A DNA stretch of 64,000 bases from Candidatus Dormiibacterota bacterium (lineage in GTDB: Bacteria > Chloroflexota > Dormibacteria > Aeolococcales > Aeolococcaceae). Below are positions 1-64,000 of this stretch, in pieces. The position numbers and the translations under genes were made by a program. The notes under the pieces were generated by a model. It ran no database searches. It was not told the origin of the DNA and saw nothing but the letters and a program-made list of their open reading frames with translations. Numbering within the stretch: the stretch's first letter is position 1; every line of letters begins with the position of its first letter. The DNA lies in the NCBI GenBank assembly GCA_036833315.1, contig DAITPY010000003.1, forward strand, positions 2,745 to 66,744. Direction: 5' to 3'.

Positions 1-453
1 GACGGTGAGGCGCTCCCCGGGGATCTGCTCCTCGGGCGGCAGCATGCCGGGGACGCCCGCGGCGTCGACGTACCAGATACTGCCCAAGCGCCGCTCGACG
101 ATGGCGTCGCGGAGCACGCCCCGCTGACTCGAGCCCTCACCGAGGATGCGCCGACGTTCGATATCGGCAAGCCGCTCGGCGACGGCGGTGCGGGCGGCGG
201 CGGCCGCCTGGCGGGGGAAGTCGGCCACAGTGACCTCGAGGGCCTCCTCGGCCCCGTCATCGCCGGGGCGATAGACCACGAAGCTGCCGGTCTCGAGGTT
301 CACCCTCGCCCGGACCAGCGGGTCGTCCTCGACGAGCCTGCGGTAGGCGGCAGCGAGACCCTCCTCCACCGCACCGGTGATGTCCGCCTCGCTCAGTGGG
401 GTCGCGGCGGCGAGGTCCCGGAGCGCGCTCAGGGTGACGGTCGGCGCAGCCAT
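1..453 (-). CDS. nusA: Transcription termination/antitermination factor NusA, N-terminal portion (gene continues past left edge)
   Basis: Not in ORF track (truncated). My translation of the minus strand from ATG 453-451 gives MAAPTVTLSALRDLAAATPLSEADITGAVEEGLAAAYRRLV...GVLRDAIVERRLGSIWYVDAAGVPGMLPPEEQIPGE, which is a NusA N-terminal domain plus the start of S1. ATGA overlap with rimP stop; conserved rimP-nusA order. Confidence 0.8.
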   Translation of the reverse strand, partial: MAAPTVTLSALRDLAAATPLSEADITGAVEEGLAAAYRRLVEDDPLVRARVNLETGSFVVYRPGDDGAEEALEVTVADFPRQAAAAARTAVAERLADIERRRILGEGSSQRGVLRDAIVERRLGSIWYVDAAGVPGMLPPEEQIPGERLTV

Positions 454-923
454 CAGATGTCGACGGCGATCCGAGCCGCGATCACGGCGCCGAGGTCGAA
501 TCCCGCGGCGCGGCTGGCCCGGCGATCACGCACCTCGATCTCGGCCTGGCTGCCGGCGATCGAGGTGAGGCGGCCCTCGAGCACGAGCTCGGCGTCGCCA
601 TCGCGCAGCCGGACGTTGACGCGGCGGCCGACCGCGGCCGCCCATTCCTCCGGGCTCCGGATCGGGCGTTCGGCGCCGGGTGAGCTGACCTCGAGCCGGT
701 AGGAGTGATCGATCGGGTCGTAGACGTCGAGCACCGCCGAGGCGGCGTTGGACGCGTGCTCGCAGTCGTCGAGGGTCACCCCGCCGCCGGGCCGGTCGAT
801 GGTGAGCCGCAGGACGGCGCCCCGGCCGTGGCCGGACCAGTGCACGTCGACAAGCTCGAGGCCGAGGTGGGTGAGCGACGGCCGGAGCGCGTCGACGATG
901 CCCGAGACGTTGTCGTTGTTCAT
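453..923 (-). CDS. rimP: Ribosome maturation factor RimP
   Basis: 156-aa ORF with YRLEVSSPGAERPIRSPEEW core typical of RimP; directly upstream of nusA. Confidence 0.9.
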   Translation of the reverse strand: MNNDNVSGIVDALRPSLTHLGLELVDVHWSGHGRGAVLRLTIDRPGGGVTLDDCEHASNAASAVLDVYDPIDHSYRLEVSSPGAERPIRSPEEWAAAVGRRVNVRLRDGDAELVLEGRLTSIAGSQAEIEVRDRRASRAAGFDLGAVIAARIAVDI

Positions 924-955
924 GTGTGGTGACTCAGCGCCCCGGCGCTAGGCGA

Positions 956-3427
956 TCACGCGGTCCTCGTGACCACCCGCCTCCGGCCGGCGGGCGGCGC
1001 CGTCGACCTCGAGGCGCGAGCCTTCTCCCACGCGACCAGCAGCGTGCTCGCATTGAAGATCGAGCTGTAGGTCCCGGAGACGATGCCGATGAGCAGCGCG
1101 AGCACAAAGCCGCGGATCGAGTCGCCACCGAAGATGACCAGCGAGAGCAGCACGAACACGACCGTCAGCGAGGTGTTCAGCGACCGGGTCATGGTCTGCA
1201 CGGTCGAGAGATTGATGACCTGGTCGAACGTCAGCCGGGGACCGACGCGCAGGTTCTCGCGCACCCTGTCGAACACCACGATGGTGTCGTGGATGGAGAA
1301 GGCCACCGACGTGAGCACGGCGGTGACGAAGAGCGAGTCGACCTGACCCAGGTCGGAGAAGTGGCCGAGGATCGCCCAGATCCCGGCAAGCACGAAGACG
1401 TCATGGAGGAGCTTGAAGAAGGCGCACGCCGAGAACCTCCACGGTGAGATCGCGCGCTGGCGTCGAAACGCGAACGCGAGGTAGATCGCGATCGCGGCGG
1501 CCGAGACGATGATCATGATGATCGCCCCGGTGACGAGGCTGGCGGCGATGGTCGGCCCCACCTGCTGAAAGCTCACGTCGGGTTGGTGCGTCTTGGGGTC
1601 GGTCGCGATCTTGAATTTCGCGCTGAGCGCGTCGTCGATCTGGAGGAGTCGTTGCGTGTCCGAGGGCAGCGTCGAGATGGCGAACTGGCTGGTGCCGCCG
1701 CTGCTCGTCCCCTGCGCCTGCACCACCGGACGGAGGTCGGAGGCGACGCTGTTGACGACTGTGGCCACCTGCGCCTGGGTGACCTTCTCGGCCAGGCCGA
1801 CGTTGACCACGTTCCCACCGCGGAAATCGATGCCGAGGTTGAATCCCCAGAAGATGATCGCGAGGATGCCCGGGATGATCACCGCCAGGGATCCGGCGAA
1901 GAACCAGTTGCGGTTCTTGACGATGTCGAAGCGACCCCTGGGCGGGTGCGCGGCGAACTCCTCGTGGATCTCGGTGTAGAGGCGAGGATCGCGCCCGATC
2001 CTCCAGCTCAGGACCCAGGCAAACAGCGAGCGGGTGATGGTGATCGCCGTGAAGAACGAGACGATCACGCCGATGGCCAGCGTGATCGCGAATCCGCGAA
2101 TCACGTCGGTGCCGAAGAACGCAAGGATCACGCAGGTGATCAGGGTCGACACGTTACTGTCACGAATGGCCGGAAATGCCCGGCGGAAGCCCGTCTCCAC
2201 AGCGACGGGCACACTTCTCCCATGGCGTAATTCGTCACGGGTGCGCTCGAAGATGAGCACGTTGGCGTCGACCGCCATGCCGACGCTCAGCACGAAGCCG
2301 GCCAGTCCCGCGAGGCTGAGCGTCACCGGGATGAGCTTGAAGAGCGCAAGCACGATGGCCGCGTAGATGAAGAGCGCGACGGTGGCGAGCAGGCCGGGAA
2401 AGCGGTAGTAGCCGATCATGAAGATGATCACGATGAGCAGGCCGATGGCGCCGGCGATCAGGCTCAGGTTCACGGACTGCTGGCCGAGCGTCGCGCTGAC
2501 CGTGGTGCTCGCCACCGTCGTGATCTCCGCCGGCAGTGCCCCGGCACTGATCAGGTTGGCCAGCTGGGTCGCCGAATCGGAGGTGAAGTTGCCGGTGATC
2601 TCGGTCTGGTTGCTCTGCCCGCCTCCGGTCACGACCGGGGCGGTGATCACGTCGTTGTCGAGGAAGATCGCTATCTGCGCCGTCGGCGGCGGATTGGTGG
2701 GATTCGTTTGCTGTGCCGCAAAGGCGGCGTTGGTGATCTTCGCCCACTCGGTTGCGCCGGCCGAATTGAAGTTGATGTCGACGGCGATCGCCCCGGACGT
2801 CGGGTCCTGACCGACGGTCGCCTTGTTGACGTCGGTGGCGTCGAGGTTGTTGTCGATCTTCCAGTGGTATCCGGTCGGGTAGAAGAGCGTGCTCGCGAAT
2901 TGCGCAGGGTTGAAGTGGCCCTGCTGGTCGGCGAGGAACGAGGGGCTGCTGGGGTCGGGCGCTCCCGGGACCGGGGTCGCGAAGTAGAGCCGCGACGTCT
3001 TGCCGATCGTGTTGATCGCCTGCTGGAGACTGACCCCCGGCAGCTGCACGAGAATCTGGTCGTTGCCCTGCGCCTGCACCGATGCTTCGGAGACACCGAG
3101 CGAGTTGACGCGCAGGTCGAGGATCGGGATGGTGGCCTGCTGCGCGGTGGCGAGGCTGGCGCCGTGGGGAGGCCCGTTGCGGCAGTCGCTGTTGGGGTTG
3201 TTGAGGCCGTGGCAGATCTCGATGGTCAGCTCGGTGCCACCCTGGAGGTCGAGGCCCTTGTGGATGAAGAGGTCCCGGCCGAGGAACGACGGCGTCGAGG
3301 TCAGCACCTGGCCGAGTGGCTGGTGGACCACGAAATAGCGATAGATCAGGCTGTAGCCATCGATGAAGAACGCGCCGACCACCACGAGGAGGACGACGGC
3401 CAGCCGGAAACGAGTGATCCTGAACAC
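956..3427 (-). CDS. secDF: Protein translocase subunit SecDF (single fused polypeptide)
   Basis: 823-aa ORF. N-terminal TM segment plus large periplasmic head (IAIFLDNDVITAPVV), then two blocks of TM helices. The second half is SecF-like (IVVFDRVRENL). Confidence 0.9.
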   Translation of the reverse strand: MFRITRFRLAVVLLVVVGAFFIDGYSLIYRYFVVHQPLGQVLTSTPSFLGRDLFIHKGLDLQGGTELTIEICHGLNNPNSDCRNGPPHGASLATAQQATIPILDLRVNSLGVSEASVQAQGNDQILVQLPGVSLQQAINTIGKTSRLYFATPVPGAPDPSSPSFLADQQGHFNPAQFASTLFYPTGYHWKIDNNLDATDVNKATVGQDPTSGAIAVDINFNSAGATEWAKITNAAFAAQQTNPTNPPPTAQIAIFLDNDVITAPVVTGGGQSNQTEITGNFTSDSATQLANLISAGALPAEITTVASTTVSATLGQQSVNLSLIAGAIGLLIVIIFMIGYYRFPGLLATVALFIYAAIVLALFKLIPVTLSLAGLAGFVLSVGMAVDANVLIFERTRDELRHGRSVPVAVETGFRRAFPAIRDSNVSTLITCVILAFFGTDVIRGFAITLAIGVIVSFFTAITITRSLFAWVLSWRIGRDPRLYTEIHEEFAAHPPRGRFDIVKNRNWFFAGSLAVIIPGILAIIFWGFNLGIDFRGGNVVNVGLAEKVTQAQVATVVNSVASDLRPVVQAQGTSSGGTSQFAISTLPSDTQRLLQIDDALSAKFKIATDPKTHQPDVSFQQVGPTIAASLVTGAIIMIIVSAAAIAIYLAFAFRRQRAISPWRFSACAFFKLLHDVFVLAGIWAILGHFSDLGQVDSLFVTAVLTSVAFSIHDTIVVFDRVRENLRVGPRLTFDQVINLSTVQTMTRSLNTSLTVVFVLLSLVIFGGDSIRGFVLALLIGIVSGTYSSIFNASTLLVAWEKARASRSTAPPAGRRRVVTRTA

Positions 3428-3439
3428 CGATCGTCCAGT

Positions 3440-4552
3440 CTACCGGGGCTCCAGCCGGAGCCGGCCGTCTCGCTCCGCTCGGAACGCCGCGAAGGTGTGA
3501 TCGCGGATGGCCGCGCGGGCATGCTCCATCAGCCGTGCGAGATGGGTGATGTTGTGGATGCTGACCAGGCGGTGAGCCAGGATCTCGCCCGACTGGAAGA
3601 GGTGGCGGAGGTAGGAACGCGAGAAGCGCGCGCAGGCCGTGCAGGGACATTCGGGGTCGATCGGGCCCAGGTCGTCCTTGACAGCGGCGTTGCGCAGCGA
3701 GAGGCGTCCGTCGGGCGTGAGCGCGCTGCCGTTGCGCGCCAGACGGGTCGGGACCACGCAGTCGAACATGTCGACGCCCAGGGAGATCGACGCCAGCAGC
3801 TCGGAGTCAGTGCCGAGGCCCATGAAGTAGCGGGCGCGATCCTCCGCGAGCCCGGCGAGGCTCGCCTCGGTCATCGCCAGCATGGCCTCGACCGGTTCGC
3901 CAACAGCAAGGCCCCCGATGGCCACCCCGTCGAAGTCGAGCCCGGACATGAATCGCGCCGACTCGTGTCGGGTGCCGGCGTCGAAGCCCCCCTGGGCGAT
4001 GCCGAAGAGGAGCTGACCGTTGCCGGGGTGGACGGCACGGCAGCGCTCCGCCCAGCGGTGGGTGCGCTCGGTCGCCGCGCGTGCCGCCGCGTCGGGGGTG
4101 CCGTGCGCCACCGGATGGTCGAGGCACATGAGCACATCGGCGCCGAGGCGGGCCTGGTTGCGCACGGCGTCCTCCGGCGTGACCCGCAGCCTCGACCCAT
4201 CGTACGGGGAGACGAAGGTCGCGGAATCGTCGTCGACCGCGGCGACCTCGACCAGGCTGACCAGCTGGTAGCCGCCGCTGTCGGTGAGGATCGGATGCTC
4301 CCAGCCCATGAAGGCGTGCAGCCCCCCGGCGCGCTCGACGAGATCGATACCCGGGCGCAGCGCGAGGTGATACGCGTTGCAGAGCAGGATGTCCACGCCC
4401 GCATCGCGGACCTCGTCCGGATGCAGCGCTTTGACGGTGGCATGGGTGCCCACCGGCATGAACGCGGGGGTTCGCACGTTCCCATGTGCGGTGCGCAGGT
4501 CGCCAGTGCGCGCGGCGCCGTCCACGGCCTCGACGGTGAAGGCGGCGTTCAT
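3440..4552 (-). CDS. tgt: Queuine tRNA-ribosyltransferase (tRNA-guanine transglycosylase)
   Basis: TPAFMPVGT, LTDSGGYQ, zinc motif CPCTACARFSRSYLRHL. Start trimmed to ATG 4552 (MNAAFTVEAVDG), giving an ATGA overlap with the queA stop. Confidence 0.9.
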   Translation of the reverse strand: MNAAFTVEAVDGAARTGDLRTAHGNVRTPAFMPVGTHATVKALHPDEVRDAGVDILLCNAYHLALRPGIDLVERAGGLHAFMGWEHPILTDSGGYQLVSLVEVAAVDDDSATFVSPYDGSRLRVTPEDAVRNQARLGADVLMCLDHPVAHGTPDAAARAATERTHRWAERCRAVHPGNGQLLFGIAQGGFDAGTRHESARFMSGLDFDGVAIGGLAVGEPVEAMLAMTEASLAGLAEDRARYFMGLGTDSELLASISLGVDMFDCVVPTRLARNGSALTPDGRLSLRNAAVKDDLGPIDPECPCTACARFSRSYLRHLFQSGEILAHRLVSIHNITHLARLMEHARAAIRDHTFAAFRAERDGRLRLEPR

Positions 4553-5580
4553 GCGGCGCGCCAGCAGAGCATGCAATCACCGAGCGAGAGAAATCGATAG
4601 TCGGTGCGCAGCGCATGCGTGTAGGCATCGCGCCAGCGCTGCTCGCCGACGAACGCGGCGAGCAGCACGAGCAGCGACGAGCGAGGCTGGTGAAAGTTCG
4701 TGAGCAGACCATCGATGACGCGAAAGCGATGTCCCGGACGGATGAACAGCCCGGTGCGCCCGCCTCCGGGACGCGGGATGTCACCGGCGTCAGCGCACGT
4801 TTCGAGGACGCGAACGACCGTGGTGCCGACCGCGATGACGCGGCCCCCGGCGCGACGCGTGCGCGCGATCGCCTCGACGGTCGCGCCCGGCAGCGCGTAC
4901 TCCTCCTCGTGCATCGGGTGGTCCTCGACGCTCTGCGCGCGGATGGGAGCGAAGGTCGCAAGCCCGACGTCGAGGCGCAGCGTCGCCCAACCGATCCCGT
5001 TCGATCGCAGACGCTCAATCACGCTCGTGGTGAAGTGCAACCCGGCTGTCGGGGCTGCTGCGGAGCCGGGTGCCCCGGTGGCGTAGAGGGTCTGGTAGCG
5101 GTCGGGATCACGCAACTCGGCGTGTATGTACGGCGGCAGCGGAGCGGTGCCACGGTGTTCGATCGCCGCCTCGACATCCTTCGCGTCGAAGCTCACCCAG
5201 CGACCTCCCGGGTGCTTGTCCGACGTCGCGGACACCGTCGCGATCAGGTCCGTGCTGACCCTGATCACCGCCCCCGGCGGGGCGAGTCGCGCCGGCCTTG
5301 CCAGACACAGGTAGTCGCCCGCGTCGCCTCGCTCGAGAACGAGCAGCTCGACGTCGCGGCCGGATGCATCGCGACCGTGCAATCGCGCCCGCCGCACCCG
5401 CGTCTCGTTGACCACGAGCAGGTCACCTTCGCGGAACAGATCCGGCAGGTCGATGAATCGCAGGTCCTCGAGCTCGCCGTCCTCGCGCACGTGGAGCAAC
5501 CGCGACGCGTCGCGTTCGGCCAGCGGCTCCTGCGCGATCCGCTCGGCCGGGAGCGCGTAGTCGAAGTCGGCAGTCCTCAA
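4549..5580 (-). CDS. queA: S-adenosylmethionine:tRNA ribosyltransferase-isomerase
   Basis: 343-aa ORF, MRTADFDYALPAERIAQEP and AVGTTVVRVLE; 4-nt overlap with ruvB stop. Confidence 0.9.
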   Translation of the reverse strand: MRTADFDYALPAERIAQEPLAERDASRLLHVREDGELEDLRFIDLPDLFREGDLLVVNETRVRRARLHGRDASGRDVELLVLERGDAGDYLCLARPARLAPPGAVIRVSTDLIATVSATSDKHPGGRWVSFDAKDVEAAIEHRGTAPLPPYIHAELRDPDRYQTLYATGAPGSAAAPTAGLHFTTSVIERLRSNGIGWATLRLDVGLATFAPIRAQSVEDHPMHEEEYALPGATVEAIARTRRAGGRVIAVGTTVVRVLETCADAGDIPRPGGGRTGLFIRPGHRFRVIDGLLTNFHQPRSSLLVLLAAFVGEQRWRDAYTHALRTDYRFLSLGDCMLCWRAA

Positions 5581-6623
5581 CGCTCGAAGAGCGCTGCCTG
5601 CGCCTCCGCCGCCCCGGGCGCTCCCGCGGGGACCGGCAGCCCGAGGTGCTGGTACGCGGCGGCGGTGGCAAGACGCCCACGCAGGGTCCTCGCGAGAAGT
5701 CCGCTGCGAATCAGGAAGGGTTCGACCACATCCTCGATGGTGTCCGGGTCCTCCTGGACACTCACCGCGATGGTCTGCACGCCCACCGCATGGCCGCCGA
5801 GGGTGCCGGTGAGCACGCCGAGCACCCGGCGATCGAGCTCATCGAGCCCGATCGAGTCGATGCCGAGCACGTCGAGCGCCGCCGTCGCCACCTCGACGTC
5901 GATGCGTCCCGCGGCGCGTACCTGCGCGTAATCCCGAGCGCGCCTGAGCAGACGGTTGACGATGCGCGGCGTGCCGCGGGAGCGCGCGGCGATCATCGAG
6001 GCCCCATCAGGATCGAGCTGGATGCCGAGGAGGTGAGCGGATCGGTTGGCGATGGCGACGAGGTCTTCGGCGTCGTAGAAGTCAAGCCGGAAGGTGACCC
6101 CGAAGCGGTCACGCAGCGGAGCGCCGAGCGCTCCCGCCCGCGTGGTCGCGCCGATGACCGTGAAGCGGTTGAGCGTGAGCCGCAGGGTCTGGGCGCCCGC
6201 GCCCTTGCCGGCAACGAAGTCGAAGGCGAGATCCTCCATGGCCGGGTAGAGCGCCTCCTCCACCGCCCTGTTCAGGCGGTGCACCTCGTCGATGAAGAAG
6301 ACGTCGCGCTCGTCGAGGCTCGTGAGGATTGAGGCGAGCATGCCCTGGTGCTCGAGCGCCGGCCCGCTGGTCAAGCGCGCGTTCACCCCCATCTCCACGG
6401 CGATGATCTGGGCGAGCGTGGTCTTGCCGAGCCCGGGAGGGCCGTAGAGCAGCACGTGGTCGAGCGCATCCCCACGCTGCCGGGCGGCCTCGACGAGGAT
6501 GCGCACCTGATCCTTGATGGCCGCCTGGCCGATGAAATCGTCGAGACGGCGGGGGCGCAGCGCAGTGTCGGAGACGCGCTCGGCTTCGAGCTCTTCGGGG
6601 CTCACCACGCGCTCATCGGTCAC
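5577..6623 (-). CDS. ruvB: Holliday junction branch migration ATPase RuvB
   Basis: Walker A GPPGLGKTTLA, FIDEVHRL, 348 aa. Confidence 0.95.
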   Translation of the reverse strand: MTDERVVSPEELEAERVSDTALRPRRLDDFIGQAAIKDQVRILVEAARQRGDALDHVLLYGPPGLGKTTLAQIIAVEMGVNARLTSGPALEHQGMLASILTSLDERDVFFIDEVHRLNRAVEEALYPAMEDLAFDFVAGKGAGAQTLRLTLNRFTVIGATTRAGALGAPLRDRFGVTFRLDFYDAEDLVAIANRSAHLLGIQLDPDGASMIAARSRGTPRIVNRLLRRARDYAQVRAAGRIDVEVATAALDVLGIDSIGLDELDRRVLGVLTGTLGGHAVGVQTIAVSVQEDPDTIEDVVEPFLIRSGLLARTLRGRLATAAAYQHLGLPVPAGAPGAAEAQAALFER

Positions 6624-7234
6624 CGTGTCGCAGCCGATGTGTCGAGCCGGCGGAGCGCCGCGCCGACCAGGTCCGCAACGTCGCGCGCGCCGCCGTCGAC
6701 GGCGATCGCCGCCACCGCGCTGCGCGCCTCACTCTCCCGAAATCCGAGACCCACCAACCCGGCGATCGCCGCCGTGACCGCCTCGTTCTCTCCGTTGACC
6801 AGCGCGTGATGCGTCCCCGGAGGTTCGAGCGCACCGACTTTGTCGCGCAACTCGAGGATGACTCGCTCGGCGGTCTTGCGCCCGATCCCGGGAACCGTCG
6901 CGACCAGCGCGATATCCCCCTCGGCGATCGCCCTGACCAGCACCGGAAGCTCGGCGCGACCGAGAATCCCGAGCGCCGCCTTCGGGCCGATGCGCTCGAC
7001 GCCGATCAGCAGGCGGAAGAGCCGCAGCTCGTCGTGGGTCACAAAACCGTAGAGCCGGATCGCGTCGTCGCTCACGCTGGTGTGGACGTGCAGCGAAACC
7101 TCGGGCTCGTGCGATGCGTGCAACGTGGCGATCGTGCGCAGATGGCAGAACACCTCGTACCCGACGCCGCCGGTGTCGATCACGACATGATCGTCCCCGA
7201 TCTGGGCGAGCGTGCCGCGGACGAGCGCGATCAT
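6620..7234 (-). CDS. ruvA: Holliday junction DNA helicase subunit RuvA
   Basis: Track ORF 6620-7366 trimmed to the internal ATG 7234 (MIALVRGTLAQ...), which gives an ATGA overlap with the ruvC stop. HhH region GIGRKTAERVILEL. Confidence 0.9.
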   Translation of the reverse strand: MIALVRGTLAQIGDDHVVIDTGGVGYEVFCHLRTIATLHASHEPEVSLHVHTSVSDDAIRLYGFVTHDELRLFRLLIGVERIGPKAALGILGRAELPVLVRAIAEGDIALVATVPGIGRKTAERVILELRDKVGALEPPGTHHALVNGENEAVTAAIAGLVGLGFRESEARSAVAAIAVDGGARDVADLVGAALRRLDTSAATR

Positions 7235-7797
7235 CGAGTCGCTCGCACGAGCGCGGCGCGCGCGCTGTTGACGGCTCGATCGAGCGGGCTCTCCTGACGC
7301 GTGACCGCGCGACCCGTCTTCGCCGCAAGGCGTCCGCGATGGTGGTGGCACACCGCTACCGCGCATGCGTCGGCGATGTCGTCGGGTCCGGGCACGTCAG
7401 TCACCCCGAGCAGGTTCGCCACCATCCTGGCCACCTGCGGCTTGCGTGCTGCTCCGTAGCCGCAGACGGCTTCCTTCACCTGCGTCGGTGTGTACTCGGC
7501 GACCCCCACGCCCTCGCGGGCGAGCGCGCAGAGGACCACGCCGCGCGCTTCGCTGACTCGCATCGCGGTGCGCCGGTTGGTCGAGAAGAACAGCTGCTCA
7601 ACCGCCGCGACCTCAGGACGGAGCGACGAGCAGGCGTCGACGACGAGGTCGAAGAGTGTCGCAAGCCGCGCCGCTTCGCTTGTCTGGGGAACGGTCTCGA
7701 TGCAGGAGGCATACACCAGGACGAGATGACCCGGTGAGCCTTCGACGATCGCCACGCCGGTGCGAGCCAGGCCGGGGTCGACGCCGAGCACTCTCAT
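7231..7797 (-). CDS. ruvC: Crossover junction endodeoxyribonuclease RuvC
   Basis: MRVLGVDPGLARTGVAIVE N-terminus (RNase H-like fold), 188 aa; ruvCAB order. Confidence 0.9.
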   Translation of the reverse strand: MRVLGVDPGLARTGVAIVEGSPGHLVLVYASCIETVPQTSEAARLATLFDLVVDACSSLRPEVAAVEQLFFSTNRRTAMRVSEARGVVLCALAREGVGVAEYTPTQVKEAVCGYGAARKPQVARMVANLLGVTDVPGPDDIADACAVAVCHHHRGRLAAKTGRAVTRQESPLDRAVNSARAALVRATR

Positions 7798-7818
7798 GGG
7801 AGCGCGCCGGCGCGGCGC

Positions 7819-8577
7819 TCAGCCGACCGACTCAAGGACGTCGTCCGGGATCTCGGCGTTGGCGTAGACCTGCTGGACGTCCTCGTGCTCCTCGAGACCG
7901 TCGAGCAGGCGCAGCACCTGGCGTGCCTGGCCGCCGTCGAGCGCGATCGACGTGGTCGGGTTCATGGTCACCTCGGCGGTGTCGATCTTGTAGTTGCGCT
8001 CTTCGAGGGTGCGACGGACCTCCTCGAATCTCGATGGCGCGACCGTGACGACGACCTCGCCTCCGTCGACGCCGACATCGCCGTCATCGCCGACATCCAC
8101 GGCGTCGAGCAGCTCGAGCGCGAGCTCCTCGGGGTCGCGCTTCCCCGCCTCTATCGTGATCACGCCCTGCTGGTTGAACATCCACCCGACGCTGTTCGCC
8201 TCGCCGAGCGCCCCGCCCGATCGGGTGAACGCGTTGCGAATCCCCGCGACCGTGCGGTTGCGATTGTCGGTCAGCGTGTCCACCATCACCGCGACTCCAT
8301 GGGGTCCGTAGCCTTCGTAGCGCACCTCTTCGAGCTGCGCGCCATCCTTGCCGCCGGCGCCGCGCTGGATCGCCCGCTCGATGTTGTCGGCGGGCATGTT
8401 CACCTCGCGGGCCTTCTGGATCGCCAGGCGCAGCCGGAAGTTGCCCTCGACGTCGGGTCCGCCCTCACGAGCGGCGACGGTGAGCTCCCGGGTGACCTTG
8501 GTGAAGGCCTGCCCGCGGCGCGCGTCGACGATTGCCTTCTTGTGCTTGATGCCAGCCCACTTGCTGTGACCGGACAT
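7819..8577 (-). CDS. yebC: YebC/PmpR family DNA-binding transcriptional regulator
   Basis: MSGHSKWAGIKHKKA... 252 aa; GGAGG SD upstream. Confidence 0.9.
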   Translation of the reverse strand: MSGHSKWAGIKHKKAIVDARRGQAFTKVTRELTVAAREGGPDVEGNFRLRLAIQKAREVNMPADNIERAIQRGAGGKDGAQLEEVRYEGYGPHGVAVMVDTLTDNRNRTVAGIRNAFTRSGGALGEANSVGWMFNQQGVITIEAGKRDPEELALELLDAVDVGDDGDVGVDGGEVVVTVAPSRFEEVRRTLEERNYKIDTAEVTMNPTTSIALDGGQARQVLRLLDGLEEHEDVQQVYANAEIPDDVLESVG

Positions 8578-8646
8578 GGATCCTCCGAGACGAACAGGCG
8601 TTCCGATTCTAGCGCAGCCTCGAGCCCAGTCTAGGCCTCGCGCTCC

Positions 8647-9016
8647 TTGTGGTAATCAGCCGACAGGTTTATCGTGGGGGGAAGCATCGATCCATCAGAC
8701 GGAGGTAGCCATTTCAATGATGCGTACCGTCTGGCAGCGTTTCCGGCGCGGCCGAGCGGAGGGTTGAGGCCCGGCTGACGGGCCCCCCAGCTGCACAACT
8801 GTGATGCCCCGTCGAGGTCGCTGGGCAATCGGTGACCCCCGGAAGTCCTGAAGTGGACGAGAGCGCACTGTGCAGGGTCGGGAGTTCGAGACCGGGCCTT
8901 TCCGAACCTGGCACCGGTTGCGGTGCCGCATAAACGCCCGGGAATTTCCTACCGGGCTGCCGTACTAGAAACGGTGTAATCACTGAGGGGCCGGCTCAGT
9001 CCGGCCCCTTTCTCTT
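8647..9016 (+). ncRNA. Candidate structured non-coding RNA of about 330 nt, family unassigned
   Basis: 418-nt gap with no credible ORF. Plus-strand promoter-like TTGTGG(8647-8652)-17 nt-TATCGT(8670-8675), a chain of GC helices, and an intrinsic terminator at 8987-9016. See finding. Confidence 0.3.
8987..9016 (+). terminator. Rho-independent terminator (plus-strand polarity)
   Basis: GGGGCCGG(8987-8994) CTCAGT CCGGCCCC(9001-9008) followed by TTTCTCTT(9009-9016). On the minus strand the same stem is not followed by a U-tract. The mpg stop codon lies in the loop. Confidence 0.6.
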
Positions 9017-9655
9017 GTCTCGCGACGGGGCATCGACGGCGGGTGCTCTGGGCAGCGGCGATGACACCGCAGGGTCTCCCTCCCATGTGAAGCGAAGCAA
9101 CCGATCGGCTGCGAGCCGGACGCCGACCCGAGTGCTGACCGCGATGGGAGGGCGCCCGGCGCCTGGTGCGATATGCAGTCGAGAGCGGGGGTCGAGCAGG
9201 TCGATGCCGTCGTCCGCGCGTGTGATCCCAAGGCCGCGACAGAGGTTGCCTGGACCACGAAGCATCGCAGCCGCCGCGACCCCGGCGCGTCTTGACACCA
9301 CCGTTGTGAAGCCCTCCTCCACCGATGCGGCGCGCAGCAGCACCGCGCCGGCGACGCCGTCGATATCGGTGACCACGTTGGCGCAGTGGTGCATCCCATA
9401 GGTGAAGTAGACGTAGAGATGCGCAGGCGGACCGAACATCACCGCGCATCGAGGCGTCGGCCCTCGGAACGCGTGGGAAGCCGGGTCTGCCAGTCCGAGG
9501 TACGCCTCGGTCTCGACGATGCGCGCGACCACAGCGTCGGGGCTCCCCGCGTCGACCATCAGCGTGCAGCCGACCAGGTCGCGAGCCACCTGCGCCGTCG
9601 GCCGTGCGAACCACTCGCGCGACAGCTCGGCTACTGGCGGATCTCTGCGTCGCAC
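8996..9655 (-). CDS. mpg: DNA-3-methyladenine glycosylase (Mpg/AAG family)
   Basis: IVETEAYLG...DPASHAFRG...YFTYGMHHCANVV motifs. GTG start at 9655 overlaps the pheT end, so the start is uncertain. Confidence 0.85.
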   Translation of the reverse strand: MRRRDPPVAELSREWFARPTAQVARDLVGCTLMVDAGSPDAVVARIVETEAYLGLADPASHAFRGPTPRCAVMFGPPAHLYVYFTYGMHHCANVVTDIDGVAGAVLLRAASVEEGFTTVVSRRAGVAAAAMLRGPGNLCRGLGITRADDGIDLLDPRSRLHIAPGAGRPPIAVSTRVGVRLAADRLLRFTWEGDPAVSSPLPRAPAVDAPSRDKRKGPD

Positions 9656-12120
9656 CGCGTCGTGAGCGCTTGGGCGATCCTCTGTTGCGCCTGTTGCGCC
9701 TCCTCCCCGGTCAGTGTGCGGTCCGCGGCGCGGAAGGTGAGCCGGAACGTCCAGCCCTTTCTGCCCGGCCCCAGACTGCCGCCGCGGTACTCGTCGTAGA
9801 GCTCGGCACTCTCGAGCAGCGGCTCGCGTGCCTCGCGTATCGCCTCCATGGCATCACCAGCACGTTGCTCGACCGCCACCGTGACGGCGAGATCCTGAAC
9901 GATCGACGGAAAGCGCGGCGGGGGCGCGTAGCGCAGGGGCCGCGGCGGCGAGGGAACCAGCCCGTCGACCCGCAGCTCACCCACGGCGACGCGTCCACGA
10001 AGCTCGAAGGCCGATGCGGTCTCGAAAGCAAGCTCCCCGATCACGCCCACGCGAGCCCCGGCGATGCTGAGGGTCGCGCCCCTGCCGGGATGGAGTCCGG
10101 GTTCAACGGAGGGATCGACCCGCGCGGGCTCACCGGCGAGGTCGGCGACGATCCAGCCGAAGACCGCCTGCACATGCCGGAGGGCATCGGCGGCGGCGTC
10201 GGGCGCTCCGCTCGACACGTGGATCGCCAGGCTGATCAGCAGCGGCTCGAGTGGCAGCGGGGGCAACGCACGGTCGGAACCATCAGGCGTCGAACCTGCG
10301 GGCAGCCCGATGCGCTCGCCTTCCCAGAAGGCCCTGCCGAGCTCGAAGAGCATGACGTCGGCATTGCCATGATTGGCGTTTGCGGCCAGCGTTGCGCAGA
10401 GCCGGGGCAGTTGAGAGGTGCGCATCACGCTCCACTCGTCACTGAGCGGATTGCGCAGCGGGATCGGGGTGCGCCCGCGACCCAGGCCGGGAAGGACGTC
10501 GGCGTCGAGCCGGCCCACGAAGGAAAACGTGATCGCCTCGTCGAAGCCTGCACCGACGCACACGTCGCGAATCCTGTCTTCCACGGGCGGCTGCGGCGCG
10601 GTCGTGGTGACCTCGGTGCGGCGACCGGGGAGGGTGCTCGGCACCCTCGAGTAGCCGATCATCCGGCCGACCTCCTCGACCAGGTCGTGCTCGATGGCGA
10701 CGTCGCGCCGGAAGTACGGGGGCACAACGGTGAGCGTCGCTCCGTCCTGCTCGACCGCGAAGCCGAGCTGGGCGAGGATCGTGGCCATCTCGGTGGCGTC
10801 AATCGGGATGCCGAGCAGGCCCGCGGCGAAGGACGCTGTGAGCTCGATGGGACCCAGCTCGGGGAGCGGGCGCGGCCACTCGTCGATCACCCCGCGCAGG
10901 ACGTGTCCCCCGGAGAATTCGGCGATCAGCGCCGCAGTTCGCTCGAGCGCGACCGGCGGCAGCAGGTCACTCAGTCCCTTCTCGAAGAGGGTCGACGCGT
11001 CGGTGCGGACCCCGAGCCGTTTTGATGTCGCCCGGACCGTCGGGCCGTCCCAATTCGCCGCCTCGAGCAGCACCGTCCGAGTGGCGTCGGTGACCGCCGT
11101 GGAGCTCCCCCCGATGACCCCGGCGATGCTCACCGGTGTCGTCCCGGCACAGACGACGAGGTCTTCGGCACCGAGGGCGCGGTCGGTGCCGAGGAGATCG
11201 ACGACCCGCTCGCCTTCGGTGGCCCGCCGGACCCCCACATCCGCGACCTTCGTGCCCCCGATCTCCACGAACCGATCGAGATCGAAGGCGTGCAGCGGCT
11301 GCCCGAGCTCGTGGGTGACGAAGTTGGTCGCGTCGACGACGTTGTTGATCGGCCGGAGCCCGACGGCACGAAGGCGCTGTCGCAGCCACGGCGGCGATGG
11401 ACCGACGACGACACCCTCGATCACCCGAGCCGCAAAGCGCGGGCAGCCCTGTGGATCGTCGATCCGCACGGTGGCGCGCAGCTCGACGCCCGTCGCCGAC
11501 AGTAGTTCCTCCGGCACCAGCGCGGGTGGCTCGGTGAGCGCTTCACCGAGTGCGGCCGCAAGCTCGCGCGCGATGCCGACGTGGCACAGGCAATCCGGCC
11601 GGTTGGTGGTGACCTCGAGATCAAGGATGGTGTCGAGCACCAGCACCTCGCCGAGGGCCTGTCCGGGGGTCCCCTCGTCGAGAATCAGAATGCCGTCGGC
11701 ATCCTCCCCCACGCCGAGTTCGATCGCCGAGCAGAGCATGCCCGGGGACTTGTGGCCCCGGATCGTCTTGACCCCCAGGGGCTCGTCCATCGCGGGCGGC
11801 CGGGAGCCGGGAGGCGCATAGGGAACCAGGTCTCCGACCTTGAGGTTGGGTGCCCCGGTCAGCACCCGGACCGTGCCGGGGACCACGCTGAACGAAGCGA
11901 GCGCCGCGGGTACCGCGCCGCCAAGATCGATGTCGGCGAACTGCAGGTGCGCCGATCCTGGGACGGGGGCAAGCGCCGCGACGCGTGCGACCACGAGGCC
12001 ATCGCCGCCGATCTCGACGGCGCCGACCTCGGTCCCGGTGTCGACAAGCGCTTTCGCGATGGTCGCGACCGGCGCGTCGAGGGTCGCGTAGTCGCGCAGC
12101 CAGCGAAGCGAGGCCTTCAC
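9631..12120 (-). CDS. pheT: Phenylalanine--tRNA ligase beta subunit
   Basis: Track ORF 9631-12447 trimmed to GTG 12120 ([11 protein letters not shown]...), giving a GTGA overlap with the pheS stop. B3/4, B5 and FDX-ACB-like C-terminus. Confidence 0.9.
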   Translation of the reverse strand: MKASLRWLRDYATLDAPVATIAKALVDTGTEVGAVEIGGDGLVVARVAALAPVPGSAHLQFADIDLGGAVPAALASFSVVPGTVRVLTGAPNLKVGDLVPYAPPGSRPPAMDEPLGVKTIRGHKSPGMLCSAIELGVGEDADGILILDEGTPGQALGEVLVLDTILDLEVTTNRPDCLCHVGIARELAAALGEALTEPPALVPEELLSATGVELRATVRIDDPQGCPRFAARVIEGVVVGPSPPWLRQRLRAVGLRPINNVVDATNFVTHELGQPLHAFDLDRFVEIGGTKVADVGVRRATEGERVVDLLGTDRALGAEDLVVCAGTTPVSIAGVIGGSSTAVTDATRTVLLEAANWDGPTVRATSKRLGVRTDASTLFEKGLSDLLPPVALERTAALIAEFSGGHVLRGVIDEWPRPLPELGPIELTASFAAGLLGIPIDATEMATILAQLGFAVEQDGATLTVVPPYFRRDVAIEHDLVEEVGRMIGYSRVPSTLPGRRTEVTTTAPQPPVEDRIRDVCVGAGFDEAITFSFVGRLDADVLPGLGRGRTPIPLRNPLSDEWSVMRTSQLPRLCATLAANANHGNADVMLFELGRAFWEGERIGLPAGSTPDGSDRALPPLPLEPLLISLAIHVSSGAPDAAADALRHVQAVFGWIVADLAGEPARVDPSVEPGLHPGRGATLSIAGARVGVIGELAFETASAFELRGRVAVGELRVDGLVPSPPRPLRYAPPPRFPSIVQDLAVTVAVEQRAGDAMEAIREAREPLLESAELYDEYRGGSLGPGRKGWTFRLTFRAADRTLTGEEAQQAQQRIAQALTTRCDAEIRQ

Positions 12121-13181
12121 GAGGTGTTGACGGCTTCCACGTGTCCGGCAGCGCCCGCCGGCACGGGGCGCAGGAATCGGACGTCGTTGTCGTAGAGGAG
12201 GCGCATGTCGGGAATGCCCCAGGCGAGCATCGCAGCGCGTTCGATGCCCATGCCGAACGCAAAGCCGGAGTACCGGTCCGGGTCGATGCCGCCGTTGCGA
12301 AGCACCTGTGGGTGCACCATGCCGCTGCCCAGCAACTCGAGCCAGCCGCTGTGGCCGCAGAGGCCGCAGCCCGATCCGCCGCAGACCACGCAGGCCAGCT
12401 CCAGCTCGAGGGATGGCTCGGTGAACGGGAAGTGATGGGGTCGCCACTGCAGGGTGGACCCGGGACCGAAGAACGAGCGTGCGAAGTACTCGAGCGTCCC
12501 CTTGAGGTCACTCACGGCGATCCCCTCGTCGATGCAGAGCCCCTCGACCTGGTGGAACATCGGCAGGTGGGTTGCGTCGTGGTCGCGCCGGAACGTCTTG
12601 CCGGGAACGATCACCCGTTGCGGAGCGCCGCGGATGAGCATGCTGCGGATCTGCACCGGAGAGGTATGGGTGCGGAGCAGTCGCGAGTCATCGATGTAGA
12701 AGGTGTCCTGCGAGTCGCGTGCCGGGTGCCCGGGAGGCTGGTTGACCAGCGTGAAGTTGTAGCGGTCGTATTCCACCTCGGGCCCTTCGACGGCGGCGTA
12801 TCCCAGCTGCGCGAAGATGCGGCGGATCTCGATCGCCGCCAGGGTCACCGGGTTGAGCCGGCCCCGCCGGAGCGGCGGCGCCGGCCTGGTCAGATCCAGG
12901 GCTTCGGTCTCGAGGCCGCGTGCCCGTGCGGCGCGCTCGATGTCGCGCTGGCGCTCGCCGGCTGCGCCGGTCACGCGCTCGACGAGCTCGTTGACCATCT
13001 GACCCATCTGGCGACGCCCGTCCGCGTCGGCGATCTTCCCGAGACCGCGCCGGAATGCGGTCAGCTCGCCATCGCCGCGACCGAGGTATCTGATCCGGAC
13101 CGCGTCGAGAGCGCTGAGATCCTGCGCAGCGGCGACTGCCTCGAGTGCCTCCGCCGCAACGCTGTGCAGGTCGGCGGTCAC
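12117..13181 (-). CDS. pheS: Phenylalanine--tRNA ligase alpha subunit
   Basis: [20 protein letters not shown] class II motif; GTG start overlapping the rplT stop. Confidence 0.95.
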
Positions 13182-13540
13182 GCCTTGGTGAGAGCGCCCC
13201 GCGCGACTTCGACGAGCTGCTGGAACGAGCCCGAGTCCCTGACCGCGATGTCGGCGAGCATCTTGCGATTCACCTCGACACCGGCTTCCTTGAGGCCGTG
13301 CATGAACTGGTTGTAGGCCAATCCGTTCTGCCGTGCCGCAGCGTTGATGCGTGCGATCCAGAGGCCGCGCATGTCGCCTTTGCGCTGCTTGCGGTCGCGA
13401 TACGCGTACGCAAGCGAGTGCATGACCGCCTCGTTGGCGTTCTTGTAGAGCCGATGACGAGCACCCTGCATCCCCTCGGCAAGCTCGAGAATCTTGCGGT
13501 GGCGAGCCTTGGCCGTCACCCCACGCTTCACTCTGGCCAT
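13178..13540 (-). CDS. rplT: 50S ribosomal protein L20
   Basis: [23 protein letters not shown]..., 120 aa. Confidence 0.95.
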
Positions 13541-13549
13541 GTCGCTCTC

Positions 13550-13747
13550 CTACAGATAGGGTGCGAGCCGGATGACCTTGCGGCGATCCGACGGCGACAC
13601 CTCGTGTTGCATCCGATATTGCCGCTTGCGCTTGGCGCTCTTGTGCTCGAGCAGGTGCGAGCGAAACGCCTTGCGCCGCATCACCTTTCCCGTCGAGGTG
13701 ACGCGGAGCCGCTTGGCGGTTCCCTTATGGGTTCGTATCTTCGGCAT
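13550..13747 (-). CDS. rpmI: 50S ribosomal protein L35
   Basis: MPKIRTHKGTAKRLRVTSTGKV..., 65 aa. Confidence 0.95.
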   Translation of the reverse strand: MPKIRTHKGTAKRLRVTSTGKVMRRKAFRSHLLEHKSAKRKRQYRMQHEVSPSDRRKVIRLAPYL

Positions 13748-14378
13748 GGTCGTCGTTGCTCCCTGATTCGGCGCCGGGCTCCTCCCCGGGAACGGTGACG
13801 GTCACCTCCACTTCCTGGGCCGGACGCCGGTCGTTGCTGTGCTGGTCTCCCTTGGCGTGTTTCTTGTTGAGCGGGCTCATGATCATGATCATGTTGCGGC
13901 CCTCGACGAGGGGGTTCCGCTCGATGATCGCGACCTCTTTGAGTTCTTCTGCCATGCGATCCAGCAGCTTGCGCCCGTACTCCTGATGCACCATCTCACG
14001 CCCGCGAAACATGATCGTGAGCTTGACCTTGTCGCCGTCTGCGAGGAAGTGACGGACCGACCCGAATTTGGTCTGGAAGTCGTGCTCTGAGATCTTCGGA
14101 CGGAGCTTCATCTCCTTGACGTTGATGGTGTTGTGCTCTTTGCGGCTCTCCTTCTCCTTCTTCAGGGCTTCGAACTTGAAGCGCCCATAGTCCATGAGAC
14201 GGCAGACCGGTGGTTGGGCTTGAGGAGCCACTTCGACCAGGTCCAGCTCCCGCTGGGCGGCGAGCTCTCGCGCCTTCTCGATGGGGACGATCCCCAGCTG
14301 CTCGCCGGTGGTGTCATCGAACAGACGGACGGTAGGGATGCGGATCTGGTCGTTGACCCTCAACTCTCGGAATGCGAT
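13725..14378 (-). CDS. infC: Translation initiation factor IF-3 (probable AUC start)
   Basis: RVNDQIRIPTVRLFDD... IF-3. The track start is TTG 14363, 23 nt from the SD. The in-frame ATC at 14378-14376 lies 8 nt after the AAGGAGG SD (14393-14387) and adds IAFRE. An acidic C-terminal extension overlaps the rpmI start by 23 nt. Confidence 0.85.
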   Translation of the reverse strand: MAFRELRVNDQIRIPTVRLFDDTTGEQLGIVPIEKARELAAQRELDLVEVAPQAQPPVCRLMDYGRFKFEALKKEKESRKEHNTINVKEMKLRPKISEHDFQTKFGSVRHFLADGDKVKLTIMFRGREMVHQEYGRKLLDRMAEELKEVAIIERNPLVEGRNMIMIMSPLNKKHAKGDQHSNDRRPAQEVEVTVTVPGEEPGAESGSNDDHAEDTNP

Positions 14379-14399
14379 CGGCGCGGCCTCCTTGTGGAT

Positions 14400-14427
14400 A
14401 AAAAAATGGACAGCGGTTCCGCTATCC
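14400..14427 (-). terminator. Intrinsic terminator/attenuator in the infC leader
   Basis: Minus-strand RNA GGAUAGCG-GAAC-CGCUGUCC (14427-14408; 8 bp including one G-U), then A and a U7 run (14406-14400). It ends 6 nt before the infC SD. An A7/T7 run is conspicuous in this GC-rich DNA. Confidence 0.6.
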
Positions 14428-14563
14428 AGGGGTCGGGTGCTGGACCTTCAAGGCAAGCCCGGAAGGTGAGGGCCGTACCTGACGGTCCTGCTTTGCGGCG
14501 CCCACCATGGACGTCGGCCGCTGAATATAACACGCGCGAGCGAGCGCCAAACGCAGCCTGATC

Positions 14564-15112
14564 TCACGGTGACCTGCGAGCGTGCAGCAGCGCCTCGACG
14601 GCGCCGCGTCCGCCGAGCACAGGCGAGGGCATGCTCCCGACCACCCGCCAGCCCGCTTCCTCGATGCCGGTCGCAGCGCGCTCGATCGCCGCTTCCACGG
14701 TCTTCTGATCGGTCGGCGCCGTGGGCAGGCGTAACTCGAACATCGGCTTGACCAGGCCCACAAGATCAGCGTCAGCCGCAAGCACGATCCCGCCGAGCTG
14801 TGCCGCAGCAGCGGCGAGCGCAAGATACGAGACGTCGATGGTCACGACGTCGATCGGATCCGGAACCAGGCGCATGTCGAGCTTGGAGACATTCGTCGCC
14901 TCGAGGTTGAGCACACGGGGGTCCTGACGCAGCGACCCCAGGAGCTGCCCGAAGCCCGCGTCGACCGCGTATACGCGCGCGGCACCACTCTCCAGGAGGA
15001 CGCGGGTGAAACCGCCGGCGGCGGCACCGACGTCGAGGCATGTACGGCCGCGCACATCGACACCGAACACGGCGAGCGCGGCCCGTAACTTGGCCTCGCC
15101 ACGCAGTGGCAC
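14564..15112 (-). CDS. TlyA-like SAM-dependent rRNA 2'-O-methyltransferase lacking the S4 domain
   Basis: Track ORF 14564-15793 overlaps thrS. Trimmed to GTG 15112 (VPLRGEAKLRAAL...). FtsJ-type SAM motif CLDVGAAAGGFTRVLLESGAARVYAVDAGFGQL, closely parallel to the full-length tlyA at 37040-37840. Confidence 0.7.
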   Translation of the reverse strand: MPLRGEAKLRAALAVFGVDVRGRTCLDVGAAAGGFTRVLLESGAARVYAVDAGFGQLLGSLRQDPRVLNLEATNVSKLDMRLVPDPIDVVTIDVSYLALAAAAAQLGGIVLAADADLVGLVKPMFELRLPTAPTDQKTVEAAIERAATGIEEAGWRVVGSMPSPVLGGRGAVEALLHARRSP

Positions 15113-15156
15113 CCGAGTCGGGGTAGGGTCCGGTGCCGTGTGGCGACGGCCGCGCT

Positions 15157-16977
15157 TTACTCGGGCCGCCGCTCGCTCACCTCGGCGATCAGGCGATCGA
15201 TGAGCGCGCCGGTCGCCACGTCGTCCTGTGCATTGCGACGGACGTCTCGGACGCGAACCACGCCGTCGCCGCGCTCGACGTCTCGCTTGCCGATGACCAC
15301 GACATACGGGATCCGTTGCAGCTCCGCGTCGCGGACCCGTGCCTGCATGCGCTCTCCATGGCGGTCGTCGACAGACACGCGCAATCCTCGTGCTTCCATG
15401 TCCGCGGCCAGGTTGCGCAGGTACGCCATCACCTCGACACTGTCGTCCTGCACCGGGAGGAGCGCGCACTGCACGGGGGCAAGCCAGAGCGGAAAGTGCC
15501 CCGCGTAGTGTTCGAGCAGGATGCCGAAGAAGCGTTCGATGGAGCCGAAGAGCGCGCGGTGAATCATGATCGGGCGCTGCTCGGCGCCGGTGTCGTCCAC
15601 GAAGTGGAGATCGAAGCGCTGCGGGAACTGAAAGTCGACCTGGATCGTGGACATCTGCCAGGTGCGGCCGATGGCGTCGCGCGCCTGGACCGAGATCTTC
15701 GGACCGTAGAAGGCTCCGCCGCCCTCGTCGAGGACGAGTTCGAGGTTGCGTCCATCTGCAGCGAGGCGCAGCGCGCGGGTGGCTTCGTCCCACTCCTCCA
15801 CCGTGCCGACAGCCTTGCCCTCGGGGCGCGTCGAAAGCTCGAGGTAGAAGTCGGTGAGACCGAAGTCTCTCAACATGCCGAGCGTGAAGTCGAGCAGGGA
15901 GACGAGCTCATCCATCATCTGCTCGCGCGAGCAGAAGATGTGCGCGTCGTCCATGGTCAGCCCGCGCACGCGGGTCAGTCCGTGCACCACTCCCGACTTC
16001 TCGTATCGATACACGGTGCCGAACTCAAAGAGCCGCAGCGGCAGCTCCCGGTAGGAGCGCATCCTGCTTCGATAGATGAGGATGTGCATGGGGCAGTTCA
16101 TCGGCTTGAGGTAGTACTTGGTTCCCTCGTCGAGCTCCATGGGAGGGAACATCGCCTCGGCAAACCACTCGAGATGCCCCGATACCTTGAAGAGGTCCTC
16201 CTTGGTGATGTGGGGGGTGTTCACGAAGGAGTAGCCGGCCTCCAGATGGCGCTTGCGCGAGTAGTCCTCCATGAGCGAGCGCACCAGGCCGCCCTTGGGA
16301 TGGAACACCGGGAGTCCCGAGCCAATCTCGTCCGGGAATGAGAAGAGATCAAGCTCAGCGCCGAGATGGCGGTGGTCGCGCTTGCGCGCCTCCTCGAGCC
16401 GCAGCATGTAGGCGTCGAGGTCATCCTGTGAGAACCACGCGGTGCCGTACACGCGCTGCAGCTGCTCATTGCGCGCATCGCCGCGCCAGTACACGCCGGC
16501 AATGCGCAGCACCCGGACCGCGCGCAACCATCCCGTGTCCGGCACGTGGGGGCCGCGGCAGAGGTCGACGAAGGCACCGGTCCTGTAGATGCTGACAGTG
16601 CTCACGTCGGCAGGCAGCCGGCTGATGATGTCGACCTTGAAGTCCTGATGCAGCTCGGCGAACATCGCCACCGCCTGGTCGCGTGGCATGGCCTCGGCCT
16701 CGAACGGAATCTTTTGCTCGGCCAGCTCCGCCATGCGGCGCTCGATGCGCTGGAGATCGTCGTCGACGAAGTGCCGGCCGTCCGGGAGACGGAAGTTGTA
16801 AAAGAATCCGTCCTCAATCGCGGGACCGACATCGTACTGGGCTCCCGGGAACAGCTCGACCACCGCCGCCGCCATCAGGTGCGCGGCGCTGTGACGAAGG
16901 ATCTCCAGGGTCGGCTCGGCGGGGGCTGGGAGTGGAGCGCCGGCTTCAGCGGCGTCATCGACGATCTCATCTGGCAT
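15157..16977 (-). CDS. thrS: Threonine--tRNA ligase (no N-terminal TGS domain)
   Basis: 606 aa. Editing-domain motif LRHSAAHLMAAAV about 27 residues from the start; class II core LTRVRGLTMDDAHIF. Confidence 0.95.
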   Translation of the reverse strand: MPDEIVDDAAEAGAPLPAPAEPTLEILRHSAAHLMAAAVVELFPGAQYDVGPAIEDGFFYNFRLPDGRHFVDDDLQRIERRMAELAEQKIPFEAEAMPRDQAVAMFAELHQDFKVDIISRLPADVSTVSIYRTGAFVDLCRGPHVPDTGWLRAVRVLRIAGVYWRGDARNEQLQRVYGTAWFSQDDLDAYMLRLEEARKRDHRHLGAELDLFSFPDEIGSGLPVFHPKGGLVRSLMEDYSRKRHLEAGYSFVNTPHITKEDLFKVSGHLEWFAEAMFPPMELDEGTKYYLKPMNCPMHILIYRSRMRSYRELPLRLFEFGTVYRYEKSGVVHGLTRVRGLTMDDAHIFCSREQMMDELVSLLDFTLGMLRDFGLTDFYLELSTRPEGKAVGTVEEWDEATRALRLAADGRNLELVLDEGGGAFYGPKISVQARDAIGRTWQMSTIQVDFQFPQRFDLHFVDDTGAEQRPIMIHRALFGSIERFFGILLEHYAGHFPLWLAPVQCALLPVQDDSVEVMAYLRNLAADMEARGLRVSVDDRHGERMQARVRDAELQRIPYVVVIGKRDVERGDGVVRVRDVRRNAQDDVATGALIDRLIAEVSERRPE

Positions 16978-17036
16978 GAGATGCCGATTCTACGCAGTCG
17001 ACCTGGGACGCCTCGCTTCGGCGAGGTACGAGCGCC

Positions 17037-17309
17037 TCAGCCGGTGAGGCGCGACATCCCCGACGGGACGTCCTCGCGTGCTTGACACAGCTGCGACAAC
17101 TGCGCCTCGGGGTCGAAGGCTTGCGACGGGAAATCGAATCGGAGTTGGCGCAGCATCGGTATCGGCCGCGACGATGCTCGACGCGCCTGGTTGCGCAAAC
17201 GCTCGTGCCGCTCTGGATCGATGGAGCAGCACTTGATGCTGCAGTACTTCGCCGTTGGCTTGTGCACCGGTTCACCACACCCGACTCGTGCGCAGATCCG
17301 ATGCGTCAT
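17037..17309 (-). CDS. Hypothetical small Cys-rich (zinc-ribbon-like) protein
   Basis: MTHRICARVGCGEPVHKPTAKYCSIKCCSIDPERHERL... Start taken at ATG 17309 (the track starts at 17354); no family recognised. Confidence 0.5.
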   Translation of the reverse strand: MTHRICARVGCGEPVHKPTAKYCSIKCCSIDPERHERLRNQARRASSRPIPMLRQLRFDFPSQAFDPEAQLSQLCQAREDVPSGMSRLTG

Positions 17310-17636
17310 GGAGGTTCGTCCTGAAAGTTTGAACGCGCCCGCCTCCGATACCACCGGAGGAGTGTACGCCGCGCCCCTGACCGTCTGTCAACTGTCTGGT
17401 TGCGTCTGCTTGCGCGCTCGGCGCGACGCGTTTGGCACGCGCCGGGCTGTAGACAATGTGGACAACTCAGTACTTTGATTGCACAGTAAGGCACATGCCT
17501 GTGCGCAACCGGTTTGCTGCGGTGGCGCACACGACGCGGCCATGGTGAGTTGGGAGTTGTGATTGATCATGAGATGTTGTAACGGTCGTGTCACCCACCC
17601 GGTCGCGCATGCTCCGAGTGATGCGGTGGGCGCGTC

Positions 17637-18026
17637 GTGAGCCCGGCGGCACGCGGATCGATGCCCAAGCCGAGCGGCGACAGCGCGGCTGCATTCGCGA
17701 AGCTCGTGCCGGACGATCCCGCGGTGACTGCGCGCCCGATGTTCGGTAACCCGGCGGCGTTCGTCAACGGGAACATGTTCACCGGTCTGTTCGGCGACAA
17801 CCTCTTCGTCCGCGTGTCCGATGACGATGGCGCGCGTCTGCGTGCTGCGGGTGGATCTGACTTCGCACCGATGCCGGGGCGACCGATGAGGGGATACACG
17901 ACTCTTCCGGTCGCGTGGGCGAGCGACGTAAAGGCCACTCGGCGGTGGATCGACCTTGCACTCGAGTGGTCGCGCGCGCTTCCCGCCAAAACCGCTCGCG
18001 CTGGTGAGTCCAGACGAGGACGGTGA
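17637..18026 (+). CDS. TfoX N-terminal domain-containing protein
   Basis: RPMFGNPAAFVNGNMFTGLFGDNLFVRV pattern typical of TfoX_N. GTG 17637 or in-frame ATG 17661 as start. Confidence 0.65.
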   Translation: MSPAARGSMPKPSGDSAAAFAKLVPDDPAVTARPMFGNPAAFVNGNMFTGLFGDNLFVRVSDDDGARLRAAGGSDFAPMPGRPMRGYTTLPVAWASDVKATRRWIDLALEWSRALPAKTARAGESRRGR

Positions 18027-18068
18027 GCGCACGGGCACGCGCGCGACACCTCGCGCGCGGCCGTGCGC
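18027..18068. terminator. Extended GC hairpin between convergent genes (possible bidirectional terminator, no U-tract)
   Basis: Outer GCGCACGG(18027-18034)/CCGTGCGC(18061-18068) and inner GCGCGCGA(18039-18046)/TCGCGCGC(18051-18058), loop CACC. It starts immediately after the tfoX-like stop. Confidence 0.35.
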
Positions 18069-18080
18069 ACTACGACGGTG

Positions 18081-18629
18081 CTATCGAGCTGATCCGGCGG
18101 TCGCGCCCGACGTCGACCCGCTCAGCTCGCGGTCGCCGGCTCCGACCTCGTGCAGCGTGCCGGTGGTCACGTCGTACACAAATCCGCGCACGTTGTCGCG
18201 CAGCGGGATGAACGGGCTTGCCTTGATGCGAGCGATCGACTGGCGGACGTCGTCGGTGGCGTCGGGGAACGCTTCGAGGGAGAACGGCGGGCGGATGCCG
18301 GTGTCCTGTTTGATCTGCGCCTTGACCGCGTCGTCGGTGAAGGTCAGCATGCCGCAGTCGGTGTGATGGATGAGGATGATCTCCTTGGTCCCGAGCAGAC
18401 GCTGCGAGATCACGAGCGAACGGATCGCATCGTCGGTGATCACTCCCCCGGCGTTCCGGATGATGTGAGCGTCGCCGACCTCGAGCCCGAGGATCGCGCT
18501 GACATGGAGGCGAGCGTCCATGCACGCCACCACGGCGACCCCGCGCGCCGGCGGCATCGGCTTGCCGCCTTTGTCGAAGGCTGCCGCGTAGCTCTCATTG
18601 TTCTTGAGCAGTTCATCGGTGACGGTCAT
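18081..18629 (-). CDS. Beta-class carbonic anhydrase
   Basis: VACMDARLHV and IHHTDCGM zinc-ligand motifs. Start trimmed to ATG 18629 (MTVTDELLKNN), with GGAGG 6 nt upstream. Confidence 0.85.
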   Translation of the reverse strand: MTVTDELLKNNESYAAAFDKGGKPMPPARGVAVVACMDARLHVSAILGLEVGDAHIIRNAGGVITDDAIRSLVISQRLLGTKEIILIHHTDCGMLTFTDDAVKAQIKQDTGIRPPFSLEAFPDATDDVRQSIARIKASPFIPLRDNVRGFVYDVTTGTLHEVGAGDRELSGSTSGATAGSAR

Positions 18630-18744
18630 CACAGTCCTCCTTGAGGAAGGGTTGATGGCAGACGTGTGCGCGTACCGAGACAACCATGTCCCGTGGCCGA
18701 GGACGCTAACAAAACCCGACCAGTTCAGTCAAGTTTACGAGCCA

Positions 18745-19773
18745 CTACCCCGCGAGGGTGGCACCTGCTACGTGACGGGCAGGTAGCTGGTCCCCTCCTG
18801 GTAGAGCTCCGGGCTGCCCACCATGCTCCATATGAGGGTCGCCGGCCCCGGCTGCGTCGAGCGGTACGTCGATGTGCATGTCAAGTGTCTCGCTGCCCCC
18901 GGCGGGAATCGTCTTGACGCGTCCGCAGTCCAAGTGGGAAACCTGGAAGGTTCCAACAACTCCTTCGATCTCTTCGTAGAAGGTTGGACATGGGGTGAAC
19001 GTCCACGTGGAGCTCTTTGGAATGCTGTTGCCGAGACGAGAAGCTGGGCTGTTTTCAAGCGTGACCTGGAACTCCAGGCGTTCTCCCGGGTGTGCCGAGG
19101 ATGGCGCGTGGATCGAGGTTTGCGTCAGTGGCGCCGAACCCCCGGTGACCTCGTTGGCGCCCCCGCCGTAGAGCTCCGTGAAGTACGAGGCACCTGCTAC
19201 TGGGCGGGCGATCCCATATCCGCCTGCGGGCCCCGGCGTGGTCACGACATTCCCAAGCGCTGGACCCAGGCCGATGCGCACGTGTTCGAGGGAATGTACA
19301 TAGCACCCATCGATACCAACCGAGCCGGTGGCGGAGCTGAAGTACGGGGGCGCGGGGTCAGCGGCCGGAGCGAGATACACGATATTTCCCGGCCAATTCT
19401 CGCTCTTGGGGATGTCAATCCAACCGCTCGTGGTGTCGAAGGACAGATCGGGAGTCGGTCCGACAAAGCAGGCCTTGATGCCCGTGTCTCGGACGTCGAT
19501 CTCCCACCACATGGTGTTTGGTGATCCCGCCCCGACATATGAAGGGTCCGCGGCCTGAAGACTCACCCGGAGGTCCGATGGCCGGCACGCTGCGACCCCG
19601 GCTATGGTGAATGGGATTGGCCGAGTGGCGACGGTCGGGTCTTGCGATGCCACCGTGTTCGGGAGGAGGGCCGGCCTGACGATTGCCCCGGGCACGGTAC
19701 CGGATGCCTGACCGCACGACGCCGCCGTTGCCAGTACGGCGACGGCCATCAGACGCCAGGCGCCCCGGAGCAT
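18745..19773 (-). CDS. Hypothetical secreted protein / putative lipoprotein
   Basis: 342-aa ORF with signal-like N-terminus MLRGAWRLMAVAVLATAASCGQ; no family recognised. Confidence 0.6.
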   Translation of the reverse strand: MLRGAWRLMAVAVLATAASCGQASGTVPGAIVRPALLPNTVASQDPTVATRPIPFTIAGVAACRPSDLRVSLQAADPSYVGAGSPNTMWWEIDVRDTGIKACFVGPTPDLSFDTTSGWIDIPKSENWPGNIVYLAPAADPAPPYFSSATGSVGIDGCYVHSLEHVRIGLGPALGNVVTTPGPAGGYGIARPVAGASYFTELYGGGANEVTGGSAPLTQTSIHAPSSAHPGERLEFQVTLENSPASRLGNSIPKSSTWTFTPCPTFYEEIEGVVGTFQVSHLDCGRVKTIPAGGSETLDMHIDVPLDAAGAGDPHMEHGGQPGALPGGDQLPARHVAGATLAG

Positions 19774-19885
19774 CGACTCAAGAGTAGTCGCTCGACTTCC
19801 ACCCCACTCGCGCCGTGATGTCGTGCGCTACGTTCCGTGCAATGGAGGCACCAGTCCGCGAGCGCGGAGCGACGATGACCCGGGT

Positions 19886-20326
19886 TCAGGTCGCGCAGCA
19901 AGCGGTGGTCGATTCGGTCGCGGTGGCGCAACAACCACCGGTGCCGGCGTCGATTGTCGCAGCGGGAGCGTCGGCGAGCACCGCGTATACCTCCCATCGC
20001 GTGTCGGCGCCCGCAACCCAGACCTTGTCCTGGAGCGCATGACAGCAGGTGACGCCGTCCTCGACCTCGGTGGACAATCCCTGTGCAGCAAGTCGCCGTG
20101 TGGCAGCAATGACTTCGCCGCTCGAACCGACCTCGACGCCGAGGTGGTTGAGTGTGCCGGCTTGCGCCGGATTCTCGAACAGCACCAGCTTCAAGGGCGG
20201 GTCGGTGACGACGAAATTCGCGTATCCCGACCGTCGTTTGGCGGGCTCGGTCTCGAACAGCTTGGAGTAGAACCCGATTGCCTCGTCGAGATCGGACACA
20301 TTCAGCGCGAGTTGGACCCTTCCCAT
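19886..20326 (-). CDS. arsI: ArsI/CadI family glyoxalase-fold protein (C-As lyase / cadmium-induced protein type)
   Basis: Trimmed to ATG 20326: MGRVQLALNVSDLDEAIGFYSKLF...LNHLGVEV...VTCCHALQDKVWV...RWEVY, with C-terminal GGCCATATESTTACCAT. Divergent from arsR. Confidence 0.85.
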   Translation of the reverse strand: MGRVQLALNVSDLDEAIGFYSKLFETEPAKRRSGYANFVVTDPPLKLVLFENPAQAGTLNHLGVEVGSSGEVIAATRRLAAQGLSTEVEDGVTCCHALQDKVWVAGADTRWEVYAVLADAPAATIDAGTGGCCATATESTTACCAT

Positions 20327-20327
20327 C

Positions 20328-20381
20328 TCAGCAGCAGTCGCAGTCGCACGGGCAGGAACCACAGGGGCAGTCGCAGTCCAT
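20328..20381 (-). CDS. Candidate micro-ORF encoding the 17-aa Cys-rich peptide MDCDCPCGSCPCDCDCC
   Basis: ATG 20381-20379, GGGAG SD (20392-20388) 6 nt upstream, 8 in-frame Cys codons, TGA at 20330-20328 one base before the arsI/cadI ATG. Below the track length cutoff. Confidence 0.45.
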   Translation of the reverse strand: MDCDCPCGSCPCDCDCC

Positions 20382-20391
20382 AGCAGTCTCC

Positions 20392-20413
20392 CATCGATAG
20401 ACGTCGATTGATG
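20392..20413. promoter_or_regulatory. Putative ArsR-family operator (22-bp imperfect palindrome)
   Basis: CATCGATA-GACGTC-GATTGATG. A related perfect 8-bp palindrome CATCGATG lies at 20435-20442, inside the promoter spacer. Confidence 0.45.
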
Positions 20414-20420
20414 AGGCCGA

Positions 20421-20450
20421 ATGGTAGCTCGTGGCATCGATGGTTGTCAA
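20421..20450 (-). promoter_or_regulatory. Putative promoter of the micro-ORF/arsI transcript
   Basis: Minus strand: -35 TTGACA (20450-20445), 18-nt spacer, -10 TACCAT (20426-20421). Confidence 0.45.
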
Positions 20451-20454
20451 TGGG

Positions 20455-20460
20455 TAGAAT
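20455..20460 (+). promoter_or_regulatory. Putative -10 box of a leaderless arsR mRNA
   Basis: TAGAAT ends 6 nt before the arsR ATG (20467); no SD. Confidence 0.4.
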
Positions 20461-20466
20461 CAGCGC

Positions 20467-20832
20467 ATGACCACCAGCGCGAAGGCTGCTCTCGCGACAC
20501 TCCAGGCGTTCGACCGGGTCAAGGGCTGCTGCCAGCCGGTGGCGCCTCCCCTCTCGGATTCGCACGCGGACGAATTGGCGGCGCTCTACAGGGCGCTTGG
20601 CGATCCGACGCGTATCCAGATCATTCACATCCTGGACGCCGCCGCGGATCCGGTGTGCGTGTGCGACTTCACCGCTGCCTTCGATCTCGGCCAGCCGACT
20701 ATCAGCCACCATCTCGCCAAGCTCCGCGAGGCTGGGATCGTGACCAGCTTCAAACGCGGGATCTGGGCGTTCTACCAGCTCAATCCGAACATGTCGGCGG
20801 CGGCGCGCTCCGCCATCCAGCCGGTGCGCTGA
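20467..20832 (+). CDS. arsR: ArsR/SmtB family metal(loid)-responsive transcriptional repressor
   Basis: LGDPTRIQIIHILD, sensing motif VCVCDF, recognition helix QPTISHHLAKLREAGIV. Confidence 0.9.
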   Translation: MTTSAKAALATLQAFDRVKGCCQPVAPPLSDSHADELAALYRALGDPTRIQIIHILDAAADPVCVCDFTAAFDLGQPTISHHLAKLREAGIVTSFKRGIWAFYQLNPNMSAAARSAIQPVR

Positions 20833-21004
20833 CGCGGCGGGAGCAGCTTCAGCGATTGTCCCGCGCGGGGAACATCCAGAGACGTGCCGTCTGAGAGGCG
20901 ACCGAATCACCCTCACGGCCTGTCCGGTCCCCCGCCGGATATCGCCCGCCATCAGACGAAGAACGCACCAGATGATGCAAGGTGAGCGAACGGGGGGTCG
21001 CCGA

Positions 21005-21343
21005 CTACATCCCCGGCATCGAGAGGACTTCGAGAACAGTGATCGAACTGTCCCCGGGCGTTTTCAGGTGAGGATGATCCTCGACGAGCGTTCTGACAGC
21101 GTCCAGCGACTCCCCCTGAAGGATCGAGAACCCGGTGGTATGCGTGTCGGTGCCGCTCTTTGACCCACCACCCACGGACGCTGAGGCTCCCAGTGGGGAA
21201 CCGAGGTCCACGATGGCATCACCGGTTTTGGCGGCCCAGCGTTGCCAATCCTCCATCCCCGCCTGCATCTGCTCCGGTGTCGACGCGGCCATCATCTCGC
21301 CGGCCGGTGTTGAGGATTTGTAAAGCACCAGGAACCGTTTCAT
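21005..21343 (-). CDS. Hypothetical small protein (possibly YciI/DGPF-like alpha+beta fold)
   Basis: MKRFLVLYKSSTPAGEMMAASTPEQMQAGMEDWQRW... Start at ATG 21343 with GGAGG (21356-21352) 8 nt upstream. The family call is tentative. Confidence 0.5.
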   Translation of the reverse strand: MKRFLVLYKSSTPAGEMMAASTPEQMQAGMEDWQRWAAKTGDAIVDLGSPLGASASVGGGSKSGTDTHTTGFSILQGESLDAVRTLVEDHPHLKTPGDSSITVLEVLSMPGM

Positions 21344-21728
21344 GTGAGCCACCTCCTCGGCGATCGAATTCTCGCGTGAAGAATGTACATCCGCGGGTCA
21401 GCCACCTCGCTCACCGGCCCGGCGGACGACAAGCGTGGATGAGTCGTTGTGCCGCAGTGTGATCGACGTCTCGCCCTTGCACACGCGATCCAGGCGCACG
21501 ACCTCCAATGGGTTGACGGGGTAGCGGGCGAGGGAGCGTGCTACACGAAGTCCCTTGGTTCTCGCCATCTTCAGCAGTATTCGGGATCGCTGAGCTCGCT
21601 GTCCCGGAAACGCTGCCTGACCGCTTTGACCCTAGACGTCTGACTGCGGCGGATGCGTCGGGCAGTGCGGTGCGAGGGGCTTAGCCGACCGCCACCGAGG
21701 CATCCGCCATCACGTTTTGCTGTGACGT

Positions 21729-22523
21729 TTAGCTCCCGAGGGTCTGGATCTGCGACTGGGTGAGGGCGACCCGGAAAATCATCACTTCGTCCAGTTGGCC
21801 CACGAACGCAACGGTCCCGTCGACCCCATCACAAGTGCTCACACCGGCCCGCATCGGCGTTCTTTTCGAGATATCAGCGGTTGTTGCAGTCGTGGTCGTC
21901 GCTTGAAGTTGGCCGTCCACATACAGCGATGCCATTGTTGTCTGCCTAGTGACGGCCACCCTGTGCCACGCTCCGTCGTTGACCGCCGCGGTTGAACCCA
22001 AGTTCATGTAGTCTTGGCCGACCGTATTCTGAGCCTCGAAGCTGACCCGCCCGTTGGGCTGCATTCGGAACCCCCAAAAGCTGGTCCCGTCGGAGTCGCA
22101 TTGTGCTCGCTCCTCCCATATGGCCTGTTCTTGGGTTGCCGCGGTCGTCTTGATAGCGAACGCGAACGTGAAGGCACCGGTACCACGGTTGCCGCCATCC
22201 GTGTTGAATACGACTTGATCCGCCGTTCCGCCAAAACTGAACGCCTGGTCGGTTCCATACATACCCGGACCGAAAGTGACTCCGACGAGTGTTCCGTTAT
22301 CCATGCCCACGGAGTCCTCGGCATTCCCCTCGGCTTGCCACCAATAGGTCGGCGACGGCGGCACCGGAGTGGGTGATGGAGTCGGCACGGGCGTTGCGGT
22401 CGGCGCAGGGGTTGAAGTGACCGTCGGCGCGGGGGTCGGGGTCAGCCTCGGAGCAACTGTCGATCCACATGCTGCGAGGCCAAGAGCGGCGATCGCAATG
22501 CCTATGGTGGTTATGCGTTTCAT
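21729..22523 (-). CDS. LamG/concanavalin-A-like lectin domain lipoprotein
   Basis: Start ATG 22523 with GGAGG SD. Lipobox MKRITTIGIAIAALGLAACGS, Pro/Thr linker, then LamG-type core ...AWHRVAVTRQTTMASLYVDGQL...GQLDEVMIFRVALTQSQIQ. Confidence 0.75.
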   Translation of the reverse strand: MKRITTIGIAIAALGLAACGSTVAPRLTPTPAPTVTSTPAPTATPVPTPSPTPVPPSPTYWWQAEGNAEDSVGMDNGTLVGVTFGPGMYGTDQAFSFGGTADQVVFNTDGGNRGTGAFTFAFAIKTTAATQEQAIWEERAQCDSDGTSFWGFRMQPNGRVSFEAQNTVGQDYMNLGSTAAVNDGAWHRVAVTRQTTMASLYVDGQLQATTTTATTADISKRTPMRAGVSTCDGVDGTVAFVGQLDEVMIFRVALTQSQIQTLGS

Positions 22524-22812
22524 GTCTGCCTCCACCCAGTCAACGGCAACACGGCACAACAGTTACATCCGCGCAACTGCGTCAAACGCTCTCTTCATCC
22601 ATCGTACCAAACATCTGTTCGTCCAGGCACGGAACAATGTGGCGGCGTGATAAGTTTTGGCTATATTCGGCAATAACCCCTCGGCGCGGCGGCCAACCGA
22701 GACGAGGCCAGCGTGGTGCGCTGCAATTCAATACCCCTTCGTCGCCCGGACTGATCAGGGGTTCAACGCAGTCGGCAGGATGCTAGGTCCGGCTGGTTGT
22801 ATTCAAAGCCAA

Positions 22813-22889
22813 TGGTGGGCGCAATAGGGATCGAACCTATGACCTCTGCGATGTCAACGCAGCGCTCGTACCAACTGAGCTATGCGCCC
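22813..22889 (-). tRNA. tRNA-Val (anticodon GAC), CCA encoded
   Basis: Reverse complement is GGGCGCAUAGCUCAGUUGGUACGAGCGCUGCGUUGACAUCGCAGAGGUCAUAGGUUCGAUCCCUAUUGCGCCCACCA. Folds by hand into a cloverleaf: 7-bp acceptor, CUGCG/CGCAG anticodon stem, loop UUGACAU, T-loop UUCGAUC. Confidence 0.95.
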
Positions 22890-22956
22890 CTGGCTCGCAC
22901 CTGGCAAGCGTGAGCGCCGTCGATGATACCAGCGGGTCGGCGCGACTCCCCGACAG

Positions 22957-23148
22957 TCAGACCCAGGCGACCGGCTTGGTCTGCCTGCCAGTGGACAGCT
23001 GCGCTGCCTGGAGATCGTCCAAGGTCACCTCGACCCGGAGCACCCCTTCGCAGCTGTGGCAGACGAGATTGAACGACTCGGGATGCACGATCTGCCGGGC
23101 TATCGCCTGTCGGTGCCCGCAGCACTCGCACGTCACAACCGCTCGCAT
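22957..23148 (-). CDS. Hypothetical small zinc-ribbon protein
   Basis: MRAVVTCECCGHRQAIARQIVHPESFNLVCHSCEGVLRVEV... (CxxC ... CxxC). Start trimmed to ATG 23148. Confidence 0.5.
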   Translation of the reverse strand: MRAVVTCECCGHRQAIARQIVHPESFNLVCHSCEGVLRVEVTLDDLQAAQLSTGRQTKPVAWV

Positions 23149-23256
23149 CTTCTCTCCGCCACGCCCGCAAATCGGGCTGAAGGCTTCGGAGCTTCGCACT
23201 CGGCCCCGTTGGCGCCGGGCATTACACGGGTTCGCGACACCGCCGTTGCAGCGCCG

Positions 23257-24669
23257 TTATTCGGTGCTGACAGGTGCTCGTGCGTCGGTCGAAGCGAGGT
23301 CGGGTTCGAGCACCTGGAGCTGCTTCCATCCGAGCCAGCGCACGGCCGCAGCGATGAGAATGAGAATCACGCCAAGCGCCGCGACCACGCGAGCCACGCC
23401 GATCAGGTCGGAGACCACGCCTGCAAGCAGCAAGGGGATTGCCACGGCGGCGTTGATGACCGTGAAGATCCCGCCGAAGATGCGTCCGCGACTCTCGCTG
23501 TCGGTCCGCTCCTGGAGCACAGTGAACGCGGGAATAAGCAGCGCACCGAGGGCACATCCGAAAATCACCCCGACGATCACGGCGAGCGGGACTATCAGCC
23601 CCTCCGCTCCGAGAGTCCGGAGCACGTCGGGCACCACGCCCATGATCAGCAGCGAGGCGCCGGCGGTGGCGATCGCTGCCACCAGCGTGGTGGCGCGTGA
23701 GAGGGTCGGGCGCTGACCGAGCAGGCCGCCCGTCGCGAGCAGCCCGAACATCGCGGGCACGAGCACGATGTACGTCTCGGTGTCAGAGCGCTTGAGCACC
23801 TCCACGAGGTACACCGGCCCGAGCGCGAAGATCGTGAAGACCACGACGATCGCCAGCGCAAGTTGGTAGAGGCCGAGCCTGAGTGGCGCACTGCCGCGCA
23901 GGATCGCGACCCCGTCGCGCAATTCGCGGAGGATGTTCTGCGACGGGCCGCTGGTCCGCTTCTCGGCGCGCAGGCTGACGCTCACCTTCCACACCGACAG
24001 CGCCGCGAGGCCGAACAGTCCGGTGGCGATGTAGAACGGCGCCTGGTTGCCGAACAGGCCGATTGCGATGGTGGCGGCGGGGACGCCGAGCACGAGGGTG
24101 AGGATCACGGTGGTCATGAACAGCGAGGTCGCCTCGGTGATCTGCTTTCGCGTCACCAATGACGGGATGCTCGCGGCCTCGGCGGGAGCAAAGATCTGTC
24201 CCGCCGAGCTGAACAGCAGCGTGATCACCACGAGCGGCCATGCCTGCCCACGCAGCGCTGGAAACAACTGCGCCAGGGGGATGAGGAGGATCAGCCCACC
24301 ACGGACGAGGTTGGTGCCGAGCATCAGCACGCGCTTGTCGTGCCGATCCGCGTAGACACCCGATGGCGCGCTGAGCAGGACGCTCGGCAAGGTGTACGCG
24401 ATCATCAGCACCGACTGCAGCGACGCGCGCTTGGTGAGCGTATACATGAAGACGAGCAGCGTGAACATCAGAAACTTGTCGGCCAGCTGCGAGAGCAGTT
24501 GCGCCATCCAGAGGTAGCGGAAGTCGCGGCGACGGAGCACGGCGATGAAACCGCCCGCCTGCTCGGGATGCGGCGGCACCGCGGGTCGAGTGGCGTGCAG
24601 CGGCGCAACCGCCGTGTCGCCGTTCGCGTTGTCCGGCTCGGTGCGATCGCTGGTGAGCGGTTGCCTCAT
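23257..24669 (-). CDS. MFS transporter
   Basis: About 12 predicted TM helices, FRYLWMAQLLSQLADKF N-terminal region. Start trimmed to ATG 24669 (ATGA overlap with rsmA stop). Confidence 0.85.
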   Translation of the reverse strand: MRQPLTSDRTEPDNANGDTAVAPLHATRPAVPPHPEQAGGFIAVLRRRDFRYLWMAQLLSQLADKFLMFTLLVFMYTLTKRASLQSVLMIAYTLPSVLLSAPSGVYADRHDKRVLMLGTNLVRGGLILLIPLAQLFPALRGQAWPLVVITLLFSSAGQIFAPAEAASIPSLVTRKQITEATSLFMTTVILTLVLGVPAATIAIGLFGNQAPFYIATGLFGLAALSVWKVSVSLRAEKRTSGPSQNILRELRDGVAILRGSAPLRLGLYQLALAIVVVFTIFALGPVYLVEVLKRSDTETYIVLVPAMFGLLATGGLLGQRPTLSRATTLVAAIATAGASLLIMGVVPDVLRTLGAEGLIVPLAVIVGVIFGCALGALLIPAFTVLQERTDSESRGRIFGGIFTVINAAVAIPLLLAGVVSDLIGVARVVAALGVILILIAAAVRWLGWKQLQVLEPDLASTDARAPVSTE

Positions 24670-25550
24670 CGCGTCACGGACCTCACCTCGGCGACCGCGC
24701 GAGCAAGCAGCTCCCACTCATCGAGGCGAAGCGTACCCGGACGGCGGCCGGAATCGATGCCCGTAGCCAGGAGCACCGCCGATGCGGTCGCTGTGTCGTT
24801 ACCGAGCGCGCGCCCGAGCCCGTTGCGCAGGGTCTTGCGACGCGACTGAAAGAGCGGCCTGGCGAGCGCGATCACCGAGGCTCGCATGGCCGCGTCCATG
24901 ACGCGCGTGGGAACCAACCTGAGGATCGAGGAGTGCACCGCCGGCGGGGGGTCGAAGGCTTCGGGCGGCACGTCCCGGAGCCGTTCGACGCCGGCGTGCA
25001 AGCGCACCGCGACAGTCGCGAGGCTCCAATCCCCCGGCTCGGCCGCCAGCCGCGCCGCCACCTCACGCTGGACGAGGATGACCGCGCGCGCCGGCGGGTC
25101 GGGTGCCTCGAGCAGCCGGGTGAGCACCAGACCGGTGAGCTGGTAGGGCAGATTGCCCGTCGCCAGCCACCCGGGGCGCAATCCGAGCGCCTCCGCGTCG
25201 ACCGTGCGCGCGTCCGCCTGGAGGACCGTGACGTTCGCGTGGGCGCGCTGGGTGATCTCGGTGCCGGCGACACAGGCAGGGTCGATGTCGATGGCCACGA
25301 CCCGCCCGGCGCGCTCCGCCAGTGCCCCGGTGAGCGTCCCCAGTCCACAACCGATCTCCAGCACCTCGCTCTGAGGTCCCGGGTCGAGGGCATCGACGAT
25401 GGCGTCGAGCACCTCGCGGTCGATGAGGAAGTGTTGCCCGAGACTCGTGTCGCGTCGCAATCCGACGCGGCGCGCGACCGCGGTCACCGTCCTCGGATCG
25501 GTGAGGTCGATCGGGTGGCGTGCGCGCGCCGCGCGCGCTCTCTCAGGCAC
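24666..25550 (-). CDS. rsmA: 16S rRNA (adenine1518/1519-N6)-dimethyltransferase
   Basis: LGQHFLIDREVLD, SAM motif VLEIGCGLGTLT. Confidence 0.9.
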   Translation of the reverse strand: MPERARAARARHPIDLTDPRTVTAVARRVGLRRDTSLGQHFLIDREVLDAIVDALDPGPQSEVLEIGCGLGTLTGALAERAGRVVAIDIDPACVAGTEITQRAHANVTVLQADARTVDAEALGLRPGWLATGNLPYQLTGLVLTRLLEAPDPPARAVILVQREVAARLAAEPGDWSLATVAVRLHAGVERLRDVPPEAFDPPPAVHSSILRLVPTRVMDAAMRASVIALARPLFQSRRKTLRNGLGRALGNDTATASAVLLATGIDSGRRPGTLRLDEWELLARAVAEVRSVTR

Positions 25551-26355
25551 GCGCCGGAGCCGCGATCGGGAGGTCGAGGATGCGCCGTGCGGTGCGCGTG
25601 GTCGCCGTTCGCACCTCGTCCACGGTCGCGCCGCGCAACCGGGCCACCGCGGCCGCCGTGATCGCCACCCGTTCCGGGAGGTTCACCGTGCCGCGCTGCG
25701 GCGCGGGGCTCAGAAAGGGTGAGTCGGTCTCGACCACGAAGCCGTCGTCCGCAACCGTGCGCGCGGCGTCCTGGATCGGGCCGCTGCGGGGGAAGGTGAC
25801 GATCCCCGAGAACGATGCGACGAATCCGTGCTCCGCGCATCGCCTCGCATGCGCGGCATCGCCGCTGAAGCAGTGCATCACCCCGCGCGCTCCGGGAGTG
25901 CCATCCAGGGCGGCGAGCACCTCGGTGTGTGCGTCTCGGTCGTGGATGAGCACCGGCTTGGCGGCGTCATGCGCCAATTCGAGCATCGCCCTGAACGATC
26001 GCTCCTGCACCTCTAGGGGCACCTCGTGATACCCGGGTCGGAAGAAGAGGTCGAGCCCCACCTCCCCCACCGCGACCGCCTTCGGATGGCGCAACAACTC
26101 CGCGAGCGCGTCGAGCTGTCGCGCGTCGGGCGCGACTCGCTCGTGCGGATGCCATCCGCAGGTGAAATAGACGTTGGGATACCGCTCCGCGAGCACTCGG
26201 TTCTGATCGGAGTCCTCGAGGTTGAGCCCGACCGAGATGATCTGCTCGACCCGCGCCGCCGCGGCACCCTCGAGCGCCGCGTCGAGCAGGCCGCGTTCGT
26301 CGAGCAGGACCAGGTGGCAGTGCGTGTCGATGAGGGGCGCCAGCCCGTCAGTCAT
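25543..26355 (-). CDS. tatD: TatD family metal-dependent hydrolase
   Basis: Track ORF 25543-26787 trimmed to ATG 26355 ([15 protein letters not shown]...); ATGA overlap with rsmI stop. Confidence 0.85.
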   Translation of the reverse strand: MTDGLAPLIDTHCHLVLLDERGLLDAALEGAAAARVEQIISVGLNLEDSDQNRVLAERYPNVYFTCGWHPHERVAPDARQLDALAELLRHPKAVAVGEVGLDLFFRPGYHEVPLEVQERSFRAMLELAHDAAKPVLIHDRDAHTEVLAALDGTPGARGVMHCFSGDAAHARRCAEHGFVASFSGIVTFPRSGPIQDAARTVADDGFVVETDSPFLSPAPQRGTVNLPERVAITAAAVARLRGATVDEVRTATTRTARRILDLPIAAPARA

Positions 26356-27044
26356 GGGCGCGCTCCCACCAGGACGGTGCACTCGCCGCGGGGTGGTCGC
26401 GCCGAGAACTCCTCCACCAGCGCAGCCGCGGTGCCGCGATGCATAGTCTCGTGCATTTTCGTCAGTTCCCTGGCGACGACGACCGGGCGATCCCCGAGCA
26501 CCGGCGTCGCCAGGCGGAGGGTCTTGACCAGGCGCATCGGCGACTCGAAGAATGCGAGCGTGCGGTCCTCCTCGAGCGCCTGCTCGAGCACGTGCACCAG
26601 CTTTCCTGCCGTGCGCGGCAGGAAGCCGAGAAAGCAGAACGCGTTGCCGGGCAAGCCACTTGCTGCGAGCGCCGCGGTGAGCGCGGAGGCGCCCGGTATC
26701 GGCGTCACCTGATGGCCGGCGTCGACGGCGGCGCGGACCAGGACGGCGCCGGGGTCGCTCACGGCCGGCGTGCCCGCGTCGGTGCACAGCGCAAGGGTTT
26801 CACCACGGTCGAGCCGTTCGAGCAGCTGGGGCACGCGACGTCGCTCGTCGAATGCAGGCAGTGAGAGGACCGGCTTGTGCACACCGTGCGCGCTGAGCAA
26901 CGCCTTGGTGCGCCGCGAGTCCTCGGCGACCACGGCGTCGCACTCGCGCAGCACGCGCAGGGCCCGCAACGTGATGTCCTCGAGGTTGCCGATCGGCGTT
27001 GCGACCACCGCGAGGGTGCCCGTGGACCCGCTCACCTGCCCCAA
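26352..27044 (-). CDS. rsmI: 16S rRNA (cytidine1402-2'-O)-methyltransferase
   Basis: [24 protein letters not shown]; tetrapyrrole-methylase fold. Start at ATG 27044 or GTG 27035. Confidence 0.9.
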
Positions 27045-27886
27045 TCCCGCGGATAGCGGAACTCGCGGTCGATGGTGCGGCTGCTCAGCTTTGCGATCAC
27101 CGGCGGGCGGCGCTTGTACTGACTGCCGCGGACCCGCTCTGCCACCTTGTCGACATCGGCGACGTCGAAACCGAGCGCGATCACCTCGGAACGGCTGCGC
27201 CGCTGGTCGACGAGCAGGTGCAGCACCTGATCGACCACCGCATAACGAATCCCCAACTCCTCCTCATCGGACTGGCCGGCCCAGAGGTCCGCGCTCGGCG
27301 GTTTGGTGAGCACGTTGTGGGGAAGATCAAGCTCGCGCGCCAGCGCGAACACCTGGGTCTTGTAGAGGTCCCCGATCGGGTTGAGTGCGCTCGCCATGTC
27401 GCCGAAGAGCGTCCCGTATCCGAGCAGCAGCTCGGTCTTGTTGGAGGTGCCGAGGACCAGCGCTCGCTGCGCCATCGAGTGGTCGTAGAGGATCGACATG
27501 CGCTCGCGCGCCATCTTGTTGCCGCGACGGGTGCGATCCGCATCCGGGAAGCGCTCGAAGTAGCCGTCCACCTGGGCGGTGATATCGATGGTCTGGGCTG
27601 CGATGCCGAGACTCTCACAGACCGCGTACGCGTCGAGTGCGGACTGGGGATCACTGGTCCGGTAGGGCATGAAGATCGCCACGACGTTGCCGGGGCCGAG
27701 CGCCGAAACTGCGAGTGCGGTCACCAGCGACGAATCGACACCGCCCGAGAGGCCGACGACGACCCGTTCGAAGCCCACCTTGCGAACGCCGTCGGCGATG
27801 AAGCCGCGAAGCAGACCGGCTACGAAGCCGGCGTCAATCGCGAGCGTGTCGGCGGCGGAGTCTGTCGGTCTCTGCGTCGTTGACAT
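27032..27886 (-). CDS. nadE: NAD+ synthetase, stand-alone synthetase (NadE) subunit
   Basis: PP-loop [13 protein letters not shown]; 284 aa. Confidence 0.9.
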
Positions 27887-28790
27887 CGTTTCGTTCGTCG
27901 CGAAGCAGCGGATAGGTCACCCGTGCTCGCCGGAGCGCGCCGCGCTCGAGGGTGTGCAACAGCACCGTTTCATCCGCGCCCGGAAGCGCGCCGATCACGG
28001 TGCCGGCCGGGCCGACCACGCGCGAGCCGCCCCAGAAGCCAACCCCGTCCTCGAAGCCGGTGCGGTTGCAGTAGATGACGTAACTGGTGAACAGCTGCGC
28101 ATAGGTGCGCGTCATGACGTCGTAACTCCTCGCGGTGCCAAGCGCCTCACCCTGGAGGACACCGCTCCCCGGCGACGCCGACGGACAGATGAAGATGTCG
28201 ACACCCTGGCGCGCGAGCAGCGCGGCTGCTGACGGGTGCCAGAGGTCCTCGCAGATGAGCATGCCCGCGCGCCAGCGATGCTCGGTGCGGCCGCCGAGCG
28301 GAGCATCGAAGGCTCGGAAGCGGTTGCCGGCTGAGACGTAACGCTGCTCGTCGAACAGCCCGTAGGTGGGGAGGTACACCTTGCGGTGCACGTGCACCAC
28401 CTCACCCGCGCTGATGTAGATGGAAGCGTTGTAGAAGCGATGGCTGTCGCTCTCGAGGATGAGTCCGACGACCATGTCGATCTGCACCGCCCGCGAGGCC
28501 TCGCGCAGGGTGCCGACTTCCCTGGAGTCGAGGCGCAGGGCCACATCCGGCACCTGGTCCTTGAGGAAGTATCCGGTCATCGACAGCTCCGGGAAGACCA
28601 CGAGCCCGGCATCGTGGGCGGCCGCATCGGCGATCACGGCCAGGTGCTTGGAGAGGTTGGCGGCCACGTCGCCGAGCTTCGGATAGCACTGCGCGAGGGC
28701 GATGGTGATCGAACCGGCGGGGTCGATCGTCGGTGCCGGTTCTTCGTGGGGAGTTGCGGCGGCGGCCGTCGCCAGGTCCGGCGATGCCAT
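27834..28790 (-). CDS. Carbon-nitrogen hydrolase (nitrilase superfamily), probable glutaminase partner of NadE
   Basis: Track ORF 27834-29327 trimmed to ATG 28790 ([11 protein letters not shown]...). [12 protein letters not shown] (Glu) and [10 protein letters not shown] (catalytic Cys). The 3' end overlaps nadE by 53 nt. Confidence 0.8.
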
Positions 28791-31576
28791 CACGCCGGTT
28801 CGAGATCGTTCGAGGACCATCCGCCTGATTCTCCCACGGTCTCGGGCAATGCCCCCGTCTTGACGAAGCCGTCGACCAATGCGGGGACCGCATCGAGCCC
28901 GGCCATGGCCATCGGTGCGGGCGGCAGTGCGCGCAGGAAGCCGACGCCATACTGACGGGTGCGCAGGCGAGGGTCGCAGAGCACCACGGCGCCGCGATCC
29001 GCGGCGCTGCGGATGAGCCTGCCGAATCCCTGTCGCAGCCGGATCACCGCCAGCGGAAGGATGTACTCGGCGAAGGGGTCGCGCAGCTGCTCCGATCGGG
29101 CCCGGACCAGCGGGTCGGTCGGGACCGGGAACGGCAGCTTGTCGATCACCACGCAGCGGAGGCGGTCGCCGGGGATATCGACACCTTCCCAGAAGCTGCT
29201 CGTCGCCAGCAGCACCGTGCGAGGATCGGCGAGAAAGCTCTGGAGGATCTGCCGTCGCGTGCCGTCGAGGCCCTGTGCGAGGCTCGCGATCCCACGGGCG
29301 TCGAGGCGGTCCTGGAGCAACGTCCATATCCGCTTGAGCGGACCGTAGCTGGTGAACAGCACCAGCGTGTGGCCATCGAGCCGGCCGGCGATGCCGTCGA
29401 TGAGCTCGGTCATCCGGCTGTCATGGAGGGGGTCGTCGTACGCGGTTGCGTCCTCGGGCAGGATGCAGATGGCCTGGCGCAGGTAGTCGAAGGGTGACGG
29501 GAGAGTCAGCTCGTCAGCCGCGCTGCCGATACCGACCCGGGTGCGGATGAAGTCGAAACCGCCCGCGACCGACAGGGTGGCGGAGGTGAGCACCACCGAT
29601 TCGGCGGGGTCGAAGATGGTCTCGGCGAGCGGGCCGGCGACATCGATCGGGGCCTCGTGGAGCTCAGCCTGCTCACCGCGCATCTCGATCCAGGCGACCG
29701 TGCCGGCTCGGGGACGGCAGAGCACATGGTCGATCGCCGCTGCGAGGCCGGTCAGCGCTGCCGCCGCGTGTTCGAGCTCGTCTCTGGCACGATCCGGCTG
29801 GGGCAGGAGGTCGGCCTGGATCGTTCCCGCGGTCGCGGAGAGGAGCGCGCTCGCCGTTCGCTGGAGCACTCCAACCGCGTGCACCGCGGCGCGCTCGACC
29901 ACGGCGAAGTCCCCGTCCGCCCGAACCGCCTCGGAGAGCCCGACCCTGCCGTTGGCGGGGTGCTCACCCCCGAGCCTCGCGGTCATGAACCCCTTGGCGT
30001 CACCGAACAACCGTTGGCCCGCTTCGCGGCATCGATCGAGGTCGGCGCCGAGCGGGCTCGGCTGCGTCGCCGGCAGGCGATCGAGGACCAGTGCCAGGTC
30101 GGCACCCCGCACCGCGACCCCGAGCTGCTCGGTTGCGACCGCTTCGAGCTGATGTGCTTCATCGATCACCAATGCGTCGTACGCACCCAGGACCTGCCCC
30201 TGACTCTCGTTGGCGGCGAGGAGCAACGCGTGGTTGGTGACAACGATGGCAGCATCGACCGCGTTGCGACGAGCGCCGACCATATGGCACCGCGCATTCG
30301 CCCAGTTGGCGCACGCGGAACCGAGGCAATCGGTCACATCGGAGGCGACCTTGCGCCAGAGTTGCTCCTCCTCGCCTGCCAGGTAGACCTCAGACCGGTC
30401 GCCCGTCTGGGTGGTCGCAAGCCACGCGAGGATCTTCAACTTGAAGCGAATCGCCGCCAGGTCGGGCTCCGGGCCCGTGGAGTCGGGCGTGTCCAGAAAG
30501 CGCTGCCAGCGGCGAAGGCTGATGTAGTGGTTGCGTCCTTTCAGCACCGCCACCGGGATGGCCTGTCCGAGCAGGCCCGCGAGGGTGGGCAGATCGCGAT
30601 CCGCGAGCTGCTCCTGGAGGTTGACGGTGTGGGTCGCGACCACCGCGCGCTTGCCGGTCCGGGCCGTCCAGAGTGCCAGCGGGGTCAGGTAGGCGAGCGA
30701 CTTGCCGACCCCGGTCCCGGCCTCGACCATGAGGCGCCGCCCGCGCTCCAGCGTCTGGCCGACGGCGATCGCCATCTGCTGCTGTGCCTCGCGGTACTCA
30801 TACCCGTCTGTTGTCGCGAGCGGGCCCTCGGGGCCGAGCAGCACTGCCGCGGCATCGCCGACATCGCGACTCGCCAGCGTGGCCGGCGTGCGCTTCGGCA
30901 TCGGCGCGGAGCTCGGCGCAGGTGGCGGGCCGGCTTCGAGAGGAGCCTGCGCGTCGATCCCAGGTCTGAGAATCAGATCACCGAGGAAGGTGGCGAACGG
31001 CCCGGGGGCCTGGTTCGCCACCCTGCGCATCTCCAGCTGGGTGCCATCAGGAAGCGCCCGGCCGGCGCCGACCAGTACGCGGAAGAGATCGCCCGTCGCC
31101 AGCGCGTCGCTCAGGGCTCGGTGCGGTCGCTCGTGAGGAATCCCGAGCCGCCGGCTCAGCAGCGGGAGACTGTGGCTCTCGAAGGTCGGCAGCAGGATGC
31201 GCGCCAGATCGAGGGTGTCGAAGACCAACCGCGAGCCGAACGAGTCCGAGAGGAGCGAACGGAGGAAGAGGAGATCGAAGGTCCCACCGTGAGCGATCAG
31301 CGCCGCGTCGCCGCAGAAGGCGGCGAGCTGAGCCGCTGCCTCGAGCGGAGGCGGCGCGCCCAAGACGTCGGCATCGGTGAGGCCGACCAGCCGTTGAATC
31401 GCGAGCGGGATCGGGATCTGCGGATCGACGATCAGCTGCATCTGGTCGAGCGGCCGGAGTAAATGGTCGTATCGGACCGCTCCGATCTCGAGGAGACGGT
31501 CGCTGCGCGGCGACAGCCCGGTTGTCTCCAGGTCGAATGCCACGAGGTCGTCCGGATGTGCCGATCCGTAGGTCAC
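28790..31576 (-). CDS. dinG: DnaQ-type 3'-5' exonuclease fused to a DinG-family helicase
   Basis: N-terminal Exo I motif VAFDLETTGL; helicase Walker A EAGTGVGKSLAYL; DEAH box LVIDEAHQLE. The track N-terminus overlaps cmk. Start set to GTG 31576, which is uncertain. Confidence 0.85.
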   Translation of the reverse strand: MTYGSAHPDDLVAFDLETTGLSPRSDRLLEIGAVRYDHLLRPLDQMQLIVDPQIPIPLAIQRLVGLTDADVLGAPPPLEAAAQLAAFCGDAALIAHGGTFDLLFLRSLLSDSFGSRLVFDTLDLARILLPTFESHSLPLLSRRLGIPHERPHRALSDALATGDLFRVLVGAGRALPDGTQLEMRRVANQAPGPFATFLGDLILRPGIDAQAPLEAGPPPAPSSAPMPKRTPATLASRDVGDAAAVLLGPEGPLATTDGYEYREAQQQMAIAVGQTLERGRRLMVEAGTGVGKSLAYLTPLALWTARTGKRAVVATHTVNLQEQLADRDLPTLAGLLGQAIPVAVLKGRNHYISLRRWQRFLDTPDSTGPEPDLAAIRFKLKILAWLATTQTGDRSEVYLAGEEEQLWRKVASDVTDCLGSACANWANARCHMVGARRNAVDAAIVVTNHALLLAANESQGQVLGAYDALVIDEAHQLEAVATEQLGVAVRGADLALVLDRLPATQPSPLGADLDRCREAGQRLFGDAKGFMTARLGGEHPANGRVGLSEAVRADGDFAVVERAAVHAVGVLQRTASALLSATAGTIQADLLPQPDRARDELEHAAAALTGLAAAIDHVLCRPRAGTVAWIEMRGEQAELHEAPIDVAGPLAETIFDPAESVVLTSATLSVAGGFDFIRTRVGIGSAADELTLPSPFDYLRQAICILPEDATAYDDPLHDSRMTELIDGIAGRLDGHTLVLFTSYGPLKRIWTLLQDRLDARGIASLAQGLDGTRRQILQSFLADPRTVLLATSSFWEGVDIPGDRLRCVVIDKLPFPVPTDPLVRARSEQLRDPFAEYILPLAVIRLRQGFGRLIRSAADRGAVVLCDPRLRTRQYGVGFLRALPPAPMAMAGLDAVPALVDGFVKTGALPETVGESGGWSSNDLEPA

Positions 31577-31661
31577 GCCGCGGCGGAGCTCCCCCCGAGG
31601 GTGAGCGTTTCGGCTCCCACGGGCCGGCGCTCCTCGGGGAGCAATGCGATCACGCGCTCCA

Positions 31662-32351
31662 TCATGGTCGCACCGGCTTGACGGCCGCCCAGAGGCCGAG
31701 CGCGTTGCGGACCATCTCGTCGATACCGAGGACACCCGTGTCCAGGACGTGCGCATCGGACGCCGGTCGCATCGGTGCGGCAGCCCTCGACGCGTCACGG
31801 TGGTCGCGTGCTCCGACCTCGCCGTGGAGCAACGCACCGTCGACGTCGGCGCCCGTGACGCCGAGCTGGCGTGCCCGCCGGCGGGCGCGAACCTCCTCGG
31901 AGGCCACGAGGTAGAGCTTGAGCGGAGCGTCCGGGAAGACGACGGTGCCGCAATCCCGGCCCACCGCCACGGCTCCCTCGATGGCGAGAGCGCGCTGGGC
32001 GTCGAGCAGTGCCGCGCGAACCTCGGGGATGCTGCTCATCGATGCCAGCAGCGGCGCATTGGCGGGATCTCGAAGCTCGTGACGGGCATCGACTCCGTTG
32101 ACGCAGGCGGTGCTGTCGCCTTCCTCGTGGGTCGGGTCGGTGTCGATGACGACGACGGCGTCGCGAGCGCACTCGATCAACGCCTGGCGATCGTCGGGAT
32201 CGATATGTGCCCGCGCCGCCGCCACCGTCACTCCGCGATAGAACAGCCCGGTGTCAACCAACGGGATGCCGAGAGCGAGCGCGAGCTGCCGGCCGAGCGT
32301 GGTCTTGCCGCTGCCCGCCGGCCCGTCGATGGTCACGATCGGCGGATTCAC
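31662..32351 (-). CDS. cmk: Cytidylate kinase
   Basis: VTIDGPAGSGKTT P-loop; GTG start with GTGA overlap on the rluB stop. Confidence 0.9.
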   Translation of the reverse strand: MNPPIVTIDGPAGSGKTTLGRQLALALGIPLVDTGLFYRGVTVAAARAHIDPDDRQALIECARDAVVVIDTDPTHEEGDSTACVNGVDARHELRDPANAPLLASMSSIPEVRAALLDAQRALAIEGAVAVGRDCGTVVFPDAPLKLYLVASEEVRARRRARQLGVTGADVDGALLHGEVGARDHRDASRAAAPMRPASDAHVLDTGVLGIDEMVRNALGLWAAVKPVRP

Positions 32352-33118
32352 CGCTCAGGCCCGGCGGGTCGTGGACGCGCGGCCGCGCGTGACGGTGCCG
32401 GGAGTCCCGCCGCGGCGCGGAGCGATGTCAACTCAGCGGCGCGAAGCCGGCGTGCCTCGCCCTCCCCAAGGTCACCCAGTTGCAGCGGACCGACAGCTGT
32501 CCGGACGAGGTCTCGCACCTCGATGCCGATTGCAGCGAAGAGCCTGCGCACCTCGCGCTTGCGACCCTCCGCCATCACGACTTCGACGACGGAATCGGAT
32601 CCGGCGCGTTGCGCCGTCAGCGCTCTGGCGGGGCCGTCCTCCAATTCGACGCCGGCGACGATCTGCGCGAGCTGTTCCTCGCCGATGGCGCGATCGAGCG
32701 TGGCCACGTATCGCTTGGTCACACCGTGACGTGGGTGCGAGACTGCGTGGGCGAGGTCGCCGTCGGTGGTCAGCACCAGCAGGCCGCGACTGTCGGCATC
32801 GAGCCTTCCCACCGGCACCAGTCCCGGGACCGGTTCGATGAGGTCCATGACCGTGCGCCGCTGATATGGATCGCTGCGCGTGGTCACCACCCCGGCCGGC
32901 TTGTTCAGGACGATGGTGACCGCAACTGTCCTGGCTGGAATGCGGTGGCCGTCGACGCACACGCGGTCCATCGCTGGGTGCACCACCGTCCCGAGCTCGC
33001 TCACATCACCGTTGACGGTGACCCTGCCTGCGGCGATCAGCGCATCCGCGCCGCGTCGTGACGCCACGCCGCGACGCGCGAGATACCGATTGAGACGCTC
33101 GGGTGGATGCCCGCTCAC
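32348..33118 (-). CDS. rluB: Pseudouridine synthase, RsuA/RluB family
   Basis: S4 domain LNRYLARRGVASRR and catalytic VGRLDADSRGLLVLTTDG. Confidence 0.85.
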   Translation of the reverse strand: MSGHPPERLNRYLARRGVASRRGADALIAAGRVTVNGDVSELGTVVHPAMDRVCVDGHRIPARTVAVTIVLNKPAGVVTTRSDPYQRRTVMDLIEPVPGLVPVGRLDADSRGLLVLTTDGDLAHAVSHPRHGVTKRYVATLDRAIGEEQLAQIVAGVELEDGPARALTAQRAGSDSVVEVVMAEGRKREVRRLFAAIGIEVRDLVRTAVGPLQLGDLGEGEARRLRAAELTSLRAAAGLPAPSRAAARPRPAGPER

Positions 33119-33705
33119 TCGAGGATCGGGAGCGCCGCGCTCTCGGAAACGGGCGGCAGGTCCTCGATTCGCTCGAGTCCGACGAGCTGCAGGAATCGAA
33201 GCGTGGTACCGAACAGGCGGGGGTGACCGGGCGAGTCCTGGCGCGCAATCTCTTCGATGAGCCCGCGCTCGGTGAGGTGTTCGAGCACCGCTTCGCAGTC
33301 CACCCCGCGAATCGACTCGATGACCGCCTTGGTGGCCGGTTGTCGATAGGCGATGATCGCCAGCGTCTCCATGGCGGCGCGGCTCAGGCGCGAGGGACGC
33401 TCGGGATGGAGGCCTCGCTGCACCGCCCAGGCCATCTCTGGACGGGTGACCAGCTGCACCGACTCGGCCGAACGCTGGAGCATCAGCCCGCGGCCCCGCA
33501 GCTGCATGGCGAGCACCGCGGCCGCGTTGGTCACCGCGGATGGACTCCGATCGAGTGTCGCCGCCGCCTCCGCGATGCTCACCTCCCGGCCCAGCGCGAA
33601 GCAGAGCGCTTCGAGCGCGGGCGCCAGATCCTCGGGTTCGGCATCCGCCGTGCCGTCCGGCACCGTCGCGCGCCCGAACACGTCGAGGACGAGCACGTCA
33701 TCCAC
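33115..33705 (-). CDS. scpB: Segregation and condensation protein B
   Basis: ETLAIIAYRQPATKAVIESIRG winged-helix motif; follows scpA. Confidence 0.85.
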   Translation of the reverse strand: MDDVLVLDVFGRATVPDGTADAEPEDLAPALEALCFALGREVSIAEAAATLDRSPSAVTNAAAVLAMQLRGRGLMLQRSAESVQLVTRPEMAWAVQRGLHPERPSRLSRAAMETLAIIAYRQPATKAVIESIRGVDCEAVLEHLTERGLIEEIARQDSPGHPRLFGTTLRFLQLVGLERIEDLPPVSESAALPILE

Positions 33706-34420
33706 GCGCGGTCACCGTGATCGGTCCGTACGCATCGCGCTGCTCGACGGTGGCCTCGCCGCGCTTGAGCATCTCGAGGAGGGCGAGGAAGCACGCGACC
33801 GCCTCGAGGCGGCTGGCCACGCCCGCGAACACGTCTTCGAAGTCGAGTGGACCCCGGGCGAGTCGCTCTCGGAGCAATGCCACCTTGTCCTCGACGGAGT
33901 ACGTGACAGCGACCGGCAGCGGTTCGGCATCGCTGAGCCGCTCGAGCACCGCTCTGAATGCGGCGGCGAGGCGCTCGGGAGCGATGCGCAGCCGCTCGAC
34001 CGGGATCACCTCGGTCGAGACAAGACCCAGGAAGCTCCTCGCACCCTCGGTTGCCGCGTCGGCGAGGAGCGCCTCTGCAGCGGCCTTGAAGAGCCGGTAC
34101 TCGGCCAGCCGCCTGCCGGCGTCGGTGGAGGCGTCGTCCTCAGGTTCGACGATCGCGGTGACCTGGTCGGGCAGTACAGCGGCGGCCTTGAGCGCGACGA
34201 GCCTGGCCAGAAGCGCGAGCGCGTCGGCCACCGCCCGAAGGTCTCCGCTTCGCTCGGGGCTCTCCAGCGCGGACCTGGCTTCCGCGACGACGGCGCTCAC
34301 CGAGACCTCGGTGAGGTCGATGTCGCCTCGGTTCGCACGGGCAACCAGTTCCTCGAGGCTGCCATGGAATCCCGCGGCGTCAACGGTGATCGTGGCGGCG
34401 CCCGCGTCCTCCCGTTGCAT
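33698..34420 (-). CDS. scpA: Segregation and condensation protein A
   Basis: 240 aa, kleisin-like. Position upstream of scpB; N-terminal FHGSLEELVARANRGDIDLTEVSVSAVV. Confidence 0.8.
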   Translation of the reverse strand: MQREDAGAATITVDAAGFHGSLEELVARANRGDIDLTEVSVSAVVAEARSALESPERSGDLRAVADALALLARLVALKAAAVLPDQVTAIVEPEDDASTDAGRRLAEYRLFKAAAEALLADAATEGARSFLGLVSTEVIPVERLRIAPERLAAAFRAVLERLSDAEPLPVAVTYSVEDKVALLRERLARGPLDFEDVFAGVASRLEAVACFLALLEMLKRGEATVEQRDAYGPITVTARG

Positions 34421-34423
34421 CGG

Positions 34424-36154
34424 CTACATGGTACGGACGCCGGGGGCGCCCCGATCGCCGTGGCCTTCGTCGAGCAGCTCGGCGGCGCGGATCAACGCTG
34501 CCTCGGTGGTGCGGCCCGACATGAGCCTGGCGATCTCGCGCACCCGTTGGTCACCCACGACGGCGGCCGCGGTTGCGTCCACGCGGCCGGATCGATCGAG
34601 CTTGGTGATGGTGAGATGCGATCCCGCCCGGGCGGCGATCTCCGGACGGTGGGTGACCGCGATGACCTGACGTGTCCGCCCGATACGCGCCAGCACGTCT
34701 CCAACGCGCGCGGCGGTCTCGCCGCCGATACCGGTGTCGACCTCGTCGAGGACCAGCACCGGCGCTTCCTCCTCGCCGACGACCGCGCTCAGCGCCAGCG
34801 CGAGACGGCCGAGCTCCCCGCCGGACGGCCCCCCGTCGAGCGGCATCGGCACCGAATCGCGGTTGGGGGCGAGGCGGAAGTCGATCTCGTCCACTCCCGC
34901 AATGCCGCAGCGAGCCGGTGTCCCGTCGCCGGTGTCGACTCCGTCGACATCGAGTGTGCGACTGAGGACGACCCGGAAGCGGGCATGCGGGAGCTCGAGC
35001 GATCGGAGCTCGGTCGTGGCGGCGCGCTCGAGGCGGCGTGCCGCGCTTGATCGGGCCGCGCTCAACGCCGCTGCCGCCGCTCCCGCGTCCGCGCGTCGAC
35101 CTTCGACCGCTGATTCGAGCGTGGCGATCGCGCCGCCTTCCCCGTCGACGCCGGCCACCAGCGCCGTGGCGCGCTCGAGCTCTGCGAGTGCGGCATCCAG
35201 CGACCCATGGCGCCGGGTCACCCGGGTGAGCATATCGAGGCGCTCCTCGACGGCGGTCAGCCTCGCTTCGTCGACGGTGATCTCGTCCGCGTGCCGGCGC
35301 GCGTCGAGCGCGAGGTCGCGGAGGCGGTCGACCAGCTCGTCCGCGCTCTCGAGCAAGGCTCCCAAGCCGGGATCGACAGTCGCGAGGTCGGCGCCAGCGC
35401 CGATCGCCGAGGCCAGCGTGTCCGCCGCGGAGCGATCGTCTCCACCGCTCGCCTCGGCGATCGACATCGCGCAGCCGGCGATGCGCGCGGCGTGCCGGAG
35501 GCGGAGGCGCTCGGCCTGCAACTCGGCATCCTCGCCGGAGCGGAGGTCGAGGGCTCCGAGATCCTCGACCAGGTCGCGTGCCCGCTGCAGCTCGGCCGCG
35601 CCGGTGCTGGCAGCGCGATGCGCGGCGGAGAGCGCCTCAACCGCCCCTCGCCAGAGTCGAACCGCCTCGGCGGTGGCCGATCGGGCCGCTGAGAGGTCGT
35701 CGCCGCCGAAGGCGTCGAGCAGGTCGCGCTGCCACGCACGAAGGAGCATGCGGTGGCTCGTGCCCTGGGCGGTCACATCGACGAGGAGGTCGCCGAACTC
35801 GCGAAGGACCCCCTGGGACACCAGCGCGCCATCGACCCGGCAGGTAGTCCGCCCTGATGCCGGAAACTCTCGAGATAGCGTGATCATGTCGTCGTCGGCG
35901 ATGCCGAGCTCGGCGCGACGTGCTCGAAGCCGCGGGTTGGGTGCGTCGAATACGGCCGCGACCCGAGTCCCCGAGGTTCCGGCGCGCACCGCTTCGGGCT
36001 CGAGCCGACCACCGAGGGCAGCCCGCAGCGCGGCGACGCACATCGACTTGCCCGCGCCGGTCTCGCCGGTCAGGACACTGAAGCCGTCCTCGAAGGGCAG
36101 CCGAGCTTCCTCGATGACCGCCAGGTTGGTGATTCGCAGCTCACGAAGGGCCAC
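34424..36154 (-). CDS. recN: DNA repair protein RecN
   Basis: Trimmed to GTG 36154 (VALRELRITNLAVIEE...), with GGAGG about 5 nt upstream. Walker A LTGETGAGKS. 14-nt overlap with nadK. Confidence 0.9.
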   Translation of the reverse strand: MALRELRITNLAVIEEARLPFEDGFSVLTGETGAGKSMCVAALRAALGGRLEPEAVRAGTSGTRVAAVFDAPNPRLRARRAELGIADDDMITLSREFPASGRTTCRVDGALVSQGVLREFGDLLVDVTAQGTSHRMLLRAWQRDLLDAFGGDDLSAARSATAEAVRLWRGAVEALSAAHRAASTGAAELQRARDLVEDLGALDLRSGEDAELQAERLRLRHAARIAGCAMSIAEASGGDDRSAADTLASAIGAGADLATVDPGLGALLESADELVDRLRDLALDARRHADEITVDEARLTAVEERLDMLTRVTRRHGSLDAALAELERATALVAGVDGEGGAIATLESAVEGRRADAGAAAAALSAARSSAARRLERAATTELRSLELPHARFRVVLSRTLDVDGVDTGDGTPARCGIAGVDEIDFRLAPNRDSVPMPLDGGPSGGELGRLALALSAVVGEEEAPVLVLDEVDTGIGGETAARVGDVLARIGRTRQVIAVTHRPEIAARAGSHLTITKLDRSGRVDATAAAVVGDQRVREIARLMSGRTTEAALIRAAELLDEGHGDRGAPGVRTM

Positions 36155-37043
36155 TGGTCCCTCCGGGGGCTCGGCTTTCGCCGGCACCGGGCGCCTCATC
36201 GTCGACCGGTTCGAGGAGCAGGTCCTTGTGGGGGATCCCATAGCGGAACTTCTGGCGGAGCCGGGACTGGAACGATGGCGAATCCGCGAATCGCACGACC
36301 TGGAGCTCGGGCCCGGGCCGGACGAGGACGCTCTCACCGTCGCCGAGCCAGGCGATGGAACGCCCGTCCGCCGCCACGAAGACGCGGCCGCGTTCGATGG
36401 TCACCCGCACGTCGAGCAGCTCCGGAATGACCACCGGCCGGCTGATCACCGCGTGCGCTGCAAGAGGCACGACGACCACGGCCCTGACCCGTGGGTCCAC
36501 GGGCGGCCCGCCCGCGCTCAGGGCGTAGGCGGTCGATCCGGTGGCGGTCGCCACCACGATGCCGTCGGCGTCGAAAGCCCCGAGCAGATCACCGTCGACG
36601 TCGACACGAAGCCGAACGACATTGACGTCGCGGGCCCGGACCACGATCTCGTTGACGGCGAGGACGACGTCCTCGGCATCGCCAACGCTCGTCTCGAGCA
36701 GCGACCGGCGCTGGGTCGTGTAGTCGCCGGCGGCGAACCTGCTGATCGCCTCGGGCAGGGCGTCGACCTCGACGTCGTTGAGAAATCCAAGCCGGCCCCG
36801 ATTGACGCCGACCACCGGGATCCCGCGGGGCGCGGCCAGGCGGGCGCCATAGAGGAATGTCCCGTCCCCGCCGAGGGTCACCATCAGTGCGGTGGAGGCA
36901 CCGTGCTCGGCCATCGCCGCCTCGGGATCGTCGAGCGCGGTCCAGACCGCGAACCCGCATGCCTGAGCTCGAGCCACCGCGGCCTGGACCGTTGCGTGCT
37001 CGCCCGGGTGCAGCAGGAACCCAATGCTGCGCGGCGCGCTCAT
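36141..37043 (-). CDS. nadK: NAD kinase
   Basis: Trimmed to ATG 37043 (MSAPRSIGFLLHPG...). GGDGT motif TLGGDGTFLY. ATGA overlap with tlyA stop. Confidence 0.9.
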   Translation of the reverse strand: MSAPRSIGFLLHPGEHATVQAAVARAQACGFAVWTALDDPEAAMAEHGASTALMVTLGGDGTFLYGARLAAPRGIPVVGVNRGRLGFLNDVEVDALPEAISRFAAGDYTTQRRSLLETSVGDAEDVVLAVNEIVVRARDVNVVRLRVDVDGDLLGAFDADGIVVATATGSTAYALSAGGPPVDPRVRAVVVVPLAAHAVISRPVVIPELLDVRVTIERGRVFVAADGRSIAWLGDGESVLVRPGPELQVVRFADSPSFQSRLRQKFRYGIPHKDLLLEPVDDEAPGAGESRAPGGTSGPS

Positions 37044-37840
37044 GCCCTTGGTCCGGAGGGCGCCGCGGGGGCGCCCGGGAGGCGAGCCGCCACGAGCCAC
37101 TCGAGGTTGCCCTTGGCGCCGCGGACCGGGGAAGCCATCGGCGTCTGGGTGACCGCGCCGAAGACCGTCTCCAGCCAGGTGACGAAGCCCGCCGCAGCGG
37201 CCTCCGAGGCGACGGCGTCCCGAACGATCCCGCCCTTGCCGACGGCTTCGCGGCCGAGCTCGAACTGCGGCTTGAACAGGGCCACGAGATCAGCGCCGTC
37301 GGCGGAGATGAGACGGACCACCGCGGGGACGACCAGGCGCAGCGAGATGAATGAGAGGTCGAGCGTGACCAGGTCGGGTGCAGCTCCGGGGAGTGCATCC
37401 AGCGTGCGCAGGTTGGTGCGATCCATCACACAGACGCGGGGATCCACGGCCAGGCGGGGATCCAGCTGCCCGCGACCGACGTCCACCGCGTATACCAGTG
37501 CGGCGCCCCGGCTGAGGAGCACGTCGGTGAAGCCGCCGGTCGACGCCCCGGAGTCGAGGCAGACGCGGCCCTCGCAGGAGATGCCGAAGGCGTCCAGTGC
37601 GGGGGCGAGCTTGAGCCCTCCCCTGCTCGCCCAAGGATGGTCGCGGCCAAGCACCCGGATCGCGCTGGCGTCACCGACCCGCTGATCGGCGCTGATCGCT
37701 CGGGCGCCGTCCACCTCGACGAGGCCGGCCGCCACCAGCGCCTGGGCACGCTGGCGGCTCGGTGCCAGACGCCTGGCGACGAGCTCGAGATCGACCCTCC
37801 GGACCTCGGACACGGCTGTCATGGCTCCCATGTTTACCAC
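37040..37840 (-). CDS. tlyA: TlyA family rRNA (cytidine-2'-O)-methyltransferase, full length with S4 domain
   Basis: S4-like RRVDLELVARRLAPSRQRAQALVAAGLVEVDG plus CLDSGASTGGFTDVLLSRGAALVYAVDVGRGQL. Start among Met1/4/7 is uncertain. Confidence 0.85.
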   Translation of the reverse strand: MVNMGAMTAVSEVRRVDLELVARRLAPSRQRAQALVAAGLVEVDGARAISADQRVGDASAIRVLGRDHPWASRGGLKLAPALDAFGISCEGRVCLDSGASTGGFTDVLLSRGAALVYAVDVGRGQLDPRLAVDPRVCVMDRTNLRTLDALPGAAPDLVTLDLSFISLRLVVPAVVRLISADGADLVALFKPQFELGREAVGKGGIVRDAVASEAAAAGFVTWLETVFGAVTQTPMASPVRGAKGNLEWLVAARLPGAPAAPSGPRA

Positions 37841-37860
37841 AATTCTGTGTATTCGTGCCG

Positions 37861-38199
37861 TCAGAAAGGAACGTCGTCGGGATCGATCCGCGATGGCGCC
37901 GTCCGCGCGGGCGCGGACGCCACCGGAGCGGGACGCGCTGCAGCAGGTGCGCCGGCGGCTTCGAGCGGTCGCTCACCGATGCCGCCGTCGGCTCCGACGA
38001 CCAGCTGGTTGACACGCTGCTCGGTCCGCTCCAGGAGTGCGGCGCAATGCTGGGCGAGCAGCGTGCCGCGTTCAAAGGCGCCGATGGCCTCCTCCAGCGC
38101 GATGCTGCCTCCCTCGAGCTTGGTGATGAGCGTGTCGAGCTCGGCGAGCGCCGCCTCGTACGTCAGTCCAGTGATGTCGTCCTCCACCGTCGGGGTCAT
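37861..38199 (-). CDS. xseB: Exodeoxyribonuclease VII small subunit (with Ala/Pro-rich C-terminal tail)
   Basis: LTYEAALAELDTLITKLEGGSIALEEAI; downstream of xseA with a 4-nt overlap. Confidence 0.8.
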   Translation of the reverse strand: MTPTVEDDITGLTYEAALAELDTLITKLEGGSIALEEAIGAFERGTLLAQHCAALLERTEQRVNQLVVGADGGIGERPLEAAGAPAAARPAPVASAPARTAPSRIDPDDVPF

Positions 38200-39521
38200 G
38201 GCGAATCGGAATCGTGGTCGAGATCGTACATCTGTTCGCCGGCGCCTGCAGTCCCCGGATCGACGCGATCGACGGTGCTCTCGAGGGAGCCGCGCTGGAG
38301 CACGGTTCTCAGCCGAGTTCCAAGCGGAACTCGGGCGGCATCAGTCAGCACATGCCCGCCCTGGTCGGAGGTGATCGAGTAGCCGCGCTCGAGGGTTCGG
38401 CGGGGCGAAAGGGTGGTGAGGCGGGCCGACCGCGTGGCCAGGGCGGCCCGCCGAGCGACCGCGACCCGAACGGTCGCTGCATGGAGGCGCTCAGCCGCCC
38501 GACTGAGCCGCATCCGCTCGATCTCGACGCGTCGGGACGGGTGCGCGATCGCAAAGCGCGACGCCTGGTGGTCGAGTTCCCGGCGCTTGATCGACGCCTC
38601 CTGCATGAGCGCCTGGCGGAGGCGCAGCGACGCGATGCGCACGCGGCTTCGGCGCGCCTCGACGGCGCCGGCGATGGCAAGTCCGAGACGCGCGCTTCTC
38701 GCGGCAACATCCTCGCGCAGCACCGAGAGACTCGGAGCAACAAGTTCGGCCGCGGCAGACGGCGTCGCCCCGCGTCGATCCGCGGCGAGGTCAGCGACGG
38801 TGGTGTCGGTCTCATGCCCAACGCCGGTGACGACGGGGAGGCGTGTCGATCGGATCGCACGAGCGACCGCCTCGCTGTTGAAGGCCATGAGATCCTCGAG
38901 CGATCCGCCACCGCGGACCAGCAGGATCACGTCGGCATCGCGCACACGATCGGCGCGATGCAGCGCACGGACCAGGGTCTCCACGGCTCCCTCACCCTGC
39001 ACGGTCGCGGGCGAGAGCACCACGCCGATGCACGGCGCGCGTCGCGCGATCACGGTGCACACGTCGCGGAGCGCTGCGCCGCTGCGCGAGGTCACGACGA
39101 CCACACGCCGGGGCAGCACCGGGAGCCGGCGTTTCTTCCGATCGTCGAACAGCCCTTCGGCGCTGAGGCGTTGCTTGAGCTGCTCCACGCCGAGCGCGAG
39201 CGCGCCGACCCCGCTGGGCTCGAGGCGATCGACGTAGAGCTGGTATCTCCCCTGCTGCTCGTACAGCTGTATCGATCCGTGGGCGACCACCGTCATCCCG
39301 TCGTCGGGGCGAAACGGAATCTGCTGAGCGTTGGCGCGAAAGCACACGCACGCGATCGCTGAGCGCGCGTCCTTGAGCGTGAAGTAGAGATGCCCGGAGA
39401 CGTGTGCCTTGAGGTTGCTCACCTCACCTTCGACGAGCAGATCCTCGAGCTCCGGGCGCGCGGCGAGAGCATCGCGCACCATCGCCGTCAGGTCGCTCAC
39501 CGTGTATGCGGACGCGGTCAC
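38196..39521 (-). CDS. xseA: Exodeoxyribonuclease VII large subunit
   Basis: OB-fold N-terminus ...VSGHLYFTLKD...; 441 aa. Confidence 0.9.
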   Translation of the reverse strand: MTASAYTVSDLTAMVRDALAARPELEDLLVEGEVSNLKAHVSGHLYFTLKDARSAIACVCFRANAQQIPFRPDDGMTVVAHGSIQLYEQQGRYQLYVDRLEPSGVGALALGVEQLKQRLSAEGLFDDRKKRRLPVLPRRVVVVTSRSGAALRDVCTVIARRAPCIGVVLSPATVQGEGAVETLVRALHRADRVRDADVILLVRGGGSLEDLMAFNSEAVARAIRSTRLPVVTGVGHETDTTVADLAADRRGATPSAAAELVAPSLSVLREDVAARSARLGLAIAGAVEARRSRVRIASLRLRQALMQEASIKRRELDHQASRFAIAHPSRRVEIERMRLSRAAERLHAATVRVAVARRAALATRSARLTTLSPRRTLERGYSITSDQGGHVLTDAARVPLGTRLRTVLQRGSLESTVDRVDPGTAGAGEQMYDLDHDSDSP

Positions 39522-39943
39522 ACTCGCTCCCGTGCCACGTGGCCGAGAACACCGTTGATGAACTGGGCAGCCTCGTCTCCCGCATACGCTCTGGCCAGCT
39601 CGATGGACTCGTCGATGACCACCGCAATCGGCGTCGTCTCCATGTAGAGCAGCTCGAAGGTTCCGAGTCGGAGCACCGCGCGCTCAACCTTGCCCAGGTC
39701 GATGAGCGTCCAGTGCTCCATCGCAGCGACGATCGCGGTGTCGATCGCGTCCAGATGGTCGACGCATCCGACCACGATGGTGCGCGCGAACGCGACGACA
39801 TCGGCGGTGGCGCGCAGGTCGCCGCCCTGATAGCGCAGCGCGAAGTCAGGGTCCTTTGCGGTCCCCTCGATCTCGAAGAGCACCCGCAGCGCAAGCTCGC
39901 GACCGCGCCGCCGCCGGCCCGTGCTCGGGGCGGCAGGGGTCAC
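39518..39943 (-). CDS. nusB: Transcription antitermination factor NusB
   Basis: Trimmed to GTG 39943 (GTGA overlap with asp23 stop). RELALRVLFEIE...AAQFINGVLGHV. Confidence 0.9.
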   Translation of the reverse strand: MTPAAPSTGRRRRGRELALRVLFEIEGTAKDPDFALRYQGGDLRATADVVAFARTIVVGCVDHLDAIDTAIVAAMEHWTLIDLGKVERAVLRLGTFELLYMETTPIAVVIDESIELARAYAGDEAAQFINGVLGHVARERV

Positions 39944-40326
39944 GCGAAGGCGACCTCGCTGACGAAGACGTTGACCTCCTCGACGCGCAGCGCGAGCATC
40001 CGGTCGATGGCGTCGGCAACGCGCTGCTGGACCTCCGCCCCCACGACCGGCACGTTGCCACCTGATGCGATGACCACGTAGAGGCTCAGGTGCAGCGCGT
40101 CGTCGCGCATCTCCACGCGCACGCCCCGATGCGCATGCGACCGGCGCACGATCCGGTCGAAGTTCTGCCCGCTGGGGTGATACATCGCGTGGACCCCGGG
40201 AACCTGGAGCGCCGCGAACGCGGCGATCGACGCCACGACTTCGTTGGCGACCCGAGTGGTGCCGAGTTGCCTGCGCCCGTTGACCACGGGGCGGAGCTGC
40301 AGGCGATCCGGTTCGTCGCCGTCCAT
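39940..40326 (-). CDS. Asp23/Gls24 family envelope stress response protein
   Basis: VANEVVASIAAFAALQVPGV...VRVEMRDDALHLSLYVV. Confidence 0.8.
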   Translation of the reverse strand: MDGDEPDRLQLRPVVNGRRQLGTTRVANEVVASIAAFAALQVPGVHAMYHPSGQNFDRIVRRSHAHRGVRVEMRDDALHLSLYVVIASGGNVPVVGAEVQQRVADAIDRMLALRVEEVNVFVSEVAFA

Positions 40327-40883
40327 CAGGCCCGCTCCAGGTATCGGCCCGTGCGTGTGTCAACCCGGATCATGTCGCCCTGGTTGACGAACAGGGGGAC
40401 GTCGACCGCGAGCCCGGTCTCGACCACGGCGGGCTTGAACGATGCGTTGGCGGTGTCACCTTTGAATCCGGGCTCGCTCTCGGTGACCTGGAGCACCACC
40501 GAGGTGGGCAGATCGACGCCGAGCACGCGGTCATCGAAGCGCAGCAGGAACAGCGAGTCGTTCTCCTTGAGGTAGTCGATGCCGCTGCCGAGCTGCTCGG
40601 GGCTGAGCGTGATCTGATCGAAGGTGGTGTTGTCCATCACCACATAATTCTCGCCGTCCTTGTAGAGGAGTTGCGCTTCAGTGCGCTCGATGCGGACGCG
40701 GCCGAACTTCTCCTCGGGTCGAAATGTCGCGTCGGTGACCGCCCCAGTGGTGACGTTGCGCAACTTGGCGCGGATCACCGCGGTGCCGCGCCCCTGCTTC
40801 ATGTGTGAGAAGTCGAGCACCTCGAAGAGGTCGCCGTCGCGTTCGACTGTCGCGCCGGGGCGCAGGTCGGAGGCGGTGATCAT
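40326..40883 (-). CDS. efp: Elongation factor P
   Basis: MITASDLRPGATVERDGDLFEVLDFSHMKQGRG...; 185 aa. Confidence 0.95.
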   Translation of the reverse strand: MITASDLRPGATVERDGDLFEVLDFSHMKQGRGTAVIRAKLRNVTTGAVTDATFRPEEKFGRVRIERTEAQLLYKDGENYVVMDNTTFDQITLSPEQLGSGIDYLKENDSLFLLRFDDRVLGVDLPTSVVLQVTESEPGFKGDTANASFKPAVVETGLAVDVPLFVNQGDMIRVDTRTGRYLERA

Positions 40884-41341
40884 GCGGTGCTCCCAATGTC
40901 CGGCTGGTCCTCGATCAGCTTAGCCAGTCCTTCGACAGCGAGGACGTAGCCGTAGAGCCCGAGACCTGAGATCACTGCCACCGCAGCCTCTGCCGAGAGC
41001 GACACACGGCGGAAGGGCTCGCGGGCCAGGATATTCGAGAGGTGGACCTCGACGACCGGTCCGCCGAAGCCTCGAAGCGCATCGGCGAGGACGACGCTGG
41101 TGTGCGTCAGCCCGCCGGGGTTGACGATGCACCCTGCGCTCTGTCCGCGCTCCGCCTCGAGCAGGTCGACCATCGCGCCCTCGTGATTGGTCTGCTCGCA
41201 GCGCACCTCGAGCCCCAGCGATGCGGCGCGGTCCCGAACCGCGGCATCGATCTCCGCGAGGGTGACCGAGCCGTAAACCTCCGGCTCGCGCTCGCCGAGG
41301 CTCGCGAGGTTGGGACCGTTGAGCAGGAGGATCCTGGTCAT
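40880..41341 (-). CDS. aroQ: 3-dehydroquinate dehydratase, type II
   Basis: ILLLNGPNLASLGEREPEVYG...HLSNILAREPFR. Confidence 0.9.
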   Translation of the reverse strand: MTRILLLNGPNLASLGEREPEVYGSVTLAEIDAAVRDRAASLGLEVRCEQTNHEGAMVDLLEAERGQSAGCIVNPGGLTHTSVVLADALRGFGGPVVEVHLSNILAREPFRRVSLSAEAAVAVISGLGLYGYVLAVEGLAKLIEDQPDIGSTA

Positions 41342-42918
41342 CGCGCCAGCACGGCGTGCAGTGCGTCGCGCACCTCAGGTTCTGGCACATGCTGGCCAGA
41401 ACGCGGATGGCCTCTGGAGTCGAGCAGGACCCACCCCAGCCGGTCTCCGACCATCTTCTTGTCGGCGCGCATGTGCTCGAGCACGCGCTCTGGTTCAAAC
41501 ACCAGCGACGTGCCGAGTCCGCATCGGATGATCATCTCATCCTGCCAGTCGATGTCCTCAACCGGGCAGCCGAGCTCGCGGATGCTGAGGCGGCCGGCGG
41601 CGCTCATCCCGACCGCCACCGCCTCGCCATGCAGGAGGCGCTCGCCGAATCCCGCCGCCGCTTCGAGCGCGTGTCCGACCGTGTGACCGTAGTTGAGCAC
41701 CGCACGCTCTCCGCGGTCGCGCTCATCGAAGGCGACGACCCGTGCCTTGATCGCGCAGCACTCGCGCACCACGTCGGCGAGAGCCTGCGGATCGCGGCTG
41801 AGCAGGCGGTCGAGACGCGCATCGAGATCTGCGCTCAGGCGGGTTTCAGCGATCATCGAATACTTGACGATCTCTGCGAACGCGGAACGGAACGAGCGAT
41901 CGTCCTGGGTGCCGAGCAGGTTCGGATCGCAGATCACCGCATGCGGCTGCCATATGGCGCCGGCCTGGTTCTTGCCGCGGGCGAGGTTCACGCCGGTCTT
42001 GCCGCCGAGCGCGCTGTCGACCATCGCGAGGAGTGTGGTCGGCACGTTGATCCAGGCGACGCCGCGCAGGTAGGTGGCGGCTGCGAAGCCGGCAAGGTCT
42101 CCCACCGTCCCACCACCCAGAGCGATCACGCAGTCGTTGCGCTGCAGGGCCGCCGTCCCCAGTCGCGCCAGCAGACGACCTGCGGCCGTCCAGGTCTTGA
42201 TGGGTTCGCCGCCGGAGACAGGCAGCAGGGTCGTGGAGATGCCGGCGCTGCGCAGTGCGGCGACCAGCCGGCTCGTGGCCGCTCCGACGGCGCGGTCCGC
42301 CACCAGCGCCACCCGCTTTGCGCCCGCAGGGATATGGAGGACCACGTCATCGATGGCACCGGGCCGCACCTCGACGCAGTAGGAGCGGCCGCTGACGTCG
42401 ACGGTCACCGCTCCGTCGAGCGCGGCGGCAATCCGCGATGCGACCGCCTCCGGCTGGTCGTCCGAGCTGACCTGCAGATGCGCGGCGTGATGCGCAGCGG
42501 CGCGCTCTGCGCGCAGCCGCGGCAGGACGGTCGCGGCCGATCCCTCGAGCAGCGGTCTGGTTGCGACGTCACCGAGCCGTTCCACGAGCACCGCATCCGG
42601 GGCGTCGAGCCATACCACCGCGCACGCATCGGTGAGGGTTCTCTGTGCCGCCGCCTGGGTGATCACCCCGCCGCCGCAGGCGATGACCACCGGACCGGCG
42701 CGTTGCAGGACCGACTGGAGCGCGGCCAGCTCGACCTGCCGGAAGAAGGCCTCGCCGTCGCCGGCGATGATCGCGGCCGGAGAACGACCGGAGACCGCGG
42801 CGACCTCATCGTCGAGATCGACGCTGCTCCAGCCGAGGCGTTCGGCGAGCAGCGGAGCGACGGTGGTCTTGCCCGATCCCGGCAGTCCCACCAGGGCGAT
42901 GCGCTGGATCGTGCTCAT
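41338..42918 (-). CDS. aroKB: Bifunctional shikimate kinase / 3-dehydroquinate synthase (fusion)
   Basis: Trimmed to ATG 42918 (ATGA overlap with aroC stop). N-terminal P-loop LVGLPGSGKTT (AroK); C-terminal AroB with LNYGHTVGHALE. Confidence 0.9.
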   Translation of the reverse strand: MSTIQRIALVGLPGSGKTTVAPLLAERLGWSSVDLDDEVAAVSGRSPAAIIAGDGEAFFRQVELAALQSVLQRAGPVVIACGGGVITQAAAQRTLTDACAVVWLDAPDAVLVERLGDVATRPLLEGSAATVLPRLRAERAAAHHAAHLQVSSDDQPEAVASRIAAALDGAVTVDVSGRSYCVEVRPGAIDDVVLHIPAGAKRVALVADRAVGAATSRLVAALRSAGISTTLLPVSGGEPIKTWTAAGRLLARLGTAALQRNDCVIALGGGTVGDLAGFAAATYLRGVAWINVPTTLLAMVDSALGGKTGVNLARGKNQAGAIWQPHAVICDPNLLGTQDDRSFRSAFAEIVKYSMIAETRLSADLDARLDRLLSRDPQALADVVRECCAIKARVVAFDERDRGERAVLNYGHTVGHALEAAAGFGERLLHGEAVAVGMSAAGRLSIRELGCPVEDIDWQDEMIIRCGLGTSLVFEPERVLEHMRADKKMVGDRLGWVLLDSRGHPRSGQHVPEPEVRDALHAVLAR

Positions 42919-44078
42919 CGCAGGCGGCGCACCGCGCGCCGGTGGGCGGCCGCGGCGCGGCGCACCTCCGCAAGCGTGTCGCCGCCGAATTTCTCCACCG
43001 CGGCGGCCGCGAGCACCCACGCGAGCATCGCCTCGGCCACCACCGCGCCCGCCGGCACCACGCAGATATCGCTGCGCTCGTAGTGGGCGTTGATCTCCTT
43101 CCCACTGCTGATGTCAACGCTGCGCAAGGGGTGCAGCAGAGTCGATATCGGCTTGAAATGGACGAGCGTCCAGACCGGTTCGCCGTCGCTCATGCCTCCG
43201 GCGAGACCGCCCTGCCGGTTGGTCAGATGGTGAAAGCCATGCTTTGCGTCCCAGCGCGGCTCGTCGTGCACCGCCGATCCCGGCGACTGCGAAGCGATCA
43301 CAGCGGCACCCAGCTCGACGCCCTTCACCGAGGGGATGCTGCACATGACCTGGGCGATGAGCCCGTCGAGGCGCCGGTCCCACTGCACATAGCTGCCAAG
43401 TCCGGCAGGTACGTTGGAGGCGACGACGTATGCGGTGCCACCGAGGGTGTCGCCCTCCTCCCTGGCCTTGTCGATGGCGGCGACCATGCGCGCCGCCGCG
43501 TCGGGGTCGGCGCAGCGGACCGGAGAGCGTTCGACTGCATCCCAGCGGGCCCCGTCGTTCGGCAGCGGCGCGTCCACGCTCCCGATCCGGACCACAGACG
43601 AATGGATCGCAACGCCGACGGCGTCGAGCAGAGTTCGTGCCACCGCGCCCGCGGCGACCCTGGCGGCGGTCTCCCTGGCGCTGGCCCGCTCGAGGACATC
43701 GCGGGCATCGCTGAACCCGAACTTCAGGACCCCGGCCAGATCCGCGTGACCCGGGCGCACTCGGGTGACGCGCTTGGACTTGAAGCCCGCCGCCTCGATC
43801 TGCATCGGGCCCCGCCAGTTCTCCCAGTCGCGATTGTCGATGACCAGGGTCACCGGGGAACCCAGGGTCTTGCCGCCGCGGACTCCACTCACGATGCGCG
43901 CCATGTCGTGCTCGATCTGCTGGCGCTTGCCCCGGCCGTGGCCGCCCTGGCGCCGTCTGAGGTCGGGGTCGATATCGCGCTCGGCGTCGAGCGGCAACCC
44001 CGCCGGGACGCCCTCGACGATGACGGTGAGCTGCGGACCGTGGGACTCGCCGGCGGTCAGAAAACGAAGCATCTGCAA
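42915..44078 (-). CDS. aroC: Chorismate synthase
   Basis: MQMLRFLTAGESHGPQL...; 387 aa. Confidence 0.95.
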   Translation of the reverse strand: MQMLRFLTAGESHGPQLTVIVEGVPAGLPLDAERDIDPDLRRRQGGHGRGKRQQIEHDMARIVSGVRGGKTLGSPVTLVIDNRDWENWRGPMQIEAAGFKSKRVTRVRPGHADLAGVLKFGFSDARDVLERASARETAARVAAGAVARTLLDAVGVAIHSSVVRIGSVDAPLPNDGARWDAVERSPVRCADPDAAARMVAAIDKAREEGDTLGGTAYVVASNVPAGLGSYVQWDRRLDGLIAQVMCSIPSVKGVELGAAVIASQSPGSAVHDEPRWDAKHGFHHLTNRQGGLAGGMSDGEPVWTLVHFKPISTLLHPLRSVDISSGKEINAHYERSDICVVPAGAVVAEAMLAWVLAAAAVEKFGGDTLAEVRRAAAAHRRAVRRLR

Positions 44079-44390
44079 GCGATTGTATTGGCGAGCGCGT
44101 CATCGCCCCGCTGCGATCGACCCGCGCGCTCCGGTTTGTCCAGGTGCGGTCCCGAGCTGAGCCCAAGAGTCAACGCGGTGAACCAGGCTGCCGACGTTGC
44201 CGCTCGTGTCGCAGAGCACCTGCGCATCGCGCGCCTGCTCGAGGATCACGGCGACGCCATCGGAGCGATCCTCGCCTATCGCGAGGTCATCCGCGATGGC
44301 ATCGAGCCGGCCGCGCACGATGCCCGACTTCGGGTTGCAGCCCTCGCCCGGACTGCTTTGCCGGCGAGTACCCGGTAGCGCGCGGAAAGC

Positions 44391-44915
44391 TCAGACGCCG
44401 CCCGGGGGACGCGCCGGCGCAGCCGGGGCCGAGGGCGCGTTCATGGTGGCCAGCAACTCGTTGTAGAACGCCTCCGCCTTGGGGATCCGGTGCAGGACCT
44501 CGACGCCATCACGACCGGCGGACTCGATCTCGATATCGCCGGCGCCGATCAGGCGGTCGCCGAGCGGCCGGTGGATGACCGTGTTCTGAATGCGGTCGAG
44601 CGGGATCGTCTCCGCGGTTCTCGAGAGGATGCCCCCCTCCATGACGATTCGCTTGTCGGTGAGGTGATAGGTGGCGAATCGCCACTGCAGCACCCGCAGC
44701 CCCGCCCAGAGGACCGCTGCGATGATCAGGACCAGCACGATCACCGTCTTGACGGTCGTGATCGAGAGACTGCCGATCTTCGCGGGCACGATCGCGTTGA
44801 GCACCAATGCCACGACCACGACGACGATGGCCCCCAGGACGTGACCGGCGATCACCGACCAGTGCTGGCGGACCAGTGCGATTGATCGCTCTCCTGGCAT
44901 CAACTGTGTCGGCAT
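44391..44915 (-). CDS. Bacterial PH domain (bPH_2/YdbS-like) membrane protein
   Basis: Two N-terminal TM helices, then YHLTDKRIVMEGGILSRTAETIPLDRIQ. Confidence 0.75.
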   Translation of the reverse strand: MPTQLMPGERSIALVRQHWSVIAGHVLGAIVVVVVALVLNAIVPAKIGSLSITTVKTVIVLVLIIAAVLWAGLRVLQWRFATYHLTDKRIVMEGGILSRTAETIPLDRIQNTVIHRPLGDRLIGAGDIEIESAGRDGVEVLHRIPKAEAFYNELLATMNAPSAPAAPARPPGGV

Positions 44916-44948
44916 CTCTTACCTCGTCGAACCCTGGCGTGGTGCGGG

Positions 44949-45701
44949 TCACGGACCGAGATACAGGATGAGCGCTGCGCCCGCACAGAGGAACGGACCA
45001 TAGGGTATCGGGTCCTTGAGCTTCCGGATGCGTGTCACCAGCAGCACGATCGCTGCCGCCCCACCGACAAACACCCCGGCGACCACGGCGTACACCGCAC
45101 CGAGGTGAGCGCTGGTCGGCCCCGCGCCGGTGAGCGCGCCGACCAGGGCGCCGAGCTTGGCGTCCCCCAGGCCGATGCTGCCGCGCGAGACAAGGTTCTG
45201 CACCAGGAAGAACGCCGCCACGCCCACCGCGCCGATCACCGCACTGGTCACGGTCAGCCCCGGTGACCACTCGCTGAGCAGCACCGCGAGCAGGATGCTC
45301 GGATAGGTGATGACGTTGAGGATGAGGCGATGCTTGAGGTCGAAGTCGACGATCTGGACGAACACGGCGATCCAGAGCAGGTGGATGAGCAGTCCCCACC
45401 CCAAGGCCTCGTGCGCGGCGAAAGCGCCGAATCCGATTGCGCCGAGCGCCGGCGACATCCACCGTTCCATCCAGGTCCAGCCGTAACGCTCGCCCTTCCA
45501 CGGACGTGGCGCGACGCTCTCCTCCCCTGCCTCGGCGGCGCGGGCTTGCTCGACCGCAATATCGCGCTCGTACTCCAGGCGCTCCTCGCGCTCCTCCTCC
45601 TCGAGCTTCTCGCGCCGCTCCAGAGCGACCGCGAGCCAACCGGAGCCCAGCCCGACCACGCCACCGGCGACGGTGATGCCGGCCACGACGAGGGGAGTCA
45701 C
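44949..45701 (-). CDS. A24 family (prepilin-type) aspartic peptidase-like membrane protein
   Basis: Trimmed to GTG 45701 (GTGA overlap with aroE stop). Catalytic-type motifs VDFDLKHRLI and GLGDAKLGALVG. Glu/Arg-rich cytoplasmic insert ERREKLEEEEREERLEYERD. Confidence 0.75.
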   Translation of the reverse strand: MTPLVVAGITVAGGVVGLGSGWLAVALERREKLEEEEREERLEYERDIAVEQARAAEAGEESVAPRPWKGERYGWTWMERWMSPALGAIGFGAFAAHEALGWGLLIHLLWIAVFVQIVDFDLKHRLILNVITYPSILLAVLLSEWSPGLTVTSAVIGAVGVAAFFLVQNLVSRGSIGLGDAKLGALVGALTGAGPTSAHLGAVYAVVAGVFVGGAAAIVLLVTRIRKLKDPIPYGPFLCAGAALILYLGP

Positions 45702-46534
45702 GCCTCGACAGCCCCCAGCAGGGCGTTGCGCACAGCCCCGGCCGGCGCGGCGATGCCCGTCCAGACGGCGAAGCTCAACAATCCCTGCTGGAGCAACATC
45801 TCGAGCCCATCGGTTGCGCTGTGACCGGACTCGAGTGCAGCGCCGACCACGTCGACCGGGCGCGGGCGGTAGCGGATGTCGACGACCGTGGCCGCCGCCG
45901 GCAAGGCGCGCGGATCGAACGGCAGCGATGCGAGGCCTGCCGAGGTGGCATTGACCACGATCGCCCCGTGGGCGCCGGCGCGAGCGATCGCATCCTGATC
46001 CCACGCCACAGTCGCGATGTCCCCGGATCCGCGGAGCCGCTGGACGAGGCTTGCGGCCGCTTCGGGATTGCGCGCCGCGATGCGCAGGCGTAGCAGCGGC
46101 ACCCGGGTGAGCGCGAGCGCGACCGCTGCGGCAGCCCCGCCGGCGCCGAGCACGAGCGCGGTGGCACCCTGGCGCGGCCACATGCGTGCCTCGCTCAACG
46201 CGAGCTCGAATCCGTCGCCGTCAGTGGTCATGCCGATCAGACGACCGCCGCGAACCGTGACGGTGTTGACGACTCGGAGCGTCTCGGCGTCGCCGTCGAG
46301 GCGGTCGCATCGAGCCGCCATGTCGGCCTTGTACGGAGTGGTCACGTTGCAGCCCGTGTAGCGCCCGGCGCGAAGCTCGGTGGTGAACGCGTCCAGGTCC
46401 GAGGCGTCGAGGTCGCGGAGCGCGTAGGTGCCCTCGATCCCCGAGGCCAGCATCGCTGCCTGGTGCATCACCGCGCTCGGCGATCGCGAGATTCCCTTGC
46501 CGATGAGGCACAGGCGCAGCGGTGTCGTTGTCAT
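45698..46534 (-). CDS. aroE: Shikimate dehydrogenase
   Basis: LIGKGISRSPSAVMHQAA...NVTTPYK...LGAGGAA. Confidence 0.9.
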   Translation of the reverse strand: MTTTPLRLCLIGKGISRSPSAVMHQAAMLASGIEGTYALRDLDASDLDAFTTELRAGRYTGCNVTTPYKADMAARCDRLDGDAETLRVVNTVTVRGGRLIGMTTDGDGFELALSEARMWPRQGATALVLGAGGAAAAVALALTRVPLLRLRIAARNPEAAASLVQRLRGSGDIATVAWDQDAIARAGAHGAIVVNATSAGLASLPFDPRALPAAATVVDIRYRPRPVDVVGAALESGHSATDGLEMLLQQGLLSFAVWTGIAAPAGAVRNALLGAVEA

Positions 46535-46992
46535 CGATGTGCGCGTGCCGTGGCGAGGCGGCGTGCGTCGAGCCAGGATTGCAGCAGGACGGTGGCCGCG
46601 ACCGCATCGATGACCCCGCGGCGGCGGCGTCTCCGGACGCCGCTCTCGATCAGGGAGCGCTCAGCAAGCGCCGTCGTGAATCGCTCATCCCAGAACTCGA
46701 TCGGCGCCGAAGCGCGTTGTTCCAACTCGGCCGCGAACCGGCGCGCGTGTTCGGCGGCGTCGCCCTCACTCCCGTCGAGCCGTCGCGGCAAACCGATCAC
46801 CACTCGCTCCACCCGGCGATCTTCCATCTCGCGCGCGAGACGCGCCCACAGCGTGCGCGGGTCGTTCGGAACCGTGGCCAGCGGTGACGCCAGCGTGCGC
46901 GTCTCGTCGGAGACGGCAAGCCCGATGCGCACCGAGCCGACGTCGATGCCGAGAACCCGCGTGCGGCCGGTGCCTTCCCCGGCCGGGGTCAC
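46531..46992 (-). CDS. ruvX: Holliday junction resolvase-like pre-16S rRNA nuclease RuvX/YqgF
   Basis: Trimmed to GTG 46992 (GTGA overlap with upstream stop). VLGIDVGSVRIGLAVSD. Confidence 0.9.
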   Translation of the reverse strand: MTPAGEGTGRTRVLGIDVGSVRIGLAVSDETRTLASPLATVPNDPRTLWARLAREMEDRRVERVVIGLPRRLDGSEGDAAEHARRFAAELEQRASAPIEFWDERFTTALAERSLIESGVRRRRRRGVIDAVAATVLLQSWLDARRLATARAHR

Positions 46993-48770
46993 GGCGAGGG
47001 TGTCGGGGTCGACGCGGGCGTCGAAGGGGCGACGAAGTTCTCGTCGATCTCGATTCGCGACGCGAAGAGCGGCAGGTAGAAGAGCTGGAATGGCGACTCT
47101 GCAACGTGCACGTTCTGGACTTTGGGCAGGCGATTCTTGACGATGCTCGCCGCGCTGCCCGGATTGCGGCCCGTGAGCTGCGACTTCAGCGCATTCAAGT
47201 CGACCTGGGGCTGGCTGAAATCGGTGGCCGAGCAGGCGAGCACCACCGTCCCGTTGGTGCTCGCCTGGGTCACCGTGCATGGTGGCGTGGAGAGCTTGCC
47301 GGGCGCGAGCTGGTCCCCCGGCTTGAGCAATTTGTCGAGGTCGGCGAGGACGTCGGTGCGCACCGCGACGGGATCGTAGGCTGCCGCCTGAGCACTCGCG
47401 GTGATGCTGATCTGGGTCGTGGCGAACTGCTTGTTGACGGCAGGGAGCGCCGGGGTTATCGCGAACACGATGGTCTTGCCATTGCCGCTGGGATCGACGG
47501 CGAACGCCTTGCCGGCCGCCCTGGCCTGCAGGTCGGTGTTGAGCTGGGAGGTGAGCTGAGCCTCGACCGCCTGGACCTGGGCGGTCCACTGGGCTAGATC
47601 GGCCGCGCTCGCCGAGGTGACGGTCTTGGCGTCAATACCGCCGCCGGCCGCATTCGGGTTGGTGACATTGATCGAGTGGTAATTGGCGTCGCTGCCGAAG
47701 CAAGCAATGAATTTGCTGTGCGCGTTGGGCGGCTCGGGCGATGGGCATGGATCACTCGGCCAGTTGGTGAGCTGGTTGGCGGTCACCTGGTTCCCCTGCG
47801 CCCCGGAGGTGGTGTCGGCCACCGCAGCCGATGCATTCGGCTTTGCCCCGCCACACGAACCAGTGGTTGCGGGGTTGCCGTTGGGGCCGATGCAGATGTA
47901 CGTGGTCTTGCTGACCGCGAAGGTCGCACTTCCTCCTGCCTGGGCGATCTCATTGCCCTGGGGCAGCGAGAATTGAAATCCGTCGGGATTGTCGGTGCTG
48001 AACACCACCTTGGTGCTGGCCGCTACCGCGGCGATGGGAAGCGTTCCGGTCGGAGTTGCCTGAAACGTCTGGTTTGCGGTGCTCGTGATCACCTTCGTGA
48101 GCACGTGGTCGGGCTTGCTCGCCACGCTCGCGCTGGTGCTCCCCTGGATCGTCGCGTTCACCGACAGCGGCGTTGCCGCGAGGGTGAGGGTGACCTTCGC
48201 CGACGGGCTCAGGGTCATGAAGAGCACGATGCCGAGGATCGCGACCGCGGCGCCGGCGGCGTAGAGCAGACGGCGCCGGTCCCAACCACGTGATGGGCGC
48301 GCCGGCGGTATCTGGGTGATCACCCGTCGCGGCTCTAGCCTGGCGGTCGTCGGTGCGTGCGCCGGCGGAGTCATCGTCGGCGGCGCGGGCGGCGGCGCCG
48401 GCGGTGGCGCGAGGACCGCTGCGGCAGCGGCGCCGCCGGCTGCCCCAGCGGCGGCGTTGCGAGCCTGTCCAGCCCCACCCAGGCGCGGCGCCGCGAGCTC
48501 GATTCCCCGCTCGAAGGCGGGCACCGACCCGTACACCTGGAGCCCATTGGCGCGGGCGAGCTGCTGGACGCGCGGATCCTCGCTGACGATCGCCGTCCGC
48601 CGGCCCGACTGACTGCTGAGCTGCGCCAGCAGGCGGACGTTCAGCGGTGTCTGCAGGGCGCGGCTCGAGGTGGGGACGACCAGGCCCACGTCAGGATCGC
48701 CGGAGGCACGGACGCGATCGATGAGATCGACGATCTCGTCATCGGGCTTGGCTACGACCACAGCAGGCAT
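46989..48770 (-). CDS. Uncharacterised single-pass membrane protein (cytoplasmic N-domain, Ala/Pro linker, TM, about 390-aa extracytoplasmic region)
   Basis: 593-aa ORF: MPAVVVAKPDDEIVDLIDRVRASGDPDVGLVVP..., TM LLYAAGAAVAILGIVLFMTL, then a Thr/Ser/Ala-rich beta-type domain with several Cys. No family recognised. Confidence 0.7.
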   Translation of the reverse strand: MPAVVVAKPDDEIVDLIDRVRASGDPDVGLVVPTSSRALQTPLNVRLLAQLSSQSGRRTAIVSEDPRVQQLARANGLQVYGSVPAFERGIELAAPRLGGAGQARNAAAGAAGGAAAAAVLAPPPAPPPAPPTMTPPAHAPTTARLEPRRVITQIPPARPSRGWDRRRLLYAAGAAVAILGIVLFMTLSPSAKVTLTLAATPLSVNATIQGSTSASVASKPDHVLTKVITSTANQTFQATPTGTLPIAAVAASTKVVFSTDNPDGFQFSLPQGNEIAQAGGSATFAVSKTTYICIGPNGNPATTGSCGGAKPNASAAVADTTSGAQGNQVTANQLTNWPSDPCPSPEPPNAHSKFIACFGSDANYHSINVTNPNAAGGGIDAKTVTSASAADLAQWTAQVQAVEAQLTSQLNTDLQARAAGKAFAVDPSGNGKTIVFAITPALPAVNKQFATTQISITASAQAAAYDPVAVRTDVLADLDKLLKPGDQLAPGKLSTPPCTVTQASTNGTVVLACSATDFSQPQVDLNALKSQLTGRNPGSAASIVKNRLPKVQNVHVAESPFQLFYLPLFASRIEIDENFVAPSTPASTPTPSP

Positions 48771-48779
48771 CAGGCGCCT

Positions 48780-50045
48780 CTATACCTTCATCGTCTTCAA
48801 AACTCGGCGCATGAGCCCGCCCAGGGGCTCGTCGGCGTCATCTTCCAGCGTCACGGCGTGACGCGCAAGCCCCATCGGGGTCACGTCCTGACTTCCGACC
48901 AGCAGGCCGGTGGTGTCATACACGCCCGGAACGTCACCTGGGCCGAGTACTTTCACGGTCGGCGGTCGGGTGAAGGGCACGGTGTCCGCCCAGTCGAGGA
49001 TGCGGAGCTGCTCGGCGACCTCGGGAAGGGCGGCGCCCCCACCGGCAAGGCAGATCGACCCCGGGAGCGGGTCGGGTCCGGCGAGCTCTTCGAGGGTGAG
49101 GGCGACCCCCTGAGCGAGGACCTCGGCGGTCGGGGTCAGCGCTCGACGGGCCAGGGCGCTCTGCTCGGCCGCGAGACGGCCCTCGGCGTGCGCCACCTTG
49201 AAGCGCTCCGCCTCATCGAGGTCCATGGAGAGATCGGTGGCCAGGCGTTTGGTGAACGACCGCCCTCCGAGCGCGAACATGCGCGTCGCCTCGATGCCCC
49301 CGCGGCGGACCACGGCGATGTCGGTGGTGCCACCGCCGACGTCGACGAAGATCGCGCCAAGCTCGTGGGACTCGGCGGACGAGGCTCCGCGCGCCAGGGC
49401 GTAGGGTTCGGCGACCGTCGCCACCAGCTCGAGATCGAGCTCCTGAGCGATCGCCTGCAACGCGCCGATATGGGTGAGCGGTGCAAAGGTGTTGAACACG
49501 GTGATCTCGACGACGTGGCCCTGGAAATCGACAGGGTTGCTCACCGCGTAGCCGTCGATGCGCACCGAGGTGATCGTGCTGTGCACAAGCTTGACGTTCA
49601 CCTCCTGGACGCCGAGGTCGTGGGACATCTGGCGCACCGCCTCGCGCAGGGCTCGACGCTGCACCGCCTGCAGCGCGGTGGCGAGGTCGGCCTGGGTAAT
49701 CCGCGCTTGAGGCTGCGGCCTCGGCACCGTCATGGTGGTGCTGAAACCGCGCACCTGCTCGCCGGCGATGCCGATGACCGCCTGGCCCGGGATGGTCTCG
49801 CACATGTCCTCTGCTTCGGTCAGGGCTCGGTCGCAGTTGTCGATCACCGCCTGGAGATCGGCGACCGCACCGGCCTGCATGTGGGTCTGCGCCTGGCGCA
49901 CCTTGCCGACCCCGAGCACGATGCCCTTGTCGCCCTCGCGCTTGACGATCAGCGCCTTGACGAACTCGGTGCCGATGTCGAGCACGGTGTAGTGGCTCTG
50001 GAATTCCTCCCGACGCTTGAGCAGGGCGAATTTGCGCTTCGACAT
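48780..50045 (-). CDS. FtsA-like actin/Hsp70-fold ATPase
   Basis: 421 aa. Phosphate motifs VLDIGTEFVKAL and IFVDVGGGTTDIAVV. C-terminal basic/hydrophobic LMRRVLKTMKV. The ATG overlaps the alaS stop by 1 nt. Confidence 0.8.
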   Translation of the reverse strand: MSKRKFALLKRREEFQSHYTVLDIGTEFVKALIVKREGDKGIVLGVGKVRQAQTHMQAGAVADLQAVIDNCDRALTEAEDMCETIPGQAVIGIAGEQVRGFSTTMTVPRPQPQARITQADLATALQAVQRRALREAVRQMSHDLGVQEVNVKLVHSTITSVRIDGYAVSNPVDFQGHVVEITVFNTFAPLTHIGALQAIAQELDLELVATVAEPYALARGASSAESHELGAIFVDVGGGTTDIAVVRRGGIEATRMFALGGRSFTKRLATDLSMDLDEAERFKVAHAEGRLAAEQSALARRALTPTAEVLAQGVALTLEELAGPDPLPGSICLAGGGAALPEVAEQLRILDWADTVPFTRPPTVKVLGPGDVPGVYDTTGLLVGSQDVTPMGLARHAVTLEDDADEPLGGLMRRVLKTMKV

Positions 50046-52651
50046 CAGGCGGCGTGCCCCATCGCGCTGGCGATCGCCGAGCGCAGCTGCGACACCGCCG
50101 CCTCGCGCTTGGCCGGATCGCCGACCTTGCCGCGTCCGAGCTCCGGGCGTCCACCGCCCCTGCCTCCGGTGATGTCAGCCGCCTCCTTCACGAGCGAGCC
50201 GGCGTCGACGCCGGCTTCGAGCGCCCTGCCGCCCACTTTGACCACCAGCGTGCCCGGTCCGAGCACCGCCACGACGCCGTCGCCCTGGAGGCTCTCGGCG
50301 AGGAGCCGGTCACCAGCCAGGGCGACCGCCTCTGCGTCCGCATCGCCGTCGAGCACGAGGTGCGCGAAGCGGACGCCCCCGGCATCCTCGACGACCGCGG
50401 CGTCGGTCGCGACGCTGGAGGGGCCCGCCTGGCGGGCATGACTGACGTCACGGCTCAGCCGTTTGACCTGCTCCTGGAGGGCCGCGACCCGTGCCGGAAC
50501 ATCCTCCGGTCGAGCCTTGAGCTCGCGCGCCGCCAGGTGCAGCGCGGTTCCGGTGCGCTGCCATCGCTCCTCGGCGCCCTCTCCCGAGACGAGCTCGATG
50601 CGCCGGATCCCCTGACCGATGCTGCTCTCGGAGACGATCATCGCGGCGCCGAGATCACCACTCCGGGTGGCGTGGGTGCCACCGCACAGCTCGCGCGACC
50701 ATCCTCCGAAATCGACGACGCGGACGTCGGGCGTGTACGCCTCGTCGATCAACGCGATCGCACCGCTCTCCCGAGCGTCGGCCAGGGGCATGAGCGCCAC
50801 CGTCCGCTCCAGGTTGCGGCGGATCCCATCGTTGACGCGATGCTCGATGTCCGCGAGCTCGGCGGCGGTGAGCGCACGAGAGAACGAGAAGTCGAAGGTC
50901 GTGTGGTCGGGGCCGACGTACGAGCCCCGCTGGACCACGCCCGAGCCCAGAACGTCGCGCAGCGCGCGGTTGAGCAGGTGGGTGGCGCTGTGGTTGCGGG
51001 CGACCCGTCCGCGCCGGTCCGCGTCGACCCGAGCGTCGACGGGCTGCCCGGTGCGGAGGTCCCCCGACTCCACGCTGACGTGATGGGCGCGGGCGTCGCT
51101 GCCCGCGACGGGCTGGGTGTCACGGACAATCGCAGTGCCACCCGGCCAGTGCAGCGTCCCCGTGTCGCCCACCTGTCCGCCCGCCTCCGCATAGAACGGC
51201 GAGACGTCGAGGAGCACGACCCCGTCGTCGCCGGCGGTGAGGACGGGGAGCGCAGGCTCGAGGCCGATCCGAACCACCGTCGCCTCCGCTTCGAGCTCGT
51301 CGTACCCGATGAAGCGCGTCGGCGGCAGTGCCTCCGCGCCGGCGAAGCCGCCGCGGCGAGCCGACGCCTGCCCGCGTTCGCGCTGCTCGTGCATCGCCGC
51401 CTCGAAGCCGTCGAGGTCCACCGTCGCCCCACGTTCGCCTGCCATCTCGACCGTTAACTCGATCGGCAGCCCGAAGGTGTCATAGAGGCGGAACGCGTCG
51501 ACGCCGTCGATGCGCTTTCCGCTCCGGGCGAGGAGCCCGGCCAGGCGCTCGGTGCCCGCGTCGAGCGTGCGCGCGAAGGCGTCTTCCTCGATCCGGAGCG
51601 TTTCCTCGATCAGGCTCTGGTGCTCGACGAGCTCGGGATAGATCGGCCCCATCACCCCGACGAGGTCCCGCGTCCCGGCGGCGAGGCCTCCCGTGACGGC
51701 GACGCGGCGGGCGTGCACGGCCGCGCGCCGGACGAGCCTGCGGAGCACGTAGCCTCGCCCCTCGTTCGCCGGGAGGACTCCGGCGGCGATCAGAAAGCCC
51801 GCTCCGCGAAGGTGGTCGGCAAGGACGTAGAGCGAGCGAACCTCTCCCGGATCGACGACCGCAGCGGCGGCGCGCCCCCGGAAGCCCTCGACCATCGGAG
51901 CGAAGTGGTCGGTCGCGTACCCGGTGCGGTCACCCTGGGCGATGGCCACGATCCGGTCGAAGCCCAGGCCGGTGTCGACGACCGGCTTCGGCAGCTTCGG
52001 CAGGGAGCCGTCGGGTTGCTGGTCGAACTCCATGAACACGAGGTTCCAGAACTCTTCCCAGCGGTCGCCGCCGCATTCGTCCTCCGGTGTGCAATCCGTC
52101 CGTCCGCAGGAGCACGGACCGCCCCAGTCGAAATACAGCTCACTGTCGTAGCCGCAGGGTCCAGTCGGTCCCGCCGCCCACCAGTTCTCGGTCAGGCGCG
52201 AGATGCGCTCTCTGGGGACGCCGATCTTCTCCACCCAGAGCCGCTCCGAGTCGACGTCGTCCGGGTAGATGCTGGGCCAGAGGCGGTCGGGGTCGAGGCC
52301 GAGCACGTCGGTGGAGAACTCCCACGCGTAGTCGATCGCGCCTTCCTTGAAGTAATGGCCGATCGACCAGTTGCCGAGCATCTCGAAAAAGGTGTGATGC
52401 GTGGGGTCACCGACCGATGAGATGTCGTCGTATTTCAGGCCGGCGCCACGAAAGCATTTCTGACACGACGCCAGGTCAGACGATGGCGGCGTGCGCTGTC
52501 CGGTGATCCACGGTTTGAGCGGCACCATGCCGGCCACGGTGAAGAGAAGCGACGGATCGTCGTGGGGAATGAGCGAGAAACTCGCGAGCCGGTGATGCCC
52601 ACGCTCCTCGAAGAAGCGAAGAAATCGCTCCCGGATCTCAGCGCTGCGCAC
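50045..52651 (-). CDS. alaS: Alanine--tRNA ligase
   Basis: 868 aa, ...FLRFFEERGHHRLAS...; GTG start at 52651. Confidence 0.95.
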   Translation of the reverse strand: MRSAEIRERFLRFFEERGHHRLASFSLIPHDDPSLLFTVAGMVPLKPWITGQRTPPSSDLASCQKCFRGAGLKYDDISSVGDPTHHTFFEMLGNWSIGHYFKEGAIDYAWEFSTDVLGLDPDRLWPSIYPDDVDSERLWVEKIGVPRERISRLTENWWAAGPTGPCGYDSELYFDWGGPCSCGRTDCTPEDECGGDRWEEFWNLVFMEFDQQPDGSLPKLPKPVVDTGLGFDRIVAIAQGDRTGYATDHFAPMVEGFRGRAAAAVVDPGEVRSLYVLADHLRGAGFLIAAGVLPANEGRGYVLRRLVRRAAVHARRVAVTGGLAAGTRDLVGVMGPIYPELVEHQSLIEETLRIEEDAFARTLDAGTERLAGLLARSGKRIDGVDAFRLYDTFGLPIELTVEMAGERGATVDLDGFEAAMHEQRERGQASARRGGFAGAEALPPTRFIGYDELEAEATVVRIGLEPALPVLTAGDDGVVLLDVSPFYAEAGGQVGDTGTLHWPGGTAIVRDTQPVAGSDARAHHVSVESGDLRTGQPVDARVDADRRGRVARNHSATHLLNRALRDVLGSGVVQRGSYVGPDHTTFDFSFSRALTAAELADIEHRVNDGIRRNLERTVALMPLADARESGAIALIDEAYTPDVRVVDFGGWSRELCGGTHATRSGDLGAAMIVSESSIGQGIRRIELVSGEGAEERWQRTGTALHLAARELKARPEDVPARVAALQEQVKRLSRDVSHARQAGPSSVATDAAVVEDAGGVRFAHLVLDGDADAEAVALAGDRLLAESLQGDGVVAVLGPGTLVVKVGGRALEAGVDAGSLVKEAADITGGRGGGRPELGRGKVGDPAKREAAVSQLRSAIASAMGHAA

Positions 52652-52684
52652 GTGAAAATAAATGTGACCGCAAGTTGACGAATT

Positions 52685-53503
52685 CTACACGGGCGCCTCG
52701 GTTCCGAACTCCTTGCGCAGGTGTTCGACCGCCGCGCGCTGCAATCGTGAGACGTGCATCTGCGAGATGCCAAGCCGTTTTGCCACCTCGGTCTGCGGCA
52801 GTTGTTCGACAAATCGCAGTGCCAGGATCTTGCGCTCGCGAGGGGTCAGGTGAGCCATCACCTGCTCGAGCACCTCCTGCATCTCCACGCGCTCGAGGTT
52901 GTCGTCGGACAGCCCGATGCGGTCGCCGAGGGTGAGCGGGTCGTCGCCGCTGCCGACGGGCCCGTCGAGCGAGATGGTGTGCTGGGCGGGGGCGACCTCC
53001 ATGGCGGCGAGCACCTGGTCGGGCTCGAGGCCGACCCGCGCGCCGATCTCGGCGACCGACGGCGACCTGCCCAGCTCGTTCTGCAGCTGCTGGGTCGCGG
53101 CGTTCACCTTGGCGAGGTTCTCCTGCAGGCGGCGGGGCACGCGAACCGCCCAGGACCGGTCGCGGAAGTGGCGGCGGATCTCGCCGGCGATGGTCGGGGT
53201 CGCGAAGGTGCTGAACTCGTTCTCGAGGGACGGGTCGAAGCGCTCGATGGCCTGGATCAGACCGAGGAATCCCACCTGCTCGACGTCTTCGAGCGGTTCG
53301 CCACGATTCGCGAAGCGGCGGGCGATGTAGTGGACCAGGTCACTGTTGAGCTCGACGAGCTGTTCACGGATCTTCGGGTCGCGAGTGCGCTGGAACTCGC
53401 GGAGCAGCCGCCGCATCTCGGTCCGTTCCGGCGTCTCCGCTGGTTTGGCAATGGTTCGCTCGCGGGTCGCCACGACGTCGCCGCGCCGCGGCGATGGGGT
53501 CAC
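52685..53503 (-). CDS. RNA polymerase sigma factor, SigB/SigF/SigG (group 3) type
   Basis: Regions 2-4 recognisable: YIARRFANRGEPLEDVEQVGFLGLIQAIERFD and the 4.2 HTH RLGISQMHVSRLQRAA. Confidence 0.9.
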   Translation of the reverse strand: MTPSPRRGDVVATRERTIAKPAETPERTEMRRLLREFQRTRDPKIREQLVELNSDLVHYIARRFANRGEPLEDVEQVGFLGLIQAIERFDPSLENEFSTFATPTIAGEIRRHFRDRSWAVRVPRRLQENLAKVNAATQQLQNELGRSPSVAEIGARVGLEPDQVLAAMEVAPAQHTISLDGPVGSGDDPLTLGDRIGLSDDNLERVEMQEVLEQVMAHLTPRERKILALRFVEQLPQTEVAKRLGISQMHVSRLQRAAVEHLRKEFGTEAPV

Positions 53504-53946
53504 GACGCTCGGTATTTGGTCAGCCGAACGCGCAGGTTCCCAGTTCGCTCGTCGACCCGGTAGGTGCTGTCGTCGACGAAGAGTCCCATGAGCCTGAGCG
53601 CGAGGTCGGTTGCCGCGACCAGCTCGGCGCCGCCGCCGATACCGGCCTGCTCGGCGCGTGCGCGCAATTCGGCCTCACGGTTCACGGTGCTGCGCACGGT
53701 CACCTCGAGGCCCTTGTCGCCGAGCTTGAACACGATCCGGACCTGGCCGGCGATCGAGCCCGAGGTCTCCAGGCAGCGGATGGCGTTCTCGCATGCCTGG
53801 GCAACCGCGATCGTGAGATCGTCGATGGCGTCCATGTCGAACCCGGCGAGCGAGCCGATCGCCGCCGCCGCCCGTTTGGCGACCAGGACGTGCTCCCGGT
53901 CAGCGGGCAGCCGGAGCTCCGAAACAGTTCCCATCGCGGTGTTCAC
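53500..53946 (-). CDS. Anti-sigma factor, RsbW/SpoIIAB-like (HATPase_c-type fold)
   Basis: 148 aa; LTIAVAQACENAIRC N-box-like segment. 4-nt overlap with the sigma gene. I could not see a DxGxG box by eye. Confidence 0.7.
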   Translation of the reverse strand: MNTAMGTVSELRLPADREHVLVAKRAAAAIGSLAGFDMDAIDDLTIAVAQACENAIRCLETSGSIAGQVRIVFKLGDKGLEVTVRSTVNREAELRARAEQAGIGGGAELVAATDLALRLMGLFVDDSTYRVDERTGNLRVRLTKYRAS

Positions 53947-53988
53947 GTACCCCGACGAGGGGACCTCGAAACAGAGGGGCCGGCCGCG

Positions 53989-54198
53989 CTACGCAGTCGA
54001 AGGCTCGGAGGAAGGCTCGGACGCGTTCCCGGCCGCGGTCGCCGCCCGCCCCTCGTCAACCGCGCCGGCGATCTCAGCCTCCCACTCGCGGGCCTCGGCT
54101 TCCTCGCGGCGGCGGGCACGCACCCGCCAGAAGAACACGCCGCCGGTGATGGCCGCGCCGGCAGCCATCAGCCCTTTCTTTCCAAACGGTACGCGCAT
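53989..54198 (-). CDS. Hypothetical small membrane-anchored protein
   Basis: 69 aa, one TM (GLMAAGAAITGGVFFW) followed by a charged Arg/Glu helix. Confidence 0.5.
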   Translation of the reverse strand: MRVPFGKKGLMAAGAAITGGVFFWRVRARRREEAEAREWEAEIAGAVDEGRAATAAGNASEPSSEPSTA

Positions 54199-54230
54199 CT
54201 CACGAGCCTCCGGAATTGCCGATCAGGGGA

Positions 54231-54494
54231 TTATGGCCCTCGATGTCGGGCCGGCGCGAGCACGGCGCCGGTGACCTCGAAGAGCACCACCCCGACCGCG
54301 TCCGCGACCGGGTGGAGCACGCCGAGCTGGGGCCCTCCGGCGCGCGTTGCGATGGCCACCAGCTCGCCCGCCACCAGTCCGGCGGCGGCGAGCACGAGCG
54401 TGAGCAGATATGCGCCGCGCCGCGGCATGACCAGCCCCGAGACAGTGGCGCCGATGAGGACGAAGAGGATTGCGAGGACGAGCCCCGGGCTCAC
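54231..54494 (-). CDS. Hypothetical small integral membrane protein
   Basis: 87 aa, about 3 hydrophobic helices; ATGA overlap with aspS stop. Confidence 0.55.
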   Translation of the reverse strand: MSPGLVLAILFVLIGATVSGLVMPRRGAYLLTLVLAAAGLVAGELVAIATRAGGPQLGVLHPVADAVGVVLFEVTGAVLAPARHRGP

Positions 54495-56275
54495 GGCGTG
54501 CGCGCGGGAGGGAGCGTCGCCAGCCCCAGCTCACGGAGCTGACCGGGGTCGACCGGCGCCGGCGCGTCGGTCATCGGCTCCTGCGCCTGCTGGTTCTTCG
54601 GGAAGGCGATCACGTCGCGGATGTTCTCGGTGCCAAGCCCTTCCATGACCATGCGGTCGATACCGCCGGCCCAGCCACCATGGGGTGGGACCCCGTACTC
54701 GAACGCCTCGAGCAGGAAGCCGAATTTCCGGTGTGCCTCATCGGCGTCGATGCCGAGGGCGGCGAGCACGCGTTGCAGGATCATCGGGTCGGTGGTTCGG
54801 ATGCTCCCGCTACCGATCTCGCGACCGTTGACCACGAGGTCGTAGGCGCGCGAGCGCACGCTGAGCGGATCCGTTTCCACCAGGTCCAGGTCGTCGCGCT
54901 GCACCATCGTGAATGGATGGTGGGCGGCGCCGATCTGGCCGGTCTCCTCGCTGCGCTCGAACATCGGGAACTCGGTCACCCACAGCATGTCGATGCGTTC
55001 CTCGTCGTAGAGCTGCCGCGCCCGGCCGAGATGATTGCGCAGCGCGCCGAGCGCGGCGTGGACCACCGGTTCACGGTCCGCGACCATGAGCACGCAATCC
55101 CCTGCTTGCGCACCTGTTGCGCTGCCGATCGCGTCCAGCTCGGCGGCGGAGAAGAACTTGGCGATGCCGCCCTGCCACTCGTCGGCGCGCTTCCAGATGT
55201 AGGCGAGTCCTTTCGCCTTGGCGGTCCGGGCGATCTCCGTGAGCCGGCCTTCGATATCGCCCCGGGTGAGGTCGTCACCGCCGGTGACGCAGATGCCCTT
55301 GACGATGCCCCCGGCGGCGACCGCGTCCGCGAAGACGCGGAAGCCCGACGTGCGCACGATGTCGGTGAGATCGTTGAGCAACAGCCCGAAGCGTGTGTCG
55401 GGCTTGTCGACGCCGTAGCTGTTCATCGCCTGTCGCCAGGTGATGCGCGGGAAGGGAACCGTCAGCGCTCCGCCGCGGAACGCGCACGCCTCCCACGCGC
55501 TCGGGATGGCGTGTTCGAGGGCGGCAAAAATATCGCCTTCGTCGACGAACGACATCTCGATGTCGAGCTGGGTGAACTCCGGCTGGCGGTCGGCGCGCAG
55601 GTCCTCGTCGCGCATGCAATGCGCGAGCTGGAAGTAGCGGTCGAAGCCAGCGACCATGCAGAGCTGTTTGTAGAGCTGCGGCGATTGCGGCAGCGCGTAG
55701 AAACTCCCCGGGAAGAGCCGGCTCGGCACCAGGTAGTCGCGCGCCCCCTCCGGCGTGGCCCGGATCATCAACGGCGTCTCGATCTCCAGAAAGCCGATCT
55801 CTCCCATCGCACGCCGAAGCTCGGTGCAGAATCTTGCCCGGGCGCGCAGGTTGCGCTGCAGGTGCACGCGGCGCAGGTCGAGGTAGCGGTGGCGCAGGCG
55901 CAACTGCTCGTCGACGTCGGTGTCCTCGTTGACGGGGAACGGCGGCGTTTTCGCGATCGCGAGCACGCTGCAGGAGGCGGCCCGCAACTCGACCTCGCCG
56001 GTCTCACGTTTGGCATTGAGGTTCTCGGGTGCGCGCACGTTCAAGACCCCGTCGAATCGGAGCACCCATTCCAGACGCGCATCCCGAGCGGCCCGGTGCG
56101 CCTCGGGCGCTTGATTGGCATCGATCACGACCTGGAGGATGCCGGTGTGATCGCGGAGATCGATGAAGATGAGGCCGCCCTGGTCGCGACGCCGGTCGAC
56201 CCATCCGTACACGGTCATCGAGGTGCCGGAGTCGGACGCCCGCGGCGTCCCGCAGTAGGTGCGCGCTGTGGTCAC
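54491..56275 (-). CDS. aspS: Aspartate--tRNA ligase
   Basis: YFQLAHCMRDEDLRADRQPEFTQLDIE class II motif; 594 aa. Confidence 0.95.
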   Translation of the reverse strand: MTTARTYCGTPRASDSGTSMTVYGWVDRRRDQGGLIFIDLRDHTGILQVVIDANQAPEAHRAARDARLEWVLRFDGVLNVRAPENLNAKRETGEVELRAASCSVLAIAKTPPFPVNEDTDVDEQLRLRHRYLDLRRVHLQRNLRARARFCTELRRAMGEIGFLEIETPLMIRATPEGARDYLVPSRLFPGSFYALPQSPQLYKQLCMVAGFDRYFQLAHCMRDEDLRADRQPEFTQLDIEMSFVDEGDIFAALEHAIPSAWEACAFRGGALTVPFPRITWRQAMNSYGVDKPDTRFGLLLNDLTDIVRTSGFRVFADAVAAGGIVKGICVTGGDDLTRGDIEGRLTEIARTAKAKGLAYIWKRADEWQGGIAKFFSAAELDAIGSATGAQAGDCVLMVADREPVVHAALGALRNHLGRARQLYDEERIDMLWVTEFPMFERSEETGQIGAAHHPFTMVQRDDLDLVETDPLSVRSRAYDLVVNGREIGSGSIRTTDPMILQRVLAALGIDADEAHRKFGFLLEAFEYGVPPHGGWAGGIDRMVMEGLGTENIRDVIAFPKNQQAQEPMTDAPAPVDPGQLRELGLATLPPARTP

Positions 56276-57543
56276 GCCTCGCCTCGAAGGATGCGCGTGA
56301 CCGTGTCCGCGAGCTCGGTCGCCGCGACGGTCTGCTGGCTGTGTCCGTCGAGGTCGCGCACCACCGCGCTGTCGCCGGCCACTTCGTTCTCGCCAATGAT
56401 GACTGCAACTCTCGCGCCCGCCTTGCCCGCGGCGCGCAGCTTGCGGTCGAGTCTGCGCTGGGCCACGTCGAGCACAGCGCGGGTGCCTGCATGGCGGAGC
56501 TGGCGCGCCGCACTGGCCGCAGCCTCCGCCCCGGCCGGCTCGACCGAGCAGACGTAGACCTCGGCGGCCGGCTCGATCGTGGGGATCGTGCCGAGCGCGC
56601 GAGCCAGGATGAGAATTCGTTCCACGCCGAGGGCGTACCCGGTCGCCGCCGTCGCCGGGAAGCCGAGCAACTCGGCGAGTCCGTCGTACCGGCCTCCTCC
56701 ACCCAGCGAGCTCTGTGCACCCTGGAGCAGGTCGTGCCAGAACTCGAAGACGGTGTCGCTGTAGTAGTCGAGCCCCCGCACCACCCGGTCGTTGCGGATC
56801 GCATCGATGCCTGCCGCCTCGAGATCGCGGAGCACCGCGGTGAGATGCTCGCGGCTGGCGCCGGCGAGTGAGTCCCAGATCACGGGGGCGCGCTCGGCGA
56901 GCGCGGCGTCACGCTTGCAATCGAGGAGACGCAGCGGGTTGGTGTGCAGACGCCGGCGGCAGTCATCGTCCAGGGACGACTCCAGCGGCGTGTAGTAGGC
57001 GACCAGCGCGGCGCGATACCGAGCGCGATCCTCGGGGCTGCCGAGCGAGTTGACCTGCAACTGGATGCCGGTGATGCCGAGTGCCTCGAACAATCGCCAC
57101 GCGACCTCGATGATCTCCGCGTCGAGCTCGGGCGAGCGCTCGCCGATGCACTCGACACCCACCTGGGTGAACTGGTGCTGGCGTCCCGCCTGAGGCCGCT
57201 CGGCGCGAAAGAAGGGGCCCGCGTAGTGCACGCGCACCGGCCGGACCTCCTGGTCGAGATGCGCCCCGAGCACCGCACGGAGCGTTCCGGCGGTCCCCTC
57301 GGGGCGCAGCGTCAGCGACCGGCCGCCTCGGTCCTCGAAGGTGAACATCTGCTTCTCGACCACATCGGTGTCGGCGCCGACCCCGCGGCTGAACAACTCC
57401 GTCGACTCGATCAATGGCGTCTCGATCGGCCGGTAGCCGAAGGACTCGGCTACCCCACGATGCGTCTCGAGCAGCCAGCGCCGGGCAGCAAACTCGTCGG
57501 GGAGGATGTCGCGCGTTCCGCGTGGCGCTGCGATCTCGGGCAT
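56272..57543 (-). CDS. hisS: Histidine--tRNA ligase
   Basis: PRGTRDILPDE..., 423 aa. Confidence 0.95.
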   Translation of the reverse strand: MPEIAAPRGTRDILPDEFAARRWLLETHRGVAESFGYRPIETPLIESTELFSRGVGADTDVVEKQMFTFEDRGGRSLTLRPEGTAGTLRAVLGAHLDQEVRPVRVHYAGPFFRAERPQAGRQHQFTQVGVECIGERSPELDAEIIEVAWRLFEALGITGIQLQVNSLGSPEDRARYRAALVAYYTPLESSLDDDCRRRLHTNPLRLLDCKRDAALAERAPVIWDSLAGASREHLTAVLRDLEAAGIDAIRNDRVVRGLDYYSDTVFEFWHDLLQGAQSSLGGGGRYDGLAELLGFPATAATGYALGVERILILARALGTIPTIEPAAEVYVCSVEPAGAEAAASAARQLRHAGTRAVLDVAQRRLDRKLRAAGKAGARVAVIIGENEVAGDSAVVRDLDGHSQQTVAATELADTVTRILRGEA

Positions 57544-57594
57544 TGGCGTCCGAGTGTACGGGCTCGCAGCTCGAACGAACCCCTGAGAGCCTGA

Positions 57595-57966
57595 TCAGCC
57601 CGAACGGGGGAGCCATCCAGCGGCGTTCACCGGGTTGTCGAACCAGACCGTCGAGTCGAACCCGAGTGGGAGTCCGTGCACGGTCCGCAGGGTGCGTTCG
57701 CATCCCGCGGCCAGCGCTCGGGCGCCGAAGGCTCCTCGCGATCGCAGCGACCGCATCGGCACCAGGACCGAGGCGCGGGGTCGGATCGCGACCAGCACGC
57801 TGCATCCGAGCGCGGTCACGATCAGCGGTTCGCGGCCGCCACCGCTCACCCCGACGACCAGCGATCCGTTTGTCTCCGATTCCAGCAGCTCGGCGACGGC
57901 CTGCTCGAGGATGCGTAGGCGCGCCAGCGGGTCCACGCAGCGCAGTCTCCCCACCTGCCGCGACAT
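57595..57966 (-). CDS. Hypothetical protein
   Basis: 123-aa ORF with strongly GC-biased third positions in the first 22 codons I checked; sits between relA and hisS; no family recognised. Confidence 0.55.
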   Translation of the reverse strand: MSRQVGRLRCVDPLARLRILEQAVAELLESETNGSLVVGVSGGGREPLIVTALGCSVLVAIRPRASVLVPMRSLRSRGAFGARALAAGCERTLRTVHGLPLGFDSTVWFDNPVNAAGWLPRSG

Positions 57967-57984
57967 CTGGGTGTCGCGTGCGCC

Positions 57985-60117
57985 TCAGCCGGAGTCGCGT
58001 GCCACCGTATGGACATCGCGAACCGATTCGAGCCGCTCCAGGAGACGGCTCAACTGCGAGAGGTTCTGGATCTCGACGATGGTGCTGATCACCGCCGTCT
58101 TGTCGTCATACACCTGCACATCGGCGCCGCTCAGGTTGATCTTCGACTCGGCGATGACACCGGCGATGTCGCGAAGCAGTCCGGTGCGGTCCCACGCCTC
58201 GATCTTGATGGCCACGGGATAGACCTGACGCGCTCCGGTCTCCCATTCGACGTCGACGATGCGCTCGACGTCGGTGGCGTTGCGGACGTTCACGCAGTCG
58301 GCCCGATGGACGGTGACTCCCTTGCCGCGGGTGATGTATCCCCGTATCGCGTCGCCCGCGACCGGTTTGCAGCAGTGCCCCAGGGAGGTGAGCATGTCGA
58401 CGTGCCCGTGCACACGAACATGCCCGGTCGGCGCCGGCGTGCTGGTCAGCGGGATGCCGAGGATGCGATCGTCGTCGCTCTGCTGCGCATCTGCTCCGAA
58501 TCGGAGCACGGCGCTGCGCGCGCTGATGTCCCCGTAGCCGATCGCGGCGACGAAGTCCTCGGTGGTCGTCATCTTGAATTCGCGAGCGAGCTCGAGCAGC
58601 TCGTCGTCCTTCACGCCGCTCAACGCCATCTGGCGGAGTCGCCGGAACTCCTTGTCGAGCATCTCGCGGCCCTTCTGGATGTTCTCGTCCCGGCGTTCGC
58701 GCTTGAACCACTGGCGGATCTTTTCGCGTGCGCTCGACGTCTTGACGAAGTTCAGCCAGTCCCGCGACGGACCGTGCAACCCCTTGGTGGTCAGGACCTC
58801 AACGATCTCGCCGTTCTCCAGGCGGTGGTCAAGCGGGACCATGCGTCCGTTGACCTTGGCGCCGATGCACGCGTGCCCGACGTCGGTGTGGATTCGATAG
58901 GCGAAGTCGACCGGCGTCGAACCCTGTGGCAGCGAGCGCACGTCGCCACGCGGCGTGAAGACGAACACCTCGTCCTGGAAGATGTCGACCTTCACGGTGT
59001 TCACGAAGGCCTCGGCGTCGAGCACCTCCTTCTGCCAGTCCATCAGCAGGCGCAGCCATGTGAAGCGCTCGTCGATGCGCGCACCGTCCTGACCGCCCTT
59101 GTACCGCCAGTGGGCCGCAACCCCGTACTCGGAGGTCTCGTGCATCTCCTGGGTCCGGATCTGCACCTCCATCGGCTCACCCGTGTGGGACAGCACGGTG
59201 GTGTGCAGTGACTGGTAGCCGTTGCCCTTGGGCATCGCGATGTAGTCCTTGAAACGTCCGGGCAACGGCTTCCACAGCGAGTGCACGATGCCCAGTGCGC
59301 CGTAGCAGTCCTTGATCGAGTCCACGAGGACGCGGATGGCGATGATGTCGTAGATCTCGTCGAATTCCTTCTGGCCGCGCACCATCTTCTCGTGGATGCT
59401 GTAGGTGCGCTTGGTGCGCCCCGCGATCCCCGCGTGCATGCCGAGCGGCGCGAATTCGCGACCGAGGATCTCGGTGACGTCACGGACGAACCCATCACGT
59501 TGTTCGCGGGTGCTCGCCAGCCGCGCCTCGATCAACTGGTAATTGTCAGGATCGAGTTGCACGAAGGCCAGATCCTCGAGCTCGCCCTTGATCTCCCAGA
59601 TACCGAGCCGGTGCGCGAGCGGCGCATAGATGTCGAGGGTCTCGCGGCTGATCCGCAAGCGGCGCTCGGTGGTGTGCGCGCTGACCGTGCGCATGTTGTG
59701 GAGACGGTCGCCGAGCTTGATGAGCACGACACGCACGTCCTCGGCCATGGCGACGAGCATCTTCCGGATGTTCTCGGCCTGATGCTCCTCGGCGCTGCGC
59801 ACATGGATCTTGCCGAGCTTGGTGACCCCGTCGACGAGCTTGGCGACCTGGTCCCCGAAAAGCCGGCGCACCTCCTCTCGGGTGACCTCGGTGTCCTCCA
59901 CGGTGTCGTGGAGGAGCGCGGCCATGACCGTCTCGGGGTCGAGGCGGAGGTCGGCGAGGATCCCGGCCACCGCGAGGGGATGCTCGATATAGGGCTCACC
60001 GGTGAGCCGCGCCTGGCCCGCATGCGCTCGCTCCGCGACGTCGAAGGCGCGCCGAATCGAGGCTTGATCCTCCATTGGGAGGTACTCGACACGGGCCATG
60101 AGGTCGGTGATGGGCAC
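57985..60117 (-). CDS. relA: Bifunctional (p)ppGpp synthetase/hydrolase (RelA/SpoT homologue)
   Basis: HD domain HDTVEDT, synthetase YQSLHTTV, TGS and ACT regions; 710 aa. Confidence 0.95.
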   Translation of the reverse strand: MPITDLMARVEYLPMEDQASIRRAFDVAERAHAGQARLTGEPYIEHPLAVAGILADLRLDPETVMAALLHDTVEDTEVTREEVRRLFGDQVAKLVDGVTKLGKIHVRSAEEHQAENIRKMLVAMAEDVRVVLIKLGDRLHNMRTVSAHTTERRLRISRETLDIYAPLAHRLGIWEIKGELEDLAFVQLDPDNYQLIEARLASTREQRDGFVRDVTEILGREFAPLGMHAGIAGRTKRTYSIHEKMVRGQKEFDEIYDIIAIRVLVDSIKDCYGALGIVHSLWKPLPGRFKDYIAMPKGNGYQSLHTTVLSHTGEPMEVQIRTQEMHETSEYGVAAHWRYKGGQDGARIDERFTWLRLLMDWQKEVLDAEAFVNTVKVDIFQDEVFVFTPRGDVRSLPQGSTPVDFAYRIHTDVGHACIGAKVNGRMVPLDHRLENGEIVEVLTTKGLHGPSRDWLNFVKTSSAREKIRQWFKRERRDENIQKGREMLDKEFRRLRQMALSGVKDDELLELAREFKMTTTEDFVAAIGYGDISARSAVLRFGADAQQSDDDRILGIPLTSTPAPTGHVRVHGHVDMLTSLGHCCKPVAGDAIRGYITRGKGVTVHRADCVNVRNATDVERIVDVEWETGARQVYPVAIKIEAWDRTGLLRDIAGVIAESKINLSGADVQVYDDKTAVISTIVEIQNLSQLSRLLERLESVRDVHTVARDSG

Positions 60118-60299
60118 GTCCCTTACGAGTGTAGAGCCAGCGCCTCGCCATCAAACACATCGGGATCGCTGCCCTGGTCGGCGGTTATCAAGGACCAGGG
60201 CCAAATGCGGTGTCGGGAACTGTGGATCGCGGTGACAGGTGGCGTTGCGCGGGTGTGACGAGGGCTGTGCTGAAGGGTTCACCCGGTAGACTGACCTCG

Positions 60300-61502
60300 A
60301 TGACGCTGGAATCACGCGAGGCCCGAGTGGCTGAGGCACCGCAGCTGGTCTCACCAATCGGGGGGTCGCTTGTCGATCTGCTGATGACCGCTGACGAGCT
60401 CGCAGACTTCGACGCGCGGGCCGACGAGCTCATGTCGCTGCGAATTTCGTCGACCGCCGCGGCGGACGTGGCGCTGCTCGGCAGCGGTGCCTACTCGCCA
60501 CTGGCCGGGTTCCAGGGACGGGCCGACTACGACAGTGTCGTCGAGCGCGCGCAGCTCAGCGGCGGGACGCCGTGGACCCTGCCCATCACGCTGCCCGCCG
60601 GTGACGGCGGACGCGGGCTGCACGAGGGCGCGGTGGTCGCGCTTCGCGACGACGGCAACCGCCTCGTCGGCGTGCTGACCGTGGATGAGGTCTACGAGCG
60701 CGACCTCGAGCGAGAGGCGAGTGAGGTGTACCGGACCAACGACCAGGCCCATCCCGGGGTGGCGGCGCTGTTCGCCCAGGGGCCGGCCGCGATCGCGGGT
60801 CCTGTCCGGGTCGCGCCGCAGCCGCCGGGCGAGGTGCCCTCGACGCCCGCCGAGACCCGGGCCGCCTTCCAGGAGCGGGGGTGGTCGACGGTGGTCGGGT
60901 TCCAGACACGCAACCCGGTGCATCGGGCCCACGAGTACCTCACCAAGGTTGCGCTCGAACAGGTCGACGGGCTCCTCCTCCATCCCCTCTCGGGGGTCAC
61001 CAAGGGAGACGACGTCCCCTTCGATGTGCGCATGGAGTGCTATCGGGTGTTGCTCGACGATTACTACCCGCCCAGCCGCGTGGTCCTCGGGGTCTTCCCC
61101 GGGGCGATGCGTTACGCCGGACCGCGCGAGGCGATCTATCACGGGCTGGTGCGCCGGAACTACGGCTGCTCGCATTTCATCATCGGTCGGGACGCGGCCG
61201 GCGTCGGCAATTACTACGGCACCTACGACGCCCAGACCCTCTTCGATGAGCTGGGTGGCGCCGACCGGCTCGGCTTCGAGGCGTACAAGTTCGAGCACAC
61301 CTTCTATTGCAGGGCGTGCGAGAGCATGGCCAGCACCAAGACCTGCCCGCATGGCGCCGACGATCGGGTGATCCTGAGCGGGACCCGGGTTCGCGAGATG
61401 CTCACCCGAGGTGACGCGATCCCGCACGAGTTCACCAGACCCGAAGTGGCCGAGATCCTCCGCGCGGCGTACGCGCTCGCGGCATCCGGGGTGGGCTCAT
61501 GA
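60300..61502 (+). CDS. sat: Sulfate adenylyltransferase (ATP sulfurylase)
   Basis: Start trimmed to ATG 60300. GFQTRNPVHRAHEYL and HFIIGRDAAGVG motifs. Confidence 0.9.
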   Translation: MTLESREARVAEAPQLVSPIGGSLVDLLMTADELADFDARADELMSLRISSTAAADVALLGSGAYSPLAGFQGRADYDSVVERAQLSGGTPWTLPITLPAGDGGRGLHEGAVVALRDDGNRLVGVLTVDEVYERDLEREASEVYRTNDQAHPGVAALFAQGPAAIAGPVRVAPQPPGEVPSTPAETRAAFQERGWSTVVGFQTRNPVHRAHEYLTKVALEQVDGLLLHPLSGVTKGDDVPFDVRMECYRVLLDDYYPPSRVVLGVFPGAMRYAGPREAIYHGLVRRNYGCSHFIIGRDAAGVGNYYGTYDAQTLFDELGGADRLGFEAYKFEHTFYCRACESMASTKTCPHGADDRVILSGTRVREMLTRGDAIPHEFTRPEVAEILRAAYALAASGVGS

Positions 61503-62041
61503 GCGGGCTCACCATCTGGTTCACCGGGCTCTCGGGCGCCGGCAAGTCGACGATCGGGCAGCGGGTCGCCACCGCGCTCCGCGAGCAGGGGCACCGCGTC
61601 GAGGTCCTCGACGGCGACGAGGTGCGCCAGACGCTGAGCGCCGGGCTGGGCTTCAGCAAGGAAGACCGCGACATCAACATCCGGCGCATCGGCTTCGTCG
61701 CCGAGCTGCTCACCCGCAACGGGGTGGTGGCGATCACCGCCGCGATCTCCCCGTACCGGGACACCCGCGCCGAGGTCCGCCGCCGCATCGGTCGGTTCGT
61801 CGAGGTCTACGTGAGCTGCTCCATCGACGTGCTCTCGGAGCGCGACGTCAAAGGGCTGTACAAGCGCGCGCTGGCCGGCGAGATCGAGCACTTCACCGGC
61901 GTGTCAGATCCCTACGAGGCCCCCGAGGCCCCGGACGTGATCGTCGACAGCGGGACGCAAACTGTCGAAGAGTCGGTCGCGGCTGTGCTCGCGGCCGTCC
62001 AGGCGAGCGGGCTCCTCCCCGAACCGGCGCTGCGCGGCTGA
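61499..62041 (+). CDS. cysC: Adenylyl-sulfate kinase
   Basis: FTGLSGAGKSTI P-loop; 4-nt overlap with sat. Confidence 0.95.
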   Translation: MSGLTIWFTGLSGAGKSTIGQRVATALREQGHRVEVLDGDEVRQTLSAGLGFSKEDRDINIRRIGFVAELLTRNGVVAITAAISPYRDTRAEVRRRIGRFVEVYVSCSIDVLSERDVKGLYKRALAGEIEHFTGVSDPYEAPEAPDVIVDSGTQTVEESVAAVLAAVQASGLLPEPALRG

Positions 62042-62048
62042 GGCCGCG

Positions 62049-62972
62049 ATGCGCACGCCCCACACTCGGCCGCGGCACCCGCGGCCTCGGGTCACACTCG
62101 ACCAGCTGCACACCTTTCTTGCGGTCGCCGAACGCGAGCACGTGACCGCCGCGGCGGAGGCGCTCGGTCTGTCACAGGGATCGGTGAGCGGTGTCGTCCG
62201 CCGCCTCGAGGCAACGCTCGGACTACCGCTCCTCCAGCGGGTCGGCCGGAACGTCCAGCTCACCGACGTCGGCAGGGCGCTTCGTCAGCTCGCTGAAAGA
62301 GTGCTCGAGGATGTCGGCCAGATCGAGGAGCTCCGGACCGGCTACCTCGCCTTCGAGCGTGGGGAGCTGACCGTCGCCGCCGGGCGCGTGATGGGCGCGC
62401 ACCGTCTCTCGGACTGGCTGGCGCCGTTCGTCGCCGAGCACCCGGAGATCAACGTGCGCCTCGCGCTTGCACCCATGCGCTCGCTGGTCACCATGCTCAT
62501 CGAGGGTCGGGCCGACATCATCCTCGCCGGGTCATCGGTGCGCGTTCCGGGTGTCGAGATGGTCGTGCTCGAGCACACCCAGCTGGTGACGGTGGTGGCG
62601 GCCCATCACCCGCTGGCGTCCAGCCGCACCGCGGTGCGCGACCTGGTGGCCCATCGCCATCTGGCCCACGAGCGAGGCAGCGCGACCGAGGCGCTTGCCG
62701 CCCACGCGCTCGGCACCCACGTGGACCCGGACAACACCCTCGAGCTCGAGGAAGGTGCCCTCCACGCCGCGCTGCTCGCGGGGCTCGGGTTCGCGGCCAT
62801 GCCCCGATCCGTTGTGGAGCAGGACATTGCGGCCGGGCGGCTCGTGATCATCCCGCTCCCCGGGCGCAGCGTCTCGCAGTCGTTCGCGGCGGCGAGAAGG
62901 CGCGACCTGCACACCCCCGCGGTCGAGGCATTCTGGTCGCACCTCCAGCGGATCGCCGTCGACCCGTCCTGA
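62049..62972 (+). CDS. LysR family transcriptional regulator
   Basis: N-terminal HTH LDQLHTFLAVAEREHVTAAAEALGLSQGSVS; 307 aa. Confidence 0.9.
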   Translation: MRTPHTRPRHPRPRVTLDQLHTFLAVAEREHVTAAAEALGLSQGSVSGVVRRLEATLGLPLLQRVGRNVQLTDVGRALRQLAERVLEDVGQIEELRTGYLAFERGELTVAAGRVMGAHRLSDWLAPFVAEHPEINVRLALAPMRSLVTMLIEGRADIILAGSSVRVPGVEMVVLEHTQLVTVVAAHHPLASSRTAVRDLVAHRHLAHERGSATEALAAHALGTHVDPDNTLELEEGALHAALLAGLGFAAMPRSVVEQDIAAGRLVIIPLPGRSVSQSFAAARRRDLHTPAVEAFWSHLQRIAVDPS

Positions 62973-62976
62973 AGCC

Positions 62977-64000
62977 TCAGTAGGAGCGGGCGAGGAGCGC
63001 GCTGAATTCGGCGGGCTCGCCACATGCGAGGCATGGCGCGCCCCCGCCGGGACGGTCGGCCCGAAGCACGCGAACCGTGAGCGCATGCACCGCACCCTTG
63101 ATCGCTTCCTCGCATTCCGGGGTGTCGCAGAACGGCCCGGTTGCGAAGACCGGGCGTTCGGCGAACGCGGCTTTGAGCTCGTCGATGGTGCCGACGTCAA
63201 CGCTGCGCTCTTCGAGCCTTCGCTGCGCGCGCTCGAATATGGCTCGCTGTGCTGCGACGAGAAGCTCGGGCAGCCGGGCGGCCAGCCCCGCGACCGGCAC
63301 CGCCTCCTGGGTGCCATCGACGCGATGCACCAGCGTCACATTCCCGGCGGCGAGGTCCTTGGCCCCGACCACGATGCGCAGCGGCACGCCACGCAGCTCC
63401 CAGTGCGCGTACTTCTCGCCGGGACGCATCGCCTCGCGACGGTCGACGCGAAGCCTGACGCCCTCCGGGCACTCGCGCTCGAGTCGCGCCGTGGCCTCCT
63501 CCACCACCGATGCGCCGGCCTCGTCGTTGCTGCGCGTGATCGGCACGACGACGACCTGGATCGGCGCGACCTTCGGGGGCAGGATCAGGCCCATGTCGTC
63601 GCCGTGGCCCATGATCACCGCGCCCACGGTGCGCGTCGATAGTCCCCACGATGTCTGGAACGGATGCTGCCGCTGATTCTCGCGATCGCTGTAGGCGATG
63701 TCATACGCGCGCGTGAAGTTCTGACCGAGGTGATGGGAGGTGCCCGACTGCAGTGCCCAGCCGTCGGCCATCATCGCCTCGATGCTCACCGTGTAGCGAG
63801 CACCCGGGAATTTCTCGGACTCGGTCTTGCGTCCCTTGATCACCGGGATGGCGAGCCATTCCTCGGTCAGCTCGCGGTAGCAGTCGAGCATGGTGTCGAC
63901 CTCCTCGGCCGCCTCGCTGTCGAGCTGGTGGAAGGTATGGCCTTCCTGCCAGAGGAATTCGGTGGTGCGCAGGAACAACCGGGTGCGGTGCTCCCAGCGG
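62977..64000 (-). CDS. proS: Proline--tRNA ligase, archaeal/eukaryote-like type (C-terminal part; N-terminus beyond right edge)
   Basis: ...FLWQEGHTFH..., C-terminal Cys-containing domain ending ...FSALLARSY (terminal Tyr). The reading frame is open to the window edge. Confidence 0.9.
   Translation of the reverse strand, partial: RWEHRTRLFLRTTEFLWQEGHTFHQLDSEAAEEVDTMLDCYRELTEEWLAIPVIKGRKTESEKFPGARYTVSIEAMMADGWALQSGTSHHLGQNFTRAYDIAYSDRENQRQHPFQTSWGLSTRTVGAVIMGHGDDMGLILPPKVAPIQVVVVPITRSNDEAGASVVEEATARLERECPEGVRLRVDRREAMRPGEKYAHWELRGVPLRIVVGAKDLAAGNVTLVHRVDGTQEAVPVAGLAARLPELLVAAQRAIFERAQRRLEERSVDVGTIDELKAAFAERPVFATGPFCDTPECEEAIKGAVHALTVRVLRADRPGGGAPCLACGEPAEFSALLARSY

Follow-up and report, generated by a model that had tools for sequence, protein, structure and literature searches.

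Does the spacer between yebC and mpg in this Candidatus Dormibacterota genome hold a gene of its own and, if so, what kind of product does it encode? Members of this phylum are abundant in soils and permafrost and are known from metagenomes only. To our knowledge essentially no regulatory RNAs have been described for them, and our search of the literature for Dormibacterota RNAs yielded nothing specific. We have analyzed a stretch of 64,000 nucleotides (the window), in which the 418 nt between yebC (7819-8577) and mpg (8996-9655) are the sole large gap locally (3.4-13 kb). An earlier note, made from the letters of the window, had marked out the same spacer at 8578-8995, the borders of which are indeed set by these two minus-strand genes, and had read it as gene-free DNA with a candidate non-coding RNA of about 330 nt.

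The plus strand of the spacer carries a promoter and an intrinsic terminator (Table 1), and the element that they enclose is present in one copy within the window. The two promoter-like boxes pointed out before, TTGTGG and TATCGT, 17 nt apart, recur as an equivalent pair (TTGnnn-16/17-TAnnnT) in 86 of 89 homologues, where the distance to a Shine-Dalgarno (SD) sequence is fixed, the -10 box ending 23-31 nt 5' of it. In clade A the TTG of the -35 box and the TAT.GT of the -10 box are invariant, and in distant relatives the promoter has the form TTGACA/TTGACT-16/17-TAnnnT. The plus-strand terminator of the earlier note was recovered as well, as a stem at 8985-9010 followed by a T-tract, with compensatory changes in 6 of 8 pairs. 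The mpg gene, on the opposite strand, ends with its last codons and stop codon in the part that forms the loop and 3' arm of this stem. The terminator was detected in 100 of 109 peptide-matching metagenome loci, and most of the others are incomplete loci. Transcription would start near 8682 in this genome, and the homologues measure 315-357 nt when counted from the first base past the -10 box up to the T-tract. The separate -10 box TAGAAT ascribed to yebC was found together with a TAGACT, 16 nt away; this pair is almost invariant in the relatives, and both hexamers are invariant across 18 species. Since promoter and terminator belong to the element itself and its gene contexts vary, the spacer apparently holds a discrete plus-strand unit, independently transcribed, of about 335 nt. 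The proposal of a stand-alone RNA of about 330 nt that need not be a yebC leader, with no co-oriented gene 3' of it, is in this way supported by the promoter, the terminator and the neighbours.

Table 1. Features of the yebC-mpg spacer (positions in the window)
Feature	Positions	Strand	Basis or remark
yebC promoter-like site, TAGACT-16-TAGAAT	8606-8633	-	Motif scan; back to back with the RNA promoter
RNA promoter: -35 TTGTGG 8647-8652, 17-nt spacer, -10 TATCGT 8670-8675	8647-8675	+	Sequence
Whole RNA, about 335 nt	8682-9017	+	5' end predicted; 3' end at the terminator T-tract
P1 hairpin, 8695-8702/8727-8734	8695-8734	+	RNAalifold, invariant in 35 clade-A sequences
Small ORF, ATG 8717 (or ATG 8720) to TGA 8765-8767	8717-8767	+	Comparative; peptide M(M)RTVWQRFRRGRAEG
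P2b, long-range closing helix 8769-8774/8892-8897, extended by 8761-8767/8899-8903	8761-8903	+	Consensus fold
P2a, optional local hairpin GGCCCG 8768-8773/CGGGCC 8779-8784	8768-8784	+	1 nt after the stop codon
P3, variable central domain	8779-8889	+	8779-8787:8880-8889; 8791-8799:8867-8875; 8804-8811:8840-8866
P3 inner hairpins	8814-8824:8829-8838 and 8845-8848:8855-8858	+	Clade-A consensus
P4 hairpin, GGCACC/GGUGCC	8910-8927	+	Comparative alignment
P5 hairpin, GCCCGG/CCGGGC	8936-8957	+	99.3% of cells paired
P6 hairpin, (U)GCCGU/ACGGU(G)	8958-8976	+	Comparative alignment
Intrinsic terminator, stem 8985-8995/8999-9010, then T-tract	8985-9017	+	Motif scan

Homologues of the element were found in 37 of 80 species-representative GTDB genomes or loci and on about 108 metagenome contigs, making up 90 non-redundant sequences. 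The metagenome matches were found with a peptide search pattern, and the 38 sequences derived from synteny or profiles are the only unbiased set. The usual arrangement is yebC / element / mpg, which is syntenic in dozens of species. Elsewhere yebC and mpg are replaced as neighbours by tyrS, a gene of the geranylgeranyl-reductase family or a gene for an FtsX-like permease (the neighbours differ in loci L130, L174, L179 and L180). In L170, L185 and L159 the element lies 5' of tyrS on the same strand, and the L170 type has its orientation to yebC inverted. The mpg gene is convergent to the element in most loci, and a co-oriented tyrS 3' of it is found only in the L170 type. Each recovered locus has a single copy. 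Whole-length spacer identity is 79-87% across 17 species. The element itself is 81% identical, compared with 60% at four-fold degenerate yebC sites, so it evolves much more slowly than neutral sites and is clearly under purifying selection. Judged from these homologues, it is an RNA family widespread across an uncultured soil phylum.

An old insertion, or the remnant of a mobile element, had been considered before as another origin of the spacer. The 7-bp direct repeat GTAATCA on which it was based is present (8652-8658 and 8976-8982), and the 5' part has a lower G+C content. However, the lower-G+C stretch coincides with the two promoters, and the element has come down by vertical descent at one and the same locus, under the selection described above. 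Since it is syntenic in dozens of species and neither copy of the repeat is conserved in relatives, we reject this origin, the probability of which we regard as negligible.

Secondary structure was tested by module and with RNAalifold in Python, rather than with one full-length covariance model. The minimum free energy (MFE) of the spacer had a z of -2.5 on the plus and -1.7 on the minus strand; conservation and covariation are the stronger evidence of structure. In the 3' module 97.5% of the cells are paired, values that none of 500 shuffles reached, while slid controls were 35-55% paired. The alignment of relatives' spacers with covariation testing that the earlier note had proposed gave compensatory changes in 14 of the 23 pairs of this module, and the arms of P2 and P3 covary too. 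In P4, pairs 24:42 and 26:40 have both sides changed in 12 sequences each (e.g. GCGUCC/GGACGC and GAGGCA/UGCCUC); in P6, pair 85:97 is A-U in 41 sequences and U-A in 38. Compensatory changes are few in P5 (L041 has ACCGGC/GCCGGU). Throughout P4-P6 the stem sequences are conserved and the loops are not, and no conserved single-stranded base-pairing seed was seen in the homologues. Pair 81:101 of P6 is G-C in 56 sequences and G·U in 32, and the latter is valid on the plus strand only. Because of the promoter, the SD, the T-tract and the many G·U pairs (A·C on the other strand), the plus strand is supported as the RNA.

Upstream of these hairpins, P2b encloses the central domain P3. In 88 of the 90 sequences the P2 helix of the MFE fold begins within 4 nt past the stop codon of the small ORF and closes no more than 30 nt ahead of P4. 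The arms of P2b take the forms GCCCAGG/CCUGGGC, GCCCGC/GCGGGC and CGCUCGGA/UCCGAGCG. The GGCCCG/CGGGCC helix proposed before stands as a possible local hairpin (at the P2a position, a hairpin of at least 5 bp is found in 71 of 80 long forms), but the consensus pairs 8769-8774 with 8892-8897. In lineage L105 the 5' arm shared by P2a and P2b covaries with both its local and its distal partner, a three-way covariation, and the two helices may form a switch, with this one lineage as the main support. A different switch, with 8936-8941 pairing alternatively to 8892-8897, had been suggested; it is lost where the arms covary (L105, L155). P3 is the variable part. It covaries within clade A: most pairs of 8791-8797:8869-8875 show compensatory changes in 4-7 sequences each, and pair 8846:8857 shows them in 12. 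In the short forms L180, L125, L142, L094 and L155 no more than 0-20 nt of it are left. The remaining helices of the earlier note (8696-8702/8727-8733, 8791-8797/8869-8875, 8816-8821/8832-8837, 8910-8915/8922-8927 and 8936-8941/8952-8957) are all part of the comparative consensus.

At the 5' end, P1 contains the SD (GGAGG, 8701-8705) and the start codons, and its 3' arm corresponds to codons 3-5, Thr-Val-Trp. The pair CAGACGG/CCGUCUG co-occurs in Trp-type sequences, in which the synonymous sites of codons 3-4 are nearly fixed; in L091 the arms are GUACACG/CGUGUAC. The SD is mostly paired in the MFE fold of 74 of the 90 sequences, and the mean z of the 5' module is -0.63. Since a fixed-register test of P1 over all 90 sequences gave little covariation, and the 5' folds differ between clades, the predicted occlusion of the SD by P1 is to be taken as weakly supported.

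Downstream of this SD a small ORF of 15-16 codons (8717/8720-8767) translates into MMRTVWQRFRRGRAEG. This is contrary to the earlier view that no frame gives a credible ORF, and the non-coding status given to the spacer is not supported either, given that an ORF of 14-16 codons is kept at the peptide level across the phylum. An SD, a start and a stop codon are present in 32/32 synteny-derived homologues, with TGA, TAA and TAG interchanging at one position, and a helix sets in 1-2 nt past the stop. The Fitch changes at codon positions 1, 2 and 3 were 29, 26 and 50 (p = 0.008), and there were 89 codon changes versus 43 amino-acid changes. Arg9, Arg12, Ala13 and Glu14 are invariant despite codon changes, an invariance that in the metagenome matches is imposed by the search pattern. 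A 14-aa subfamily with AGG as the Arg12 codon was found independently of that pattern, and the codon family of Arg12 switches between CGN and AGG. Differences in length are of whole codons only, without frameshifts, whereas the flanks carry 1-nt indels. Taken together, these comparisons show coding-type evolution with selection at the amino-acid level, and we infer that the ORF is translated. The spacing between SD and AUG is 9-14 nt, longer than optimal. Part of the nucleotide conservation within the ORF may come from RNA structure, that is, from P1 and from a predicted internal helix (8738-8747:8751-8758).

The consensus of the peptide is M-R-T-V-[W/F/Y]-Q-x-[L/F/Y]-R-[H/R]-[G/T]-R-A-E-x. 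It is arginine-rich and hydrophilic, 14-16 aa long, with aromatic residues at position 5 (W/F/Y) and position 8 and without a membrane segment. Searches of NCBIfam and PDB gave no homologue, only chance-level matches (DLW-39, E = 0.012, below its cut-off; KIF1C, E = 0.57), and neither ribosomal proteins nor ARM peptides showed homology to it. Longer ORFs of the spacer (63, 65, 78 and 89 aa) had no codon-position G+C signal and no Pfam match.

With the conservation, the strand, the promoter and terminator, the covarying structure and the coding-type evolution of the ORF in hand, we consider it probable that the element is a stand-alone Candidatus Dormibacterota gene, either a dual-function type of RNA or the mRNA of a tiny peptide, in which translation and fold are coupled. 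A sigma-70-type promoter (8647-8675) would drive a plus-strand transcript of about 335 nt that stops at the strong terminator (8985-9017) and serves as mRNA and as conserved structured RNA. In Trp-type members the SD and the AUG would lie inside P1, with codons 3-5 as its 3' arm. The approximately 250 nt 3' of the ORF would fold into P2 around the variable P3, the hairpins P4-P6 and the terminator. Since the 5' arm of P2 begins 1-4 nt past the stop codon, a terminating ribosome would have to open P2, and this arm could pair either locally (P2a) or with its distal partner (P2b). If the ORF is translated, and if its translation and a folded 3' domain are mutually exclusive, as we infer, the unit would work like a dual-function RNA, the peptide being one product and the structured 3' part acting as a stabiliser, a partner or a riboregulator. 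One may go further and imagine peptide and RNA as one functional unit throughout Dormibacterota, in which the terminating ribosome toggles P2a and P2b and the Arg-rich 15-aa peptide binds RNA, a proposal that we rate as rather improbable. The target of the peptide might then be the 3' hairpins of its own RNA, which would result in an RNP or an autoregulatory loop, or the ribosome, in which case it would be a previously unseen tiny ribosome-associated protein. If true, this would be a new class of peptide-RNA regulator and not a conventional sRNA or leader.

Against the reading as a dual-function RNA or tiny-peptide mRNA, a pure non-coding RNA (a protein sponge or a base-pairing sRNA) would make the ORF an accident of a conserved structured segment. 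The strongly conserved structure, the overlap of P1 and the predicted internal helix with the ORF, the mostly paired SD and a peptide without protein-family match would all fit such an RNA. What it leaves unexplained is an SD, a start and a stop in every homologue with interchanging stop codons, the excess of third-position and synonymous changes, the switches of Arg codon family and the restriction of indels to whole codons as opposed to the 1-nt indels of the flanks, and we find it unlikely. Still lower we place a leader-peptide attenuator or cis regulator, in which translation of the ORF would decide which of the alternative helices forms and whether transcription passes the terminator. Transcripts that run on would be antisense to mpg-pheST in most genomes, and those of the L170 type would extend into tyrS-yebC-ruvC. 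The layout is suggestive, with an ORF, the mutually exclusive P2a and P2b and a terminator, and so are the aminoacyl-tRNA synthetase operons nearby, the three loci with the element 5' of tyrS and the aromatic residues of the peptide. However, the ORF has no tandem regulatory codons, and residue 5 of its peptide may be W, F or Y. Four helices and about 215 nt separate the ORF from the terminator, and P4-P6 set the switch region apart from it; no conserved pairing competing with the terminator stem or its 5' arm was seen in the homologues, for all that the P2a/P2b alternatives exist. Most loci also lack a same-strand gene directly 3' that could be regulated: the downstream gene is mostly convergent and depends on the lineage, and the L170 type is inverted relative to yebC.

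A peptide-RNA partnership or translation sensor would have the Arg-rich, amphipathic peptide bind its own 3' hairpins, for autoregulation or in an RNP like that of peTrpL/rnTrpL, or bind rRNA as a tiny ribosome-associated protein, or else arrest the ribosome, which when held at the stop codon would keep P2 open. The invariant R-x-x-R-A-E segment with the aromatic residue at position 5, the conservation of the P4-P6 stems instead of their loops, the abutting of P2 on the stop codon, the phylum-wide presence as a single copy per recovered locus under a consensus-like promoter and the precedent of peTrpL would be in keeping with it. It is wholly conjectural, though, and we give it little credence: after an invariant R-A-E the last residue and the stop codon are not fixed, unlike in arrest motifs of the TnaC or SecM type, the hairpin loops are not conserved, unlike in boxB-type ARM targets, and no homology to ribosomal proteins or ARM peptides was detected. 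As to a hok-like type I toxin, a stable folded mRNA with occluded SD and a toxic small peptide, the SD in a helix, the tiny ORF and the convergent 3' end of mpg as a possible antisense could be cited in its favour. The peptide is nevertheless hydrophilic, 14-16 aa long and Arg-rich, with no membrane segment, the element is syntenic across the phylum and neither patchy nor multicopy, and the antisense overlap is absent in other gene contexts, all of which make a toxin very unlikely.

Given its wide distribution in the phylum, the clear purifying selection on it and its covarying pairs, the element could be entered in the databases as a new family of RNA, along with a new family of small proteins. 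Transcripts known to combine a structured RNA with the coding sequence of a peptide of about 15 residues are few, and the element adds a well-defined example to them. A stop codon abutting a helix with two alternative partners makes the coupling of translation and folding directly testable in vitro. There is also a lesson for annotation, that structured spacers regarded as gene-free should be checked for very short conserved ORFs.

Compared with known RNA families, the element stands apart. At gathering thresholds no Rfam 15 family matched the spacer; when E-values were used instead, Hrs13 came first, with 26.5 bits against a gathering score of 52, mostly on the terminator hairpin. Ten diverse homologous loci had no match in gathering mode either, in agreement with the unassigned family of the earlier note. 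Resemblance to tmRNA (ssrA) is in the overall plan, a short reading frame inside an RNA of about 350 nt and a helix straight after that frame. A tmRNA has a tRNA-like acceptor/T-arm domain, and its tag ORF has neither SD nor AUG. Here there is no tRNA-like domain or CCA end, the ORF has its GGAGG and ATG, the peptide has no terminal degradation tag, and ARAGORN found neither tRNA nor tmRNA in 8000-9600, so that we reject this identity. With type I toxin mRNAs such as hok and tisB it shares a long folded mRNA, an occluded ribosome-binding site (here weakly supported) and a tiny ORF. The differences are the hydrophilic peptide of 14-16 aa, the place as a core syntenic gene and the lack of a dedicated antisense sRNA among our findings. 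Leader-peptide attenuators such as trpL, pheL and pheM resemble it in having an SD and a short ORF ahead of an intrinsic terminator, and in helices that compete, here the predicted P2a and P2b. A run of codons for one amino acid is lacking in the element, and in most genomes no co-oriented biosynthetic or aaRS gene comes after its terminator.

Closer are the dual-function sRNAs, such as Spot 42/SpfP, SR1/SR1P, SgrS/SgrT and VcdRP (PMC12612679, PMC12310071, PMC3526287, PMC8672173). These too are stand-alone units from promoter to terminator, with conservation of the small ORF as well as of the RNA structure, and the element has, by sequence, a promoter and a terminator of its own that are kept while the contexts vary. 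The peptide is similar in size to SpfP, the 15 aa encoded by Spot 42 (PMC12612679), although Spot 42 itself is a far smaller and less structured RNA. No homology to this group was found, nor an Hfq-type seed or conserved single-stranded region. The rnTrpL of Sinorhizobium meliloti is an attenuator-derived sRNA that carries a 14-aa leader peptide with its own function, peTrpL; it has about 110-140 nt, lies 5' of trp genes and has tandem Trp codons and a classical 1:2/2:3/3:4 attenuator (PMC7968998, PMC12612679). Our RNA differs from it in its length of about 335 nt, in its 250-nt 3' domain, in having no regulatory codon run or conserved downstream gene, and in sequence, where there is no similarity. 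What both have in common is a short terminated transcript in which a structured RNA also codes for a peptide of about 14-15 aa, translation of the small ORF being coupled, here by prediction, to alternative helices.

We have analyzed the spacer that separates yebC from mpg (see table). The data support, at the level of sequence, a stand-alone plus-strand gene in this spacer (the RNA element), with a product that is a structured, conserved RNA and also serves as mRNA for a conserved Arg-rich peptide of 14-16 residues. The earlier note had delimited the spacer correctly. The G+C content of the window is 68%; pheT precedes mpg, and yebC is followed by ruvC, ruvA and ruvB.

Features of the yebC-mpg region in window positions; helices are from the consensus fold of 35 clade A sequences (close relatives of the window)
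Feature	Position	Strand	Remark
yebC	7819-8577	minus	TACO1/YebC domains
Spacer holding the RNA element	8578-8995		between yebC and mpg
yebC promoter-like site TAGACT-16-TAGAAT	8633..8606	minus	sole promoter-like site for yebC in consensus scan
RNA promoter TTGTGG/TATCGT	8647-8652/8670-8675	plus	17-nt spacer
Shine-Dalgarno GGAGG	8701-8705	plus	
Small ORF	ATG ATG at 8717, 8720 to TGA 8765-8767	plus	encodes M(M)RTVWQRFRRGRAEG
P1	8695-8702:8727-8734		clade A consensus
P2	8769-8774:8892-8897; extension 8761-8767:8899-8903		clade A consensus
P3 stems	8779-8787:8880-8889; 8791-8799:8867-8875; 8804-8811:8840-8866		clade A consensus
P3 hairpins	8814-8824:8829-8838; 8845-8848:8855-8858		clade A consensus
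P4	8910-8916:8921-8927		clade A consensus
P5	8936-8941:8952-8957		clade A consensus
P6	8958-8963:8971-8976		clade A consensus
Terminator stem	8985-8995:8999-9010		clade A consensus
Terminator	8985-9010 + T-tract	plus	sole terminator-like site in consensus scan
mpg	8996-9655	minus	3-methyladenine/methylpurine DNA glycosylase gene

The promoter and the plus-strand terminator named in the earlier note are both present and both recur in relatives. A TTGnnn -35 box and a TAnnnT -10 box, 16-17 nt apart, were found in 86 of 89 homologues, the -35 box being often TTGACA or TTGACT in distant ones, and the -10 box ends 23-31 nt upstream of the Shine-Dalgarno (SD). A G+C-rich hairpin with a T-tract closes nearly all complete copies, and the long forms, counted from just past the -10 box up to the T-tract, measure 315-357 nt. 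The prevailing order is yebC (divergent), RNA element, mpg (convergent). There are other contexts: ahead of, and co-oriented with, tyrS-yebC-ruvC (loci L170, L185 and L159), between unrelated genes (L130, L174, L179 and L180) or with no yebC upstream (L091 and L140). The neighbour gene in L130 is closest to proteins of Dormibacteria or old 'Chloroflexi' MAGs, so the variant-context loci probably still belong to Dormibacterota. Since promoter and terminator are conserved and contexts vary, the element is, by comparison, an independent unit with no fixed downstream gene, and not a yebC leader; the earlier note, too, had favoured a stand-alone RNA. The L170-type lineage has its RNA gene in inverted orientation with respect to yebC, ~70-100 nt ahead of tyrS (in L170 at about locus position 9103).

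The flanks of the element have features of their own. The yebC 5' UTR with its TAGACT/TAGAAT boxes (8578-8634) is near-invariant across 18 species; it is more conserved than synonymous sites of the yebC coding sequence and suggests a regulated yebC leader or an operator shared with the divergent RNA promoter. At the other side (8996-9016), the mpg stop codon sits within the terminator loop and the six codons before it (KRKGPD) are the opposite strand of the terminator 3' arm and T-tract; the convergent units therefore overlap by ~20 nt, an arrangement kept in clade A. There is a 25-nt overlap (9631-9655) between the pheT stop and the predicted start of mpg, so mpg appears to be the final gene of the pheST operon.

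The same YebC protein is present on soil and permafrost metagenome contigs, and the closest named relatives of the window YebC come from Candidatus Dormibacteraeota/Dormibacterota MAGs. Scanning GTDB species representatives with YebC gave 80 loci, nearly all labelled Dormibacterota. The whole spacer was alignable at 79-87% identity with few indels in 17 species (YebC 89-94% identical); a profile search added 14 more distant species (YebC 67-80% identical) and a broader profile six more, from a deeper lineage. A DNA pattern built on the conserved core had 119 metagenome matches, of which ~108 are true homologues, and removal of near-duplicates left 90 distinct sequences. The window holds one copy. 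Across 16 clade A species the RNA averages 81% identity to the window, versus 60% at the four-fold degenerate sites of neighbouring yebC. A new family of RNA and small ORF, present across Dormibacterota, is well supported. In the deeper lineage (L043, L047-L049, L051, L052) the element is shorter (~235-250 nt), lies 1.6-3.8 kb from yebC, and the order of its GCACC-type and CCGGC-type hairpins is apparently swapped. The NCBI labels of L010, L031, L052, L055, L065, L086 and the 'Chloroflexi CF_xx' loci (including Acidiferrales, Binatia, Micrarchaeaceae archaeon, Verrucomicrobiia, Sulfotelmatobacter and Eisenbacteria) conflict with their Dormibacterota-like YebC and synteny, and are probably binning or labelling errors.

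The earlier note had seen no credible ORF. We have found SD, start and stop of a small ORF in all 32 synteny-derived homologues, with an SD-start spacing of 9-14 nt and TGA, TAA and TAG all occurring at one stop position. Parsimony on a tree of the 32 homologues gave 29/26/50 changes at codon positions 1/2/3 (chi-square p = 0.008), with 89 codon changes versus 43 amino-acid changes. Arg9, Arg12, Ala13 and Glu14 were never altered, even with varying codons (CGG/AGG/CGA, CGA/CGG/CGC, GCG/GCC/GCT). Length varies by whole codons only, versus single-base indels in the untranslated flanks: clade A has one additional codon at the N-terminus, and the last codon is missing in L041 and the deep subfamily. 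The deep-subfamily 14-aa peptide, M-R-[T/A]-V-W-[S/T]-x-L-R-H-T-R-A-E with Arg12 encoded by AGG, was found without the search pattern and is therefore an unbiased confirmation of the ORF. There are 59 distinct peptides, with consensus M-R-T-V-[W/F/Y]-[Q/E]-x-[L/F/Y]-R-[H/R/A]-[G/T/S]-R-A-E-x; among metagenome matches the invariance of the four residues is by construction, since the pattern demanded them. The peptide had no match above chance in NCBIfam and PDB. Among longer spacer ORFs (63-89 aa) none had the strong third-position G+C bias of real genes or a Pfam match.

The spacer plus strand folds with an MFE of -161.9 kcal/mol (z = -2.5 versus shuffles; minus strand z = -1.7), by itself weak evidence for structure in G+C-rich DNA. 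RNAalifold on the 3'-terminal 114 nt of all 90 sequences gave P4, P5, P6 and the terminator. In this 3' module 97.5% of the alignment cells are in standard pairs and 14 of 23 pairs show both-side changes (104 cells); none of 500 column shuffles attained any observed measure, and sliding partners by 1-3 columns left pairing at only 35-55%. P4, for example, varies among GGCACC/GGUGCC, GCGUCC/GGACGC and GAGGCA/UGCCUC; at one P6 pair 41 sequences have A-U and 38 U-A, and at one terminator pair 71 have G-C and 16 A-U. G·U pairs recur often (at a P6 pair in 32 sequences); read on the minus strand they would become A·C, which establishes plus as the RNA strand. Within P3, compensatory changes occur in 4-7 sequences at most pairs of 8791-8797:8869-8875 and in 12 at 8846:8857. 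Across the family this central domain is dispensable, short forms (~200-250 nt in total) having 0-20 nt in its place. A ~45-nt tandem duplication within P3 of L108 (metagenome contig JGI24140J50213_10022065) may be genuine or may stem from the assembly.

ORF and structure adjoin closely. The segment between stop codon and P4 is closed by a helix, P2, in the MFE fold of 88 of 90 sequences; the P2 5' arm starts no more than 4 nt past the stop codon, and no more than 30 nt separate the P2 3' arm from P4. Its core GCCCGG/CCGGGC has covarying variants (GCCCAGG/CCUGGGC, GCCCGC/GCGGGC, CGCUCGGA/UCCGAGCG, GCCCC/GGGGC). The earlier note had proposed the local hairpin 8768-8773/8779-8784; in 71 of 80 long forms the P2 5' arm can make such a hairpin with 5 bp or more, but the clade A consensus pairs this arm distally. 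In L105 the arm has changed, with local and distal partners both changed to match. This limited evidence suggests two alternative states of the arm. The size of the ribosomal mRNA channel is known, and from it a ribosome at the stop codon would be predicted to cover the P2 5' arm. At the 5' end, CAGACGG of Trp-type members pairs with codons 3-5 (CCGUCUG), where synonymous sites are nearly fixed; the L091 equivalent of P1 is GUACACG/CGUGUAC, and in other clades GGAG pairs with CUUC and CAU with AUG. In 74 of 90 sequences the MFE fold occludes the SD, but the stability of the 5' module is unremarkable (mean z = -0.63) and clades do not share the P1 register, so SD occlusion is only suggestive.

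A pure non-coding RNA, as the earlier note had it, is contradicted by the coding-type substitutions in the small ORF; the note's observation was largely right, and so, apart from 'non-coding', was its interpretation. A leader-peptide attenuator would also join a small ORF to a terminator, but it is the weaker reading, as the ORF has no regulatory codon runs, downstream genes are convergent or variable and no anti-terminator is evident. The mRNA of a type I toxin is unlikely, the peptide being hydrophilic and the locus syntenic, with one copy per recovered locus. The old insertion that the earlier note offered as an alternative is ruled out by synteny, and its bracketing GTAATCA repeat is not conserved in relatives.

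As for the mechanism of this stand-alone gene of structured RNA and peptide, the peptide may, speculatively, bind RNA or the ribosome, or arrest the ribosome at the stop codon. Rfam 15 at gathering thresholds gave no match in the spacer or in ten diverse homologous loci; in permissive mode the best for the spacer was Hrs13 (26.5 bits versus a gathering score of 52), largely on the terminator hairpin. ARAGORN found no tRNA or tmRNA at the spacer. The only Rfam match in the 64-kb window was a tRNA (68.7 bits, 22816-22889, minus), in a 2.1-kb stretch (20833-22956) left empty by the crude gene caller. The family is relevant to RNA and small-protein biologists. Without homology to them, and differing in size and architecture, it finds its closest functional analogues in dual-function RNAs such as rnTrpL (14-aa peTrpL), Spot 42 (15-aa SpfP), SR1 and VcdRP.

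Follow-up and report, generated by a model that had tools for sequence, protein, structure and literature searches.

An unannotated cysteine-rich micro-ORF ahead of arsI/cadI is conserved across arsenic-resistance loci of Dormibacterota

Directly 5' of an ArsR-controlled arsI/cadI gene we found a 17-codon, cysteine-rich micro-ORF that is absent from the annotation. An initial annotation, made from this one stretch of DNA, had proposed such an ORF coupled to arsI/cadI; comparative sequence evidence supports that proposal and extends it to a family of similar ORFs. We interpret the micro-ORF as the first cistron of an arsenic-resistance transcript repressed by ArsR, a cistron that is genuinely translated and whose product is most likely a mini-metallothionein or phytochelatin analogue. 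We rate this interpretation only a little above an even chance, and in it the binding of a metal or metalloid, the identity of the inducer and any hand-off to other proteins are inferred.

The arsR-arsI/cadI locus

The features of the locus are listed in Table 1, numbered along the window (the whole 64-kb stretch of DNA that was analysed). The micro-ORF DNA, ATGGACTGCGACTGCCCCTGTGGTTCCTGCCCGTGCGACTGCGACTGCTGCTGA, is the reverse complement of positions 20328-20381 and translates as MDCDCPCGSCPCDCDCC*, an acidic peptide with eight thiols and five CxC motifs in which Asp or Gly alternates with Cys. Its 12-nt direct repeat reads GCAGTCGCAGTC. The annotation track instead has a 183-aa ORF (19886-20437) that covers the micro-ORF in a different frame, as '...WTATAPVVPARATATAAEMGRV'. 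Many ArsI/CadI entries in databases likewise start with a spurious 'TATATA...' extension that comes from translating the micro-ORF in the wrong frame. Across the six reading frames of the window, no stop-free 17-codon run other than the micro-ORF has at least 6 Cys. Other Cys-rich stretches were dismissed as out-of-frame GC-rich noise rather than further copies, and a second copy was absent both from the window and, in relatives, from the sequence up to 3 kb away from cadI. The details that the initial annotation had given for the ORF–its coordinates, sequence and translation, the exact 12-nt repeat, the GGGAG 6 nt 5' of the ATG, the one-base stop-start spacing (TGAgATG, 20330-20324) and the difference in frame from the track ORF–all agreed with our reading.

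Table 1. Coordinates of sequence features at the arsR-arsI/cadI locus (positions in the window).
Feature	Position	Strand	Description
arsI/cadI	19886..20326	-	146 aa + stop; VOC-fold (glyoxalase/dioxygenase-type) metalloenzyme; NF041414, PF00903
Stop-start junction TGAgATG	20324..20330	-	1 nt between micro-ORF stop and cadI start; inferred termination-reinitiation site
Micro-ORF	20328..20381	-	ATG + 16 further codons + TGA; peptide MDCDCPCGSCPCDCDCC, 8 Cys, 4 Asp
Exact 12-nt repeat (GACTGC)2, copy 1	20334..20345	-	DCDC near peptide C-terminus
Exact 12-nt repeat (GACTGC)2, copy 2	20367..20378	-	DCDC at peptide N-terminus
Shine-Dalgarno (SD) GGGAG	20388..20392	-	6 nt 5' of micro-ORF ATG; AGGAGG in relatives
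Operator copy O1 (putative)	20392..20413	.	Imperfect palindrome CATCGATAGACGTC / GACGTCGATTGATG; inverted repeat I1, direct-repeat family D2
Micro-ORF/cadI sigma-70-type promoter (predicted)	20421..20450	-	TTGACA 20450-20445, 18-nt spacer, TACCAT 20426-20421
arsR promoter (predicted)	20431..20460	+	GTGGCA, 18 nt, TAGAAT
Operator copy O2 (putative)	20435..20451	.	CATCGATGGTTGTCAAT on + strand; D2, 76% identical to O1; I2 CCATCGAT/ATCGATGG
arsR	20467..20832	+	121 aa, divergent; ArsR/SmtB family; CVC motif, N-terminal GCC; NF033788, PF01022

The genes on either side are identified by profile matches. The arsI/cadI product matches NF041414 (ArsI_CadI_VOC) with 180.7 bits (cutoff 116), and its residues 1-120 match PDB chains 5dfg/5c4p (E about 1e-38). 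The ArsR protein scores 84 bits against NF033788 and 78.8 bits against an Rv2640c-like model, which is below that model's cutoff. Both neighbours carry cysteine motifs, as had been suggested: CVC in ArsR and, in ArsI/CadI, TCCH with its two vicinal Cys together with a tail of the form GGCC...CC.

A promoter scan returned 2 sites where 0.2 were expected. The micro-ORF/cadI promoter, with 10 of 12 consensus matches, puts the inferred transcription start near 20414, 5' of the micro-ORF as the initial annotation had it, and leaves a 5' UTR of about 33 nt; this start is predicted, not mapped. Its TTGACA and TAnnAT elements are kept in relatives, and in the conserved block ATTCTACCCATTGACA its -35 stands back to back with the -10 of arsR. 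The arsR transcript is probably leaderless, because only 6 nt separate that -10 from the arsR ATG. The features expected of an ArsR-controlled operon are present and conserved across loci: an adjacent ArsR/SmtB gene, two 17-nt operator copies and a palindrome. O1 sits between the predicted transcription start and the SD, abutting the SD, and the ATCAATCGACGTTCATCGAT within it is almost invariant among relatives. O2 overlaps the -35 of the micro-ORF/cadI promoter and falls inside the divergent arsR promoter. Both copies are outside the micro-ORF. The operator motif reads CATCGATnGnnGTCnAT.

Conservation and coding selection

The initial annotation had suggested searching related genomes for Cys/Asp-rich ORFs before cadI, and the search was positive: an ORF of 16-26 codons with 5-10 Cys precedes cadI in 28 of 30 Dormibacterota loci, as against 0 of about 40 cadI loci from other phyla. 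The family consensus is MDCDCxCGCxGTCDCDCxC. Over 528 residues in 29 members, the composition is 41% Cys, 24% Asp and 14% Gly, there is no F, W, Y or H, and the non-Cys positions are confined to D/G/N/E/S/T/P except for about 1% of residues. Each intact peptide has 3-7 CxC motifs. Length differences among the ORFs are many, and the frame is kept each time. A chance origin is excluded, on sequence grounds, by the combination of a single such run in the window with its recurrence at the related loci.

The surroundings of cadI in these relatives are those of arsenic resistance (an ars operon), not cadmium resistance. Of 29 Dormibacterota genome loci, 26 have an arsR gene upstream on the other strand, and acr3 and/or arsC follow cadI in about half of the relatives; co-transcription of the micro-ORF with the ars structural genes is inferred from spacing. 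Through a metagenome scan that ignored context we also found the micro-ORF ahead of arsC-acr3 (L084 and L086) and, at one locus, intact and standing alone with cadI missing (L077). We considered whether L084 and L086 could be cadI-deletion derivatives, but local alignment gave no support for a remnant of the cadI 5' end.

We looked for natural fusions of the peptide to CadI by searching with a profile of artificial fusions, and no recurrent fusion was present among the top matches. The single in-frame fusion seen (L069) could be an assembly indel, and we do not count it as evidence of partnership because of this lack of fusions among the top profile matches. We considered a programmed +1 frameshift leading to a fusion, because the frame of cadI stays open through the micro-ORF, and ruled it out by reasoning only: UGC -> GCU offers tRNA-Cys no re-pairing, and the open frame is explained by the (GACTGC)n composition.

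The peptides are almost invisible to protein databases. Among 5.8 billion predicted proteins, searched with upstream-extended ORFs as queries, just one called ORF of the family was present (P0121). A 68-aa DC-rich ORF with no recognisable genes around it (P0122) is a weak and probably unrelated match. Even at E values up to 10, there was no match to Pfam for six family members or to the PDB for a profile of 29 peptides, and NCBIfam gave none for the 40-aa extended ORF. We found no description in the literature on the peptide motif, on small ORFs of ars operons or on Dormibacterota arsenic genes. The family is therefore absent from Pfam, the PDB and the literature searched.

To the extent that related loci can be compared, the micro-ORF evolves as a coding sequence. 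The ratio pN/pS is 0.25 in its frame, compared to 1.72 and 0.93 in the other two frames, with the reservations that the pairs are not phylogenetically independent and that the repeats leave some alignments ambiguous. Synonymous sites are substantially diverged between relatives (pS about 0.45), and Cys is almost always retained; where two Cys codons are aligned, TGC and TGT interchange freely (pS 0.54). The non-Cys codons are also constrained (pN/pS 0.38), their substitutions being mostly D-G, D-N and D-E. In the N-terminal region, entropy is 0.43 and 0.29 at codon positions 1 and 2 but reaches 1.0 at the third; bases 1 and 2 of the Cys and Asp codons do not vary, and nucleotide differences gather at base 3. 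This is the frame-preserving, synonymous-biased pattern that had been proposed as a check on the ORF, and the in-frame length changes conform to it. We conclude from these comparisons that the micro-ORF is conserved as a translated gene across the uncultured soil phylum Dormibacterota and is not a chance occurrence, and that selection operates at the level of translation on both its Cys and its non-Cys residues.

The same data bear on a suggestion in the initial annotation that the repeats work at the DNA or RNA level, as regulator-binding repeats or a structured leader, and that the ORF is incidental. An exact 12-nt direct repeat near an ArsR operator, as in the window, would suit such an element. 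However, the variation at third positions, the selection specific to the micro-ORF frame and the placement of the operator copies outside the ORF are all contrary to it. The RNA is also slightly less structured than shuffled controls, with folding z-scores of +1.76 for the window and a mean of +0.58 over 30 loci, and an Rfam search matched no family; these folding and Rfam results led us to discard an RNA-structure attenuator as well. We reject the suggestion, to which we assign hardly any probability.

It is about equally far-fetched, in our estimation, that the ORF encodes a RiPP precursor, for instance of a Cys-rich peptide with thioether or radical-SAM modifications. Its shortness, its many Cys and its conserved motif would suit a RiPP, but there is no conserved maturation enzyme nearby–the neighbours are arsR, an acetyltransferase-like ORF, cadI, acr3 and arsC, or in the window unrelated genes–and the peptide is not divided into leader and core, the Cys-rich motif taking up its entire length.

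Translation of arsI/cadI and the role of the peptide

The starts of the micro-ORF and of cadI differ sharply in their predicted pairing with the anti-SD. The mean duplex energy of micro-ORF starts is -10.0 kcal/mol, with all 29 reaching -6 or lower; of the Dormibacterota cadI starts, whose mean is -1.4 kcal/mol, only 1 of 29 does so. The sole exception (L026) has a decaying micro-ORF with 5 Cys, whose codons create GGTGGAGG before cadI. Actinobacterial cadI genes, which have no micro-ORF, have their own SD (mean -9.6 kcal/mol; 85% at or below -6). The remark in the initial annotation that arsI/cadI lacks a properly spaced SD thus holds well beyond the window: going by these energies, a separate SD for cadI has been lost from loci that have the micro-ORF. 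The TGA-N-ATG/GTG junction is present at 30 of 30 genome-derived loci and at 4 of 5 cadI-linked metagenome loci, the fifth having a 2-nt gap. Because cadI is without an SD where the micro-ORF is present, we infer termination-reinitiation; the arrangement points to coupling from the micro-ORF to cadI, although dependence of the downstream gene has not been shown experimentally. Tight coupling is not universal, because about 60 nt separate the micro-ORF from the start of the following gene at L084 and L086. The coupling architecture and the ArsR/ars context are, in terms of comparative evidence, established.

Coupling could in principle be all that the ORF is for. It might do no more than deliver ribosomes to cadI, its composition having arisen incidentally as (GACTGC)n repeats expanded between SD and ATG, and its peptide being unselected. 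The conserved coupling architecture is compatible with this, as are the hexamer and 12-mer repeats of which the ORF is made, its variation in length by repeat-like units and the occurrence of (GACTGC)n microsatellites elsewhere (L079-L082). But at the level of synonymous divergence seen here Cys would not be expected to be kept nearly always, nor the other positions to stay acidic or small: in a neutral repeat, Cys codons would drift to R, Y, S, F and W and the remaining codons to basic or hydrophobic residues, and such residues make up only about 1% of the total. Nor is a delivery ORF needed, because actinobacterial cadI genes manage with a plain SD. We think it improbable that the ORF serves delivery alone.

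A more serious competitor, though still one that we consider unlikely, is a leader that senses Cys-tRNA or thiols, which the initial annotation had also raised. Here the peptide would be disposable; the speed of the ribosome over 6-10 Cys codons would report the depletion of cysteine by As or Cd, and stalling would tune ArsI/CadI. There is a precedent in mycobacteria, where leaderless sORFs encoding polycysteine are cysteine-responsive attenuators that form a 'Cys ribulon', for which the criterion is at least two consecutive Cys codons (Canestrari et al. 2020). The perfect conservation of Cys while TGC and TGT interchange is consistent with a sensor, as are the place of the micro-ORF, always first in the predicted transcript, and the obligate dependence of cadI translation on it that we infer from the junction and the missing SD. 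Most of the defining features of the mycobacterial attenuators are missing, however. The micro-ORF is not leaderless but led by an SD, with about 33 nt of leader (the ATG stands at 20381, and 20421 is the last base of the predicted -10). The window has a C-terminal CC, but consecutive Cys codons are not a conserved feature of the family because only 13 of 30 members have them, Cys instead alternating with Asp or Gly. There is no RNA duplex hiding a downstream SD, and no SD in cadI to be unmasked. The genes downstream are arsI/cadI, acr3 and arsC, and not genes of cysteine or sulfur metabolism. Three further points are awkward for a sensor: the constraint on non-Cys residues exceeds what counting Cys codons would need, the ORF at L077 is intact without a coupled gene after it, and stalling ahead of a 1-nt gap would cut back the detoxifying enzyme at the very time of thiol depletion, an outcome that by our inference is not obviously adaptive. 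The sensor is not excluded for all that. Sequence cannot separate regulation from peptide function, because a Cys-rich first cistron that gates translation also works as a Cys-tRNA sensor, and we likewise cannot exclude that the nascent Cys-rich chain is itself a target of arsenite, whose binding would directly alter reinitiation at the following gene.

Of the ideas in the initial annotation, we favour that of a metallothionein-like peptide. Its support lies in the composition (D/G/N/E/S/T/P fillers only and no aromatics), in the purifying selection on non-Cys residues and in the persistence of the ORF ahead of arsC-acr3 and once alone; the metal(loid) binding that it presupposes remains an inference. 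In the sequence of events that we propose, As(III), methylarsenite or Cd(II) would release the repressor, itself an inferred step, and transcription would next begin near 20414. The strong SD would load ribosomes, which would translate the 17 codons, terminate at the UGA and reinitiate 1 nt downstream on the SD-less arsI/cadI gene. Because that gene has no SD, ArsI/CadI would be made only with the peptide. The thiolates of the peptide may then bind As(III), methyl-As(III) or Cd(II), buffering the metal(loid) and possibly passing it to ArsI/CadI or Acr3; the binding and the hand-off are both inferred. Against this interpretation, translation, peptide stability and metal(loid) binding are without experimental evidence, in organisms that are uncultured. 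Also against it are the absence of a match to described metallothionein families or solved structures, and of a recurrent fusion to CadI as proof of a physical partnership.

A bolder form of the hypothesis is one that we put forward tentatively, at a little less than an even chance: that among the metal(loid)-binding peptides that bacteria make on ribosomes the family is the shortest known, a (Asp/Gly-Cys)n 'genetic phytochelatin' of 16-26 residues, made in fixed ratio with a C-As lyase-type ArsI/CadI via termination-reinitiation and acting as a buffer and chaperone for As(III)/methyl-As(III) (or Cd) in ars operons. If the peptide does bind arsenic or cadmium, it would be a previously unrecognised component of bacterial arsenic resistance, adding a gene-encoded phytochelatin-like chelator to the ars operon, and metallothionein-like products of bacteria would extend to a smaller size than is known so far. 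The lone called ORF among billions of predicted proteins illustrates that gene callers miss conserved micro-proteins. The family also provides a clean natural case of 'sensor uORF' versus 'functional micro-protein', for which Cys-to-Ser recoding and cysteine starvation have opposite predicted outcomes. A natural 17-residue As/Cd-binding peptide (binding being inferred) that comes with its own arsenic-inducible promoter and operator (the inducer being inferred) might be of use in biosensing or bioremediation.

Comparison with known systems

As a translational arrangement, the locus resembles coupled gene pairs and other termination-reinitiation cistrons in having a stop and a start 1 nt apart and a downstream SD that is missing here but present in orthologues without the upstream ORF. 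It differs from them in that the upstream cistron has only 16-26 codons and a strongly selected composition.

Among ars operon products, there is a parallel in ArsD, which arsRDABC operons encode as an As(III) metallochaperone; it is folded, about 120 aa long, has Cys12/13/18 sites and partners the ArsA ATPase. Both are small thiol-rich products of an ArsR-controlled ars operon whose cysteines are proposed to capture As(III) for delivery to another ars protein, but ArsD is folded and much longer, and it has no sequence relationship to the micro-ORF peptide. We saw no arsA or arsD among the ORFs that we examined, which was not a targeted search.

The peptides fulfil the operational criteria for a metallothionein that concern sequence: Cys content of about 30% or more (41% in the family and 8 of 17 residues in the window), CxC motifs and no aromatics. 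The peptides share with metallothioneins a low mass, CxC and CC motifs among >30% Cys, fillers of Asp, Gly, Ser, Thr, Asn and Pro, and a gene under a metal(loid)-sensing regulator. Unlike metallothioneins, they are far more acidic, their binding is only inferred, they are outside all Pfam metallothionein families with no relative in the PDB, and their gene is always first in the ars transcript and translationally coupled to an enzyme gene. Bacterial metallothioneins such as MymT (53 aa) and SmtA (56 aa) are longer, and none is known to be as short as 16-26 aa. The Cu-metallothionein of Neurospora crassa, of a very small fungal type, has about 25 aa. When the peptide is compared with it pairwise, the CxC motifs fall into the same register, at 39-47% identity across 18-19 residues and with E about 0.01 for a single comparison.

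Natural phytochelatins, (gamma-Glu-Cys)n-Gly, are made by enzymatic synthesis and have gamma-peptide bonds. Like them and like the 'synthetic phytochelatin' EC20, the micro-ORF peptide alternates an acidic residue with cysteine, but it is broken by Gly/Pro/Thr (CPCGSCPC, CDGTC) and is no pure repeat. EC20, which is (Glu-Cys)20-Gly, is gene-encoded and read straight from mRNA; Cd and Hg are among the metals that it binds, and E. coli displaying it on the cell surface became more tolerant of arsenic (PMC4611968). It differs from the natural peptide in being artificial, fused to a surface anchor and built with Glu in place of Asp. If the micro-ORF peptide is a chelator, the engineers' EC20 is essentially an artificial version of it: EC20 and ars genes have been put together under ArsR control in one construct (PMC4611968), an architecture close to the natural arrangement of micro-ORF and ars genes.

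The micro-ORF and its family in Dormibacterota

The region between the divergent genes arsR and arsI/cadI (hereafter cadI) contains a 17-codon ORF, the micro-ORF, whose predicted peptide has eight thiols, four Asp residues and five CxC motifs. No other stop-free 17-codon stretch with at least six Cys exists in any of the window's six frames (64 kb). We consider the description of this ORF in the initial annotation to be accurate, because its coordinates, translation, Shine-Dalgarno site (SD), junction, repeat, neighbours, promoter and frame were all re-checked: codons, GGGAG, TGAgATG and the 12-mer repeat were correct in every detail that could be checked, the 183-aa ORF on the annotation track does lie in another frame, and family-model matches agree with the neighbours being an ArsR-type regulator with a CVC motif and an ArsI/CadI protein. 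The proposed transcription start (TSS) upstream of the micro-ORF is also supported, by a promoter prediction and not by mapping. The 146-aa protein encoded downstream scores 180.7 bits against the NCBIfam ArsI/CadI model (cutoff 116). Among solved structures it is nearest to chains 5dfg/5c4p (E about 1e-38, residues 1-120, vicinal Cys pair aligned), which we take to be ArsI C-As lyase entries, the depositors' name being generic.

Features of the window around the micro-ORF
Feature	Position	Strand	Remarks
micro-ORF	20381-20328	-	ATG to TGA; encodes MDCDCPCGSCPCDCDCC
SD GGGAG	20392-20388	-	6 nt 5' of micro-ORF ATG
Stop-start junction TGAgATG	20330-20324	-	one base between micro-ORF stop and ATG of the 146-aa protein
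Exact 12-mer GCAGTCGCAGTC, two copies	20334-20345 and 20367-20378		
cadI	19886-20326	-	
183-aa track ORF	19886-20437	-	
arsR	20467-20832	+	ArsR/SmtB regulator with CVC motif; divergent from micro-ORF/cadI
Sigma-70-like promoter	TTGACA 20450-20445; TACCAT 20426-20421		18-nt spacer; predicted TSS ~20414
Putative operator copy O1	20392-20408		within palindrome 20392-20413
Putative operator copy O2	20435-20451		
Predicted arsR -10, TAGAAT	20455-20460	+	6 nt short of arsR ATG (20467); read in 20431-20469

Candidatus Dormibacterota MAGs, together with metagenomes from soil or peat, supply the ArsI/CadI homologues closest to the window protein. Among the 73 genome loci that we fetched, 27 of the 29 of Dormibacterota type have an ORF that is 16-26 codons long, contains 5-10 Cys and ends exactly 1 nt before cadI. 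Counting the window, the Cys/Asp-rich ORF that the initial annotation suggested looking for in the intergenic regions of relatives is thus present in 28 of 30 loci, the exceptions being L020 (degenerate, 2 Cys) and L069 (a 2-nt difference causing an in-frame fusion to cadI). No comparable Cys-rich ORF precedes cadI in any of about 40 loci from Actinobacteria and other phyla. The aligned peptides have the consensus MDCDCxCGCxGTCDCDCxC and come in two flavours, CPxGxCPC (the window's type) and CGCDCDGTC. Their 528 residues are 41% Cys, 24% Asp and 14% Gly, the remainder being chiefly Thr, Pro, Asn, Glu, Ser and Ala; Val, Leu, Ile and Arg occur once each, and there are no aromatic residues or His. 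The stop codon is TGA in all 30 loci and the spacer base is mostly G, a usage that could reflect a reinitiation constraint, ancestry from a TGC-TGA repeat, or GC-rich stop usage, which we cannot tell apart.

Three loci with a typical Dormibacterota promoter, operator, micro-ORF and cadI (CadI identity 76-82%) are in MAGs labelled Saccharimonadales or Acidiferrales (L003, L013, L022), yet these contigs are probably mis-binned or mislabelled. Many database ArsI/CadI entries of 156-189 aa (including P0005, P0013, P0026, P0030, P0057 and P0118) carry a spurious N-terminal '...TATATAAEMGRV' extension, for example '...WTATAP..ATATAAEMGRV', which is the micro-ORF and operator read in the cadI frame; the 183-aa track ORF carries this artefact too.

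Selection on the reading frame and probable coupling to cadI

In the gap-free alignment of the N-terminal codons, bases 1 and 2 of Cys and Asp codons are fixed and base 3 varies (TGC:TGT 13:15; GAC/GAT/GAA/GAG), and mean entropy is 1.0 at position 3 but 0.43 at position 1 and 0.29 at position 2. Wherever the distance from the micro-ORF start codon to cadI differs, the frame is kept, and pN/pS over 27 ungapped pairs is 0.25 in the ORF frame but 1.72 and 0.93 in the two alternative frames, so the frame-preserving, synonymous-biased conservation expected of a coding sequence is found in this frame only. For the 23 pairs with a common Cys register, pS is 0.54 at codons that are Cys in both sequences (where pN is zero by construction), and pN/pS is 0.38 at non-Cys codons, with changes mainly D-G, D-N and D-E. 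The pairs are phylogenetically non-independent and the repeats can shift register, although such a shift would raise pN and not lower it. Sequence comparison therefore shows purifying selection at Cys and at non-Cys positions, and we are highly confident in inferring that the micro-ORF is translated and selected.

The initial annotation had also offered a DNA- or RNA-level element in which the ORF is incidental. We rejected this hypothesis because an RNA fold, an Rfam match and operators within the ORF are all absent: the window's predicted leader, ORF and cadI start fold worse than 195 of 200 shuffles (z = +1.76), z averages +0.58 over 30 loci, with just one locus below -1, Rfam gives no match at E up to 1, and the operator motif copies fall outside the micro-ORF.

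Element order is the same across loci: an opposite-strand arsR -10 (TAGAAT) back to back with the micro-ORF -35 (TTGACA), O2 overlapping this -35, a -10 of the form TAnnAT, O1 (ATCAATCGACGTTCATCGAT) 3' of it, an SD (AGGAGG) abutting O1, a 5-12-nt spacer, and then ATG/GTG, micro-ORF, TGA, one base and the cadI ATG/GTG. The arsR gene itself is probably leaderless, its predicted -10 lying 6 nt from the start codon in the window and 6-7 nt from ATG/GTG in the relatives that we read.

Micro-ORF starts have a mean anti-SD duplex energy of -10.0 kcal/mol (-6 or below in 29/29), and Dormibacterota cadI starts a mean of -1.4 kcal/mol (-6 or below in 1/29). Actinobacterial cadI starts, which have no micro-ORF, average -9.6 kcal/mol (-6 or below in 85%), in agreement with the claim that cadI lacks an SD of its own here. 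The single Dormibacterota exception is L026, where the DGGG codons of a decaying micro-ORF make an SD, GGTGGAGG, before cadI. Comparison of the loci thus shows that the only recognizable SD belongs to the micro-ORF and that cadI depends on the micro-ORF by position. The simplest reading of this architecture is that the micro-ORF fills the space between an ancestral SD and cadI, which would now be reached by termination-reinitiation; we regard translational coupling from micro-ORF to cadI as likely.

Decaying micro-ORFs occur at L020:2940-3000 (2 Cys) and L026:2945-3000 (5 Cys). We did not detect arsR in the flank of three Dormibacterota loci, these two and L070 (whose upstream flank is just 893 nt). 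The only in-frame fusion is at L069:2932-3010 (MDCDCNCGCDGTCDCGCAAD-MGRVQ..., by a 2-nt difference before the TGA), and a search for further micro-ORF-CadI fusions found none. It could be natural or a long-read assembly indel: several family genomes are MAGs built from long reads, where a single indel cannot be relied on.

Arsenic-gene context, with and without cadI

About half of the Dormibacterota loci carry acr3 and/or an arsC of the low-molecular-weight-phosphatase type 3' of cadI on the same strand. One context-free scan of a metagenome collection with the degenerate DNA pattern M-D-C-D-C ... C-D-C-[DG]-C gave 15 matches. Five are cadI-linked (one with a 2-nt gap), one is interrupted by a contig end and one is a rearranged remnant (L090). 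In two others (L084, L086) an intact micro-ORF (at 677-733 and 759-809, locus minus strand) has the same operator and SD ahead of it, and ~60 nt downstream come arsC and, next, acr3; where arsC starts and whether it is coupled are unresolved there, and in L084 an arsM fragment adjoins arsR. One locus without cadI (L077:1498-1560) keeps a micro-ORF (MDCDCPCGRCPCDCGCCCTS, 9 Cys) alone behind an ArsR-controlled promoter and operator; 3' of it lies sequence similar to what follows cadI in L076. Given the acr3/arsC context and these three loci, the micro-ORF module heads ArsR-controlled ars transcripts in Dormibacterota as their first cistron and can persist without cadI.

The remaining five matches (L079-L082, L085) are unrelated (GACTGC)n hexanucleotide microsatellites in AT-rich DNA that encode (DC)n; they have no ars context, so such repeats arise independently. 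One Dormibacterota lineage has an acetyltransferase-like ORF, apparently split over two frames, between arsR and the micro-ORF promoter (L010:2400-2940, minus strand), which by eye looks like a phosphinothricin/arsinothricin N-acetyltransferase (ArsN).

Possible function and comparison with known systems

We propose that upon ArsR derepression ribosomes would translate the micro-ORF peptide and then reinitiate on cadI, and that the peptide may bind As(III), methyl-As(III) or Cd(II), buffering the metal(loid) and perhaps presenting it to ArsI/CadI or Acr3. Metal(loid) binding of this kind is a property of metallothioneins and phytochelatins. All evidence for the micro-ORF is comparative, the organisms being uncultured, and binding is inferred; we favour the full proposal, including a functional metal(loid)-binding peptide, only slightly. 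Its main rival is a leader that senses Cys-tRNA, as in the mycobacterial Cys attenuators, which we think improbable without dismissing it. Unlike those attenuators, the micro-ORF is not leaderless (by its predicted TSS); consecutive Cys codons occur in just 13 of 30 family members, there is neither an RNA duplex nor a downstream SD, and none of the targets belongs to cysteine metabolism. With only 1 nt between stop and start, moreover, stalling would be expected to lower and not induce the detoxifying enzyme. The peptide and leader roles are not mutually exclusive.

By composition the peptide fits the operational definition of metallothioneins. We call it metallothionein-like, outside any described family, because the micro-ORF peptides match neither a Pfam metallothionein family nor any PDB chain. 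NCBIfam and Pfam hold no model for the micro-ORF family, and a profile run against 5.8 billion predicted proteins brought up a single true called ORF (P0121). A 68-aa ORF with a long (DC)n/(EC) run (P0122, …VMDCDCDCDCDGDCDCECDCERDCERDWGCGG…; L074/L075:4001-4207), whose neighbours on a 29-kb contig have no Pfam matches, is probably unrelated because its family-profile match is weak (E = 0.09). Full-text literature searches on the peptide motif, on small ORFs in ars operons and on arsenic genes of Dormibacterota turned up no description of it.

The nearest analogues by size are the fungal Cu-metallothioneins (~25 aa); against that of N. crassa the CxC register is retained, with E about 0.01. ArsD, which ars operons encode and which chaperones As(III) through thiols, is a functional analogue unrelated by sequence and size. 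By design the nearest analogue is EC20, an engineered gene-encoded phytochelatin analogue, (Glu-Cys)20-Gly, which made E. coli more tolerant of arsenic and, in an ArsR-controlled construct, was joined by ars genes (PMC4611968). Peptides that resemble metallothioneins or phytochelatins are thus already known in kind, and so are coupled upstream cistrons; what is distinctive is the combination of extreme shortness, acidic/Cys alternation, a place as the leading cistron in ars operons, and an inferred, obligatory coupling to the gene that follows.
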